Part shown: positions 1 through 64,000 of the stretch, piece by piece
Layout: each line of letters starts with the position of its first letter
How positions within the stretch are numbered: the stretch's first letter is position 1
Assembly: GCF_006345805.1 (NCBI RefSeq)
Contig: NC_043008.1
Span: 69,440,001 to 69,504,000, forward strand
Length of the DNA: 64,000 nucleotides
Direction of reading: 5' to 3'
DNA from: Octopus sinensis
Lineage: Eukaryota
Notes under the pieces: model-generated
The model's database searches: none
What the model was told of the DNA's origin: nothing
What the model saw: the letters and a program-made list of their open reading frames with translations, nothing else
Translations under genes and position numbers: made by a program

Positions 1-1420
1 GATAATGTCTCAAAATCTAGTAGAAATTATTTTGCATTTGGGTTGGCCTCGTCGATTTTTCAGTTGACCCACTACTGATACGTATATCGCCATCTGGGTT
101 ATAGCTCAACGATGAGGCCGTCTAATGGCCTCGGCAGCTGACATTTTAGTGTGGGGGTCACAAGTACATCTCAATGCCGTTAATACAAAAACACACGTCG
201 AGTCTTTGCTGTCATATTTCTGTTTTATCATACATTATGGTATGATTTGAATTTAAAAAAATTTAAAGAAAAATTCTTAAAACCATAGTATTGAATGGAA
301 ATGGAATTAAATTCGGTTCTTATTAATAAATTAAAATATGTCAAAGTGCTCTACCCTAAGGATTTACAAATTTATGTATTTTAACAAATTGTGAGCTTTT
401 CAAAACTTTAAGATAAAATGATGTTTGCAGTTCGTAGTGTATGATTTTTCTCTACTTAAAACAGCATCTAGATTGGGTGCATATTTTGTAATTTTGTATT
501 ATTACGTTGTCTGTAATGCTTCTAACCCTTCTCCCCGCTGTACTTTGATTACGTTGACAAAGCTTTTGATGTAGAAATTTCCCTGGCGTAGTTTGGTTTA
601 CTGGATCATGGCCTATGCCAACATAACTTCATACAAAACGCGGTTTATTGTTAATGTAATTGAATACCTACACATAATACCCTAATATTTAGCATTCGAG
701 TTATCTTACACACTCTGTGGAGCAATGGAAGTATGGAGGTGCTTGTGGCATCCATTTACGTCCCTTTTGGATTGTAGGTGAAACCCAGGAATGTTTAAAT
801 TTCTCTTTCATTCTTTTAGGTTTCATCTAAGATTTGGATCGATAAATACTGATTCATAAAATTGCGGTTTTTCTTTTTTCTTTGTCTTGACTTATGTTAG
901 ATATCGTTAAAATTGTTATTTTGTTTATAAGTTGACTCGTGGTCTGGTTTACAAGGAATAGGAAATTGTCCAATGAGACCTGCCATCAGACGGGCAAGAA
1001 AGCAACACTTGAATCCTCGAAAGACTGCACTCCGATTTCATAAATATAATTGTGCAGTTTTAACCCTACTTTGCTGAACTCTTTACCACGAAAGACAAAC
1101 TGGAGAAATTTCTTCTACGATATTATACGACATCTACCTTGAGAGTCTACTCCGACTCTCGGTTGAAGATTTAAAACTCTGCGTAAAAAGGGAATTTAGA
1201 AATTGAGTTGGTGGACTTACTGCGTAGTTATGTGATGAAGAAAAATTATCAGGATAGCTTACCCCGATCAGTTGTATGAAAGGTGGATGAGAATGTTGAG
1301 ATAGGCTTGGGTAAATAGCCGATAATGTTAAAATACGCGAGGCTAAATTGGTGTGGCTTTCTGGCAATGACTGGCTGGAGACATTTGCCTTTGCAGTTTC
1401 AGTCTGGATCATCAGAGGTA
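1..1420 (-). mobile_element. Highly degenerate non-LTR retrotransposon RT and post-RT relic (R2-superfamily-like)
   Basis: Minus-strand fragments with stops and frameshifts include FLGFTYNPKG (resembling the RT FKYLG motif) and TALRCTCDPHTKMSAAEA. Positions 95-180 resemble the reverse complement of ~23545-23600. Confidence 0.4.
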
Positions 1421-1426
1421 TGTATG

Positions 1427-1492
<66 letters not shown>

Positions 1493-2035
1493 CACACATA
1501 CACACACACATACATATATATATATATGTATATGTATATGTATATGTATGTATATATATTCGTTTGAATATTTATATAGATATTCGTACTGCTATTACTA
1601 TCAGCAGTAAATTTAGATAAGTGATAATAATAACAAAAATATAGGTGATAGCAAGCAATAATAGCGTTAAATTGCTAGAGAATAAACATTTATGATTATA
1701 ATCAACTTTAATTACAATAGAGGGCATACGAGGCACCTACTTGCTAGAAAGAGGAGCTAAATCCTCAAGTAAACCACCGAATTTCACTGAAATTCATAAC
1801 GGATCTATGGAAATCAGGCAAGCGAGAAAATGTTATCAAAATCATCATAACTCAAAGCAGTAGAATGAAGAAGCGGATATACCTAGATCATGATTTCGAG
1901 TTCTGGCTACTGCTTTTACTCTCCTCACCATGCATCACCGTATGAAAAACGAACTCGCCTCGTTGGAATCCGTGGCGTTCTGAATTGTCCTGCGCAAATT
2001 CATAACGTCTTTAGTGTATTATACATATATATACT

Positions 2036-2350
2036 ATAGAGCGTCGAGCTTACGATCGTGAAGTTGTGAGTTCGAATCCTGGACCGGGCTGCGTGTTGTG
2101 TTCTTGAGCAGGACACTTTATTTCACGTTGCTCCAGTTCACTCAGCTGTAGAAATGAGTTGCGACGTCACAGGTGCCAAGCTGTATCGGCCTTTGCCTTT
2201 CCAATGGATAACACTGGTGGCATGGAGAGGGGAGACCGGTATGCACGGGCGACTGCTGGCCTTCCATAAAACAACCTTGTCCAGACTTGTGCCTGAGAGG
2301 GTAACTTTCAAGGTGCAATGCCATGGTCAGTCATGACCTAAGGGGGTCTC
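2036..2350 (+). mobile_element. SINE family A copy
   Basis: Near-identical to 13085-13400, with B box gttcgaatcc. Confidence 0.85.
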
Positions 2351-2361
2351 AGCTCAGCGGA

Positions 2362-2408
<47 letters not shown>

Positions 2409-3842
2409 AGAAGTAACAAACTAAGGAAAAAAATTCCTTCAAAGAGGTGAGTCAGTTGAATACCATATAAATAGGTGTATAATGCATATTACACACAATA
2501 AACTAAATAGAAATATTCAATTGACAATCAAATAATTTATTTATTTTATAAGATAATATCCTATGAATATCATATGATGTAACAAAATATTATTTTTAAA
2601 AAAACCCCAAAAACCCAACAATTTGTTTCGACTTATATATACAGTATTTGATTTATAAACAATTCATATCCATTTATGTAAGTCACTTCAGCGCTTTAGT
2701 TAAAAAGACAGACGAAATTCCGTGTTAAAGGATGGCTGGTTTGCAAAAAGATTAATTGAAATGCCTATGTTTAGGAGCGTGAGCGTTAACTTTTCAACTG
2801 TATAACAATTAGAAATAAATAAAAATTATAATGGACAAGATAATTAAGTAAATAGAATCTACAACTATCGAAATATATTTCTATATATATCTCAAATAAT
2901 ATCAATCGAAATTCGTTTAGGTCGACGACAAGCTTTGACTATTTTAGTAACATGCAACAATAATATATAAGTATATAAATTAAGTATCAGAGTTTTACAG
3001 AGAAGTAAGAAGGGTAAAACTATTTATGAATTCTGACAAAAGATAATAATGAAAATCTCACCAAAATTGGATAGTCTTCCTGAAATTCTTGAACATTAAA
3101 GAGAACATGGTGGAGCTAATGAAGACTATGAAGGAGGAGGACAATAAAGATACTGTTTTGAATAAGTAAGTGTTTGGGAAGAATATATGGAACACAATTA
3201 TGCAAAAAATGGGGAAATAAACCACGCCGTTTGAATATCACCGGCGACCAAAGTTGAACTGCCAAAAGTATTTAGGAGCTCTCTGGATTTGACAAAAAGC
3301 GAAGAGGCTGACGAGCAAATTTAGGAATATCACATTGTAAAAAGCGATTAGAGTGGAACGGGATTAGTGTTGAGGTGTCTTAGACAAACAGAGGAGGCTA
3401 CTTCTACCTCTTTTGTGAGAGGATTTCCATTTATTTGGGTACTGAAGTTTTAAACTTGTTTCAATACATTTTAGTAGGTTTGTAGGTTTTTTTCCTCTGC
3501 TGCTGTATTTATACATACATTCATACTTGCAGACACACACATGCGCGGTTCATATGTATAGAAAACGAAAGATAGAGGCAGGTAAGAGAAAAACAAGCAT
3601 GTGTATTAGTTTGATGCTCGGGAAAAATGGAAAAGTCTTTGATGTTTCTAGCCTACGCTCTCCGACAGAAAGGGATGAAAAAGAAAAGAAAAAAAATGGA
3701 GAGAGACAGAAAAAAACCGAGAGAGAAAGAATTTGTCGGGTTTAACGGTTCCACACGTTGAAATACATATACATACATGCATACATACATACATATACAT
3801 ACATTTATATTTATGTATTTATATGCATATGCGCGAGTGCGA

Positions 3843-3920
<78 letters not shown>

Positions 3921-3923
3921 TAT

Positions 3924-3954
<31 letters not shown>

Positions 3955-4083
3955 ATATACATATATATATACTTATGTGCTTACATCACGTGTACTGTAT
4001 AGTATATATGGGCCCTTGTGACTAATAAGGGATTAATATAAATATTTTTTCACTTTCTGCTTCTTCATTCTCATATTTTCTCT

Positions 4084-4117
<34 letters not shown>

Positions 4118-4139
4118 CATTATTATTATATTATTATTA

Positions 4140-4174
<35 letters not shown>

Positions 4175-4182
4175 TATTATTA

Positions 4183-4219
<37 letters not shown>

Positions 4220-5157
4220 AATTTTCCTTGTTTCTTTTCTATTTCTTTTCCACCTCCTTCACTTCTCTATGTTGTTGTTGTTAGTCTGACGTAGATATCT
4301 GTAACCCTTAAGTAGACATGGTTTCTGGTGTTACCTGCATTGTTGTTATATTGCAACGTTATTGATTGTATTCTGCAAATATGCGTGCATTTCACTGCAA
4401 TGGCAGCAACAACACACTATTGGAAACTTTCCTTTTATATATGGATTCACGTTTAGCTTCATTTACATGTTCTATAATAATCAGAAACGTTCTTTTGTCC
4501 ACACTCCACATTTTCACGATTTTTCCATTTCCATGGTCTTTGTAACTACTGAATTCAACAATTGCTTTCACTGACTTCTAGTTATTGTTGCTTCTGTTGT
4601 TGTTGTTCTTCTTCTAGTTATTGTTATTGCTGTTATTGACGTTGTTGCTGCGATTGTTGTTGCTATTTTGTCGGTTAGACGTGATTCTTCTATCAGCGAT
4701 GTACATTCTAAAACGCTTTTTACTCTCTAATGACAATGTCAGATCGGTTAGCTCTTATTTCTCTGTCTGTGTATTTGTAGATGCCAGAGGACAGCAGGTT
4801 TCTTATATAATCAACACGACATCTTTATTGTCTACATTAGATTATGTTTCCTTTCAAATTTTCACTTTCAATGAGGCAGAGATCAGGAAGCAGGTCATGA
4901 GAGTGGGAAAAATACTTTCATATCCAATGACAATTTTTCTAACGAATGTAATTTTATTTTTACCTTTTTCCTCAAGTAGGTGATAGGAGGAGCAGCAATA
5001 AGCATGAGTCTTTATTCAATGGGACTGATGGGAAGAAAACAGGAAGTTATCTCCTCACTACAGACCCGACCTGGATACTTGCAACAGAGTGGTTTTAGCT
5101 AAAAAAAACGTTCAGTGATGTTAATAACAATTACTATAATATAAACAACAATAGCAA

Positions 5158-5200
<43 letters not shown>

Positions 5201-5204
5201 GGGC

Positions 5205-5610
5205 ACTGCTACTATTCTGCTCAATACTATGTCTCTTATTTGCTGGCGATATGTGCAACTCTGATCACGAGCAGAAGTAGTGAGGAAGCATCATAGCCAT
5301 GTGCTGAGAGAGATTCTTCGGGGTTTGAATAATTCACCTTTGGAAACATGAGGGTTTCGTTCATCATTCTTAAACAGACTTTATTTAGCGACCTTTTGAG
5401 CGGGATGGGTTACTCGACTTGAAGAAAATTGTAGCTTGGCTCCACCAGCAAGGTCATGCACTGTTTATCATGATGTGAGATCACTATGTCGCGCACAAAT
5501 GGTTGTGATGCATATACCCGCTGTAACTTATCAGACGGGTAGTTATCATGGGTTCGTATTTTGTACCCCAGTGTTACATTGGTGACATGCATTGCTCTCG
5601 CAGTCAATAA
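5205..5610. mobile_element. Family E partial copy
   Basis: tattctgctcaata...gcattgctctcgcagtcaataa matches 37720-38170. Confidence 0.7.
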
Positions 5611-5808
5611 CAGTAAGAATGGTTTCAAATTCTGGTACAACGCTTGCAAGTTCAGGGGCAGGAGCAAGTCGACAACGTCAAACCCAGAGCTCAACTGGTA
5701 CTTATTTTATCGACCCCGAAAGGATGAAAGGTAAAATCAACTCTGGCAGGATAAAAATGCTGCTTAGCATTTTCCCCGGCGCGGTAGCCATTCTGCCAAC
5801 TCTCCGGC

Positions 5809-5852
<44 letters not shown>

Positions 5853-5933
5853 CCTTTCTACTGTAGACACATGGTCTGAAATTTTGTGGGAATGGACAAG
5901 TCAATTACATCGAACCTAGTGTTTCATTGTTAC

Positions 5934-6004
<71 letters not shown>

Positions 6005-6239
6005 CACATTTCTGTTATTAGCCACAAAATCCCAAGACATTCAGGAAATGACATGGATGCAAGCACACATGCAACACAAAAATTTGTGGAAAAAGAAGTC
6101 AGCAAAAACGATATAGAAATATAAAAGTCAACTCGCAAAAACGAAATAATTCTCCAAAAGAAAAAAATGGTCATTTGGAATGATTCGGAGGAAACACCAC
6201 CGAAAATATGCATTACTAACCAAGGCACCAAAAATACCC

Positions 6240-7100
6240 TCCCCCACTCTCGTTTCTCCTACTTTAAAATGTGCGTTGACGCTTGGTTCTTGAGCTTCAC
6301 CACTTTCACCTAACTTTTATCTAACAGAGTAGAAGGTAGCGCCTTTCTCTCTACCTTCAGTTTTTTCTTCAAGTTGCATGTGAAGAAGTTGATAAAGGTT
6401 TGAACAGAGATGAAGAAGCCAAGCTTCAAAGCTTTCAGACTCGTACACCACATTACTTCTTCTGTCATAACAACTAAACAGAGAAGGAATAGCCATCCTT
6501 ATCTGCCAAAAGGCAGGTGGCGCATTGATTTACAAAATAAATTCGGCTGATAGCTGGATTTGGCGTCCCTGCAACAGGAGCTCAGGAGTTGAGAATGCAC
6601 AGACGCTGAACGATCGTGTGCTGCAGGTTTTGTTCCCCTTGCGCACATTTCGTGTAGGTTTACCTGTTGACGCTTTTATGCTTATCGCAAACAATTCATA
6701 CCTCTCCAGCACTGTCATGTCTGGAACTTTCAGAAATTGAACAGTCCTTGAAAATTCTCCAAGAGGTGACTGCTCAGTCTGTTCTAGTCAATGCCCAGTG
6801 TCGCTACCAGGTCATTGTCGATCATATTTTCTATAACTTGATACAGAATGTGAAGTTAGTTTTCCTGCGTTGCCCAGCTACTACGGTCCTGCGAGTATCT
6901 GTAAACTTCTTGAAGTCTGGCATTGAACTTCGGTTTAAGCTTTACTCATCGTTGCTGCTCGGCTAAGAAGACGAGCTGCAGAAAGACGTGTCGTATGAAA
7001 AACACCCACACCAGTCCGAAATCGTTTCCTTGGCAGTGTTCAGGACATTTCTGAAGGTGCATCAGCCTCGGCGTTTCGCAGCAGATAAACTAAAAAGACG
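6240..7100 (-). mobile_element. Tx1/L1-like LINE ORF2 C-terminal relic
   Basis: Minus-strand pieces YTKCAQGEQNLQHTIVQ (zinc-knuckle-like), ELLLQGRQIQLSAEFIL and LVVMTEEVMWCTSLKALK...INFFTCNLKKKLKVERK, broken by stops and frameshifts. Confidence 0.6.
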
Positions 7101-7859
7101 AAATAGTTCTTTCCATACGCAGCAAAAAAACAAAACAAAAAAAAACATGCGTTCCAGTCATGTCATATGTTTATTGGGACAAGACACGGTGGTTAATTAG
7201 TAGGACACCATCTTATGTGGCGTAGTTATTAGCCACTTCCGTCTGGCTATTTCTTCTCTGCCCATTTCTGGATGAATTGGCTCCCTGCTCACCACATACT
7301 CAGTTCTTCCCACTTGTAAACCGAGTCCAATAAAATCTTGTAGCGCTTTAGTCGAGCCCTCGATCCAGTTACAGATTTTGCCGTATTCTAGACCTGTTCC
7401 TGCGTGTATCGAGTTGCAAGCCCTCCGACTTGTCCTCACTGATGTAATTTGCCGTATTCTGCTAGCACCCTTTCAGCTTCTATGAGGCTATGACGGCCAT
7501 GTCGTTAGTATCGATTCTTATATGGATTCAGTATGGATTCAGCCATTTTGAGGGAAGATGGTTAGTCAATTAAATTGACCCAGTACTTAACAGGTATTTT
7601 ATTTTATCGAACCCGTAAGGTTAAAACGCAAGGTTGACCGCAGTGGGATTTTAACTCAGAATATAAAGAGCTACACCAAATACCACATGGCATTTTCTTA
7701 CTGATACTTTAAGAGTTTTGCCAGTAAGAATCAATGTCTCTTATGCTTTTACAAGTTATGTCATTGTAGTGAAAACTAAGCATTTACTTCTTTCTCTATC
7801 CTCTAATTTTTTTCTCCAATTCGAAATATACGCTTTTGTTTCCATTCTAAGTGTATATT

Positions 7860-8310
7860 CCGTTCTCTAATCCGTTCTCTAATCCCATTCTCAGTATATT
7901 CCCTAATCCAATTCTAAATTTATCTATTAATCCGATTCCAAAAATATTTACTAATCCTGTTCTAAATATTCTGTAATCCCTTTCTAAATATTTAGTAATT
8001 CTATTCTAAATATATTCTCTCATACCACTCTAAATATATTCTCTAATTCTATTCTAAATATATTCGCTGATCTTATTCTAAAAATATATTCGTTAATCTT
8101 ATACTAAATATATTCTCTATTGCCCTCTAAATATATTTTCTAATCCTATTTTAGATATATTCACCAATTCCATTCTAACTATTCTCTAGTCGTATTCTAA
8201 ATATATTCTCTAATTCCATTTTAAATATACTCTCTGATCCTCCTATTTTAATACATTCTCTAATTCTATTACCAATATATACTTCTATTCTATGCCTAAT
8301 ATATTCTTTG
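7860..8310. repeat. Degenerate AT-rich minisatellite, unit ~22-24 bp (ctaattctattctaaatatattct)
   Basis: Periodic ctaat...ttctaaatat variants. Confidence 0.8.
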
Positions 8311-9080
8311 ACAATTTATTTGCCTAAGAATTCCTATATTCAATTAAAAAAAGAGAAATGAAAAAACTTTTCTCTCTTACATTGAATCAAAACATATACA
8401 TACTTCCATTTTGTTCTGAAAAGCTCATTTTTTTTTCATTCAGTCACTAGAATATTCTATCGTTCAATTTTCTCAATATTCTTTCATTCCATTATGCTAT
8501 CATCAGAGATATTTCAACACTGAATCATTCAAAATATGCAAAAAAAAAAGTAATCCCCTAAAAAATTCTCATGAAAATATATCCACAATTGTATTTGCAT
8601 TCTATTCTACTTCTTTCTCGAACACACATTTTTCTCTATTTTTCATTCTTTTTATATGATAATCTTCCATTCTGTTGCTCCATTATCCTTGTATGGTTGG
8701 AACTAGGTAAGTTCATCTTTATGTTATATTAACAGAGAATGTTCTATGCATGGTATAGAAGCTTAATAATAATTTAATCTAATATACGTGCAAGAATATA
8801 CACAAAAATATACTTGGATGTATAAATGTTTGTAACTCGTGTTTATTGTCCATAAGTTTGGCATAAGAAAGGATTTCTTTTGCCGGACAGCAACATTTCG
8901 CCATTAAGTTTTCGGTAAGATGGAAGAAATTTGGTGGTACATATAAACAGAAAGTCTTTCTTACAGGTGAGGATACGATGCTATCGGAAACCAATGACTA
9001 TGTAGAGTGCAAAATATGTGTATACATGCATATGCATAAATATATATATGTATGTATATGTGTATGTGTGTGTATGTGTA

Positions 9081-9115
<35 letters not shown>

Positions 9116-10131
9116 AAAACAAAAGATGGAACAAGAACTAACAGGAGACAACAAAACATGCGGACAGTTATATGATACAAAGAAGGACAGGAAAAATAAG
9201 GACGTGTCGTTCGAAGCTTCCTATCCTCAGTCGAGTTCCATATCGTTTTTGCAGTTTCGGCTGGTTACACTTGAGACTGCTCCAATCTGGCGTGCCCTAA
9301 GAAAATCTAAGCTAAGCGGACTAGACACCTTGGAAGAAAGCAAGCGAATGTATACGAAAACAAGGACGAAAAACAAAGGGAGAAATGGTACACAATTACA
9401 AATACAAAAAAACAAGACATTAACAACGAGGTGTCTTTCGACTAAGGACGAATCAAATTAAGGTAGCATGTGTGAAAGTGAAGCCTCGGGGGAGGAACAT
9501 AGGAGGTGAAAGTAATGTGAAGGAATGCAAGAGATGCTACACGGATGGTAGTCGAACCAAGAAAGAAATGTCAGTCTTGGCGGAACACCGGTCACGTGGA
9601 AGGAGAGGAGAGGGGTAGGGGCAGAGAGAGACACACACAAACATACACGCACATATGTATATAAGCTTCCAAATAGTGTATTTTGCATATATATACTTGT
9701 GGTCGACAAAATAAAGTACCAGACAAGTGCATATTTATATATATATATATATTATATATATATATATATACGAGTAGATATTTATTTATTTATGCATGCA
9801 AGTATGAATTAGAAGCAGTGGTAGTTTTGAAAATATTACCGAACACACTCAATGTACGCATCTTCTTTCTTCGCTGATAGGCTGCAAACTAGCACAATGG
9901 AGATGACTCCATCAAACCACCAGGTGTTAAAGTACCAGAAAGTAATAGACAGAGGAGACAAGTCAGCCCAAATCCTATTCAAGAACTTGAATGTTGGTGT
10001 TTCGCCATTTATGTGACTTATCTACATCACCCAACTGAGCTGTATTACTAGTCCATGACTATATGCAAATATCGATTACTATCGCTACTTAATAGGATCT
10101 GGAATGAGTATTCTGTTTCTAGTATATCAAC

Positions 10132-10208
<77 letters not shown>

Positions 10209-10971
10209 CATGTGTGTGTGCGTGTGCGTATGAATGTATGTATATGTATAGCTTTTGATTCAGACCTTACAAGAAGTGACCTCTTTTATTGTGTGGACAC
10301 AATCAACTGACCTGAGAATTAGTGTTTATAAAATTTAACAATATTTATACAGAAAGGTTCACATATGGCAGCGGCCTAATATATTAAAAAGGAAATAGCT
10401 TAAGAAAAAGTTAGTGTTTTGGGGTCTTTTTATTTATTCATTTAATTATCTTTTAATTTATTTTATTGTTTTTGTAATGATAGCTGTTCAAATGGAAGTG
10501 AATTCTAACTTCAAATCAAGAACTGAACATAACAGTTAAAATCCTTAAACAATAACAATAATTATAGCTTTCACCAGGGATTGTAACTTCGCAGCCAACG
10601 AGCCATTAATGGTAAAATCTTATCTACTTAAAAACGACGGAGGCTTAGAAAAATATGCTGAATCCAATCTTTCAGATCAAATTCTAATATACCAATAAAA
10701 AATGTGTTATCGGTACGAAAAATTCTGATTTTTAGGCCATATATGTGTAGATAAACATTGCAATTATAATTGAGCAGGAGTTTCGTCTCCTTTTGTGAAA
10801 TATGTAGAAATGGGGAAATACACATCTCTGTTACTTTTATCCAATAAATCAAGTTTAAGTATTGGTCTGTAAAATATCATGTCAGTTTCCCTTATATTTT
10901 TACCAATCATCAACTATTTACATCAAAACCTGATCCATCAGTTGGTTACAAAATTAGGTTGCAGGTCTAAG

Positions 10972-11395
10972 CTAAGTGGCGTGGCTGTGTCGTAAGAAAT
11001 ATGCATCCCAGCCATACGGTTCTAGGTTCAGTCCCACTGTGTGGCACCTTTGGCAATTATCTTCACTATAGTCTCTAGTGCGCCAGAGCCTTGTCAGTGG
11101 ATTTTGGTAGATAGAAACTGAGAGACGCCCAGCGTATACATATATGTGTGTGTGCGTGTTTGTGTGTGTGTTTTTGTGTCAATGTTTGCGCCCCCCTCCC
11201 CGCCGCCACTGTTTGACAACCAGTGTTAGTGTGTTTATGTCCCCGTAAGTTAGTGGTTCGGCAAAAAACTCCGATAAAATAAGTACGAGATTTTTTTTTA
11301 AAGTTCTGGGATTAATTTGTACGACTAAAATCTCTCCAGGCGGTGCCCCAGTATGGCAGTCAAATGACAGAAAGAAGTAAAAAACAAAAGATTTA
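10972..11395 (+). mobile_element. SINE family B copy (diverged)
   Basis: gtggctgtgtcgtaag...ggttcagtccc...caaatgacagaaagaagtaaaa. Confidence 0.75.
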
Positions 11396-11442
11396 TAATA
11401 ATCCGTGACAGCGCTACTGAAAATAAACATTAATCCAGATTT

Positions 11443-11812
11443 AAACTAGAGCACTCAGAGAGCGCAGACCTCCACTAAGGCAACACCAACGTCCACTCAA
11501 CGATTAGCCGGAGATGATTTTTTAAATGAGAATATCTGAAATAAACTCGACTGCTCTCACAAACGAGAATACTAAAAATGAACCCGACTGCTCTCAAAAA
11601 TTAAGTAAAAAAAAAACGGAAAAATAATCCAGAATCCTTGTCCGGTATCAGATCGATCCCAAAATCTAATCAGTTCGTGCCAGTCACGAGGCCAAACATC
11701 CCTGAGAGTTTCATCTGAATCAATCCAGCGGTTCTTGAGATATCTTGTCACGGACAAACAAACAAACACGACTGAAACAATACCACCGTCTTCATTAGGG
11801 CGGAAGCAATAA
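11443..11812. mobile_element. Interspersed non-autonomous element (Helitron-like), family D copy
   Basis: Highly similar to 22120-22492 and, inverted, to 50372-50605. Has a caaa microsatellite and a GC hairpin end (ccgtcttcattagggcgg). Confidence 0.6.
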
Positions 11813-12568
11813 ACATATGTAACAGGATAGGTAATATTTATCTTTTAGCCTGGAGAGAAGAGAATACTTATGACCCCTCACAGGGTCTTTGACGTTTATG
11901 AGGAGTCGGAATCATATACTAAAGTCCGAGAGAACTTCCAACAGAGTGGACGCTCCTAAAATGCGCCCAAGATATCAAGTAGTGGTGTTAAAACTGAATA
12001 ACTGCTTAAGCCAAGTAGTCTATAGTGCAATTTGAATCACAACACAAGGATCCGGGTAGAGTAATGCAAAACATCCAGTGCGAGGTTTTTTTACATTTTC
12101 GCCAATCAACCATCATTGATTGCTACTATAAAGTAACGACCCTGAAAATACGAAAGTAAAAGTTGAACTCTGCAGCATTCGCACTCAGACTGAATATACT
12201 CTATCTGCTATGCTCCCTGATTTAACATGCTTGTTTAAAACAATTACAAACGAAAATTATAAGTTTACTTTCTAAGATTACTATTACCATCTTCAGAATA
12301 AGTATATTTCAGTAAAATTTATATACGATTATATATATATATATCAGAGACACATGTATACAAATCTATTAATACTAGTCTTGAAGACATCGAAATTAAA
12401 AACATTCGTAAAAATTGGTTCTTAGTCTATGATAAAACCTTCAGTAGATTTCTACACATCTAACCATTCTTTGACGTCATCTGAACGTAAGTCAATATAT
12501 TTGTATACAGACTTGATCCGATATTTATTCTATATGTCAATACAAACACACACACACACATACACACA

Positions 12569-12599
<31 letters not shown>

Positions 12600-12891
12600 C
12601 CACACACACACATACAAACACACATATACCCTTTAACACAGAAAAAAATTCATATTTCCACGTATATAGAAATCTTAGTTCGCTATGGCACATAACAAAA
12701 CTAAAAAAAAACCTGCTGTATCCGTAAATATAATAATAGACTCACAATAGATGCCTTCAACCAAGCAACATTTTTTCCCTCTAATACATATAGAGATATT
12801 GAAAATATACACTTTTATATTCACTCACTATCCTAGATATTGCTGTACGTACACAGTTAGATATATGACACATGCAACAAATACACTTAGT

Positions 12892-12981
<90 letters not shown>

Positions 12982-13062
12982 GTGTGTATATATGTGTATA
13001 TGTGTGTATGTATGTATGTACGCATATATGTATGTATATATATATATGTATTATTTATATGT

Positions 13063-13402
13063 GAAGGCGCATGGCTCAGTGGTTAGAGCATCGAGCTTAC
13101 GATCCTGAGGTTGTGAGCTCGAATCCCGGACCGGGCTGCGTGTTGTGTTCTCGAGCAAGGCACTTTATTTCACGTTGCCCCAGTTCACTCAGCTGTAGAA
13201 ATGAGTTGCGACGTCACTGGTGCCAAGCTGTATCGACCTTTGTCTTTCCCTTAGATAACACTGGTGGTGTGGAGAGGGGAGGCTGGTATGCATGGGCGAC
13301 TGCTGGTCTTCCATAAACAACCTTGCCCGGACTTGTGTCTAGGAGGGTAACTTTCTAGGTGCAATCCCATGGTCATTCATGACCGAAGGGGGTCTTTACC
13401 CT
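13063..13402 (+). mobile_element. tRNA-derived SINE, family A (full length)
   Basis: A box tggctcagtggttag and B-box-like gctcgaatcc. The body matches 2036-2350 (+), 17770-18084 (-) and 44595-44928 (-). Confidence 0.85.
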
Positions 13403-13793
13403 TTATTATTATTTTATATACTTTTATTCGTTTATACGCCTCAGCCCTAAGGCTGTGGCCATGTTGGAGCACCACCATTTATATATGAACTAATTCTTTT
13501 CTATAATATCTCGAAGTGCACATTGAAAGCTACAAATAACAGCATATAAATATTGCGTGGAAAACTCTTTTTAATATAATTATGCACGTATATGTACCTT
13601 TACATAACTCGACTCCTATGTATATTCCCCAACACCTACTTCATTATACTTTATATATATATACATATATATAAAGTGAGTGAGAGAGAAAGACATATAG
13701 ACATATAATGAGATAGATACATACATAGACACACACACACACTCATACACACACAAACAAAGATATACATAACTATTATACATCAAATGAATA

Positions 13794-15300
13794 CACAGGG
13801 TGTGAAAGGTATTTGAGGACATATTTGGTGAGTAAATTAATATAACTAATCGAGCAAAAACTAACGTGCATGTTCTCGATAAACCTTTTAATAAGATTAT
13901 TTTATGAGCATGCCTTTAGCTTTGATGACCGCCTCAATGCCGGATTAGAATTTTTGACTTGCTGCCACTAAATGTTCCTTGTTCACTTCGGAGTTCACCC
14001 CGACAAGGTCGGCTTTCAGTGAAGCTTTAGTATTGAGAAAATGTCGATTAGTTTCCATTTCAACAACGTTCCAAACGTTTCACTTCATGGTAATTTGACG
14101 AATTTTGAGCGCACAAGTTTGGTGTTACATGATCGTAAATATTGTCTGTCATTTATTCTGTGCTGACGTGAACTTTGAGAGAAGGTACTGAGTCTTGTTG
14201 AAATACGTACAGATTTCCGTTGCTCCCTTCATCCATACAGAGCCTGGTAACTATCGAGCACCTCAATATATCTAGCGGCATTAAATCTAAGACCATACTT
14301 GTGGAAAGCATGTCATGACCTTTGTGGCATGACATGACCTTCGTGACATGACACGACCTTCGTTGCATGACATGACCTTCGTTAGTCACCACACTCCTAT
14401 GGCCATCACATTTGATGAAAATTTTATGTGCATCACTCTGGGGACATCAGAAGAGTCTGCACATAACTATCTATCATTTCACCTGTTAGACTTTTGGTTT
14501 TAATATAAGTTATTCGCCTCAAAGTGGAAGCACGTGGCTTAGTGTTTAGGGTGTTAGACTCATTACCGTAAGATTGTGGTTTCAATTCCTGAAACCGGTG
14601 ATGCGTTGTGTTCTTGAACAAAGCTCTTCATTTCAAGTTGCTCCAGTCCACTCAGCTGGTAAACACGAGTAATTCTGCGACAGACCGTCGTCCCGTTCGG
14701 GTAGGAAATGGATTTACCATGGAAACCGGTAAATCGACCCTTGTGAGATTGTATGACTCGGGAAGGTTTTATTCTTCTTTTTGAATTCTCATCACTGAAC
14801 CAAACTATGTCACAATGGTGAGGGTTTTTTAAAGTTGAACTGCTTGGCACAGACCAAACGGATATCCTGCGAATTTTCAGAAATAAATAGGCTTCTCCCT
14901 TGTAAATACGACTTATATTGACCGTCCTCATTCACCACAGTTCTAATAGTCTACTCTGACATCTGATCTTCTTTGGCAATCGCTCTCATTGATTTTCAGA
15001 GATTATAATCGGTAATGTTTTGAATCCGTTAAATAAACTGCGGTGTCTTTATACTTCCCGAGTATCTATATATTTTGTTCTTTTTGATACGGTTGAAACA
15101 TTGCCGCCACGACCTTTCAATTTTATCCGAACTTTTTATACAAAACATCTTGCAACATTTAGGAAGTTGGTAAGTTCTAAATCGTTGTTCCGCACATGTG
15201 GTAACAATGACTGCTTGTCTTCTCGTTTCTTGTATTAGTATTTTATCTACGATGGCAGAACTGAGTGAAATAAACCCTTCTTTCTAGTTAAGTGTCTTCA
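13794..15300 (-). mobile_element. Degenerate Tc1/mariner-superfamily transposon interrupted by a SINE
   Basis: Minus-strand fragments MRAIAKEDQMSE*TIRTVVNED, LKNPHHCDIVWFSDEN (first catalytic D), VTNEGHVM and YVFQQDSVPS (second D). TIR-like tacacagggtgt at ~13794. SINE inserted at ~14527-14775. Confidence 0.75.
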
Positions 15301-15714
15301 AACAGGGTTCCTGTTCAGATAACAGAATAGATGCTCAGAATTATATGTATTTATGTTTATGTGCGTATTCTCATTTTCATCGCATCAAGAATCTATATAC
15401 ATAGAAACAGAAATAGAAAATATACGATTTTACATTTGTAGTTCATAGCAAATGTCATTCATATTATGCTTTCTAGATCTGTAAATAGTTTTCCGCAAAT
15501 AGTTCGCATTATATTTTAGGCTTCAAGGATAGGTTAGTGAGGAGAGTACACCCAACAAAAGATTTTAATTGTGAAACGATTTGTCAGAATATAAGCACAA
15601 GATGATGGGACAATGATACATGAAAAATGTGTGTTTCTTGTAATGGAAACATTTGGTGATGAAATGCGATAATATGTCGAAATATTAGAAAATAGAGAAA
15701 AGAAAATAAAGAAA

Positions 15715-15868
15715 ATATTAATGCGCAAACGTGGCTGTATGGTAGGAAGCTGGCTTCTCAAACACATAGTTGTGAGTTCAGTCTCAATTCATGGCCAGTG
15801 TCTTCTGCTATAGCCTAGGTTGACTAAAATGGGTGGATGTGGTAGAAAGAAGCTGAAGGAAGACCGTC

Positions 15869-15910
<42 letters not shown>

Positions 15911-16188
15911 GAATAAAAAAATGGAGTTAACGATGCAATCTTCTCCTCCGGAGAGTGAAAAAAACGAAACTCGTCAATTAGACATTTTAACAAAAAATGA
16001 TGGATTTGTATAGCGATAGACAGAACGCTATTGATATTGTCTTCCTTCAGCTTCTCTCTACCACATGCACCCATTTTAGTCAACCTAGGCTATAGCAGAA
16101 GACACTGGCCATGAAGTGAGACTGAACTCACAACTATGTGTTTGAGAAGCTAGCTTCCTACCATACAGCCACGTTTGCGCATTAATAT
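15715..16188. repeat. 150-bp inverted duplication of a deleted family B SINE 5' part
   Basis: 15715-15864 is the reverse complement of 16039-16188 with about 4 mismatches, and both share the same deletions. Confidence 0.9.
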
Positions 16189-16229
<41 letters not shown>

Positions 16230-16555
16230 GCGTTTGCATGTGTACGTCTCCCTCCCACCACCACCACTTGACAACTGGTGTTGATGTGTTTACGTCACTC
16301 TAATCTAGCAGTTTGCCAAAAGAGACCGATAGAATAAGTACCAGGCTTTAAAAAAAATGTACTGGGTTCGATTCAATGCACTAAAAATTCTTCAATCTGG
16401 TGCCCCTGCATGACCGCATTCAGATATCTGAAACAAGTGAGATAAAATATGAAATTGCAAATAACGAAGGTACGTGTAATATTTACTCCTTATAAATTCG
16501 AAGATCCGAGTGAAAACAAAATGGAATGGATGGTATCTAAGCATTTGGGTATGTT

Positions 16556-16765
16556 GAGCTGGCAGACACGTTAGCGCGCCGGGCGAAATGCTTAGCGGTA
16601 TTTCGTCTGTCGTTACGTTCTGAGTTCAAATTCCGCCGAGGTCAACTTTCCCTTTCATCCTTTCGGGGTCGATAAATAAAGTACCAGTTTCGCACTGGGG
16701 GCGATATAATCGACTGAATCCCTTCGTCTGTCCTTGTTTGTCCCCTTCTGGGCAGTAAAGAAATA
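16556..16765 (+). mobile_element. tRNA-derived SINE, family C
   Basis: gagctggcagacacgttag...gagttcaaattccgccgagg (B-box-like)...gtaaagaaata. There are many further copies, e.g. 5620-5810, 7545-7720, 18935-19125, 20995-21840, 37125-37345, 51630-52020 and 56625-56825. Confidence 0.85.
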
Positions 16766-17149
16766 TATATAAGTCCTATGACGGCTTGAAGTGGAACTTT
16801 CAGACATTCTTTTGTGTAGACAATCGGAAGCTAATATTTTTGGTATGTCGTCGCACACAGGGTACATAATTTCTTACTCCTACACAATTCGGCCTAAGAA
16901 TACATTTTAAATACTGTATAACTATTAATTTCTTATATATGACTCTTTTACTCGTTTCAGCCATGCGGCTGCGGTCATGCTGGAACAGAAGCGAAACGTT
17001 TGGCATCACTTGAAAAAGACAATTAATTCAGACAGAGAATATAAACATAAATATAATGGCGGTGCCCCAGCATGGCCACAGCTCAAAAGCTGAAACTGGA
17101 AAACATAAACATAAAATATAGAGTCTCTTACACTCGTTTCTAGAATAGG

Positions 17150-17450
17150 CAAGCACATGGATCATCATACTGAGTAAGGTTTCTTATGGGCGGTATATTC
17201 TATCATCAGAGAGGGAGAAGTCAGAGAGATGTAAGAATAAGGGAATATCTCCAGTTGAGGATATTAGTATATTCCAGCTTGTCAAAAATGGAGGAAGGGT
17301 CAGAATAAAATTGATATACGTTACGTAGTTCCATGATCGAATAAATAATACAGTTATAGGTTATGTCCATTAGCAGTTTGAAGTGAGAATATTCGTGGCA
17401 AGATATAGTTACAAATTTGAATAGAGAATGAATGAGGGTTTATTAGGAAA
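17150..17450 (-). mobile_element. Possible Penelope-like RT relic
   Basis: Minus strand DIPLFLHLSDFSLSDDRIYRP*ET resembles the PLE RT segment (S)LPFLDI..S....I.T....KPT. Very degenerate. Confidence 0.3.
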
Positions 17451-17769
17451 GACAGGCAGGCAGATGTAGTAAAGTAGATATATACTTATCAATATAGTGG
17501 GGGTATATATATATATATATAGACAGATAGATAAAGGGATGAAGAACAGCAGATGTCATCCTTTAGCTGATCATCAGTGCTGGTCCGAGTTGAGAAAAGC
17601 GGGAAGGAAGGGGTTATGATGGAATAAAGCAGTTGCAAAAATAATGACGATCTAAAGTTCAAAGACAGCCTGATACTACTAGAAGTGAGGGGTGGTTTAG
17701 GGCTCCCCTGCTTATAGTGGTGCTAGAAATAGATGCTCATAATATTAAATTTAAAGAGAAAACCCACTA

Positions 17770-18084
17770 CGGTCATGAATGTCCATCAGATTGAACCTGG
17801 AAAGTTACCCTCCTAGATACAAGTCCAGGCAAGGTTGTTTATAGAAGACCAGGAGTCGCTCATGCATACCAGTCTCCCCTCTCTACACCACCAATGTCAT
17901 GCAAGGGAAAGAGAAATGGCGATACAGCTTGGCACCAGTGACGTCACAACTGATTTCCATAGCTGAGTGACATAGCAACGTGACATAAAGTGTCTTGCTC
18001 AACAATACAACGCACGACCCGGTCTGAGAACCGAGCTCGCTACCTCATGATTGTGAGCCCGACGCACTGAGCCGTCGCCTTCAC
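17770..18084 (-). mobile_element. SINE family A copy (diverged)
   Basis: Reverse-complement match to family A. Confidence 0.75.
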
Positions 18085-18180
18085 TCGAAAAAAAGGATCA
18101 AAGGTTCTTCCCGAGTCATAGGCCCCTAAACAACACTCTAATCCCTAATCACACTCCTCGACACAGGCAAACGCGCGCTC

Positions 18181-18211
<31 letters not shown>

Positions 18212-19304
18212 AAGAAAGGGAGAGAGATAGAGAAAAAGCAAAATAAAAAGAGAGAGAGGGAGGGAGGGAAATAGAGAGAGTAAGATAGTGAAGTTGTATC
18301 ATTAGTGCTTTTTGAAAAATGCTTATTCTAATTGTATCTATTCTTGAATTTATTTGGATTCAGACCGGAATGTCTTTCTTGCGTTGTACGTATTTTTTAC
18401 TGTAAATTTATATTTTTATAGTTTTAGCAATGCAATTCAAAGTTAGGGACAGTTATTAGATTTAGTACAATTGCAGTTGTAAAAGCGTACATAATTAAAG
18501 TTAGCTTTGTTAGATGAAGCTATACTTTGGCTTCAATTCGGTGTTGTAGAATAAGAGAATTTAAACTGTGAAACTGAAGAACTGGCAATAGTTGAGTTGA
18601 ACTGTTTCCCCCACCTACATTAGACAAAAGTGACCTGAGATAAATGGGAAAAATAGAGCGATAGGTATTACGCATAGAACACACTAAAACGTCCAGTACT
18701 ATCACTGTTATTATCTACTATGGTTTATATTCATAATAAATTTAATTATAAAAAGCCTCCGTTTCAAGTTCCTTGCATTTCACAGAACATTACTACCATA
18801 ATTTTCCAAGAAGTCAAATATTTTCTACTGCTTATTATTAGAGACTATATTGTTTTATCGCCATTTCTCTTTTGTTTCAAATTTTCTAAATATTTTCTCG
18901 CTCCATTTTCCAAAACATTCTTCTTGATAATGGTTTAAAGTTTTGGCACATCGCTAAATCGATTACATCGATCCCAGTGCTCAACTGATACTTGTTTTAT
19001 CGATCTCAAAAGGATGGAAGGCAAAGTTGACCTCGGCGGAATTTGAATTCAGAACGTAAAGATGGACGAAATGCCGCTAAGCAAATTTCCCGCCGTGCTA
19101 ATAATCTGCCAGCTCGCCGCCTTATTCTTCTTAATATTATTCCATCAATTCCATTTCCTTACTCTCTTTTCTTCACTTCTCGTTCATTTTCTTCTATTTC
19201 GTTTGCAAATACGTAACACATTCTTGTAATTTATTTTGACTCCCAAGATATTAAATTTATTCTCTCATTTCTTATTCCAACTACAGAGAGAGAGAGAGAG
19301 GGGG

Positions 19305-19391
<87 letters not shown>

Positions 19392-19919
19392 GCAAACAAC
19401 AAACAACATATTCTAACTAAAAATAATATCCATTGCAACTGGAAATATTCTTTGATTCTGATTTATCCCGAAGCTAATTTTCTTAAACACCAAAACATTC
19501 CCGGTTTCACCACCATGCAACACCCATACCACTTTAATGAGCTTAATCCTACCAATCAGCCACTCCCCCTGACCGACGGCCGCTACAATTCTTTACTACC
19601 CCTCTGTTTAAATCATTCCCACCTTTTCTCCTAGTTTCCATTTCATCCGTTTACCATTCTAACCTTCCCTTTAATCATTTCCTTGTGACGAATGCGAAAC
19701 CGTATTTCTGTAATTTAATTTTCTTTATTTGACTCCAAGAAATGTCGCATGTTTTGAAGAGAAAGAATGAAAAGGCTGATCTTTCGGGAAATATTCTTCT
19801 AACAAAGAAAATTTCTGTCAATCTTCAGATCAAATTTCCATTCTAAAGAAAATCTTTGAGTTCTTCAGCATTGTTTTATTTTTGTAATTCTTTATAATTC
19901 CTTATTCGCTTATTTTTTA

Positions 19920-19958
19920 ATACATACATACATACGTGTGTGTGTATGTATATATGTG

Positions 19959-20016
<58 letters not shown>

Positions 20017-20020
20017 ATAC

Positions 20021-20074
<54 letters not shown>

Positions 20075-20078
20075 TTAC

Positions 20079-20142
<64 letters not shown>

Positions 20143-20167
20143 CATATATATATACATATATACCTAC

Positions 20168-20237
<70 letters not shown>

Positions 20238-20345
20238 GCACGCGTGTGTGAGTGTGTGAGCGTACGTGAGTGTGTGAGCGTACGTGTGCGTGTCGATGTT
20301 TGTGTGTGTATTGTATATGTCAGCCTATGTATATGTGTGAGTGAA
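19920..20345. repeat. Compound (TA)n/(TG)n microsatellite
   Basis: Direct reading. One of dozens of TA/CA/TG/GA tracts in the window. Confidence 0.95.
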
Positions 20346-20756
20346 TGTGTGCGTAATTAAATGTGTTGGTGTTTGTTACCATTCTACTTATTTTCACTAT
20401 TTTCTGTTTATTTTCTATTTCATTCTTGTTATTGCTCTTGGTGGTAGTGATGGTGGTGGTAGTGGTGGTGGTGGTAGCAGCCGTGCCGGGGTGGTGGTGG
20501 TGGTGGTGATGGTGATTGCTGTTTTCTTCTTCAGCTCCCTCTTAAATAAATTATTACAATAACAAACTACCACCGCCATTCTCACCACCACTACCCTCAG
20601 CAGCAGCAGCAGCAGCAACAACATTATCATCAGCAGCAGTATCTCATTCCTCCACATCTCCACTCACCATTACTCACTCTAGTGACGTCCATAATCAATG
20701 TTTAATCTGAAAGATTCCATTGATTTGGGTCAACCATTGTTGGCGTCGTTTATTCG

Positions 20757-20833
<77 letters not shown>

Positions 20834-20862
20834 ATTTTAAACACTACAAAATGATTTCTAAT

Positions 20863-20909
<47 letters not shown>

Positions 20910-21869
20910 AGCGACGACAAGAAAAACAGAACCACCATGACCAACGCCGACACCACCACCACCACCACCACCACCAACAACAACAACAATATTAGTTTCA
21001 AATTTTGGCACAAGGCCAGCACTTTCGTTGGGGTGAGGATAGGGTACGTCGTCTACTTCGACCCCAGTGTTCAACTGGTACTTATTTTATCGACCTCGAA
21101 AGAATGAAAGGAAAAGTAGACCTCGGCGGAATTTCGACTCAGACGAACAAAATGCCGCTCAGCATTTTGTCCGGCGTGCTAACGATTCTGCCAGTTCAGC
21201 GTCTTAAACAACAACAACAATACTAATAATAACAATATTGGTTTCAAAGTTTGGCAGTTTCAAAGGTCGAAAATTTCAGGGATAGTTTACAACCATCCCA
21301 GTGTCCAACTGGTACTCATTTTTTCGACCCTGAAAGGATGAAAGGCAAAGTCAACATTGGGAGAATTTGAACTCAGAACGTAATGCTGCGAAGCATTTTT
21401 CCAGGCGTGCTGGCGATTTCCTCAGCTCACTGTCTTACTAATAATAGTTTCGAATTTTGGCACAAGGCTAGCAATTTCGAGGAAGACATTAAATTAATTA
21501 CATTGACACCCCCATACCTCAACTGGTACTTATGTTATCGACCCCAGAAGGATGAAAGGTAAGTTGACCTAAAAATTTCAACGCTGAGGGTAAAGACGGA
21601 CGAAATGCCGCTACACATTTTGTCCGGCGTAATATCAATAATAATAATAGCAATGATAGTAATCGTTTCTGCTATAGGCACAAGTCCTAGAATTTTGAGG
21701 GAGGAGACTAGTCGATTACATCGACCCTATTGCTCAACTGGTTATTATTTCATCGACCCTGCAAGGATAAAAGAACAAATCGACCTCGGTGGAATTTGAA
21801 CCCAGAATGTAAAGACGGACGTAATGCCACTACGCATTTGGTCCGGGGTAATATTAATGATAATACTAT

Positions 21870-22105
21870 TAATGGCGGCGAGCTGGCAGAAACGTTAGCG
21901 CGCCGAGCGTAATGCTTAGCCGTATTTCGTCTGTCGTTACGTTCTGAGTTCAAATTCCGCCGAGGTCGACTTTGCCTTTCATCCTCTCGGGGTCGATAAA
22001 TAAAGTACCAGTTTCGCACTGGGTCGATGTAAACGACTTAATCCGTTTGTCCGTCCTTGTTTGTCCCCTCTATGTTTAGCCCCTTGTGGGTAGTAAAGAA
22101 ATAGA
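21870..22105 (+). mobile_element. SINE family C copy
   Basis: Near-identical to 16556-16765. Confidence 0.85.
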
Positions 22106-22119
22106 TAATACTATTAATA

Positions 22120-22492
22120 ACAAGAGCACTCAGAGAGTGCAAACCTCCACCAAGGCAACACCAATGTCCTCTCAACGATTAGTCAGAGATGATTATTAAA
22201 ATGAGAATATCTGTAATAAACTCGACTGCTCTCACAAACGAGAATACTAAAATTGATCCCGACCGCTCTCAAAAATTAATTTTAAAAAACCGGAAAAATA
22301 ATCCAGAATCCTTGTCCGGTACCGGATCGATCCCAAAATCTAATCAGTTTGTGCCATTCACGAGGCCAAACATCCCTGAACGTTTCATCAGAATTCATCC
22401 AGCGGTTCCTAAGACATCTTATCCACGGACAAACAAACGAACAAGCAAACACGACTGAAAACAATACCCCGCCTTCGCTAAGGCGGAAGTAA
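22120..22492. mobile_element. Family D copy (Helitron-like)
   Basis: Same sequence as 11443-11812, ending ccgccttcgctaaggcggaag. Confidence 0.6.
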
Positions 22493-22922
22493 TAATAATA
22501 ATAATAATAATAACAACATCAACAACAACAAAAATGGGAATAACAATGATAAAGGTTTCAAATTTTGGCACAAGGCCAGCAATTTTAAGGGGTCAATAGT
22601 CGATATCATCTAGTCCAGTACATGGAAAGATGAGCGGCAAATTTGATCACGATAGGATTTGAACTCGGAACATTAAAAGCTGTAGGAAATGCTGCTCAGC
22701 GTTTTTGACCGGTTCGCTAATGATTCTGTGAAACAACAGCAACAACAACAACAACAAAAACAATAACATCATTATCCTTATTTTAAGACGGCGAGCAAAC
22801 AGAATCATTAACACTCCAGACAATATGCTTAGTGGCATTTCGTCCGTCTTCACGTTCTTAGTTCAAATGCCAACAGAGTCGACTTTCCCTTTCATCCTCT
22901 CAGGGTCAGTAAAATAAGCACC

Positions 22923-23294
22923 AATGATTTGGGTACGCTTGCCCACCTGGTGTTACTTGTTGAAATTTCACTGACTGGTCGATGTAAGCAACAAGCCCCT
23001 CCCCTGAAACTATTGACCTAGTGCCAAAATTTGAAATTAAAATTACTATTATTAAGGCGACGAGCTTACTGACCCATTACCACGTCAGATAAAATGTTAA
23101 GTGGCATTTTGTCGAAAAGCAATGATGTGAATCTCACGTTAACAATGGCATAGCAAAAGCATGTTTGCTTTTTCTGTCAAGGAGTCAGTCATCACAGAAA
23201 TCAAAGGAGTTGACTTCGCACTGAAGGGATAACTAGGACCAGTCAATGAAATTTCAACAAATAACACCAGGTGGGCCAGCGTACCCAAATCATT
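22923..23294. repeat. 58-bp inverted repeat, the left copy inserted in a SINE
   Basis: 22923-22980 is the reverse complement of 23237-23294 with 3 mismatches. Confidence 0.92.
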
Positions 23295-23299
23295 TTAGT

Positions 23300-23755
23300 A
23301 GGGTACTAGAACAATATTTTTATTCGAGGCTTGTGAGTTTACTTCAGTCCATGTTCCAGTGGAGTGGAGCAGAGCATGTGCAAGTTTATGAACAAGATCG
23401 CCACTACCATCAAATATGGGCTCATAGGAAGCTATTCACGTAAGATCGGAAAAGGTGGCAAACGTTCATATCGCCTTCGTTGCTCATTTAACGCCCGATC
23501 TTTGCCTGGCTCCTCGTTGCTTTAATTTCCCTAATTTCACCATGAGATGCAGTTTCTGATCTTTGTGGATCTTAAAATGTCTTTTGAGGCGTCCGTAAGA
23601 TTTACAGACCTTATAACATACACGGCATTGAAAGGTGTGCACAGATGTATAGGCAGAATAGATGGTGGCGGTTCATTGTTCATGGGTCCACAAATGATAT
23701 TTGAGCCCAGCAAAAGAAAGGCATGGTCTGTCACAAACTGTGTACGCAAAAACAT
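23300..23755 (+). mobile_element. Degenerate non-LTR post-RT relic related to the 1-200 fragment
   Basis: Shares gagatg...taaaatgtc...gaggc...aga with the reverse complement of 95-180. Translates in part to TALKGVHRCIGRIDGG. Confidence 0.3.
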
Positions 23756-23771
23756 CACATACATACATACA

Positions 23772-23803
<32 letters not shown>

Positions 23804-23837
23804 CATACATACATAGATGCATGCGTGCATACATACA

Positions 23838-23871
<34 letters not shown>

Positions 23872-24394
23872 CATACATACATGCATACATACATATATAC
23901 ATATGTCCATGTGCTTTTTTATATTAGTTTTACTCGTTTCAAAATGGCCGCCTCTGTTTTAGCAGGAGAAGGGAATTTGCCACAGGGGAAGTAGCTCGTT
24001 GAATATCAAAGAAATATGTTTGCCTTCTAAGTTTTTCTTTCATTTCTGTTCTGTTCTGTTCTTTTCTTTTTTTTTTTAGTGTACAAAAGCAAAGTTAACA
24101 AAACAACAACAACAACAGACAATAAGACTATTGAGAGACATTGAAGATCACGCAGTTTGCAGCTGCAGTTTGAAAAGCACAAAATCAAAGTGGTGAAAGC
24201 GTCAAGTGAAATGACAAAACTGCTGTAAACAACAACGAGACAATCAACAACAAAAACAACTCATCTTTTGATAGCAAGTTTTGTGGGTCAGATCGATGAG
24301 GTGGTGGACATGAGCTACACACACGCACACACATTCACGCACACACACACACGCACACACACACATACACATTAGCAGGGATATGCAGTAAAAA

Positions 24395-26160
24395 ATAAAA
24401 TTAATGTCACCCACATATTTTTATTATCGATGACCTAAATTTATATTCTGGTAACATGAACATCATCAATAGACAATTAGAACTAGTTGCAAAATTCTCA
24501 CGAGATATAGGAATGTAGCTTGGGTAAGACAAATGTTCATACATGATAATCAACCGAGGAAAGATTGTTGACCAGACAGAGAGCATATGTATCAATGGCT
24601 TGTCTATCACCCCTGTCGATAATGATGAAGCGACGTGAAAATTGCAGACGTTGGTGCTGTGACTAAAACCAGAATAAAAGAGAGTACTTTTATAAATTCC
24701 GGAAGATATGAAAACTCAGAGCTGTCTTCATTTAATAAGACCATACCTCACAATGCATTTGCAGTGCTAGTGCTAGTACCAACATTTGGCATATTGGACT
24801 GGATACTCGATGAGATACATAGCCTAGGCATCAAAACCAGAAAGGCACTGATCACCACTGGCAACTTCTACAGCGACACCAATAGCATCTATGTGAGACA
24901 AAGTGATAGCGATAGAGGCATAAGATCAGTTCAAACAGCTTTTGAATATCACATTGCATCACTCAGACAACACCTGTTGGACAGTAAAGAAAGAAATGAA
25001 TACATCACAGGCATACTCAAAAATGAGAGCAACAGCATCTTCAGAGTTGAAAAAGAACTACTGAGAAAGGTATTCTGTGAATACAACTGTCTTTTGTGAC
25101 CCAAAATAACCTAGAATGGTTTACCTAAACAGAAGCTTGGAGGGGAAGCAAGTGTCTTACGAACAAAAATCAATACATGGGTATATATTCTATAAGCAAA
25201 AGAATAACAACAAGATTGACAGGATAAGTAGCTTCTCCTCGATGTCTTAGAGGAGAGAGCTAGTAAATACCTGATAAATAAGAGAGAGACAAAGATGCCA
25301 CCAACCCTTCACGTTGAGATAGAAAATGTCGGCTCTGCTCTATCTGGGTGGAAGATATCACTAGCGGCTGCCCTAAAATGACTACGAGATACTGCGTGGC
25401 CCTGAGGCATGATATAGTTGCAATGACTATTAACAACGCTATCTGCAGGAAGGATCATCCTGACGTTATACATCAAAGGCATGTCAGAATCAGCATTTAT
25501 TCACAGTTTTCTAAAAAAAAAAAAGAACACTGGTGGAACACTCCGATAGAAACAGTAATTCGGTGCAAACACAATAGACCTGATATTGTCTGGTGGGATA
25601 GGGACAAATATCATAAATTAATAAATAAAACATATGCATATATACATACATATATGTAAGTACCTACCTCTACATGTATATATATATATATATACATATA
25701 TGGGTACAGGACACCAAAAAAACGTCGAACACAATGAGAAACGAAAACATAAACACAAAACCAAGGAACTGGACATTTTTCTTAAACAACGAAAAAATAG
25801 AGTAGAGAGACAAATAACACAAGGAAAATTCCCCTTCTTCAGTCGCCATGGTCTCATCTACTCTGCGTTTCGAAGGTACTGTTATAGATGTCATCTGGCC
25901 AGCGGATGTAAATGCATCATTAAAAAAAGAGAACATTTAATGTGAATTAATGCGGAAATTACAGCTCTTGTCAGTGACAATGAATTATTATTTGTACTTA
26001 TCATCATTGGTGCACTAAGCTATGTACCAACAAATTTACACAAACACTTAGAAATACGTGGTTTTTCGAAGAAAGAGCAAATAACACTGACGCGGATTCT
26101 GCACATCCAATCTATTGACAGCTCTGTGTAGATTTGTAAAACATATCAACTATTGTCGAT
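24395..26160 (+). mobile_element. Degenerate R4/Dong-like non-LTR retrotransposon (RT end, zinc knuckle, REL endonuclease), interrupted at ~25615-25945
   Basis: Pieces in the expected order: HIFFIIDDLNLYS (RT xDD motif), LELVAKFSRDIGM, NAFAVLVLVPTFGILDW...RGIRSV, EDITSGC...RHD, WWNTPIETVIRCKHNRPDIVWWD and IIGALSYVP. Confidence 0.8.
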
Positions 26161-26465
26161 CTGAAATTCTTTTGATCAATAGCTGAACACACTTGGGTGT
26201 GTGCATCGGTGGCTAAACCAACTCAGCAACTCAACTATATATTTTTTTAAATACCGAGAACTCTCTTAACTCAAAAACTCTTGTCGCTTTGTCAATGACC
26301 GGCGTGAACTCTCTTCAGAACTTAAATACAACTCAAAGAAACAGACATATATGCATGCATTCATACACACATACATACATACATACATACATACATACAT
26401 ACATACATACAGACAGACAGACAGACATACATACAGACAGACATTCATGCATACATGCATACATT

Positions 26466-26511
<46 letters not shown>

Positions 26512-26592
26512 GGTCCCGGGTTGAGTCGGGGTTAACCACAGTAAATAAGGTACTCAATACATAGCAGAGTAAATTAATTTATTTTATAGAAG

Positions 26593-26645
26593 GAGCTTCT
26601 ACAGAACTAGAACTGTTTCATTCACATGAAATCTTCAGGAAGCTC
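26593..26645 (-). ncRNA. Type I hammerhead-like motif (second family), minus-strand arm of a foldback
   Basis: Reverse complement reads GAGCUUC-CUGAAGA-UUUCAUGUGAAU-GAA-ACAG-uucuaguu-CUGU-A^GAAGCUC. Stem I is 7 bp. Confidence 0.7.
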
Positions 26646-26660
26646 ATATTATCTTCCTGA

Positions 26661-26711
26661 AGCTTCCTGAAGATTTCATTTGAATGAAACAGTTCTAGTC
26701 CTGTAGAAGCT
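26661..26711 (+). ncRNA. Type I hammerhead-like motif (second family), plus-strand arm of a foldback
   Basis: Reads AGCUUC-CUGAAGA-UUUCAUUUGAAU-GAA-ACAG-uucuaguc-CUGU-A^GAAGCU. Stems I (6 bp) and III (4 bp) are perfect. Stem II is weak, with a U.U pair at its base. Confidence 0.7.
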
Positions 26712-26979
26712 CCTTCTATAAAATAATATATATATATATATATATACATACATACATAGAAACCATTAAATGACCGCGGTCAGAAAATTAATGAGGCGCA
26801 AAAATGTGCAGAAATATGCAGGTTAACAGGTACATACATTCATTCATTCATACATACATACATAATCACACACGCACACATATATATTCATATACATTCA
26901 TACATAAATGCATATATATATATATAAGCATATTTATACATGCATATGTGTGTATATTTATGTATATATCTATATATAT

Positions 26980-27017
<38 letters not shown>

Positions 27018-27504
27018 TTGTGTGTGTGTGTATGTATATATGTGTATACATATGTATGTATATATGTATATATACATGTATATGTGTATACATATATGCA
27101 TACATATGTATACATGTAAGAATACACACACACACACACACACTCAAACTCAGACGTAGGCATACACACAGCAACAGACACACGCACATGTATGGAGTGC
27201 AGTATAATGTGTTGAGGCGGAAGGGAATTTCTAGAAGTCCCTACACAACTTAGTTACGAACACAATTGGTCAAGAATACAACAGGAGAAACCTTAGTAAG
27301 AATTGATATTTTCGCCTAATCTTACAGAGTATATATAGATTGCAGCCTGTATTGGATTTTTTTTTTTGTTATATATAGCAGATAACATGTAATGGTGATG
27401 ACCGTCGACGTCCTGGGGAATGATAATACTGATGATGGTGATACTGGTAAGTTCATATATATATATGCAGACCGAGAGAGAGAGAGAGAGAAAGAGAGCG
27501 AGCG

Positions 27505-27563
<59 letters not shown>

Positions 27564-27899
27564 TATTGTCTCTTTTATTTAGCTTCTTTCTACTTTCTAC
27601 CTGCTGTAACCTCTCACGTTGTGCAACTGTTCGCCTCTGATTCCTCTCCTTCAGTTTGTCCTTTTTTACCATTATTAGATATGTATGTACATGTATGTAG
27701 ACAGCTAAACGAATATATCAGGAGTCGAGTAGCACAATTTTACTACTACTACTACTACCGCCATCACCGCCTACATCACGACGACGACGACGACCACCAC
27801 CACCACCACCATTATCTCCAGCAATATCAGCCATAGTAATTCTACTATCATACCACATGTGCCAGCACTGCAACCTCCACCACTACAGCGACTGCATTC

Positions 27900-28320
27900 T
27901 CCACTACCACTACCACAGCTTTCATCTATCCACGGCTCAACAACTGTCTCCACCACCTCAACATATCCAGCAGCATTAATTCCAAGACCCAGACTGCAGA
28001 AAAATGCGAGGTGATATGACATGACCTTTGTTGCTCACCTATCCTAAAACCATCACCGTTGCTGGTAATTTAGTGGGGATCACCCGAGGACATCAGAAGA
28101 ATCAGCATATAACCATCAGTCATTTCTCTTGTTACACTTTTGATCTTGGTCGAAGTTATTTTTTCATCAGAGAAGAACCAAGGCATGCCATTTTCTAGAG
28201 GTGTTTCAACCTTGGCACGGATCAAATGGTTTTTCTGTGTCGTTGTAGAAATGAATTGGCTTCTCTCCAGAACATGATATTTGTATCGAAATCCTTGTGC
28301 ACCAGTTCTCATAGTCTAAC
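27900..28320 (-). mobile_element. Tc1/mariner transposase fragment, same family as 13794-15300
   Basis: Translates to RSQFISTTTQKNHLIRAK...GMPWFFSDEK and GLGINAAGYVEVVETVVEPWIDE. Confidence 0.75.
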
Positions 28321-29169
28321 CTTAACCCTAACTCTTACCCTAACCCTAACCTACCTTGAAATTCTTTGGCGGTGTCCCTTATTGATTTTTCGAGATCATC
28401 ATTGAAAATGCTTTGAACCCATTGGATGAATTGCTGTTTCCTTATATCGCAGGAATATTTAATTTATTTTTCGTTTAGATGCAGCTGAAACATTCCCACC
28501 AGAGGATTCCAGTTCCACATGAACTTTATATACAGAAGACGCTATAGGATTTAGAAAGTTGGTAAATTCTAAATTGCTGCTCCGTATATATGGCAAAAAT
28601 AACTACATATCTTTTCATTTCTTGTGTTAGCATTTTATCTTCTATGCGGGATCTGAAAGCAACAGGAAACTTTTACTTGATTTGAAGACAGTAATATACT
28701 TATAATTAAGTGTCCTCAAACACTATCCCTAACCCAAACCCTAATCCGTATTAAATTTTGAGAAGGAAACGTATTATAATGAACACTGACTTTATAATCA
28801 TTCATTGTGTGTATATACTTCAGGGTGATAACCTATTTATATGTTTATGTTGTGTATCTATGAAAATGTGTATGCAACAGGATTCTTCGTAGTTTTTATT
28901 AAACAAATTTAACCTGGATGTTTTGTTCCAAAGTATTTCACCAAGTGCCGCACAGTGGCACTAGATCTTGAACTACTTAGCTGCAATGAAAATTTGTAAA
29001 GCAGTCAGTCATACCTGCGCTCACATGAACAGTTCTTACTTCATCAACCACCTGTAAGAATTCTGACAAAGTGAACCTCGCTAAAATTTGAACTCACTGC
29101 ATAAATCAACCAAATAAAACTAGCTTGGATTTCTTCCCAACCGTCTACCAATTCCAACATAGATTAGTC

Positions 29170-29560
29170 TAATAAGCTTTTCTACTCTCGGCACACAGCC
29201 CGAATTTGGAGGGTGGGAAGGTGCCAGTCGATTAGATTGACCCCATTACACAACTGGTACTTAATTTATCGACACAGAAAGGATGAAAGGTAAAGTCGAC
29301 CTCGGCGGAATTTGAACTCAGAACGTAAAGACAGACGAAATACCTATTTCTTTACTGCCCACAAGGGGCTAAACACAGAGGGGACAAACAAGGACAGACA
29401 AACAGATTAAGTCGATTATATCGATCCCAGTGCGTAACTGGTACTTAATTTATCGACACAGAAAGGATGAAAGGTAAAGTCGACCTCGGCGGAATTTGAA
29501 CTCAGAACATAAAGACAGACGAAACACCGCTAAGTATTTCGCCCGGCGTGCTAACGAGAT
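29170..29560 (-). mobile_element. Composite (dimeric) SINE family C
   Basis: Two tandem bodies (~29251-29340 and ~29436-29525) joined after the gtaaagaaata tail. Confidence 0.8.
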
Positions 29561-31099
29561 TAGTCTAATAATAAAAGACTTCTAAACCCGAAACCGAAAC
29601 TTTTGGTGGTGAAGGAATAGAACAGTCGTTTGTTCGACCCCAGTACTTAACTTGTTCATTCTTTTATCAAGAAGGAAATTAATAAAAAATCAAAATTAGT
29701 TAGAATTGAACTCAGATTATAAAGACTCAACATTGAATAGCTCAAGGAATTTTTTTTTTTGTTACCCTTCTGATTTCGTAAGATATATGCACACAACAAA
29801 TGGCTTTTATGGCGATTTAGATTCTTCCCTAAGTCAAGGTTTGCCCGATCTGTTAAGTAATAAATTTAACATGAACAGACGCAAAAGAAATGTAAAGCAA
29901 TGCTTTAACACATATTTTGTCTTCTCCATTCTATGAGAGTACTGAAAAGGCCGGGCTGCTAAATTCTCTTGACATTCTGGTTTAAAAGTTTGCTAACTGT
30001 CGCTGTATGTCATCTCAGTGCGAGAATGGAGTAATAAACATCAGTTGTAGATTGTTTGATTGTCTGATGTAGCTTGGATGCAGTTTTGCATATTTCACAT
30101 CACCCAAAACTATGCCTTTTAACTCCTTCCTCCTGTTTGATATTCCTTTAGCTGGAGTCAGAATCTTGGTGGGTAAATAAAAAAGAAGTGGGGTGGGGGA
30201 AGGACGCAGCTGTAACACTAGAATATAACTAAAAATCGATGGTTTGGTGTACTTTGGATGTAGTTTTGCATGAAGGGTATTTTAGACTCTCTTTCTTCTT
30301 CCTGTTTCCCGTTTCCCTAACTGGAGTCAGAATCTTGTTGGGTTAATAAAAAAACAGGGTTACACAGTTTTTGTTCTAGAATATGATTAAATAAAAAGAC
30401 TTAGGTGCGTGGCTAGTGTCACACAGCTGATGCATTGATCATATATTTTAGCACTGGTTTGCATCAAATACATTGTTATTGGATTTAGGTATAACTAGCA
30501 CTCTGTCGGTTATGATGACGAGGTTTCCAGTTGCCCCAATCAATGGATCTGGTTGCTCGTGAAATTAACGTCCAATTGGCTAGGCATTCCGCAAACACGC
30601 ATACCCTTCACTTAGTTCTGAGAAAGATTCGGCGTGACACAGAGTGTGACAAGGTTGGCTCTTTGAAATACAGCTATTACTCACTTTTGCCAACTGAGTG
30701 GACTAGAGCAATGTGAAATAAAATATTTTGTTCCAGGATACAACGCAGCATCAGGAATCGAACTCACGACCTAACGATCGTGAACCGAATACCGAAACCA
30801 CTAAGCCATGCACCTTCTGGATTTACGTACGGTAAGAATAATCCCAGACAGCAATGTGTTGTTTTCGCAGGTGAACTACAAATACCAACTTAGTGCATGG
30901 CGCGAATAAGACCACGGAAAAACTGCAGTATGAAAGAAGTTCTAAAGAACAACAATAGCATATCGACCGTCGAGTTAACAAAGGAAGCAAAAAGAGTGGG
31001 TCCGTTCGAAAAATTTATTACAGACTCCACCCAATATCGCTACAACAAGCAATAAACTTACAACTTGTTCTAGGTAATGAAGGGTGAAACTACAAAGAA

Positions 31100-31700
31100 T
31101 GCCTGTCCCAGGATCCCGAAGCAGTTATGCACCAGCTCTATCATTCAATCCTCATAAGATGAGATACTGTTTCAAAGAGCCAATCTCGCTATCTTCAATT
31201 AGTTTTCGCGCCTATCTTCACCTAAGGTCATGAATGTTGGATAATGACCGGAAGAGTACGATCGCAAGTAGAACGGCCGCATTGAGGTTCCTTTGAAGGA
31301 TCACTGGAAAAGCGTTACTTATCAGGGTGCGTACCTCGGATATCAAGGAGATATGGGATATCCAGGTCGAACCGTTAATTCTATGCATTGAGAGGTCACT
31401 GTTCTGGTACTACAAACGAGATAAGAATATCGCAGGAAAGAACTGCAAGACGAATTCTTCAAACCAAGCCGAGTAGAGAGACAAGAGATCTAGGGTGAAA
31501 AACCAAGATCGAGATGGGTGGAGGATATCCAGAGTCTCACTTGATTACGCTTGGGTATCCATTCGGAAAGTCTAATGACGATTGCTTCTGCGAGAACAAT
31601 ATCATTGAGGTCCCTGAGGATTCTATCCGCAGGACCATTGCGGATAGTGGGCGGAGAAAATAGATGAGCGAATGGATGGATAACTTGTCCTTTTTGTAAT
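31100..31700 (+). mobile_element. RTE-clade LINE ORF 3' relic
   Basis: Translates in pieces to WIMTGRVRSQVERPH, RITGKALLIRVRTSDIKE...VEPLILCIERS and RISQERTARRILQTKPS...KPRSRWVEDI. Confidence 0.7.
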
Positions 31701-32403
31701 TGTAGCTGAGGTTTTGAACTGGTTAAACGACTTAAAACCAGAATTTGAAGAACACAGTCTGGGAGGTGACACTGGGGTACATAAATTAACAAGCAAAAAA
31801 GAAAAAAAGAGTTTGATTTATCGTTGCTGTGGTTGCCTTAGTGGTTGTTGACGATGTTGTTCCTCTTTATCAGCTGCTGGTCAAAATTGATCTCGCAGAA
31901 CTTTGTCCTAAGACGTTCTAACCGCGAACATCTCATAGAAAATTTTGACATAATATATCAAGTATTATTTGATTTATCGTTGGATAATGACCGGAAGAGT
32001 ACGATCGCAAGTCGAACGGCCGCATTGTAATAATAGCTTAGAGTGTGATATGAAGTATAGTTGGGTGCTATTTCTAAAAGGTTTTCAGAACTCACTGACA
32101 CATCTCCACTCTCGTGGTAGTAAATTATGTCCGTGCTGTTTCTTCCGTATGTCGTTGCTATAAATCTACAAATATGTTTGCGAACCTATTGCATACAGCT
32201 GTTTCATGCATGTATATATGTATACATATATATATGTGTGTGTGTGTGAGTGTATGTGTGTGTGTGTGCGTGTGTGCGTGTGTGCGTGTGAGTGTATGTG
32301 CGCGCGTGCATGTATTTATACATGCATGCACATACACATGTACACACACACATACACATATATATGTAAATATGGATATATGTATCTATCTGCATATATG
32401 TAT

Positions 32404-32541
32404 AGGAGAGGCTGTGTGGTAAGTAGCTTGCTTACGAACCACATGCGTGGCATCTTGGGCAAGTATCTTCTACTATAACCTCGGGTCGACCAAAGCCTTG
32501 TGAGTGGATTTGGTTGACGGAAACTGAAAGAAGCCCGTGGT

Positions 32542-32598
<57 letters not shown>

Positions 32599-32874
32599 GT
32601 ATACATATACATTCATACATGTGTACATATATATATATATATGCATGTATGAATGTATGTATGTATGTATGTATGTATATATGTATGTATGTGTGTGTGT
32701 GTGAGTGTATGTGTGTGTGTATGTGTACTTGTGTGTCTGTGTTTGTCCCCCCAACATGGCGGTTCGGCAAAAGAGACTAGGCTTACTAAGAATAAGTCCT
32801 GGGGTCGATTTGCACGAATAAAAAGCGGTGCTCCAGCACGGCCACAGTCAAATGACTGAAACAAGTAAAAGAGT
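32404..32874 (+). mobile_element. SINE family B copy
   Basis: Head, expanded internal microsatellite and tail all present. Confidence 0.8.
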
Positions 32875-32881
32875 AACGAGT

Positions 32882-32935
<54 letters not shown>

Positions 32936-33557
32936 ATATATATACACCCACACATATATGTGTGTATGTGTGTTTATAAGAAGGTATCCGTATATGAAAT
33001 ATATATATATCCTTGTGTGTATAAGCATACGTATGTATGTAGACATATATGTATAAATACACATGTATATATCCATACACGCATTTATTTATGTATGTTT
33101 CTATGTATACGTGTATATATGAATGTCTGCACAGACTGTGAATTAAACGGGAGTGAAATAAAAGCTATCTCCCGCTAGTAGGGGCTGTTTTGTTCACTGC
33201 AGCAGCAACTTGTGCGAAGAAGAGATGTTGGCAACTGGCAAACAACGTTTGTTAGTCGGTCGCCATGTGGCAGAGAGCTGTTGGAAGAGATAGACAGGTA
33301 GTGAGGGAGGAGCAGTGAGAGGTGGAGTGATTAGGTGAGGGTTAAGAAGGTAAAGAGAGGGGGGGGGAAACATAATGATAGAGAAGAAAAGATGGAGAGG
33401 AAAGGAAAGAGAGAAGGAGGAGGTAGGGAGAGAGAGAGAGAGGGGAGAAGGGGAGGTTTAACCAAAGATAAGATGCTGCGCTTTACAGCAAGAATCGTCT
33501 TTTAGAACAGACGGCATTATGTTGGAAACAGATTGTATATATGCATATACATACATA

Positions 33558-33590
<33 letters not shown>

Positions 33591-33620
33591 ATGTATACAT
33601 ATACATTCATACATGTGTAC

Positions 33621-33651
<31 letters not shown>

Positions 33652-33655
33652 ATAT

Positions 33656-33695
<40 letters not shown>

Positions 33696-33700
33696 TATAT

Positions 33701-33743
<43 letters not shown>

Positions 33744-34519
33744 TAAGGAGAGAGAGAGACAGATGCATATACACATAAGTGTACACATATGTACAAAATG
33801 GACGTGTGTGTGTATGTATTTGTGTATGTGTGTGCATGTGTCTTTTCGTGTGTGTATACATGTGCAATTCTGTGTCTATATGCATGATTATATGCATATG
33901 GTGGTATATATAATTATCTGTTTTTGCTTGTTTTTGACTCTCTCTCCATGTACATATATACACACATAAATGCACACGCACACACTCATGTATGTTGTAA
34001 TATTCGCTCGTATGTATGTGCCTGTATATAAGTGTACATAAATAGTTAGACAGGGACGTATATACAGATGTATATAAATATTTGTGCATTCACACACACA
34101 CGTTTGTATAGGCATACTTATGCGTGTTTCTGTGTGTGTGTGTGCACGGGCGTGTGTGATTGTGTATGTATTTTTTATATATTCGAATCGAATAAATAAA
34201 TAAATAAAAATCCCAACACGAAAATACTACATAATCACAACTACAACAACAGCAACAACAATAACAGTCGTAAGAACAACAAGCTATAACAACCAAGTAA
34301 AGGTAGGTAAAATGTGAATGTGGAAAGAGAGAAAGAGAGAACATTGAATGGTATGTAAGATCGATACGTATTGTGATCGATACGTATGTATTGGGTATGT
34401 TTAATGTTTAACTATCGTACAGCACACTACTACGAACAGTAGTGTAGAGCGTGAAAGAGAAGAAGGGTGGAAGAAAGAGGAGGAGAGAGTGAGCAACAGA
34501 GAGGGAGAGAAGGAAGAAT

Positions 34520-34680
34520 AGTGGGGAGAGAGAGCGAGAAGACGAGGGAGGTTCGTTGTCGTCTGGGAACGAAAAACCGACTTCCGGTTTCGATTTGTGT
34601 CGCTCCGGTACCGTTCGGTTCTGGTTTTGGTTTTTGGTTTTGTCCATTTCGGTTCACTTCCGCTATTAAAGAGTGAGTTA
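34520..34680. promoter_or_regulatory. Candidate promoter / first-exon region
   Basis: CpG-rich non-repeat island between GA-rich tracts, with ETS-type motifs ACTTCCGG (34580-34587) and CACTTCCG (34655-34662) and a donor-like GA|GTGAGT at 34673. Confidence 0.35.
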
Positions 34681-35011
34681 TTGAGAGAGAGAGAGGGAGA
34701 GAGAAAGAGGGAGGGAGGGGGGACTCAGGTTGAGAGATAGAGAGTGCGAGTGAGAGGAAAAAGAATGACAAAGAAAGAGAAAGAATGAAAGACAGAAGGA
34801 GGAGAGGGTTGAGACTTAAGAAGCGGGAGAGATTAAGCGTGGAGAAAGAGAGAGAAAGAGATGGACGGGGAGAGGGAGAGAGAGAGAGAGAGAAAGAAAG
34901 AGAGGGAAATAAAGGCAGAGATACCTAATCAGTAAACGAGGGTTTACGAAATAGGTTCGAATTCCGTGGGTTCCATTTGGTTTTCATACACACACACAAA
35001 CACACATACAC

Positions 35012-35049
<38 letters not shown>

Positions 35050-35237
35050 ATGTATGTGCTTATGTATGTATGTTTGTATGAAATACTGAGATGATTATTT
35101 TAAGACAAATTTAAGTATAACAGGAGAGCATTTTCGGGTGGAGGGACTCAACATGGAGGAGAGACAAATTAAATAAACCACTAAAGGAAAGTTAGAGTCC
35201 CGAACAACACGAATTTCATAACACATACGTCTGAATA

Positions 35238-35270
<33 letters not shown>

Positions 35271-35280
35271 CATACTTATA

Positions 35281-35322
<42 letters not shown>

Positions 35323-35511
35323 ACCTATATACGTCAATGCTATAATTTCATTCCCGTTCCAATCGTGTACTGCCATCTATAGCTATGCTACATGTGGTTG
35401 ATGCCTAGTTACATAGAAATCAATATAAAAGACTCACAGACTGCCAGGCAGTATTATTCTATGCTGCTATTCCGTTAAATCAACTGAAGCTAACCGTTTT
35501 ATTTAACATGG

Positions 35512-35545
<34 letters not shown>

Positions 35546-35853
35546 CGCAAACACATACGTACGTACATACATATATGTGTATGTATGTATGCATATTAGT
35601 ATGGGTATATATATAGATAAATGAATTTATACATGTGCCACTCTGTGTGTGTGTGTGTGTGTGTGAGTGTGTGTGTGTGTGTGTGGTGTCTCTAATGCAG
35701 TAGCTGTGTGGTAGAAAAATAACTTAGGCGGCAAATGTTGCTTTCATTAAATAACCTAACTAGACATTGTATAGTAAAGTAGGTGCGAGTGTTTGTATGC
35801 GTGTGGATGTATGTACTTACGGGCTATGTGCTTTCATTCATGTGTATATATAT

Positions 35854-35911
<58 letters not shown>

Positions 35912-36290
35912 TATATGTACATGTACATATATATATATATATATATTTATATGCTCGAACTGAGAAGTAGATAGACAGTCGACAACTGATGAAGGGTCGT
36001 TCTTTGTATTACTTGCCCTGTGTTCCATTTGTTTCTCTTGTTGTTTGCGCATTGAGCTCATTAGTTTCCGTATTTCATGTTGTTTACTGTTGGTGACGTC
36101 CTGTACCTATATATACATATGTATGTAACTATATATATGTATATATATATACATAAATACAAAAACATATGTATAAATGTACTTATTGATGTGTAAGAAT
36201 GTTTGTGGATGTGGGTCGATATAAGCATATTGCTGGACAAGTATATCCTGGACATATATATTTTATTGAAACATATGAATACGTAATTAA

Positions 36291-36392
<102 letters not shown>

Positions 36393-37348
36393 GCCTGTCT
36401 GTCTATGTATGTATGTCTGCCTGTCTGTCTATGTATGTATGTATGTATGTATAGGGAGAGTTTACGAAAAAACAAAAGATGAAGACAGGTGGTGTACAAA
36501 ACAAACAGATGTATTAGTATAACTCTCAGGAATAGAAAAAGTCTTTTACGTTTCGAGCTTACGCGCTTCTACGGAAAGGGACACAGAAAAAACAAGGTGT
36601 ATGTATGTATGTATCTATCTATTTTAGGCTCATTCGTGTTGAAGTTTCATGTGCATATTTGAAGATGTCTCACACACATACAGTCGCACACTCAATCACA
36701 CACACAGACGCACTGACATACGTCGGTCCTCAACAAAATTTCTACCGAATTCCACACATACAGTATTGGTTATATTCGAGGTCCAGTTGAACTTATTGAC
36801 ACAAGCTACTGAATCCGAAACAATATAGAACTGTGCCAAAATTTGTATCCATGTGACCATATCATGCCAGTCAATACATATACATGTTATTCGATGAAGT
36901 TCGAATGAAGCTATTGAGTGCTACACAAACATTCGAATATGAGGGCGATGTATCAAGTAGCAGAAACAGCTGAAAGCCAATGAAGTTCCTTGCATATTTT
37001 CTTTTTCTTTGTCATATATATTTTTTATTACTACCCAGTAATAAACTTTGTTCTGAAGTATATGTATATTGAGTTCTAACACCAGGTTATTAATATTGCT
37101 ATGGCTAAGGGAAATAATAATAATGCTTTCAAATTTTGCCACAACGTCAGCGATTTTTCGAAGGAGGAGATAAGTCGATTACATCGATCCCAGTGTTCAA
37201 ACGTGTACTTATTTTATCAAACCCGAAAGGATGAAGTGGGAAAGTCGACCTCGGCGGAATTTGAACTCAGAACACAGCGGCAGATGAAATATCGCTAAGT
37301 ATTTCGCCCAGCGTGCTAACGATTCTGCCAGCTCGCCGCCTTAAGCGA

Positions 37349-37349
<1 letters not shown>

Positions 37350-37436
<87 letters not shown>

Positions 37437-37456
37437 CAATAATAATAATAATGATG

Positions 37457-37520
<64 letters not shown>

Positions 37521-37559
37521 CAACAACAATACTACTACTAACAATAATAATAATAATAA
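37350..37559. repeat. (AAT)n microsatellite
   Basis: Direct reading. Similar tracts at 4085-4220, 5812-5850, 5936-6003, 20757-20830, 49342-49404, 50311-50372 and 50605-50670. Confidence 0.95.
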
Positions 37560-38169
37560 ATGCCCTGATGCAGTACCATGCCCTGATGCAGTACCATGCC
37601 CTGATGCAGTAAATGCCCTGATGCAGTACCAGGCAGTGGCTCTCATAGCTTCTGATCTTAACTGATTGGAAGTGTTATCATGTACATTGTTTTGTCTTGG
37701 TATAAAAGATGGGCTACAGCAAATATTCTGCTCAATATCACAGATTTGCTTGTCAGTTGCTTGACCTTAACCAGTTGAGCATGTCCCGTAGTGGCTGACG
37801 ATATGTGCATCTCTGATCACGAGCAGAAGTAGTGGGGGAGCATCATGGCCATGTGTTGAGAGGGATTCTTTGGAGTTTGAATGGTTCACCTCTGGAAACA
37901 TAGGTGTTTCGTTCAACATCCTAAAGCAACCCTTATTCAGGGACCGTTTGAGCAGGATGGGCTACTCAACCTGAAGAAAATTCTAACTGGGCCCCACCTG
38001 CAAGGTCATGTGCTGTTTATCTTGATATGATATCACCATGTCGCGCACATATGGTTGTGATGCATGTGCCTAGTGTACCCTTATTAGACTGGTAGTCATG
38101 ATGCGTATAACTGGGCTTCGTATATTTTACACCAGTGTCACTTTGATGGCATGCACTGCTCTCTCACTC

Positions 38170-38170
<1 letters not shown>
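37560..38170. mobile_element. Unclassified interspersed repeat family E flanked by (AAT)n
   Basis: Same sequence as 5205-5610 and, inverted, ~52120-52385. Has an 18-bp terminal unit atgccctgatgcagtacc four times at 37560-37630. Confidence 0.75.
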
Positions 38171-38208
<38 letters not shown>

Positions 38209-38296
38209 TAATAATAATATATGTATATATATATATATATATATATGTGTGTATATATATATATATATACATAAGTGTGTGTGTATGTGTGTGTGT

Positions 38297-38333
<37 letters not shown>

Positions 38334-38369
38334 CATATGCATACATACATGTACGGGGCACGGCAACAC

Positions 38370-39140
38370 AGTTCATCAGCTGATCAAGACACTCTCATGG
38401 CAAGTATCGAAAAGAGATTTATCTTTCGTCAGTTTTCTGGCCATTTGGTCTTGATAGCATTTCGTAACTCCTTAAGAAATTTGGCATAGTACTCTCCATT
38501 GATGATGCAGCCCTTCTGACGATAGTCTATAAACACAATGCCTTTTGCATGCCAAAAACTGAAGGTATCACCTTCCCTGAAAATGAGACGATTTTGGACT
38601 TCTTTGGATAGGTGCAGAGGGCTGTTTCCACTGAGGGATTGTCACTTTGTCTCTGTCTCAAAGTGCTGAAACCAATCTCATGCCGGGTTAGGAAACGTTC
38701 AAGAAAACCGGCTGGATCAGCCTCAAACAGATTTTCCCATGATGTGATCAGATGTCAAATGAGACATTTACCGAGCAGAAACCATCACCATGCCAAGATC
38801 ATAGTGCAGAATATTTTCAGCTCTCTCCCAGGATATGCTAATAGCATTGCTATTTGATTTATAGTCAACCGCCTGTCATTCAACAGCATGTGGTTAACGC
38901 GATTTATGCTTTCCTAGGTGGTGGCAGCTACAGGACGTCCAAACCCTGGGGTCATCTTCAAAACTTCTGTTCGTTTCCTAAATTCAGCTGCCAACATTCG
39001 TGCTGTTGATAAAACAGAAGCCTCATCTAGTATAACAACAATGTCAGCATGAATGTCCTTGGCGACGAAATTGTTTTTCTGCAGTTATTTGATAACACGA
39101 TGATGGCAATTTTTTCTCCTTTTTAAGTGACGTCGCTAGT
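38370..39140 (-). mobile_element. Degenerate mariner (Mos1-like) transposase relic
   Basis: Minus strand VIPSVFWHAKGIVFIDYRQKGCIINGEYYAKFLKELRNAIKTKW is a typical mariner catalytic-domain segment. Confidence 0.75.
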
Positions 39141-39315
39141 ATATATTGTTGTATGTATACACACAAATATAGAGATAAATATATATGCATATATTAACAA
39201 TTAAGGAACGGCCATAATAGGCCATTCACCCACTAGAAATAACAGCCAAAGCTTCTACCGCAAATAAAGATTAAATCCGTAAAGAGGAGAAAATTAAAAA
39301 AACATTTACCCTGTA

Positions 39316-39422
39316 ATTTCTTGTACGGTATACCGTTTCATCCGCTGTTTAATGGTAAACTAACCTGATTAAATTAAATCAAGCCAATCTTCCATAAGCC
39401 CTCGGATTCTTCAGCAAGAAAT
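39316..39422 (-). ncRNA. Type I hammerhead ribozyme, copy 1 (intact)
   Basis: Minus strand reads AUUUCUUG-CUGAAGA-AUCCG-[58 nt]-CGGAU-GAA-ACGG-UAUA-CCGU-A^CAAGAAAU. Stem I is 8 bp, the basal stem II is 5 bp, stem III is 4 bp, and the GUA cleavage site lies between 39324 and 39323. Confidence 0.92.
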
Positions 39423-39804
39423 AGCTCAAGTCGGAACAGATATTTACACGAGGCATACCCAATCTTGCCAAGGCAATATCTGACCTAAAATTTTCAAATC
39501 GTCGCACTCGCGCCAAATTTATCGGCAGCAAATAAAAATCAGCCGTCGATTCATTACGGAATTAACCAAAAAATTCATAATTAATCAATATAGGGTGGCA
39601 AGGAAAATTTTGTAGATTTATTGCCACCAGCGGCCCAGTGGGAAAAAATTAAATAGTCATAGACCATTTTTAAGTTCAACATTAACAATTAAGGAACGGC
39701 CATAATAGGCCATTCACCCACTAGAAATAACAGCCAAAGCTTCTACCGCAAATAAAGATTAAATCCGTAAAGAGGAGAAAATTAAAAAAAACATTTACCC
39801 TGTA

Positions 39805-39910
39805 ATTTCTTGTACGGTATACCGTTTCATCCGCTGTTTAATGGTAAACTAACCTGATTAAATTAAATCAAGCCAATCTTCCATAAGCCTCGGATTCTTC
39901 AGCAAGAAAT
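39805..39910 (-). ncRNA. Type I hammerhead ribozyme, copy 2
   Basis: Same core and stems as copy 1, with a 1-nt deletion in the stem II extension. Cleavage after 39813. Confidence 0.88.
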
Positions 39911-40287
39911 AGCTCAAGTCGGAACAGATATTTACACGAGGCATACCCAATCTTGCCAAGGCAATATCTGACCTAAAATTTTCAAATCGTCGCACTCGCG
40001 CCAAATTATCGGCAGCAAATAAATATCAGCCGTCGATTCCATTACGGAATTAACCAAAAAATCATAATTAATCAATATAGGGTGGCAGGAAAATTTTGTG
40101 AATTTTATTGCCACCAGCGGCCAGTGGGAAAAAATTAATAGTCATAGACCATTTTTAAGTTCAACATTAACAATTAAGGAACGGCCATAATAGGCCATTC
40201 ACCCACTAGAAATAACAGCCAAAGCTTCTACCGCAAATAAAGATTAAATCCGTAAAGAGGAGAAAATTAAAAAAAATTTACCCTGTA

Positions 40288-40392
40288 ATTTCTTGTACGG
40301 TATACCGTTTCATCCGTGTTTAATAGTAAACTAACCTGATTAAATTAAATCAAGCCAATCTTCCATAAGCCCTCGGATTCTTCAGCAAGAAT
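40288..40392 (-). ncRNA. Type I hammerhead ribozyme, copy 3
   Basis: Core intact. There are 1-nt deletions in stem I and next to stem II, possibly assembly errors. Cleavage after 40296. Confidence 0.75.
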
Positions 40393-40771
40393 AGCTCAAG
40401 TCGGAACAGATATTTACACGAGGCATACCCAATCTTGCCAAGGCAATATCTGACCTAAAATTTTCAAATCGTCGCACTCGCGCCAAATTTATCGGCAGCA
40501 AATAAATATCAGCCGTCGATTCCATTACGGAATTAACCAAAAAATTCATAATTAATCAATATAGGGTGGCAAGGAAAATTTTGTAGAATTTATTGCCACC
40601 AGCGGCCCAGGGGAAAAAATTAAATAGTCATAGACCATTTTTAAGTTCAACATTAACAATTAAGGAACGGCCATAATAGGCCATTCCCCACTAGAAATAA
40701 CAGCCAAAGCTTCTACCGCAAATAAAGATAAATCCGTAAGAGGAGAAAATTAAAAAAACATTTACCCTGTA

Positions 40772-40878
40772 ATTTCTTGTACGGTATACCGTTTCATCCG
40801 CTGTTTAATGGTAAACTAACCTGATTAAATTAAATCAAGCCAATCTTCCATAAGCCCTCGGATTCTTCAGCAAGAAAT
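40772..40878 (-). ncRNA. Type I hammerhead ribozyme, copy 4 (intact)
   Basis: Matches the copy 1 motif. Cleavage after 40780. Confidence 0.92.
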
Positions 40879-41260
40879 AGCTCAAGTCGGAACAGATATT
40901 TACACGAGGCATACCCAATCTTGCCAAGGCAATATCTGACCTAAAATTTTCAAATCGTCGCACTCGCGCCAAATTTATCGGCAGCAAATAAATATCAGCC
41001 GTCGATTCCATTACGGAATTAACCAAAAAATTCATAATTAATCAATATAGGGTGGCAAGGAAAATTTTGTAGAATTTTATTGCCACCAGCGGCCCAGTGG
41101 GAAAAAATTAAATAGTCATAGACCATTTTTAAGTTCAACATTAACAATTAAGGAACGGCCATAATAGGCCATTCACCCAAGAAATAACAGCCAAAGCTTC
41201 TACCGCAAATAAAGATTAAATCCGTAAACAGGAGAAAATTAAAAAAACATTTACCCTGTA

Positions 41261-41368
41261 ATTTCTTGTACGGTATACCGTTTCATCGCTGTTTAATGGT
41301 AAACTAACCTGATTAAATTAAATCAAGCCAATCTTCCATAAGCCCTCGGATTCTTCAGCAAGAGAAAT
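41261..41368 (-). ncRNA. Type I hammerhead ribozyme, copy 5
   Basis: Core intact, with a 1-nt deletion in stem II (catcg vs catccg) and a 2-nt insertion in stem I. Cleavage after 41269. Confidence 0.72.
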
Positions 41369-41752
41369 AGCTCAAGTCGGAACAGATATTTACACGAGGC
41401 ATACCCAATCTTGCCAAGGCAATATCTGACCTAAAATTTTCAAATCGTCGCACTCGCGCCAAATTTATCGGCAGCAAATAAATATCAGCCGTCGATTCCA
41501 TTACGGAATTAACCAAAAAATTCATAATTAATCAATATAGGGTGGCAAGGAAAATTTTGTAGAATTTTATTGCCACCAGCGGCCCAGTGGGAAAAAATTA
41601 AATAGTCATAGACCATTTTTAAGTTCAACATTAACAATTAAGGAACGGCCATAATAGGCCATTCACCCACTAGAAATAACAGCCAAAGCTTCTACCGCAA
41701 ATAAAGATTAAATCCGTAAAGAGGAGAAAATTAAAAAAACATTTACCCTGTA

Positions 41753-41859
41753 ATTTCTTGTACGGTATACCGTTTCATCCGCTGTTTAATGGTAAACTAA
41801 CCTGATTAAATTAAATCAAGCCAATCTTCCATAAGCCCTCGGATTCTTCAGCAAGAAAT
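41753..41859 (-). ncRNA. Type I hammerhead ribozyme, copy 6 (intact)
   Basis: Matches the copy 1 motif. Cleavage after 41761. Confidence 0.92.
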
Positions 41860-42245
41860 AGCTCAAGTCGGAACAGATATTTACACGAGGCATACCCAAT
41901 CTTGCCAAGGCAATATCTGACCTAAAATTTTCAAATCGTCGCACTCGCGCCAAATTTATCGGCAGCAAATAAATATCAGCCGTCGATTCCATTACGGAAT
42001 TAACCAAAAAATTCATAATTAATCAATATAGGGTGGCAAGGAAAATTTTGTAGAATTTTATTGCCACCAGCGGCCCAGTGGGAAAAAATTAAATAGTCAT
42101 AGACCATTTTTAAGTTCAACATTAACAATTAAGGAACGGCCATAATAGGCCATTCACCCACTAGAAATAACAGCCAAGCTTCTACCGCAAATAAAGATTA
42201 AATCCGTAAACAGGAGAAAATTAAAAAAAAAACATTTACCCTGTA

Positions 42246-42351
42246 ATTTCTTGTACGGTATACCGTTTCATCCGCTGTTAATGGTAAACTAACCTGATTA
42301 AATTAAATCAAGCCAATCTTCCATAAGCCCTCGGATTCTTCAGCAAGAAAT
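42246..42351 (-). ncRNA. Type I hammerhead ribozyme, copy 7
   Basis: Core and stems intact, with a 1-nt deletion in the stem II extension. Cleavage after 42254. The array ends about 7 nt beyond stem I. Confidence 0.88.
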
Positions 42352-42707
42352 AGCTCAATATATGCATATATATATATATACATGTTTGCATCCGTTCATA
42401 TGCTTACATGTATAATATAAACACACACACACGCCCACAAACATATACACACACACAGACACGTATATATGTCATGATCATAATTTAACGTCCGTTGTCC
42501 ATGCTGGCATGGGTTGGAAGACTTTACCAGGGCTAGCAAACTGGAAGACTGCACTAAACTCCAGTCTCATTTGATATGGTTTCTACGGCTGGATGCCCCT
42601 ACTAATGCCAACCACTCCAGTCGTGTAATTGTCGCTTTCACGTGCCTTTTGCATGACACCAGTATCTGCACGACTATGATTTTACTTGACTTAATAGGTC
42701 TTATCGC

Positions 42708-43460
42708 TATATATATAAAACTGAGAATGTGTGTCTGTCTGTCTGTCTGTCCCTAAAACTTAAGATCTACACAACCAATTTCATTCAAATTTTACACATT
42801 CCTTACTTAGGGTCCGGGGAGTGTCATCGGCAAAACAATTTTTTACTTTTTCCCTAGGGCGAGCCCACAGCAATATCATATCTTCTCCACTATGATTCCC
42901 TAAAACTCGAGAACTACACAACCAATTGCATTCAAATTTTACACATGCCTTACTTAGGGTCCATGTGGTTTCATGGGCAAAAAATGTTCAACTTCTTGCC
43001 TAGGGCGAAGCCCATAGCAATATCATATCTTCTCCACTATTTCAGTAGTACGTGTTAAAAGTGAAACAAAAACATTTCTCTATTTTATGTCAGATACTTT
43101 CACTTTAACAATAAAAATTAGAGATAATAATAACAATTGAATTATATGTAGTAAGTAATAATTAAAATCAAACTAAAGTATGATATAATCGTAACATATA
43201 AAAAGTAAAAATAGCAATTGGTATAAAATTGCATCAATGACTTGAACTTGAATAAGTGGTTTCACATGAATGGGAATAAATTAAAAATAAAATTAGTGTG
43301 CAGAAATGGAATAGTCCAGATGGAGTTGTGCACATACCCTTTACCACGTCTTTTACATTAGATTATCTGCTAATTAGCTAGCATTAAGTATCTATATGAA
43401 GTTTGGCTCTATGTAATATCTGTTTTCTCGAGCAGCCGCTTCTACTGAGTACTGCTGTTG
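42708..43460. mobile_element. Non-autonomous Helitron/Helentron-like (DINE-1-type) element with internal ~145-bp duplication
   Basis: Starts tatatataaaactgagaatgt followed by (GTCT)n. The block ccctaaaact...ctacacaaccaat...tatcttctccactat occurs twice (~42750-42895 and ~42897-43041). Confidence 0.5.
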
Positions 43461-43469
43461 GTTTATTTT

Positions 43470-44280
43470 TTATACATAAAGGACTATAGCTTCAACTGCG
43501 TACTGCTTTTTGATTCACCGTAAGGTTTGTTGTTATTATTATTACTGTTTAACTATTGTTATCACGTTTGTTGGTTCCGCGTAAGGGAAATGTTGTTGTG
43601 TTGCATTTGTTAAATAATTGTAAACCGTAACCCTCCCCCTTTGGGAGAAGGAGGTTTGGTTATTGTTTAAAACTTGAATTGTGTCCCTGTTTGGGAAAAT
43701 TGACAATATTTTCACCGTTTATACGGAAGCATTTTTAAAATGCCTTCGATAGAAGAAAGTCCAAAAATGAATTTCGCTGCAGCCGTCGGCGGGCGCGAAC
43801 TCATTAAAATTAAAATGGAAGAAATACAAACCTCTTTCGGATTGATCACCGATAAAGACGGTGTATCTATGATAACACCACCAAACGAAATAAAAACTTA
43901 AATCAAAGAAAAGACTATTGTCTATAAAGTATACAATGTAGAGAAAAAAAAGATTTAAACACCTGGATTTAAACACATCGAAAAGTGTCTTGGTGCGACT
44001 ATGAAAGATATCAAGTATCTAACCAGAGACGGTAAATTCACCACAATAGAAGCATGGTTCGAGTCAACGGAGCGTGCAAGGGAGTACTCGACTCGAACCT
44101 TGCAAAGTGGAAATATTTTATTCTAACCTTTATATCTGGGACGTAGGACGTCTCGGATAAAAATTAAAAATGTCTCCCCGGAAGTAGAGGTAGGGTGGAC
44201 TGTAGCCACACTTCTATACAAGAGGGAGGACTAGATACAATTGATCGAAATTGCAAGAGACGGGCCTACAAATCCAGTCT
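43470..44280 (+). mobile_element. 5' part (UTR plus stop-interrupted ORF1) of a Tx1/L1-like LINE
   Basis: From ATG 43740: MPSIEESPKMNFAAAVGG...FTTIEAWFES...PLYLGRRTSRIKIKNVSPEVEVGW, with several stops. This resembles an RRM-type ORF1. Confidence 0.55.
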
Positions 44281-44594
44281 TATATATTTTGAGTATTGTT
44301 ATCACTAGCGATATCAAGATATAACTTTGTATTTTGTATTTTATGTGTAGATGTATATATATAGATGTACATGTAATATGTACACATATATATATACATA
44401 TATACATGCACTAGTATATATATATAATATTCACATATATGTATATATGTGTATAGAAATATATATATGTATATATGAATATATACATATATCAATATGT
44501 ATCACACACACATATTGTTGTGTTATTAAGTAACATATATATTTTTGCTGCTACCGTGTCGAATGTAGATTTAGTGTTTTGGATTACCTATATT

Positions 44595-44928
44595 GAGACC
44601 CCCTTCGGTCATGACTGGCCGTAGGATTGCACCTAGAAAGTTACCCTCCCAGGCACAAGTCCAGGCAAGGTTGTTTATGGAAGGCCAACAGTCACCCATA
44701 CATACTAGCCTCATCCCTCCACGCCACCGATGTTATCCTAGGGAAAGACAACAGCAGATACAGCTTGGCATCAGTGATGTCGCAACTCATTTCTGCATCT
44801 GAGTGAACTGCTGCAACGTGAAATAAAGTGTCTTGCTCAAGAACACAACACGCAGCCCGGTCCGGGATTCGAACTCATAACCTCACGATTGTAAGCTCGA
44901 CGCTCTAACCACTGAGCCATGCGCCTTC
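44595..44928 (-). mobile_element. SINE family A copy (full length)
   Basis: Reverse-complement match that includes the A and B boxes. Confidence 0.85.
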
Positions 44929-44952
44929 ACAAACACGCGCGTGCGCACACAC

Positions 44953-45020
<68 letters not shown>

Positions 45021-45414
45021 AGAGAGAAAGAGCGTGTGCGTGAGAGAGAGGGGGACAGAGCTTTCGAAATACATTTAATATTACCAATATTAGAGTATTT
45101 CTGTGTCTCTTATATCGTAATTCTGACTTCGATTCTATTTAATCTCCATCTAATTCTGACTTACTGTCTCACCCATACTCTCACTCACTCTCTTACCCAC
45201 TTAGTCTCTCTCTGCCTTTCTTGTTCTCTCTCTCTCTCTCTCTCTCACTCACAGACACAGACACAGACACACAGACACACAGACACACACACATTCAGTC
45301 TCACTCTCAGTCTCGTTCTCTCTCGCTCTCAAATGATTCTTGTCAAAGAGGGCTTCACATTTTACCATTTCATCGTTGAGGCTACCTCGCTCTAAGACAC
45401 CTCTACTCTTTGTC

Positions 45415-45596
45415 ACCAACAACACCACTGACCCCACCAACAACACGACCACCACTACAACCGCCACCATCACCACCACCAACAACAACAACAACACCAA
45501 CACTACTACTACTACCACCACCACCACTATCACCATCTCCACCACCACAAGCACTACTACTACTACTACCACCACTACCACCACCATCACCACAAA

Positions 45597-45640
<44 letters not shown>

Positions 45641-45880
45641 GTGCTGCTACTGGTGCTGCTGCTGCTACTAGTATTACTGTTACCAACACACGAATAATTT
45701 TCCCTCCACAAGCTTCACCAATATAGTCACCACTTTACCAATATGACGGTCAAAAACCTATCCCATCCGCTATCATACTACCACCATCGCCGCAACCACC
45801 ATCACAACCACCACTATCGCCACTATCACCACCGTCGCCATCACCATTACCACCACCACCACAACCACCGCCACCACAAT
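45415..45880. repeat. Compound (ACC)/(ACT)/(AAC) trinucleotide tract
   Basis: Direct reading. It explains the poly-T/V/P ORFs in the track. Confidence 0.9.
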
Positions 45881-46266
45881 CTCCATTAATATTTACTCGG
45901 TGTCATATACCCGCACTCATCATAATTGTCGTAAAATATGTCTTCGGCTTTTTGTGTTTAGTTTTGAGATCGTTGTTACAGCTGCTGTTGCTGTTACGAT
46001 TATATATTTATACTTCTAATATAGGTTATAATTTTTCAAAAATTTCATCAAGTGGCCAGTATATATTAGAATACCTTTTAAGGTAAAAAAAATTATAAAC
46101 AATCATAAATAAGGGCAAAAGAAAAAAATTCTATGCCAATATGGTGAAAAATAGACATTAAATCATCAATCGTTATATTGTATGTGGTGATTGACGATTT
46201 AAAGTCTATTTCTCAGCATATTGGCATAGAATTTTTTTTCTTTTGCCCTTATTCATAATCATATAA

Positions 46267-46335
<69 letters not shown>

Positions 46336-47297
46336 CGCAGGTGTCACTGTGTAGGAGGCATTGTTTCCCAACCACATGGTTCCGGGTTTATCCCCATGCA
46401 TGGCAATTTGTGCAAGTTTTTTTTACTGTAGCCTCGGACCGACCAAAGCCTAGTGAGTAAATTTGGTCGATGGAAACTGAAAGAAACCCATCGTGTATAT
46501 ATATATATATATATATATATATCTGTACCTATGTATGTATACATATATATGTATGCATGTAACCATATGAAAGTACCCTGTTGATATTTTTGAAATTCAA
46601 AAGAAGGACCTTCGGATCTAGGTTAGAAACCGGCTCCTTGTCCATTGGCAAGAAATCTTGAAATAAACTGAATAATGACATACATACATATGCGCGTGCG
46701 CGCACACACACGCAAACACACACATACATATTTGGAGAGATAGGCACATTGATGAACGTTTTTGCTTACAATGACAAGATATACTTCAAATATAAAAGTG
46801 TGTGTACATTTGATTAGAAACCTAAATGTATTGAGTTTCGTGTTGAAAAAGTTTAAAACAATCAAAGTAAGAAAGCAGCGTGACAACATATAAGCAATAA
46901 TATTTTAAACTCATCGAAATAGAATTAACGAGGAAGCTTTGATTGGTTACCGAATATACTATTAAGCTACGCGTCACTCACTCATTTATTCAAATTTCAT
47001 GGGCAGAACATGTTATATTCATCTATTTACAAGAAAAGCACTTGATATTTTCCTCCTTCAGTATCATGCGTATAAAACACATATAAGTAAAGTTGGAGAC
47101 TATTGTTAATAGAGTTTTAATGTTGGATATTTAGATGATTTGTTTCTTTTCCAATATATGAATATCTTTCATAATATGATAAATCCATTATATAGGAAAT
47201 AATATTTGATAGTTGGAAATTCATCAATAAATATCAATGGAATTTCTCCAACAATTTACCACTTCTGATCTTTTGCTAAATGCTGAAGTTGTAATTG

Positions 47298-47855
47298 TAT
47301 GTTATATTTCTCTGAGAGAGACAAAGATCACACCATGAACCATTAATGTCCTGGGATGCGTTTACCCATAATGGATCGGTCGATTTTATAATTGTCAATA
47401 TTATCGTCCTTTAAACTAAGCCACTACAAGCAGTATCGTCCAGTTTCTAGAATTATACAACACCACGGAAACCCCCGCTTCACGTCTTTGTCGTGAACAG
47501 CGGTTAATGTTCCGATTAAAAATATCTTCCCCTGCTGGTATCAATAACTGACTTGCTTTGATCTAAAGCATCTCATATGTTACATTTCTCTGAGAATCAA
47601 AGATACCATCTTGAACCTTTAATATAGAAGGACGCATTTTCTATAATGGCTCAATCGATTTTATAATCGTTAATAGTGTCATCTTTTAAACTAAGGCCTC
47701 ACCCACTAGCATCGTGCACTTTCTGATATTACACAACACCATGGAACTATCATTTCACGGCTTTGTCGTGAACAGCTGTTAATGCTCCAATTAAAAATAT
47801 CTTCCATTGCTGATATTAATAACCGATTTGTTGTGATCTAAAGCACCTCATATAC
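47298..47855. repeat. Diverged tandem duplication, unit ~278 bp
   Basis: atttctctgag at 47306 and 47584; gatctaaagca at 47560 and 47835; ctttgtcgtgaacagc is shared. Confidence 0.85.
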
Positions 47856-48044
47856 ACACGATAAAAACCCACGCATGCACGCCTCCAAAACGGATAAACA
47901 TCTACAGAGGCATATCACCTGTATCTACCAATAGACTCACATATATTTCTCCATCGATCCATAACATCCTACGATATTTTGCTCATATCACCAACATAAT
48001 AGGACACTTTGCTCAAGCCATCGCATATTTATCCGTTACACACT

Positions 48045-48650
48045 AAACGCGGCGAGCTGGCAGAATTGTTAGCATGCAGGGCAAAATGCTTAGCGGCATT
48101 TTGTCCGGCTTTGCGTCCTGAGTTCAAATCCTGCCGAGGCCAACTTTGCCTTTCATCCTTTCAGGGTCAGTAAAATAAGTACCAGTAAAGCATTGGAATC
48201 GGTGTAATCGGTTTAGCCCCTGCTCCGAAATTGTTGGCCATGTGCCAAATTTGAAGCTATTCTTCTCTACTCTAGGCGCAAGGCTCGCAATTTTTGGGGA
48301 GGAGACCAGTCGATTAGATCGACCTCAGTACGAAACTGGTACTTAATTCATCGAGTCAGAAAGGATGAAAGGCAAAGTCGACCTCGGCGGAATTTGAACT
48401 CAAAACGTAGCTGCAGACGAAATACCTATTTCTTTACTACCCACAAGGGGCTAGACACAGAGAGGACAAACAAGGACAGACAAAGGGATTAAGTCGATTA
48501 CATCGACGCCAGTGCGTAACTGCTACTTAATTTATCGACCCCGAAAGGATGAAAGGCGAAGTTGACCCCGGCGGAATTTGAACTCAGACGAAATGCCGCT
48601 AAGCATTTTTCCCGGCGTGCTAACGTTTCTGCCATCTCGCCGCCTTGCCA
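48045..48650. mobile_element. SINE family C cluster: + copy (48045-48250) facing a - composite dimer (48265-48650)
   Basis: Matches family C on both strands, with the same dimer junction as ~29340. Confidence 0.8.
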
Positions 48651-49337
48651 AACATGAAACTATTGCATATACACGCAACTACATCACAACACTTCTAAAT
48701 GATACCACCACGTATTTATTATCCCTTAATACTCACACACGTCATCATATATGAATACAACACCACAGTTCTCTATCCATACCTTGATACATACACCCTA
48801 CACCTTACATACATCACACAACCACTTTACGCGCAATATCATATCGCTCCCACTATTCATTTAATAACATTTCTTCTTACCTCCACTTTTATTCCTCGCT
48901 ATCGCATATACACACTTGGCTCCAGTTCATTCTCACTCGTACATGTTCTCACACACATACATGAATACATTTCACATACATTTCTTTTCATTACATTCGC
49001 TCATGTGTACCCCTTTTCTTGTTTCCTCTGCTATACAATTTCCTTAATTTCTGCTGGAAAAAAACATTCGCTTTAATCCACTCATGAGTGTGCCATGTTG
49101 TATTCTTGACAAAACAGCATGTTTGCCCTTCCAATAAACTATACATGCACCTTCTTCACTCTTGATATAAAAAAAAGAAACAATTCGAAAGGTTAATTTC
49201 TCTTTCTTTGGTTTCTTCATTGTCTAATTATATGACTTTGTATTTTCATATGTTGCTTTCGATTTTTAAAACAATTTTCCCTGTTTTTGATTGTCTCATC
49301 TGAAGATTATTACAGCACTAACGACGCTTATTAAGAG

Positions 49338-49404
<67 letters not shown>

Positions 49405-50312
49405 CTTTTTTTTCTTTTTTCTTTCAAATTTGCTTCCATTTCTTGCCGAGTGTCTTCCCGACTCCTAGGGCAAAGAAACTCATAGTATACATTGGTAGGC
49501 CATTAAACTAAACTCACTAGTTCGTTCATTTTTTTTAAAGTTAAATTAAAATACATCGGTAGTAATAGTTCTCACATCAACAGTGCTCTTCTCCATACGT
49601 GTGATGTACCAGTTAAGACAATCTTTTGCACTTCTTGCAGGGATGGTAAGCCAGGGATCATTCTCATATAATTTTCGGTTCCCTTCTTGATCATTCCTAG
49701 TGCTCCTACGATCATTGGTATTGTAACCGCCTTGAGATGCCACATTTTCTCAATTTCAATGAGCAGGTCTTTATATTTTCTGAGCTTGTCAAACTCTTTC
49801 GCCGAGATATTATGATCACAGGGGATGCTCATGTCGATCAATAAGCAAACTTTATTGTTTTGGTCTTTCACAACAATATCTGGTTTATTGGTTCGGTCTG
49901 TATGTACTGGAAAGTCCCACAGAATCGTTACATTTTCTCCTTCAGTTACAGCTTCAGGGTGGTGATTATACCACTTGTCGGCAGTTTTGATATTGTAATG
50001 CCGACTTATTAGCCAGTGTAGATATTGGCCAACTCTGTCATGTATTAATTTATACTCCACTGGTGCTAAGACTTTACATCCAGAGATTAGGTGGTCCACT
50101 GTTTCAATCAAGTCGTTGCAGAATCGGCATTTTGAGTCTGCTCCATTTTTCATCACATTGGCCAGGTAGTTCCGGGTAGTTCCGGCTTTGATCTTGAGCA
50201 GCCAGGATGAAACCTTCGCTCTCTGGTTTTAGCCCTGAGCTCCGTAGCCACTGATGGATTTGCTTCTGGTCAACATCAGCTTGTTTGCTGCGGGCCACAT
50301 ATTTGCCGTTTA
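49405..50312 (-). mobile_element. 5'-truncated R4/Dong-clade LINE 3' end (CCHC knuckle, REL endonuclease, 3' UTR) inserted in (TAA)n
   Basis: ORF 49572-50156 contains CRFC-x8-H-x4-C and KPDIVV...LLIDMSIP (PD..D). The upstream frame has WLRSSGLKPESEGFILAAQDQ. The frameshift is caused by a 10-bp duplication at 50165-50184. (ATT)n lies on both sides. Confidence 0.9.
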
Positions 50313-50321
50313 TTATTATTA

Positions 50322-50371
<50 letters not shown>

Positions 50372-50376
<5 letters not shown>

Positions 50377-50605
50377 TTCGCTAAGGCGGAGGAATTGAAT
50401 TGTTTCCAGTCGTGTTTGTTTGCTTCTTTGACCGTGGACAAGATAACTCAAGAACCGCTGAATGGATTCGGATGAAACTTTCAGAAATATTTGGCCTCAT
50501 GACTAGCACGAAATGATTAGATTTTGGGACAAAGACACTGGATTATTCTTCTGCTTATTTAATTAATTTTTGAGAGCGGTCGAGTTCATTTGTAGTATTC
50601 ACGTT
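50372..50605. mobile_element. Family D copy, opposite orientation, internally deleted
   Basis: accttcgctaaggcggagg...ttcacg matches the reverse complement of family D. Confidence 0.55.
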
Positions 50606-50621
50606 ATTATTATTATTATTA

Positions 50622-50672
<51 letters not shown>

Positions 50673-50750
50673 CATATTCATATATGAATATAAACATCTA
50701 TACATGAATATGAATAGGTATATATATATATGTATGTATGTAGGTGTATA

Positions 50751-50783
<33 letters not shown>

Positions 50784-50784
50784 T

Positions 50785-50817
<33 letters not shown>

Positions 50818-50883
50818 GTATACACATAAATATATGTATACATATATTTATATGAATAAAGATGTACATATATGCATATATGA

Positions 50884-50931
<48 letters not shown>

Positions 50932-52792
50932 TATATACATATATATATACATATATATATATATACATACATATATATATATATAACATATCTATTCACA
51001 CATATATACGTTTTCTGTTGTTTCTAATGCGTATTTTTATCTTTTTATTTGAAGCATATCGTGTTTCTCATGTTAAGAATTCCTCACTGACATCCAGCAT
51101 GGTAATTCTACAGAACCACTTACACTAGAGCCATTATTTCCTGCGTTACATAGAACTGTTATCGTGCCAGTGTGAATTTATGATTTTTTCTTTGCCATCA
51201 ACAAAACGTTCGTGTAAGCTTTATGTGAGAAACTTTTGCCAAAGCCTCTTCCCTAACAAAATTATACGAAGAACGTCGTACCAGCATATTTTTAAGGAGA
51301 TCGTGTTGAATAGCGGTGTCGCCGTCGTCTCGAACCCTCACTCTCCCAATTCAAATGTATCATAGTGTTTGTTTATATTTATGACGCTCTGTATATCAAT
51401 AACCAGTTCAAAATTCACCACCCACATAACATCTCATTACATTTATTCCTCTGTATCTGCGCTCACCACCTTCGCCTATATGCAACTGGAAAACAAGCAT
51501 ATATTTGATGGTTCACAATAATTTCGTCTCATTTATGAGTTCGGAAGACACAGCCACAATACGTCGTTCCAACATTATATTCACAAGATTCAATGAGAAA
51601 CACGTATTCTTTAAATCATACTAAACGTTCGTTTCAAATGTTGGCACAAGGCCAGCAAATTCGGTGGTGGGGTAAGTAAATTACATCTCGACCCCAGTGC
51701 TCAATTGGTACTTATTTTAGTCACGCCGAATGAATAAAAGGCAAAGTCGACCTCGGTGGAATTTAAACTCCTAACCGTTCTGTCAGCACGCCGTCTTCAT
51801 TATACTAAATACTGGTTTCAAATCTTGACATGAGGCCAGTAATTTCGAAGCAAGGGGAAATTCGATTTGATCGACCCCAGTGTTCCACTGCTATGCATTT
51901 TCTCGACCCCGGAAGGATGAAAGACAAAGTCGACCATGGAAAAATTTGAACTCAGAGCGTAAAGACGGATGAAATGCCGCTAAGCATTTCGTCCGGCGTG
52001 CTAACGGTTCTGCGAGCTCTGGTATTTGTAATTGACTTCTAATGGAGACAACACGGTTGTTGTCCTTGGGTTAGAAACTGTTATTTCCTATTTGCTGGCC
52101 TCTAGAAAGTATGAAAAATGGCTGATATTTCCTTCAAACTTTTCTTTTTTTACCTTTAATCAAACCCCAAAGAATTCCTCTCACCACATGGCTATGATGC
52201 TCCCCTATAACTCCTACACAGGATCAGAGATGCACATTTTGCCAGTCACTACGATATATGCTCAAGATATTCTCAGCTTCGAAAAGACATGCTCAAGTGG
52301 TTATGGTCAAGCAACTGAGAAGCAAATCTGTGGTATTGAGCAGAATATTTGCTATAACGATATTTCTGCTTCAGTAACTCAGTGCTGAATCAGTCTAAAA
52401 TGTAATGGAAAATAGGTCAGTTTCAAAACATTGATGTCCAGGTGACAAAATAAAATTTTGAAGGGAATAGTGGAAGCAAATAGGAAAATAACACTTGCTG
52501 ACCGATGACATGAAAAAGTAAAAATGTTGTTACATAGTGTTGTTGTATTTTTTGTTGGTGCTGTTGTTGTTATCATCGTTGTTTTCATTGTTGCTTATAA
52601 AAAACGTAATTAGTGAACTGAAAGCACTGAGGATAACGATAGCTGATATGGGAAGGATGCGATACCAAAAAGGTGTGGTAGATCTGCGTGATAACCAACT
52701 TAGTAGCAAGAACAACAAAAACAAACATATGCGAAAAAAGTAAAGGATGAAAGTAGAAGAAAACAAAAAAACGGCAAAAACAACCCCAGCAG

Positions 52793-52843
<51 letters not shown>

Positions 52844-53153
52844 GAAAAGAAAAAAAAAGAAAATCAGACCAATATGAAAGATTTACATTTATTTATTCAT
52901 ATCTTATATCGCATTTGAAATATCATTAACATGATTTTTCACTAATTATATATGCATGTGAATGTGTACGTGCGCGTGCTCCTGAGTATGTTTGACTATA
53001 TACTTATTCACACAAAGAAACGTTTACGTAGGAATATATACCTATAGGGAGAGGGGTGATAAATACGTATAATTTTATATAACTCATTTTTAATCTATCT
53101 ATATTTCTATATATATCTTTCTATATATATATATACAGTTATATATATGTATG

Positions 53154-53222
<69 letters not shown>

Positions 53223-53519
53223 ATATATGTATTGCATAATTGTGCTTGTATATATCATATGTACGTATGTATGCATTCTATTTTTCAAGCAGGCACACGC
53301 AGATACATACAGGCATACATACATATATACATACAAGCATAAACAGAAAAAGTTTTACGCAGTGAGTTGCAGTGCTTTTGTGCATCTTTATGTAAGCATG
53401 CTCGTGTGTGTGTGTGTGTGTGTGCGAGCGTGGGTGCTTGCGTGACTGAGTTTACTACTTTATATACTGCACTGGCTTCTAGTGTCAAGCTAACACCCTG
53501 CTGTGGTGAGAAATGTGTC

Positions 53520-53536
53520 ATATATCTATCTGCCTT

Positions 53537-53615
<79 letters not shown>

Positions 53616-53648
53616 GTCTATCTATCTGTCTATCTATCTATCTGTCTA

Positions 53649-53728
<80 letters not shown>

Positions 53729-53752
53729 ACTCTCTATCTGTCTATCTGTCTA

Positions 53753-53805
<53 letters not shown>

Positions 53806-53807
53806 TC

Positions 53808-53865
<58 letters not shown>
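53520..53865. repeat. (CTAT)n/(CTGT)n tetranucleotide microsatellite
   Basis: Direct reading. Similar tracts at 12890-12980, 33700-33740 and 36290-36400. Confidence 0.95.
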
Positions 53866-55704
53866 GTGCTTGTGCATGTGTGTGCAAATATATCTCTTTA
53901 TAGATATATATGTATATGTATGTATAAATGTGTGTTTATGCCCGTGTGTATGTGTGTGTTTATACATATCTTTTTTATATCCTTTAAATAAATCCTATAA
54001 TTAATGCTTGTCATAATAATGTCTGGATTCTGTGGAGCGGGTAAGCATAAAATCTGCATGCACCATTCCAGTGTAGACAGAAATATAGAGTTACATCTTA
54101 AACTTTGGTTAACTCTCGAATAGCTTTCAAGCTTGCTACCAAAGTGAATTTGGTGAACAAGTGTGAAATAGTTGTTTGATTTATTCATTGCGAATCCAGG
54201 ATTTTTAAGGTTTTGGATAAACGTTTGTTTAGGTTATTTGGTACCATAATAGTTACATGTGTAAATGTCTATATGTAACCAAAGCGAAACATAGAAGATT
54301 TAAAATATGTGAATATAAGCTAACCGGTGTGTTTACATGGACGATTTTCCATCAGCTCCTTCACTCCCTCTATTTTTATAACCGTCAATTCTCTCCCCAC
54401 ACCTTAATTTTCTTTTCCACCTCACCCCACCCTCTTCTCTTCCTCTCTTCGTTTCTCTTTCCCCTTCTCACTCTTTCACCTAGTTTCTCTCTCCAACTAC
54501 TTTATGTCTACGTATACAAGTTCACGTTGTTTTGCGTTCCTCATCAGTTGCAGCCAGTCGCTCAAGCGTAGGAGATGTGTGTGTGTAAAACCTAACATTC
54601 ACTCCAGCCATATCAGTGTACACATTCTTTTATTACTTTTCCAAATGATAAAAGTCGGTCAGACGCAGACTACAACGAATATTGTCTTATATTCACGTGT
54701 GAGTGTATGTGTATGTGTGTATGGATGTATGTATATATGTATATAGAAAACAGTTATTTTACTCTACACGGGTAAAAATATAGAAAGAAGAAGTTGAAAA
54801 TGCACTAGTGCGTGTGTGTGTTTGTGTGAGCGAGTGTGTGCGGGTGCGCTGTGTGTGTACGCATGTGGTCGCGGTGTGTAGATATGCATGCTTATTCATC
54901 GAAGTGCAGAGCTTATATTTTTCGGTAACAATAATTTACTCCATCGTTATTAGAAGTTTTGAACTGAAACAGCACATGCCTGCATAGTCAGAAAGTATAA
55001 TGTAAATGAAGGACGATTCGAATTAACGAAAGAGAAGCATGGGATCTAACTTGTGGGCTGAAGGTTTTTTTTAAAACGAAAGCGTCGGACTCTTGTTAGC
55101 ATTATAAATGAATTTACGTTGATGAGCCTTAAGCTTCAAGGCGTATGGATGAATTTCATAATAAATTTCATCCCAAGGTGACAGTTCAACATCAATATTG
55201 GTTTTCATTTAAGTTTGTTCTATTGATATCTGCTTTAATTTTTTTTTTTAACAAGAACATGCAGCTGTTTCATTTCCTTTTGAAACATGGAATGACCGTT
55301 ATCAATGATGCTCCATATTATTACACGGCATTCAGTTCCTTTGTCGCTGAAGTTCTTCACAACTCAATTGAGTAAAAATACTAGCTGCAGTTTTTTGACC
55401 TCATTGAGTAGAAATACTAGTAGTAGCTTCCCTTGAAATTGTTCGTTTCAATAACGTCTTAGTATTTTACAGAAGCACAATCTAAAACTGTTTTGACAGA
55501 TTGAATCAATCTAGTGAGTATGTGGAATGATTTTAACAGTTTCCAGTTTGCTATCGGAGTGAAGGCTATTGAGTATCGGTTACAGTTGTGTTTAACCTGG
55601 GAAGCAATGTTTTCTAGGCGGAAATAGATAACCTTAAGGTTGTGTGAGTTAAAAGTGTTATTGTCTTGTGAGTTTATAGAAAAATATGAGTGAAAGCGCA
55701 TTGC

Positions 55705-56070
55705 TTAATGGTTGGGATATTTGTGAGTTCGATTCCCGGCGGCGTGTTGGTTACTTGAGCAAACACTTCATTTTACGTTGCTCCAATCCGCTCAGTTGGG
55801 AAAAATGAGATTAACCTGTAATTCAAAGGGCTAGTTTTCTTACGTTCTGTGTCACGCTGAATGTCCTTGAGAAACACGTTAAGACCATGCGTGTCTGTGG
55901 AGAACTCAGCCATTTATACATTAATTTCACGAGGAGGTTGTTCCGTTGACCGGATCAAGTGGGACACGCGTCTTTGCAACTGACGCAGTGCCAAGCCATA
56001 GAAAGAACGTCTGACTAGAACTAGAATGCAACTGTGCAAGCGGGTGGTAATATCTAAATAGTAAGGAGGA
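55705..56070 (+). mobile_element. tRNA-derived SINE, further family (related copy at ~30495-30820 on minus)
   Basis: B box gagttcgattccc. The body attaatttcacgag...ttgaccggatc matches the reverse complement of ~30530-30560. Confidence 0.6.
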
Positions 56071-56153
56071 TTAAACTTGATGACTTCGCCGTTTTGTGTC
56101 AAAATGAGATTGTTTCTCTCTCTCTCTCACTGCGTATATATATATATGTGTGT

Positions 56154-56212
<59 letters not shown>

Positions 56213-57094
56213 CACACATACACACCGCACGCGTAAATATGATGGAAAAACTTATGTATTATGTATGCGCACGCACACACACGCTTAGACTTAGAATTAA
56301 GCAAATATGTGTGTGTATGTGTGTGTGCACGCAAACGCGTGTGTGTATGTGTATTTGTGTGTATACATATTTAATGAGACATGTATAATTTCACACTGAT
56401 GCACGCACGTATAATTAGCTTGCAATTTTACAACAAATATAGCGTCCCACCAAATAACGTAAATGAATGCTTTGGTAGTCGTTAAAATAATAATTTTCTA
56501 TGGAGTTGCTTAGTACAAACGTACGACTGTTCTATGTACGCCTTATACATGGTAACAAAAGTCATCTTGATTTACTTATAGTGGTGTGGTTATGAATAGT
56601 TACTTAGTCGAGAAAACTATATTGGTGTCATATTTTGGCACGAATCTAACAATATTGGGGAATGGGTACATGGATTATATTGACCCTAGTATTCGACTGG
56701 TACTGATACTAACGATCTCGAAAGGATAAAAGGCGGAATTTGAGCTGAAAACGTAAATACAGGTGAAATACCGCTAAGCACTTTGCCTCGCCCAGTAAAG
56801 ATTCTACCAGTTCACCACCTTAACGTCGATAAAACTATATTAAATAACCATTTGAAGGGACGAGAGCTTCTCTTCGGTGAACGGGTAAGGCTGGTGGTAG
56901 CATAGGCTTTGATTTGTTTATTAAATAAGAGTAATTGCGTAAGAACAGGTGGGTTGAATTTCAAAAAGAATTATAAAAAATATGCTGAAAGACTTTTTTT
57001 TAAAAATTGCAAATATCACAATTTTACGCGTATAAGTTTTGAGTATTTTATGCACAAGAATTTGATTGAATTAGCGTGGCTTGTCTGATATTAC

Positions 57095-57300
57095 ATCGTT
57101 TATCTTTTATTTCTTTCAGTCATTCAATAGCAGCTACACTTGGGCACCGAAGGATTTGGTCGAATAAATTGACCTCATTACTTGTTTCTTCTGCCCAACC
57201 ACTGAGTTACGGGGACATAACCAAACCAATACCAGCTGTCAATCTGTGGTGGAGGACAAATACAAGAAAAACACAGTCACACACAAACACACCTGTGTGT

Positions 57301-57358
<58 letters not shown>

Positions 57359-57530
57359 AAGAGAGAGAGAGTAAGACGAGTTTCTTCCGGTTACCGCCAA
57401 AGAAATCCATTCACAAGGCTTTCAGTCAACCCAGAGCTATAATAAAAGACACTTGTCCAAGTTGCCGCGTAGAGTAACTGAACCCAACATGGCAAGTAAG
57501 CTTCTTAACCACTCAACCACGCCCGATCCT
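57095..57530 (-). mobile_element. SINE family B copy (diverged)
   Basis: Reverse-complement match with an internal (GA)n. Confidence 0.7.
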
Positions 57531-57644
57531 ATGTTTAATTAAGGTTTGTTAATTAATAGAGTTAATTGCTAAGTTTTTTTTTCTTTATGGTCTAGACAAG
57601 TTTTGGATATTAGTTTAAGGTCTGGCTAGCTCGAATTAATGTTC

Positions 57645-57864
57645 TCTTTTATTCATTTACTTGTTTCAGTAATTTGACTGTGGCCATGCTGGAGCACCAC
57701 CTTTAGTCGAGCAAATCGACCCCAGGACGTATTCTTTGTAAGCCTAGTACTTATTCTATCGGTTTCTTTTGCTGAACCGCTAAGTTACGGGGACGTAAAC
57801 ACACCAGCATCGGTTGTCAAGCGATGTTGAGGGGACAAACACAGACACACAAGCACACACACAC

Positions 57865-57895
<31 letters not shown>

Positions 57896-58078
57896 CATAC
57901 ATATAGATATATACGACGGGATTCTTTCAGTTTCCGTCTACCAAATCCACTCACAAGGCTTTGGTCGGCCCGAGGCTATAGTAGACTACACTTGCCCAAG
58001 GTGCCACGCAGTGGGACTGAACCCGGAACCATGTGGATGGTAAGCAAGCTACTTCCCACACAGCCACTCCTGCGCCTA
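57645..58078 (-). mobile_element. SINE family B copy (full length)
   Basis: Reverse-complement match to 59963-60373. Confidence 0.85.
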
Positions 58079-59156
58079 TATTCATTTGTTGTTTCAATTT
58101 GCCTTATTCATATTATGAAGTATGACAAGCAAAGGGATAAAAACATAAATACAATGGGGTCTATTGATACAAGCGTATTTACTGTTTAACAAGGTCTCAT
58201 GGCCTAGTGGTTACGGTGTTGCACTCACGATCGCGAGATTGTGATTTCAATTCCAAGACCGGAAAACACTTCATCTCACGCTGCTCTGCGTCCACTTTGA
58301 CATCTGGCTTATGGTTCACTGTGCATCTCTTCAGACAACGTCAGTTCGATGGAGGGATGGCACAAACACTTGTTCATTATACACAAATCAATTGAACAGT
58401 TTGTTCAGCAAGTAATTGCAGAGCCGTCTTTCTCGGATTACCAGAGACAACCACCATATATTATTTTATACTGATGGTGCTCAATATTAACATCGACCCG
58501 TAGAGCATTTCATTATATAACGACAGCTGGTAATCATTCTATCGCTACAATTTTATTATGTGAGTTAAGCCAGTGTAAACCAACATTATTTTAACTAAAC
58601 GATTATGATTAATGTGCATTTGGAGTATTCAAGTTCTTTCATGTGTCGAATTTTATAAGGGTTTGATAGATATCGATTTTAAATGATTATTATTAGTAAT
58701 AATTTATCGATATCAAGATTGTATATTCTAGAGATAATTTAAGTGAACTCTATTCTTTTGGATCGGTACTGATGGATTTAATGTTGATTGTAACATTATG
58801 TTGAATGTAAGATAAATGCTTAGATGTATTGCGTTTCTTATGGGAGTGACAGTTAGGTTTAATCTGTAACTACGAAGGGGAGATAATTAACATTAATTAT
58901 TTATGGGGTTGATAGAGGTATTTCTCGCACTTCCGTGTAAGCAGCATTCTCCATTGCAGTCACATACGGCCACATGATAATACCACACATACACACACAC
59001 GCACGCACATATACACACACATTCATTCTACTTAGTTGTGGTTAAAAGCTGAACGTTTACCATACTTCCTGTACCCACAAACACACAGACACACACAGAC
59101 GAGCGCGTGCACACACACACACATGCATATACATACACAAGCGATTGCACACTGCA

Positions 59157-59234
<78 letters not shown>

Positions 59235-59236
59235 TA

Positions 59237-59278
<42 letters not shown>

Positions 59279-59813
59279 CAGCTTAAATCATGTCACATGC
59301 TCCGTTATAACGGGAACACATATAAACATAACTGTACACATGCGTAGGTACACTACGCACATACACTGCCATTAAGACATACAGCCACACATAACCGCGT
59401 TTACATATATGCACGCACAGAGATGAAAATAAACGAAAGGTGTAAACGGAAATATAAGATGGATGTTTCAAATTACTGGGCTTAGTTTACAAATACTACA
59501 CGCTCATGCCCTACACATCGACATATGCTGCTGCCACTACTGCGGTTGTTGCTTATGCTGCTACTGCTGCTCTTGACGAAATAAGCTGATACTTGTAGAC
59601 TCGGAAGATTCAAATGCGTTCTTATTCAATGTTGACACATATATCAATTACTTCGCTAACATGTACAAAGAGAGACACCGGCGAATACAGAACCAGCAAA
59701 AGCATGGTATTAAGGAAACGTGCTGTGATAAGGCAACATGAATATTTTCAATTATTTAAATATATTTTTAAATCCTTAGAAGCCTCCATAAAATGTATCC
59801 ATTTTTCTTTCAA

Positions 59814-59847
<34 letters not shown>

Positions 59848-59962
59848 CACATATGTATGGATATACTCCCTGTATAACATCAATCCATACTTATTTCATC
59901 TGATGTTATGCATAAATCTGTAGGAATTAATAGGAAATTATATATATACATATTATATATAT

Positions 59963-60373
59963 AGGCGCAGGAGTGGCTGTGTGGTAAGTAGCTTGCTAAC
60001 CAACCACATGGTTCTGGGTTCAGTCCCACTGCGTGGCATCTTGGGCAAGTGTCTTCTGCTATAGCCCCCGGGCCGACCAATGCCTTGTGAGTGAATTTCG
60101 TAGACGGAAACTGAAAGAAGCCTGTCGTATATATGTATATATATATATGTATGTGTGTATGTGTTTGCGTGTCTGTGTTTGTCCCCCTAGCATCGCTTGA
60201 CAACCGATGCTGGTGTGTTTATGTCCCCGTCACTTAGCGGTTCGGCAAAAGAAAAGAGACCGATAGAATAAGTACTGGGCTTACAAAGAATAATAAGTCC
60301 CGGGGTCGATTTGCTCGACTAAAGGCGGTGCTCCAGCATGGCCGCAGTCAAATGACTGAAACAAGTAAAAGAG
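59963..60373 (+). mobile_element. tRNA-derived SINE, family B (internal TA/TG microsatellite)
   Basis: Head aggcgcaggagtggctgtgtggtaag...ggttcagtccc and tail gactgaaacaagtaaaagag. Many copies in the window. Confidence 0.85.
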
Positions 60374-60427
60374 AAAAGAGAAAGAGATATGTATACATAT
60401 ATATACATACATATATATCTCTTCCAT

Positions 60428-60790
60428 ACTCTTTTACTCTTTTATTTGTTTCAGTCAATTAACTGTGGCCATGATGGACCACCGCCTTTAGGCGAGCAAA
60501 TCGACCCCAGGAGTTATTCTTTGTAAGCCTAGTAATTATTCTATCGGTCTCTTTTGCCGAACCACTACGTTACAGGGACATAAACACACCAGCATCGGTT
60601 GTCAAGCGATGTTGAGGGAACAAACATAGACACACAAACACACACACACATACATATATATATACATATATACGACGTCTACCAAATCCACTCACAAAGC
60701 TTGGGTCGGCCCGAGGATATAGTAGAAGTCACATGCCCAAGGTGCCACGCAGTGGGACTGAACCCGGAACCATGTGGTTGGTAAGCAAGC
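60428..60790 (-). mobile_element. SINE family B copy, inverted next to 59963-60373
   Basis: Reverse-complement match with an internal deletion. Confidence 0.8.
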
Positions 60791-61086
60791 CAGTGCGTGT
60801 GTGTACACATATACACACCCATACAAATAAGTATATATATATTTATGATGGTATGTATGAATGTTTATATACATGAGCCTACGAGTCTATGCATGTATCA
60901 GTGAAGTTGCCCGAACATCGTGGCCAGCGTGTTGGATTCACAATCTCAAAGCTGTGGTTTCAATTCATGGCCTGATCTATCTTAGCGTATGACAATACAT
61001 TTCAAGTTGCTCAGGTTTACTGCATGGAAAACAATCGCCAGTTTACTTGTGGTGCAGTTCTCTCTCTCTCTCTCTCTCTCTTCTCT

Positions 61087-61120
<34 letters not shown>

Positions 61121-61129
61121 CTCTCTTCT

Positions 61130-61168
<39 letters not shown>

Positions 61169-61429
61169 TCTCTAGCTAGCTAGCTAGCTTTTACATCTTG
61201 CATGTTCAAGAGTTAAAAAAAAACCGGGAGGTGCATCTATATGAACTAGTGGTTCGATAGAAGAGATCAATAGAATAAGTACTACACTTACAAAGAATAA
61301 GTCCTGGGGTCGATTTCTTCGACTAAAACCCTCTTTATGCGGTGCTTCAGCATAACCGCAGCCAAATGACTGAAACAAGTAAAAGAGTAAAAAATATGTG
61401 TGTTATATATATATATATATATGAATCTG

Positions 61430-61990
61430 TTTTTGTATAAACATATATAAACATACAAGATAGTCTTCTGGGAGATATTTGTATTCAGCCGTTTAGAATG
61501 TTACTCCTAACTGTGGTCACCGCACAGTGTAAAACTGGCAGAACTGGAAGCAATTCCACGAAGCTACACAAAGGTCGTCTCAATGCAACATGTCATCTAC
61601 CATAAGAAGAGGCTGAAAAAGTGAAGACTATTCGATAGGGACATTGACATAGAAAGTTACACGGACATCTGAATTGGTCGGCCCTACGTAGTGCCAAAGA
61701 CAACTTTGTCACATGAATTCAGGACCAGATGTTGTAACAACTTGGGTTTCAATGGACCACATCTCTTCAATATCCTCCCTAAAAGCCTGAAAGACTTACA
61801 TGGAGTGAATGTAGGTGTCTTCAAAACAGAACTAGATTTCTTCCTGTCAGGAGTTCCGGATGAATCCACCTCGCGCCAGGAAAAACAGTTTAGGGCAGTA
61901 ACATCAAACTCCCTCATTGACCAAATGTCACATATCAGATGTAGTTTCACATAGTAAAAGTGTATCAAAGGTAACAGCGGTGGGGCCACA
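61430..61990 (+). mobile_element. LINE ORF2 3' end relic (CR1/L2/Jockey-group-like)
   Basis: Translates to LWSPHSVKLAELEAI..SYTK and GPHLFNILPKSLKDLHGVNVGVFKTELDFFLSGVPDE. Confidence 0.7.
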
Positions 61991-62799
61991 GCTCTCGAAC
62001 TGAAACTAAAACAGAAAAAAAAAACATATCTATTCACATGCATATATAAATTGTAAACAAATTATCAATAATATGTTTAATTAGCATAAATTAAGGATCG
62101 TATGGGAACTTTGAAAGTATTTGGCTTAAATATTAATTTTCAGACAGGTACAAGTATCTTAAAAATTGTAGACTTAACTTTAGACCTAAAGACAGGTAAG
62201 TATCATGCGTCCCTGAAAGCTAATAGATAAATATATTACATTAATATACACTCTAACCACACGTTATATAATCATTACAAATTTAATCAATAACGTTAGT
62301 AATAGTATATCGAGTATGTTTACAGATGAAGATAAATTTCGCCGTGGGTCAAATCATTTCAAAGGTGCTTAAGAAGAGAGGTTATATATTAAAAAAATAT
62401 ACAAACAATAAATTAAAAACTAAACAAGCGCAGGCATGGCTGCGTGCTAAGAAATTTCCTTTCTAACCACGTAGTTCTGAATTCAGTCCTACTGCATGGC
62501 ACCTTTGGGTAAAGGTTTCTCGTATTATAGCTTCGACCGACAAAAGCTTTGTGAGTAGATTTATATGTAAGACGGAATCTGAAAGCCACACGATGTGCGT
62601 GCGTGCGTGCGTGTGTGTGTGTAGGTAACCGGGATCTTTCTTTCTTGCTTTGTAGTTTATACAAGGTAAACCTATTTTATTATATTCGTTGTAGTTACCA
62701 TGCGTATTTATTGATAGTGAGAAATTTGTAGCTTGGGAGTGTTAGCTCCTCTTTCTAGCAAGTGGTACTTTGATACCCTACTTTATTTATTTTACCTAT

Positions 62800-63330
62800 C
62801 TGTATGTATGTATGTATGGATGGATGGATGGATGTCAGGTCACTTTCGAGTGCTACTGGTAACATGTAAGCCAGTACAACCTGTTGCATGGTCGGGTCGT
62901 CGGCGACTAAACAGGCGACCCCACCAAGCTTGCTTGGTGAGGAGGGTGTTTATTGGACACCCTGCGGGATGAAAAACAAAGCCCGTCAAAGGGCGGAGGA
63001 ACTCTTGAGAGTCAACAGCCATCAAATAAATGTCTTAAGGCTGTATCATGCGCGGGGACAAAGAAGTAATCGGACTGAATACCCGATCAAGCGGTTAAAC
63101 CATTGGGAGTGAAGGACTCCTAGCTTTTGTTAGGGTATCCTTCTAGGAGAAGGTAACTCAGGTAACTGGGATAACTCCGACATAAAACCTGCGGCTCAGT
63201 GGTTATCGATGATTTTGACTTGTTCTTCTTTTCGAATTATGGCTGCTGTTGCTTAGTGAGTAGGATTGATTCAGTGCACAGCCTTTCCTCACTTTAAAAA
63301 AAATCTTCTTGCACAGGCATTACACGATAA
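62800..63330 (+). mobile_element. Probable RTE-type LINE 5' UTR fragment
   Basis: GC-richer unique block with ctaggagaaggtaactc, as remembered from RTE 5' UTRs. No ORF. Confidence 0.3.
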
Positions 63331-63442
63331 CAACATTGATTAAGCGTCGTGCAATGGCCATACTCGATAATGAGGGGGCAGCCACCATGTATGTATGTAT
63401 GTATGTATGTATGTACGTATGTATGTATGTATGTATGTATGT

Positions 63443-63500
<58 letters not shown>

Positions 63501-63521
63501 ATATATATATAATTATATATG

Positions 63522-63790
63522 TGGAAGCACATGGCCTAGTGGTTAGAGCAGCGGTCGAGGGATCGCAGGTTCGAATCTCAGACCGGACGAAACACCTAAG
63601 CTCTGGCAGAAGGTAATGGCGAACTTCTGCTAACACTTTCGCCACAACTTTCTCTCACTCTTTCCTCCTGCATCTTGTAGCTCACCTGCGACGGACTGGC
63701 GTCCCGTCCAGGTGGGGAACCTATACGCCAAGGAAACCAGGAAACCGGCCCTTATGAGCTAGGCGTGGCTCGACAAGGAACAAACAAAAT
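63522..63790 (+). mobile_element. tRNA-derived SINE with a Meta/V-like central domain
   Basis: A box tggcctagtggttag and B box ggttcgaatc. The central ctgcgacggactggcgtcccgtccagg...gaaaccggccc resembles conserved SINE domains. A related copy lies at 14527-14775. Confidence 0.7.
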
Positions 63791-64000
63791 ATAAATATAT
63801 ATATGTATGCATATATGTACGTGGGTGTGGGTGCGCGCACACATCCGTTTTTGTCCCAGTGTCCCGCTTGGAAAACGGGGTTGGTTTTTTACGTTCCCAG
63901 AATCACTAGACGTCGTACAATATGCTTAGCAACCTTTGCTCTGATTCTTCATGCTCTGAGTACAAATACTGCTGAGGTCAACTGAGACATTTCATATTTT

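What the first reader, a model, noticed from the sequence alone, without database searches (positions are those of the whole stretch)
39193..42358. Retrozyme-like array: ~490-bp non-coding tandem unit, each carrying a complete type I hammerhead ribozyme
Seen in sequence: seven minus-strand motifs AUUUCUUG-CUGAAGA-AUCCG...CGGAU-GAA-ACGG(UAUA)CCGU-A^CAAGAAAU, with the conserved core nucleotides, three paired stems and a GUA cleavage triplet, spaced 483-493 nt apart, with no coding capacity. Established: tandem non-coding units with one type I hammerhead each are the hallmark of metazoan non-LTR retrozymes. Their multimeric transcripts self-cleave to monomers that circularise, and they are thought to be mobilised by Penelope-like element RTs. 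Inference: this is a cephalopod retrozyme family producing a ~490-nt linear/circular RNA. That is longer than the roughly 170-400 nt monomers I recall being described, and I do not recall an octopus example, though I cannot check novelty here. It would otherwise be annotated as an anonymous satellite.
Basis: partly seen in the sequence, partly recalled or inferred. Interest (0 to 1): 0.93.

Follow-up and report, generated by a model that had tools for sequence, protein, structure and literature searches.

The report
Tandem repeat carrying self-cleaving hammerhead ribozymes
This is a 3.2-kb array of 6.5 near-identical ~490-bp non-coding units, each carrying a well-formed type I hammerhead self-cleaving RNA motif; it fits the known "retrozyme" class of animal mobile elements, so it is a good new example of a known kind and not a new kind.

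Summary
TRF finds one array at 39193-42358 (period 488, 6.5 copies, 97% match). The minus strand carries seven hammerhead motifs with cleavage sites 483-493 nt apart. Six have an intact core and helices of 8 (one 6), 5 and 4 bp; one copy is damaged by indels. A strict hammerhead descriptor matched 0 times in 200 shuffled windows.

Rfam finds nothing at gathering score or at E<=10 over the array. On a single copy, RF00163 (type I) aligns end to end at 21.4 bits (cutoff 34), penalised mainly by a ~57-nt insertion in helix II. The unit is non-coding, 36% GC and has no LTRs. Its RNA is strongly structured on the ribozyme strand only. The array sits in a (TA)n tract between two copies of the 14-mer ATATATGCATATAT, a likely target-site duplication.

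Best reading: a non-LTR retrozyme array. Expression, cleavage, circles, covariation and genome-wide dispersal could not be tested, because no relatives were retrievable.

The novelty claims are weaker. Monomers of about 500 nt (pDo500) and 51-972 bp are published, retrozymes are described in a mollusc, and 235 type I hammerheads were counted in the giant squid genome. Cephalopod origin could not be verified. Verdict: new member of a known kind, moderate interest.

The parts
39193..42358 (-). Tandem array of 6.5 units of ~488-491 bp. It is non-coding and 36.4% GC. On the ribozyme strand the first unit starts 7 nt upstream of helix I, and the last unit is cut after ~240 nt.
   Evidence: TRF; unit alignment; GC; ORFs of at most 66 aa with no homologues
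42246..42351 (-). Hammerhead copy 1 (106 nt). Helices I/II/III are 8/5/4 bp and the core is intact. A 1-nt deletion lies in the distal helix II extension. A17 at 42254.
41753..41859 (-). Hammerhead copy 2 (107 nt), consensus sequence. A17 at 41761.
41261..41368 (-). Hammerhead copy 3 (108 nt), damaged as assembled. It has a 2-nt insertion in the 5' arm of helix I (AUUUCUCUUG) and a 1-nt deletion in the 3' arm of helix II (C-GAU). A17 at 41269.
   Evidence: (relaxed scan only)
40772..40878 (-). Hammerhead copy 4 (107 nt), consensus sequence. A17 at 40780.
40288..40392 (-). Hammerhead copy 5 (105 nt). A 1-nt deletion shortens helix I to 6 contiguous bp. One C>U change and one 1-nt deletion lie in the helix II extension. 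The core is intact. A17 at 40296.
39805..39910 (-). Hammerhead copy 6 (106 nt). A 1-nt deletion lies in the internal loop just beyond helix II. The core and helices are intact. A17 at 39813.
39316..39422 (-). Hammerhead copy 7 (107 nt), consensus sequence. A17 at 39324. Rfam RF00163 aligns over 39318-39420 at 21.4 bits.
39181..39194 (.). One copy of the 14-nt direct repeat ATATATGCATATAT (a palindrome) at the array end. It overlaps TRF's array boundary by 2 nt. Candidate target-site duplication.
42358..42371 (.). Second copy of ATATATGCATATAT at the other array end, overlapping the boundary by 1 nt. It is followed by a (TA)n/(TG)n microsatellite.
   Evidence: microsatellite visible

Best explanation
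The array is a non-LTR retrozyme locus: a non-autonomous, non-coding retroelement whose unit is a ~491-nt structured RNA with one type I hammerhead.

Shown here (sequence and computation):
- Each unit carries, on the minus strand, AUUUCUUG / CUGAAGA / AUCCG-[~57-nt G.U-rich extension]-CGGAU / GAA / ACGG-UAUA-CCGU / A^ / CAAGAAAU.
- All invariant core positions are present (C3 U4 G5 A6 G8 A9, G12 A13 A14, A15.1-U16.1, H17=A). The predicted cut is after GUA.
- The whole array is bracketed by a 14-nt direct repeat inside a (TA)n tract.

Inferred life cycle, following the published retrozyme model:
1. Read-through or Pol II transcription of the minus strand gives a multimeric RNA. Six T4-T7 runs per unit argue against Pol III.
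2. Each hammerhead folds as it is transcribed, since all three helices lie within 107 nt, and cuts after A17. [quoted passage not shown]
3. A host tRNA-type ligase circularises the monomers.
4. In the full-length RNA the catalytic fold is predicted to lie 3.9 kcal/mol above the ground state, which would protect the circle from re-cleavage.
5. A reverse transcriptase supplied in trans, most plausibly from a Penelope-like element with a preference for (TA)n targets, copies the circle by rolling-circle, target-primed reverse transcription. That would yield a multimeric insertion of identical units flanked by a target-site duplication, which is what the locus looks like.
For: Motif and array:
- Array and motif confirmed.
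- 0 strict descriptor hits in 200 shuffled windows.
- RF00163 (type I) aligns over model positions 1-45 of 45 with no non-canonical pair, E=0.0033 for the single-copy search. Two decoy loci get no hammerhead hit under the same settings.

Folding:
- In a 118-nt context the minimum-free-energy fold is the three-way hammerhead junction, -36.3 kcal/mol.
- The HHR region folds far better than shuffles, z=-4.7.
- The circular 491-nt monomer has MFE -138.5 kcal/mol with z=-4.7 and 61% of bases paired. The complementary strand reaches only -97.7.
- The helix II extension is -17.9 kcal/mol in sense and -7.0 in antisense, with 5 G.U among 18 pairs. The structure is therefore specific to the ribozyme strand.
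- Helix III plus its loop (ACGGUAUACCGU) is palindromic, as in canonical metazoan type I hammerheads (PMC4209133).

Retrozyme features:
- No other ribozyme and no hammerhead on the other strand.
- No LTR-like repeats. No coding capacity. GC 36%.
- The 14-mer ATATATGCATATAT occurs only 3 times in 64 kb, and two of those are exactly at the array ends. A match of 12 nt or more at random positions with the same span occurs in 7 of 20,251 trials.
- Units differ by 5 substitutions and 29 one-base indels in 3166 nt, as expected for copies made in one event.

Literature:
- Definition and life cycle of retrozymes (PMC7229834).
- (TA)n insertion bias of some PLEs, and PLEs in cephalopods (PMC8557442).
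- 75% of retrozyme families have at most seven units per array.
Against: - Rfam does not call it. There is nothing at gathering score on the window and nothing at E<=10 on the 3.6-kb region. The single-copy score of 21.4 bits is below the 34-bit cutoff and would correspond to E of about 1-2 at window scale.
- The pair next to the core is A10.1-U11.1 in place of the highly conserved G10.1-C11.1.
- Helix sizes (8 bp, 5 bp plus a long extension, 4 bp) differ from the canonical metazoan 6/4/1-2 bp. No loop 1-loop 2 tertiary contact is recognisable, so cleavage may be slow.
- In the full circle or a dimer, helix I is not in the predicted MFE. The catalytic fold is +3.9 kcal/mol and helix I pair probability is about 1%.
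- No homologues could be retrieved, so there is no covariation evidence.
- Only one locus is present in the window, so dispersal is unshown.
- The flanking repeat lies in TA-rich DNA. When both boundaries are placed in TA-rich sequence, a match of 12 nt or more arises in ~10% of trials, or ~1% if it must contain G or C.
- No PLE was seen among the window ORFs tested.
- There are no expression data.
Confidence: 0.72

Rival explanations
1. Ordinary hammerhead-bearing satellite DNA, like the classical newt satellite 2 or cricket pDo500 descriptions. On this reading the array grew in place by unequal crossing-over or replication slippage and is kept uniform by homogenisation. The ribozyme only trims transcripts, and no retrotransposition is involved.
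For: Only one array and no dispersed copies are present in 64 kb. Units are nearly identical, which homogenisation also produces. The flanking repeat lies in low-complexity TA-rich DNA, where matches of 12 nt or more are not rare (~10%).
Against: The 14-mer with its GC interruption sits exactly at both ends and occurs only once elsewhere in the window. The TA-rich null gives ~1% for a match containing G or C. Local expansion does not create a duplication of flanking sequence. The field now reads such satellites as retrozymes (PMC7229834), so this rival differs only in how the array was amplified.
Confidence: 0.15
2. A hammerhead-like relic that no longer cleaves. The core is present, but the A10.1-U11.1 pair, the long helix II, the lack of loop-loop contacts and the competing folds make it inactive, so the array is a dead satellite.
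For: The Rfam score is sub-threshold. It departs from the conserved G10.1-C11.1 pair and from canonical helix sizes. The catalytic fold lies 3.9 kcal/mol above the MFE in full-length RNA. One of the seven copies is broken.
Against: All invariant core nucleotides and three uninterrupted helices are kept in 6 of 7 copies. The local MFE is the hammerhead fold. Compensatory changes at 10.1/11.1 exist in the cricket hammerhead (PMC2837043). Mussel retrozyme hammerheads without canonical loop contacts still cleave at ~0.1 per min. Most differences between copies look like assembly indels.
Confidence: 0.12
3. A tandemised terminal piece (pseudo-LTR) of an autonomous Penelope-like element whose coding part lies elsewhere or was lost. 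On this reading it is not an independent retrozyme family.
For: PLE pseudo-LTRs carry type I hammerheads and form tandems. Xenopus retrozymes are sister to PLE pLTRs. The insertion is in (TA)n, a known PLE target.
Against: There is no RT or GIY-YIG coding sequence in or next to the array. The neighbours are a mariner remnant and microsatellites. Metazoan PLE hammerheads are minimal, with little or no helix III and a 4-5 bp helix I, whereas this one has a 4-bp helix III and an 8-bp helix I. The array is bounded by its own flanking repeat.
Confidence: 0.08
4. A chance match to a short consensus, multiplied sevenfold by the tandem repeat.
For: The seven copies count as one independent observation. 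Rfam does not reach its threshold.
Against: There were 0 strict matches in 25.6 Mb of shuffled sequence. The observed helices (8/5/4 bp) exceed the descriptor minima. RF00163 aligns full-length, whereas the decoys do not. Strong strand-specific structure is present.
Confidence: 0.02

Closest known systems
Metazoan non-LTR retrozymes (Cervera & de la Pena 2020, PMC7229834), e.g. the Mytilus galloprovincialis family (350-390 bp) and the Acropora millepora family (220-245 bp)
   Same: Head-to-tail arrays of non-coding, AT-rich units. One type I hammerhead per unit on a single strand. No LTR, PBS or PPT. A flanking duplication longer than 4 bp. A strongly self-paired monomer RNA. As in the mussel family, the hammerhead lacks the archetypal loop 1-loop 2 nucleotides, and the catalytic fold is not the predicted ground state of the circle.
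   Different: The unit is longer (~491 nt) than the 170-400 nt given in that paper. Helix II carries a ~57-nt extension, helix III is a stable 4 bp, helix I is 8 bp, and 10.1-11.1 is A-U. Expression, circles and cleavage were shown for those families and not for this one.
pDo500 satellite of Dolichopoda cave crickets (Rojas et al. 2000; PMC2837043)
   Same: A ~500-bp satellite unit with one hammerhead that processes multimeric transcripts to monomers. Natural variation at the 10.1/11.1 pair is documented.
   Different: It is an insect family with no sequence relation claimed. The pDo500 hammerhead is compact (49 nt, or 68 nt in the double-hammerhead form), whereas this one is 107 nt because of the helix II extension.
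Vertebrate non-LTR retrozyme families surveyed by Li, Clavereau & Pollet 2026 (bioRxiv 10.64898/2026.07.22.740005)
   Same: The unit length falls within their 51-972 bp range. An array of ~7 units matches their finding that 75% of families have at most seven units. They propose derivation from PLE pseudo-LTRs.
   Different: Their survey covers vertebrates plus a few insects and one coral, with no molluscs. A relation of this unit to a PLE terminus could not be tested here.
Minimal hammerheads in Penelope-like element pseudo-LTRs (Cervera & de la Pena 2014, PMC4209133)
   Same: Type I topology, tandem context, a larger than usual helix II, and palindromic helix III positions.
   Different: Those motifs have almost no helix III and a 4-5 bp helix I, keep G10.1-C11.1, act as dimers, and flank an RT-endonuclease ORF. 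Here helix III is 4 bp, helix I is 8 bp, and there is no ORF.
Rfam RF00163 Hammerhead_1 hits counted in the giant squid genome (235 loci; PMC6962438)
   Same: Type I hammerheads in a cephalopod genome, if the window is cephalopod.
   Different: Those loci passed Rfam thresholds and were only counted, not described as retrozymes. This family falls below the Rfam cutoff and would not have been counted.

Membership tests
Hammerhead ribozyme, type I | Invariant catalytic core: C3 U4 G5 A6 N7 G8 A9, G12 A13 A14, A15.1-U16.1, H17 (not G) | tested here: met
   CUGAAGA ... GAA-A ... U-A is present in all 7 copies. It aligns to the RF00163 core columns.
Hammerhead ribozyme, type I | Three helices around the core, with helix I open (5' and 3' ends in helix I) and helices II and III closed | tested here: met
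   Helix I is 8 bp, helix II is 5 bp plus an extension, and helix III is 4 bp with a UAUA loop in 5 copies; one further copy has a 6-bp helix I. The MFE of the 118-nt context is this junction.
Hammerhead ribozyme, type I | Score at or above the curated Rfam gathering threshold for RF00163 (34 bits) | tested here: not met
   No hit at gathering score or at E<=10 on 3.6 kb. The single-copy search gives 21.4 bits, with ~57 nt inserted in loop II and 4 extra nt in helix III.
Hammerhead ribozyme, type I | Conserved G10.1-C11.1 pair closing helix II at the core | tested here: not met
   The pair is A10.1-U11.1 in all copies. The pair is called highly conserved in PMC4209133. Compensated variants are known in pDo500.
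Hammerhead ribozyme, type I | Canonical metazoan architecture: helix I 6 bp and helix II 4 bp with interacting loops, helix III 1-2 bp with a small palindromic loop | tested here: not met
   The helices are 8 bp, 5 bp plus a ~57-nt extension, and 4 bp. Only the palindromic helix III and loop are kept. Tertiary contacts cannot be assessed with these tools.
Hammerhead ribozyme, type I | Compensatory covariation in the helices among relatives | not testable with these tools
   Array copies are ~99.8% identical by substitutions. No relatives were found by protein handle, DNA patterns or exact ORF look-up.
Hammerhead ribozyme, type I | Site-specific self-cleavage after H17 | not testable with these tools
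   Needs in vitro transcription.
Metazoan non-LTR retrozyme | Head-to-tail tandem units, each with one type I hammerhead in the same orientation | tested here: met
   6.5 units, 7 motifs, all on the minus strand, spacing 483-493 nt.
Metazoan non-LTR retrozyme | Unit of a few hundred bp (150-450 bp in PMC7229834; 51-972 bp in the 2026 survey) | tested here: met
   488-491 bp. This is just above the 2020 range and inside the 2026 range.
Metazoan non-LTR retrozyme | Non-coding, with no LTR, PBS or PPT | tested here: met
   The longest ORF is 66 aa with no homologue. The only non-microsatellite repeats within ±3.5 kb are the units themselves and an unrelated 147-bp duplication. PBS and PPT were not searched for explicitly, but there is no LTR to anchor them.
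Metazoan non-LTR retrozyme | GC content below 50% | tested here: met
   36.4%.
Metazoan non-LTR retrozyme | Target-site duplication longer than 4 bp, when present | tested here: inconclusive
   The 14-nt repeat ATATATGCATATAT sits at both ends and occurs 3 times in the window. P is about 3e-4 against random positions, but about 1-10% when both ends lie in TA-rich DNA.
Metazoan non-LTR retrozyme | Monomer RNA predicted to be stable and highly self-paired | tested here: met
   Circular MFE is -138.5 kcal/mol with z=-4.7 and 61% of bases paired. The antisense strand reaches -97.7.
Metazoan non-LTR retrozyme | [quoted passage not shown] | not testable with these tools
   No transcriptome of the source organism is reachable.
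Metazoan non-LTR retrozyme | Multiple dispersed loci in the genome (mobility) | not testable with these tools
   Only this locus is present in the 64-kb window. The genome is not available.
Metazoan non-LTR retrozyme | Co-occurrence with autonomous Penelope-like elements in the same genome | not testable with these tools
   None of the 10 window ORFs scanned is a PLE. PLEs are reported in cephalopods, but the source organism is unverified.
Autonomous Penelope-like element | ORF encoding a reverse transcriptase with a GIY-YIG endonuclease between pseudo-LTRs | tested here: not met
   There is no ORF longer than 66 aa in the array. The neighbours are a mariner remnant and microsatellites.
Plant LTR retrozyme | Type III hammerheads in two LTRs, PBS and PPT, and 4-bp TSDs | tested here: not met
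   The topology is type I. There are no LTRs. The flanking repeat is 12-14 nt.
Integrated viroid-like or deltavirus-like circular RNA replicon | Ribozymes in both polarities (or a delta-type ribozyme), and for deltavirus-like agents an antigen ORF | tested here: not met
   There is no hammerhead on the plus strand even with the relaxed descriptor. No other ribozyme family is found on either strand at E<=10. There is no meaningful ORF.

The most novel reading that the evidence does not exclude
This would be the first described cephalopod retrozyme family. Its type I hammerhead carries a ~57-nt G.U-rich helix II extension and an A10.1-U11.1 pair that keep it below Rfam's threshold, so Rfam-based counts such as the 235 loci in giant squid would systematically miss it. 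The 6.5-unit array of near-identical units, bounded by a 14-nt duplication in a (TA)n tract, would be the footprint of a single rolling-circle reverse-transcription and integration event by a (TA)n-targeting Penelope-like element. That would be direct genomic evidence for a mobilisation model that is so far hypothetical.
Probability: 0.3. Interest if true: 0.55.

Novelty: new member of a known kind. Interest (0 to 1): 0.35.

Why it matters
If confirmed, it adds a lineage and an architectural variant to the retrozyme class: a long helix II, a stable helix III and a non-G-C 10.1-11.1 pair. It also shows that covariance-model thresholds miss such variants, so hammerhead and retrozyme counts in invertebrate genomes are underestimates. 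The locus itself is a multimer of near-identical units with a discrete flanking duplication in a (TA)n tract, which makes it a clean test case for the proposed rolling-circle, PLE-driven mobilisation of circular RNAs. It does not open a new category. Retrozymes, hammerhead satellites of this size and mollusc examples are all published.

Tried and rejected
1. Rfam at gathering thresholds on the whole window and at E<=10 on 39000-42600 gave no hammerhead. Only the single-copy search showed RF00163, below threshold.

2. I used the unit's longest spurious ORF (66 aa) as a handle to find other copies or transcript contigs among 5.8 billion proteins. No candidates were found. Exact look-ups of the 66-aa and 42-aa ORFs in the assembly index found nothing on record.

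3. DNA pattern scans. The family-specific pattern found 0 matches in metagenome contigs. The core-plus-helix-III pattern found 3 matches in metagenome contigs, all in 58-62% GC bacterial contigs with no helix I, so they are chance. The same pattern found 0 matches in viral contigs. The prokaryotic genome collection and the phage, plasmid and E. coli BLAST collections were not scanned because they are irrelevant to an animal satellite.

4. Organism identification through the LINE-like ORF at 49575-50228 gave 65-68% identity to proteins of shrimp, cnidarians, echinoderms and a tunicate, with no near-identical hit. The contigs behind the best hits have uninformative names. Cephalopod origin is neither confirmed nor refuted.

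5. Two extra hammerhead-like matches from the relaxed scan (17125-17213 and 58225-58338) were rejected. Neither gets an Rfam hammerhead hit, and the first folds no better than shuffled sequence.

6. The mir-297, mir-466 and snoRNA sub-threshold hits beside the array (42358-42472) are TG/TA microsatellite artefacts.

7. Literature strings. This ribozyme's 16-mer is not printed in any searchable paper. No paper links retrozymes or hammerhead ribozymes to an octopus element. The Cervera 2020 supplement held as text has no matching sequence.

8. I did not scan every window ORF fragment against Pfam for a PLE. A negative result in 64 kb would say nothing about the genome.

Full report
**Observation**

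I read the minus strand directly and scanned it with a hammerhead descriptor I wrote. The descriptor requires CUGANGA, helix II of at least 4 bp, GAAA, helix III of at least 3 bp, UH, and helix I of at least 5 bp.

- Six copies pass the descriptor. Five have helices of 8, 5 and 4 bp, and one has a 6-bp helix I.
- The seventh copy (41261-41368) passes only a relaxed version. As assembled, it has a 2-nt insertion in the 5' arm of helix I and a 1-nt deletion in the 3' arm of helix II.
- The strict descriptor matched nothing else in the window on either strand.
- It matched nothing in 200 dinucleotide-preserving shuffles of the window, about 25.6 Mb in total.

**Is it a hammerhead?**

The motif reads AUUUCUUG / CUGAAGA / AUCCG...CGGAU / GAA / ACGG-UAUA-CCGU / A / CAAGAAAU. 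Every invariant core position is present: C3 U4 G5 A6 G8 A9, G12 A13 A14, the A15.1-U16.1 pair, and A at position 17. The topology is type I, with helix I open.

Rfam does not report it at curated thresholds, nor at E<=10 over the 3.6-kb region. Given a single 131-nt copy, the type I model RF00163 aligns from model position 1 to 45 with no non-canonical pair. It scores 21.4 bits against a cutoff of 34, with E=0.0033 for that small search. The alignment shows where the score is lost: about 57 nt inserted in loop II and 4 extra nt in helix III.

As a control, I gave two hammerhead-like decoys from my relaxed scan the same lax search. Neither received a hammerhead hit, and one folds no better than shuffled sequence.

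Thermodynamic folding agrees with the hammerhead reading. In a 118-nt context the minimum-free-energy structure is exactly the three-way junction, at -36.3 kcal/mol. The region folds far better than shuffles, z=-4.7.

Departures from the canonical metazoan type I motif, as described in PMC4209133:
- Helix I is 8 bp instead of 6.
- Helix II is 5 bp followed by internal loops and a 14-bp hairpin, instead of 4 bp and a loop.
- Helix III is a stable 4 bp instead of 1-2 bp.
- The pair next to the core is A10.1-U11.1 instead of the highly conserved G-C.

Helix III plus its loop (ACGGUAUACCGU) is a perfect palindrome. That is a canonical trait, and it would also allow a double-hammerhead form.

**The unit and the array**

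- Coding: the longest ORF is 66 aa, with no relative among 5.8 billion proteins.
- Composition: 36.4% GC.
- Copies elsewhere: BLAST finds none in the window.
- Other repeats: no LTR-like repeats bracket the array. The only non-microsatellite repeats within ±3.5 kb are its own units and an unrelated 147-bp duplication.
- Other ribozymes: none on either strand, and no hammerhead on the plus strand.

The 491-nt monomer, folded as a circle, has an MFE of -138.5 kcal/mol with z=-4.7 and 61% of bases paired. The complementary strand reaches only -97.7 kcal/mol. The helix II extension is -17.9 kcal/mol in sense and -7.0 in antisense, because 5 of its 18 pairs are G.U. The structure is therefore specific to the ribozyme strand, as expected if that strand's RNA is the functional product.

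Six runs of four to seven T per unit on that strand argue against Pol III transcription of multimers. This point is an inference.

One caution applies. In the full circle or a dimer, helix I is not in the predicted ground state. The catalytic fold costs +3.9 kcal/mol, and helix I pair probability is about 1%. The model therefore predicts that cleavage depends on folding during transcription, and that the mature circle is protected from re-cleavage. Cervera & de la Pena make a similar remark about some mussel retrozyme circles.

**Boundaries**

The array is bracketed by two copies of the 14-mer ATATATGCATATAT, at 39181-39194 and 42358-42371. These overlap TRF's array boundaries by 2 nt and 1 nt. 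The array sits in a (TA)n/(TG)n tract beside a decayed mariner element.

How likely is the flanking repeat by chance?
- The 14-mer occurs only once more in the 64 kb.
- Against random positions with the same span, a boundary match of 12 nt or more occurs in 7 of 20,251 trials.
- If both boundaries are placed in TA-rich sequence, the rate rises to about 10%, or about 1% if the match must contain G or C.

I read it as a probable target-site duplication of 12-14 nt, not a proven one. (TA)n is a documented preferred target of some Penelope-like elements, and PLEs are reported in cephalopods (PMC8557442; PMC6962438).

The units differ by 5 substitutions and 29 single-base indel events in 3166 nt, and 25 of the 29 indels are deletions. 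This pattern looks more like long-read assembly error than divergence. The copies are probably almost identical, as expected if they were made in one rolling-circle event or very recently homogenised.

**Mechanism**

The anatomy matches the published definition of metazoan non-LTR retrozymes (PMC7229834). The features I could test were met or nearly met: tandem units, one type I hammerhead each, non-coding, no LTRs, low GC, a flanking duplication longer than 4 bp, and a self-paired monomer.

The most likely life cycle is therefore the published one:
1. A multimeric minus-strand transcript is made.
2. The hammerheads cleave after GUA as the RNA is transcribed.
3. This releases ~491-nt monomers with 5'-OH and cyclic-phosphate ends.
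4. A host tRNA-type ligase circularises them.
5. A PLE reverse transcriptase copies the circle and inserts a multimer.

Only the sequence anatomy and the folding are shown here. Transcription, cleavage, circles, mobilisation and the identity of the reverse transcriptase are inferred.

**What could not be done**

No relatives could be retrieved, so helix covariation could not be tested.
- The spurious-ORF handle failed, both by homology search and by exact look-up.
- Two metagenome scans and one viral scan gave nothing apart from three chance matches in GC-rich bacterial contigs with no helix I.

The source organism could not be identified.
- The LINE-like ORF at 49575-50228 has 65-68% identity to proteins of shrimp, cnidarians, echinoderms and a tunicate.
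- The underlying contig names are uninformative.
- A TTAGGG-type interstitial repeat at 28316-28351 and 36.7% GC are compatible with a mollusc but prove nothing.

**Comparison and novelty**

- Size: the claim that the monomer exceeds known sizes does not hold. The pDo500 hammerhead satellite is about 500 bp, and a 2026 survey reports retrozyme consensus lengths of 51-972 bp, with most families having at most seven units per array.
- Molluscs: retrozymes are experimentally characterised in the mussel.
- Cephalopods: the giant squid genome paper counts 235 Rfam type I hammerheads.
- Not found: I found no paper describing a cephalopod retrozyme or this sequence.

The locus is best called a new member of a known kind, with an unusual hammerhead periphery that hides it from standard annotation. 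The most interesting open possibility is that this bounded multimer in a (TA)n tract is a clean footprint of rolling-circle, PLE-mediated integration.

**Verdict**

The feature is real and the annotation is correct in kind. Function is inferred, and novelty is modest. Interest 0.35. Confidence in the retrozyme reading 0.72.

Noticed in passing
window 38432-39140 (minus strand): A decayed mariner-type transposase remnant with frameshifts and stops lies immediately next to the array. The fragment 38432-38641 matches Pfam Transposase_1 at E=1e-10. The retrozyme array therefore lies in a TE-rich, microsatellite-rich stretch.
   Followed up: partly
window 49575-50228 (minus); related fragment 25318-25656 (plus): A C-terminal tail of a non-LTR retrotransposon ORF with a weak zf-RVT match. 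It is 65-68% identical to proteins from shrimp, cnidarians, echinoderms and a tunicate, so the family is spread widely among marine invertebrates. No near-identical protein exists in the collection.
   Followed up: partly
window 39193-42358: Differences among the array units are 29 single-base indel events (25 of them deletions) against 5 substitutions. This looks like uncorrected long-read assembly error, not divergence. The two indels that disable hammerhead copy 3 may therefore not be real.
   Followed up: partly
window 28316-28351: (CTAACC)6, a short interstitial TTAGGG-type telomeric repeat.
   Followed up: no
window 42750-43040: A 147-bp unit duplicated in tandem (about 81-86% identity) some 400 bp from the array. 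It is unrelated in sequence to the retrozyme unit.
   Followed up: no
window 46347-46622, 57776-58186, 59883-60218, 60616-60873, 62416-62741: A short interspersed repeat recurs at least five times. It is visible as the same pseudo-peptide (…PRSGTEPGTMW…/…CHAVGLNPEPCGW…) in stop-free frames, usually next to TG/TA microsatellites. It is probably a SINE-like element.
   Followed up: no
window 11575-11844 (minus) and 22285-22518 (minus): Two copies of another repeat share a conserved pseudo-peptide (…RNRW.DSDET.RDVWPR.WH.LIRFWDRS.TGQGFWIIFP…). No Pfam match was sought.
   Followed up: no
window 17125-17213 and 58225-58338 (minus): Two loose hammerhead-like matches: CUGANGA…GAAA with helices of at least 3, 3 and 2 bp. 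Neither gets a hammerhead hit under the lax single-locus Rfam search, and the first folds no better than shuffled sequence. Both were judged to be chance.
   Followed up: yes
window 42358-42472: Sub-threshold Rfam hits to mir-297, mir-466 and a snoRNA fall on the TG/TA microsatellite flanking the array. They are low-complexity artefacts.
   Followed up: yes
whole window: Microsatellite density is very high: TRF returns 146 rows, mostly TA, TG, GA, AAT, TATC and ACAT runs. Rfam finds no RNA gene at gathering score anywhere in the 64 kb.
   Followed up: no
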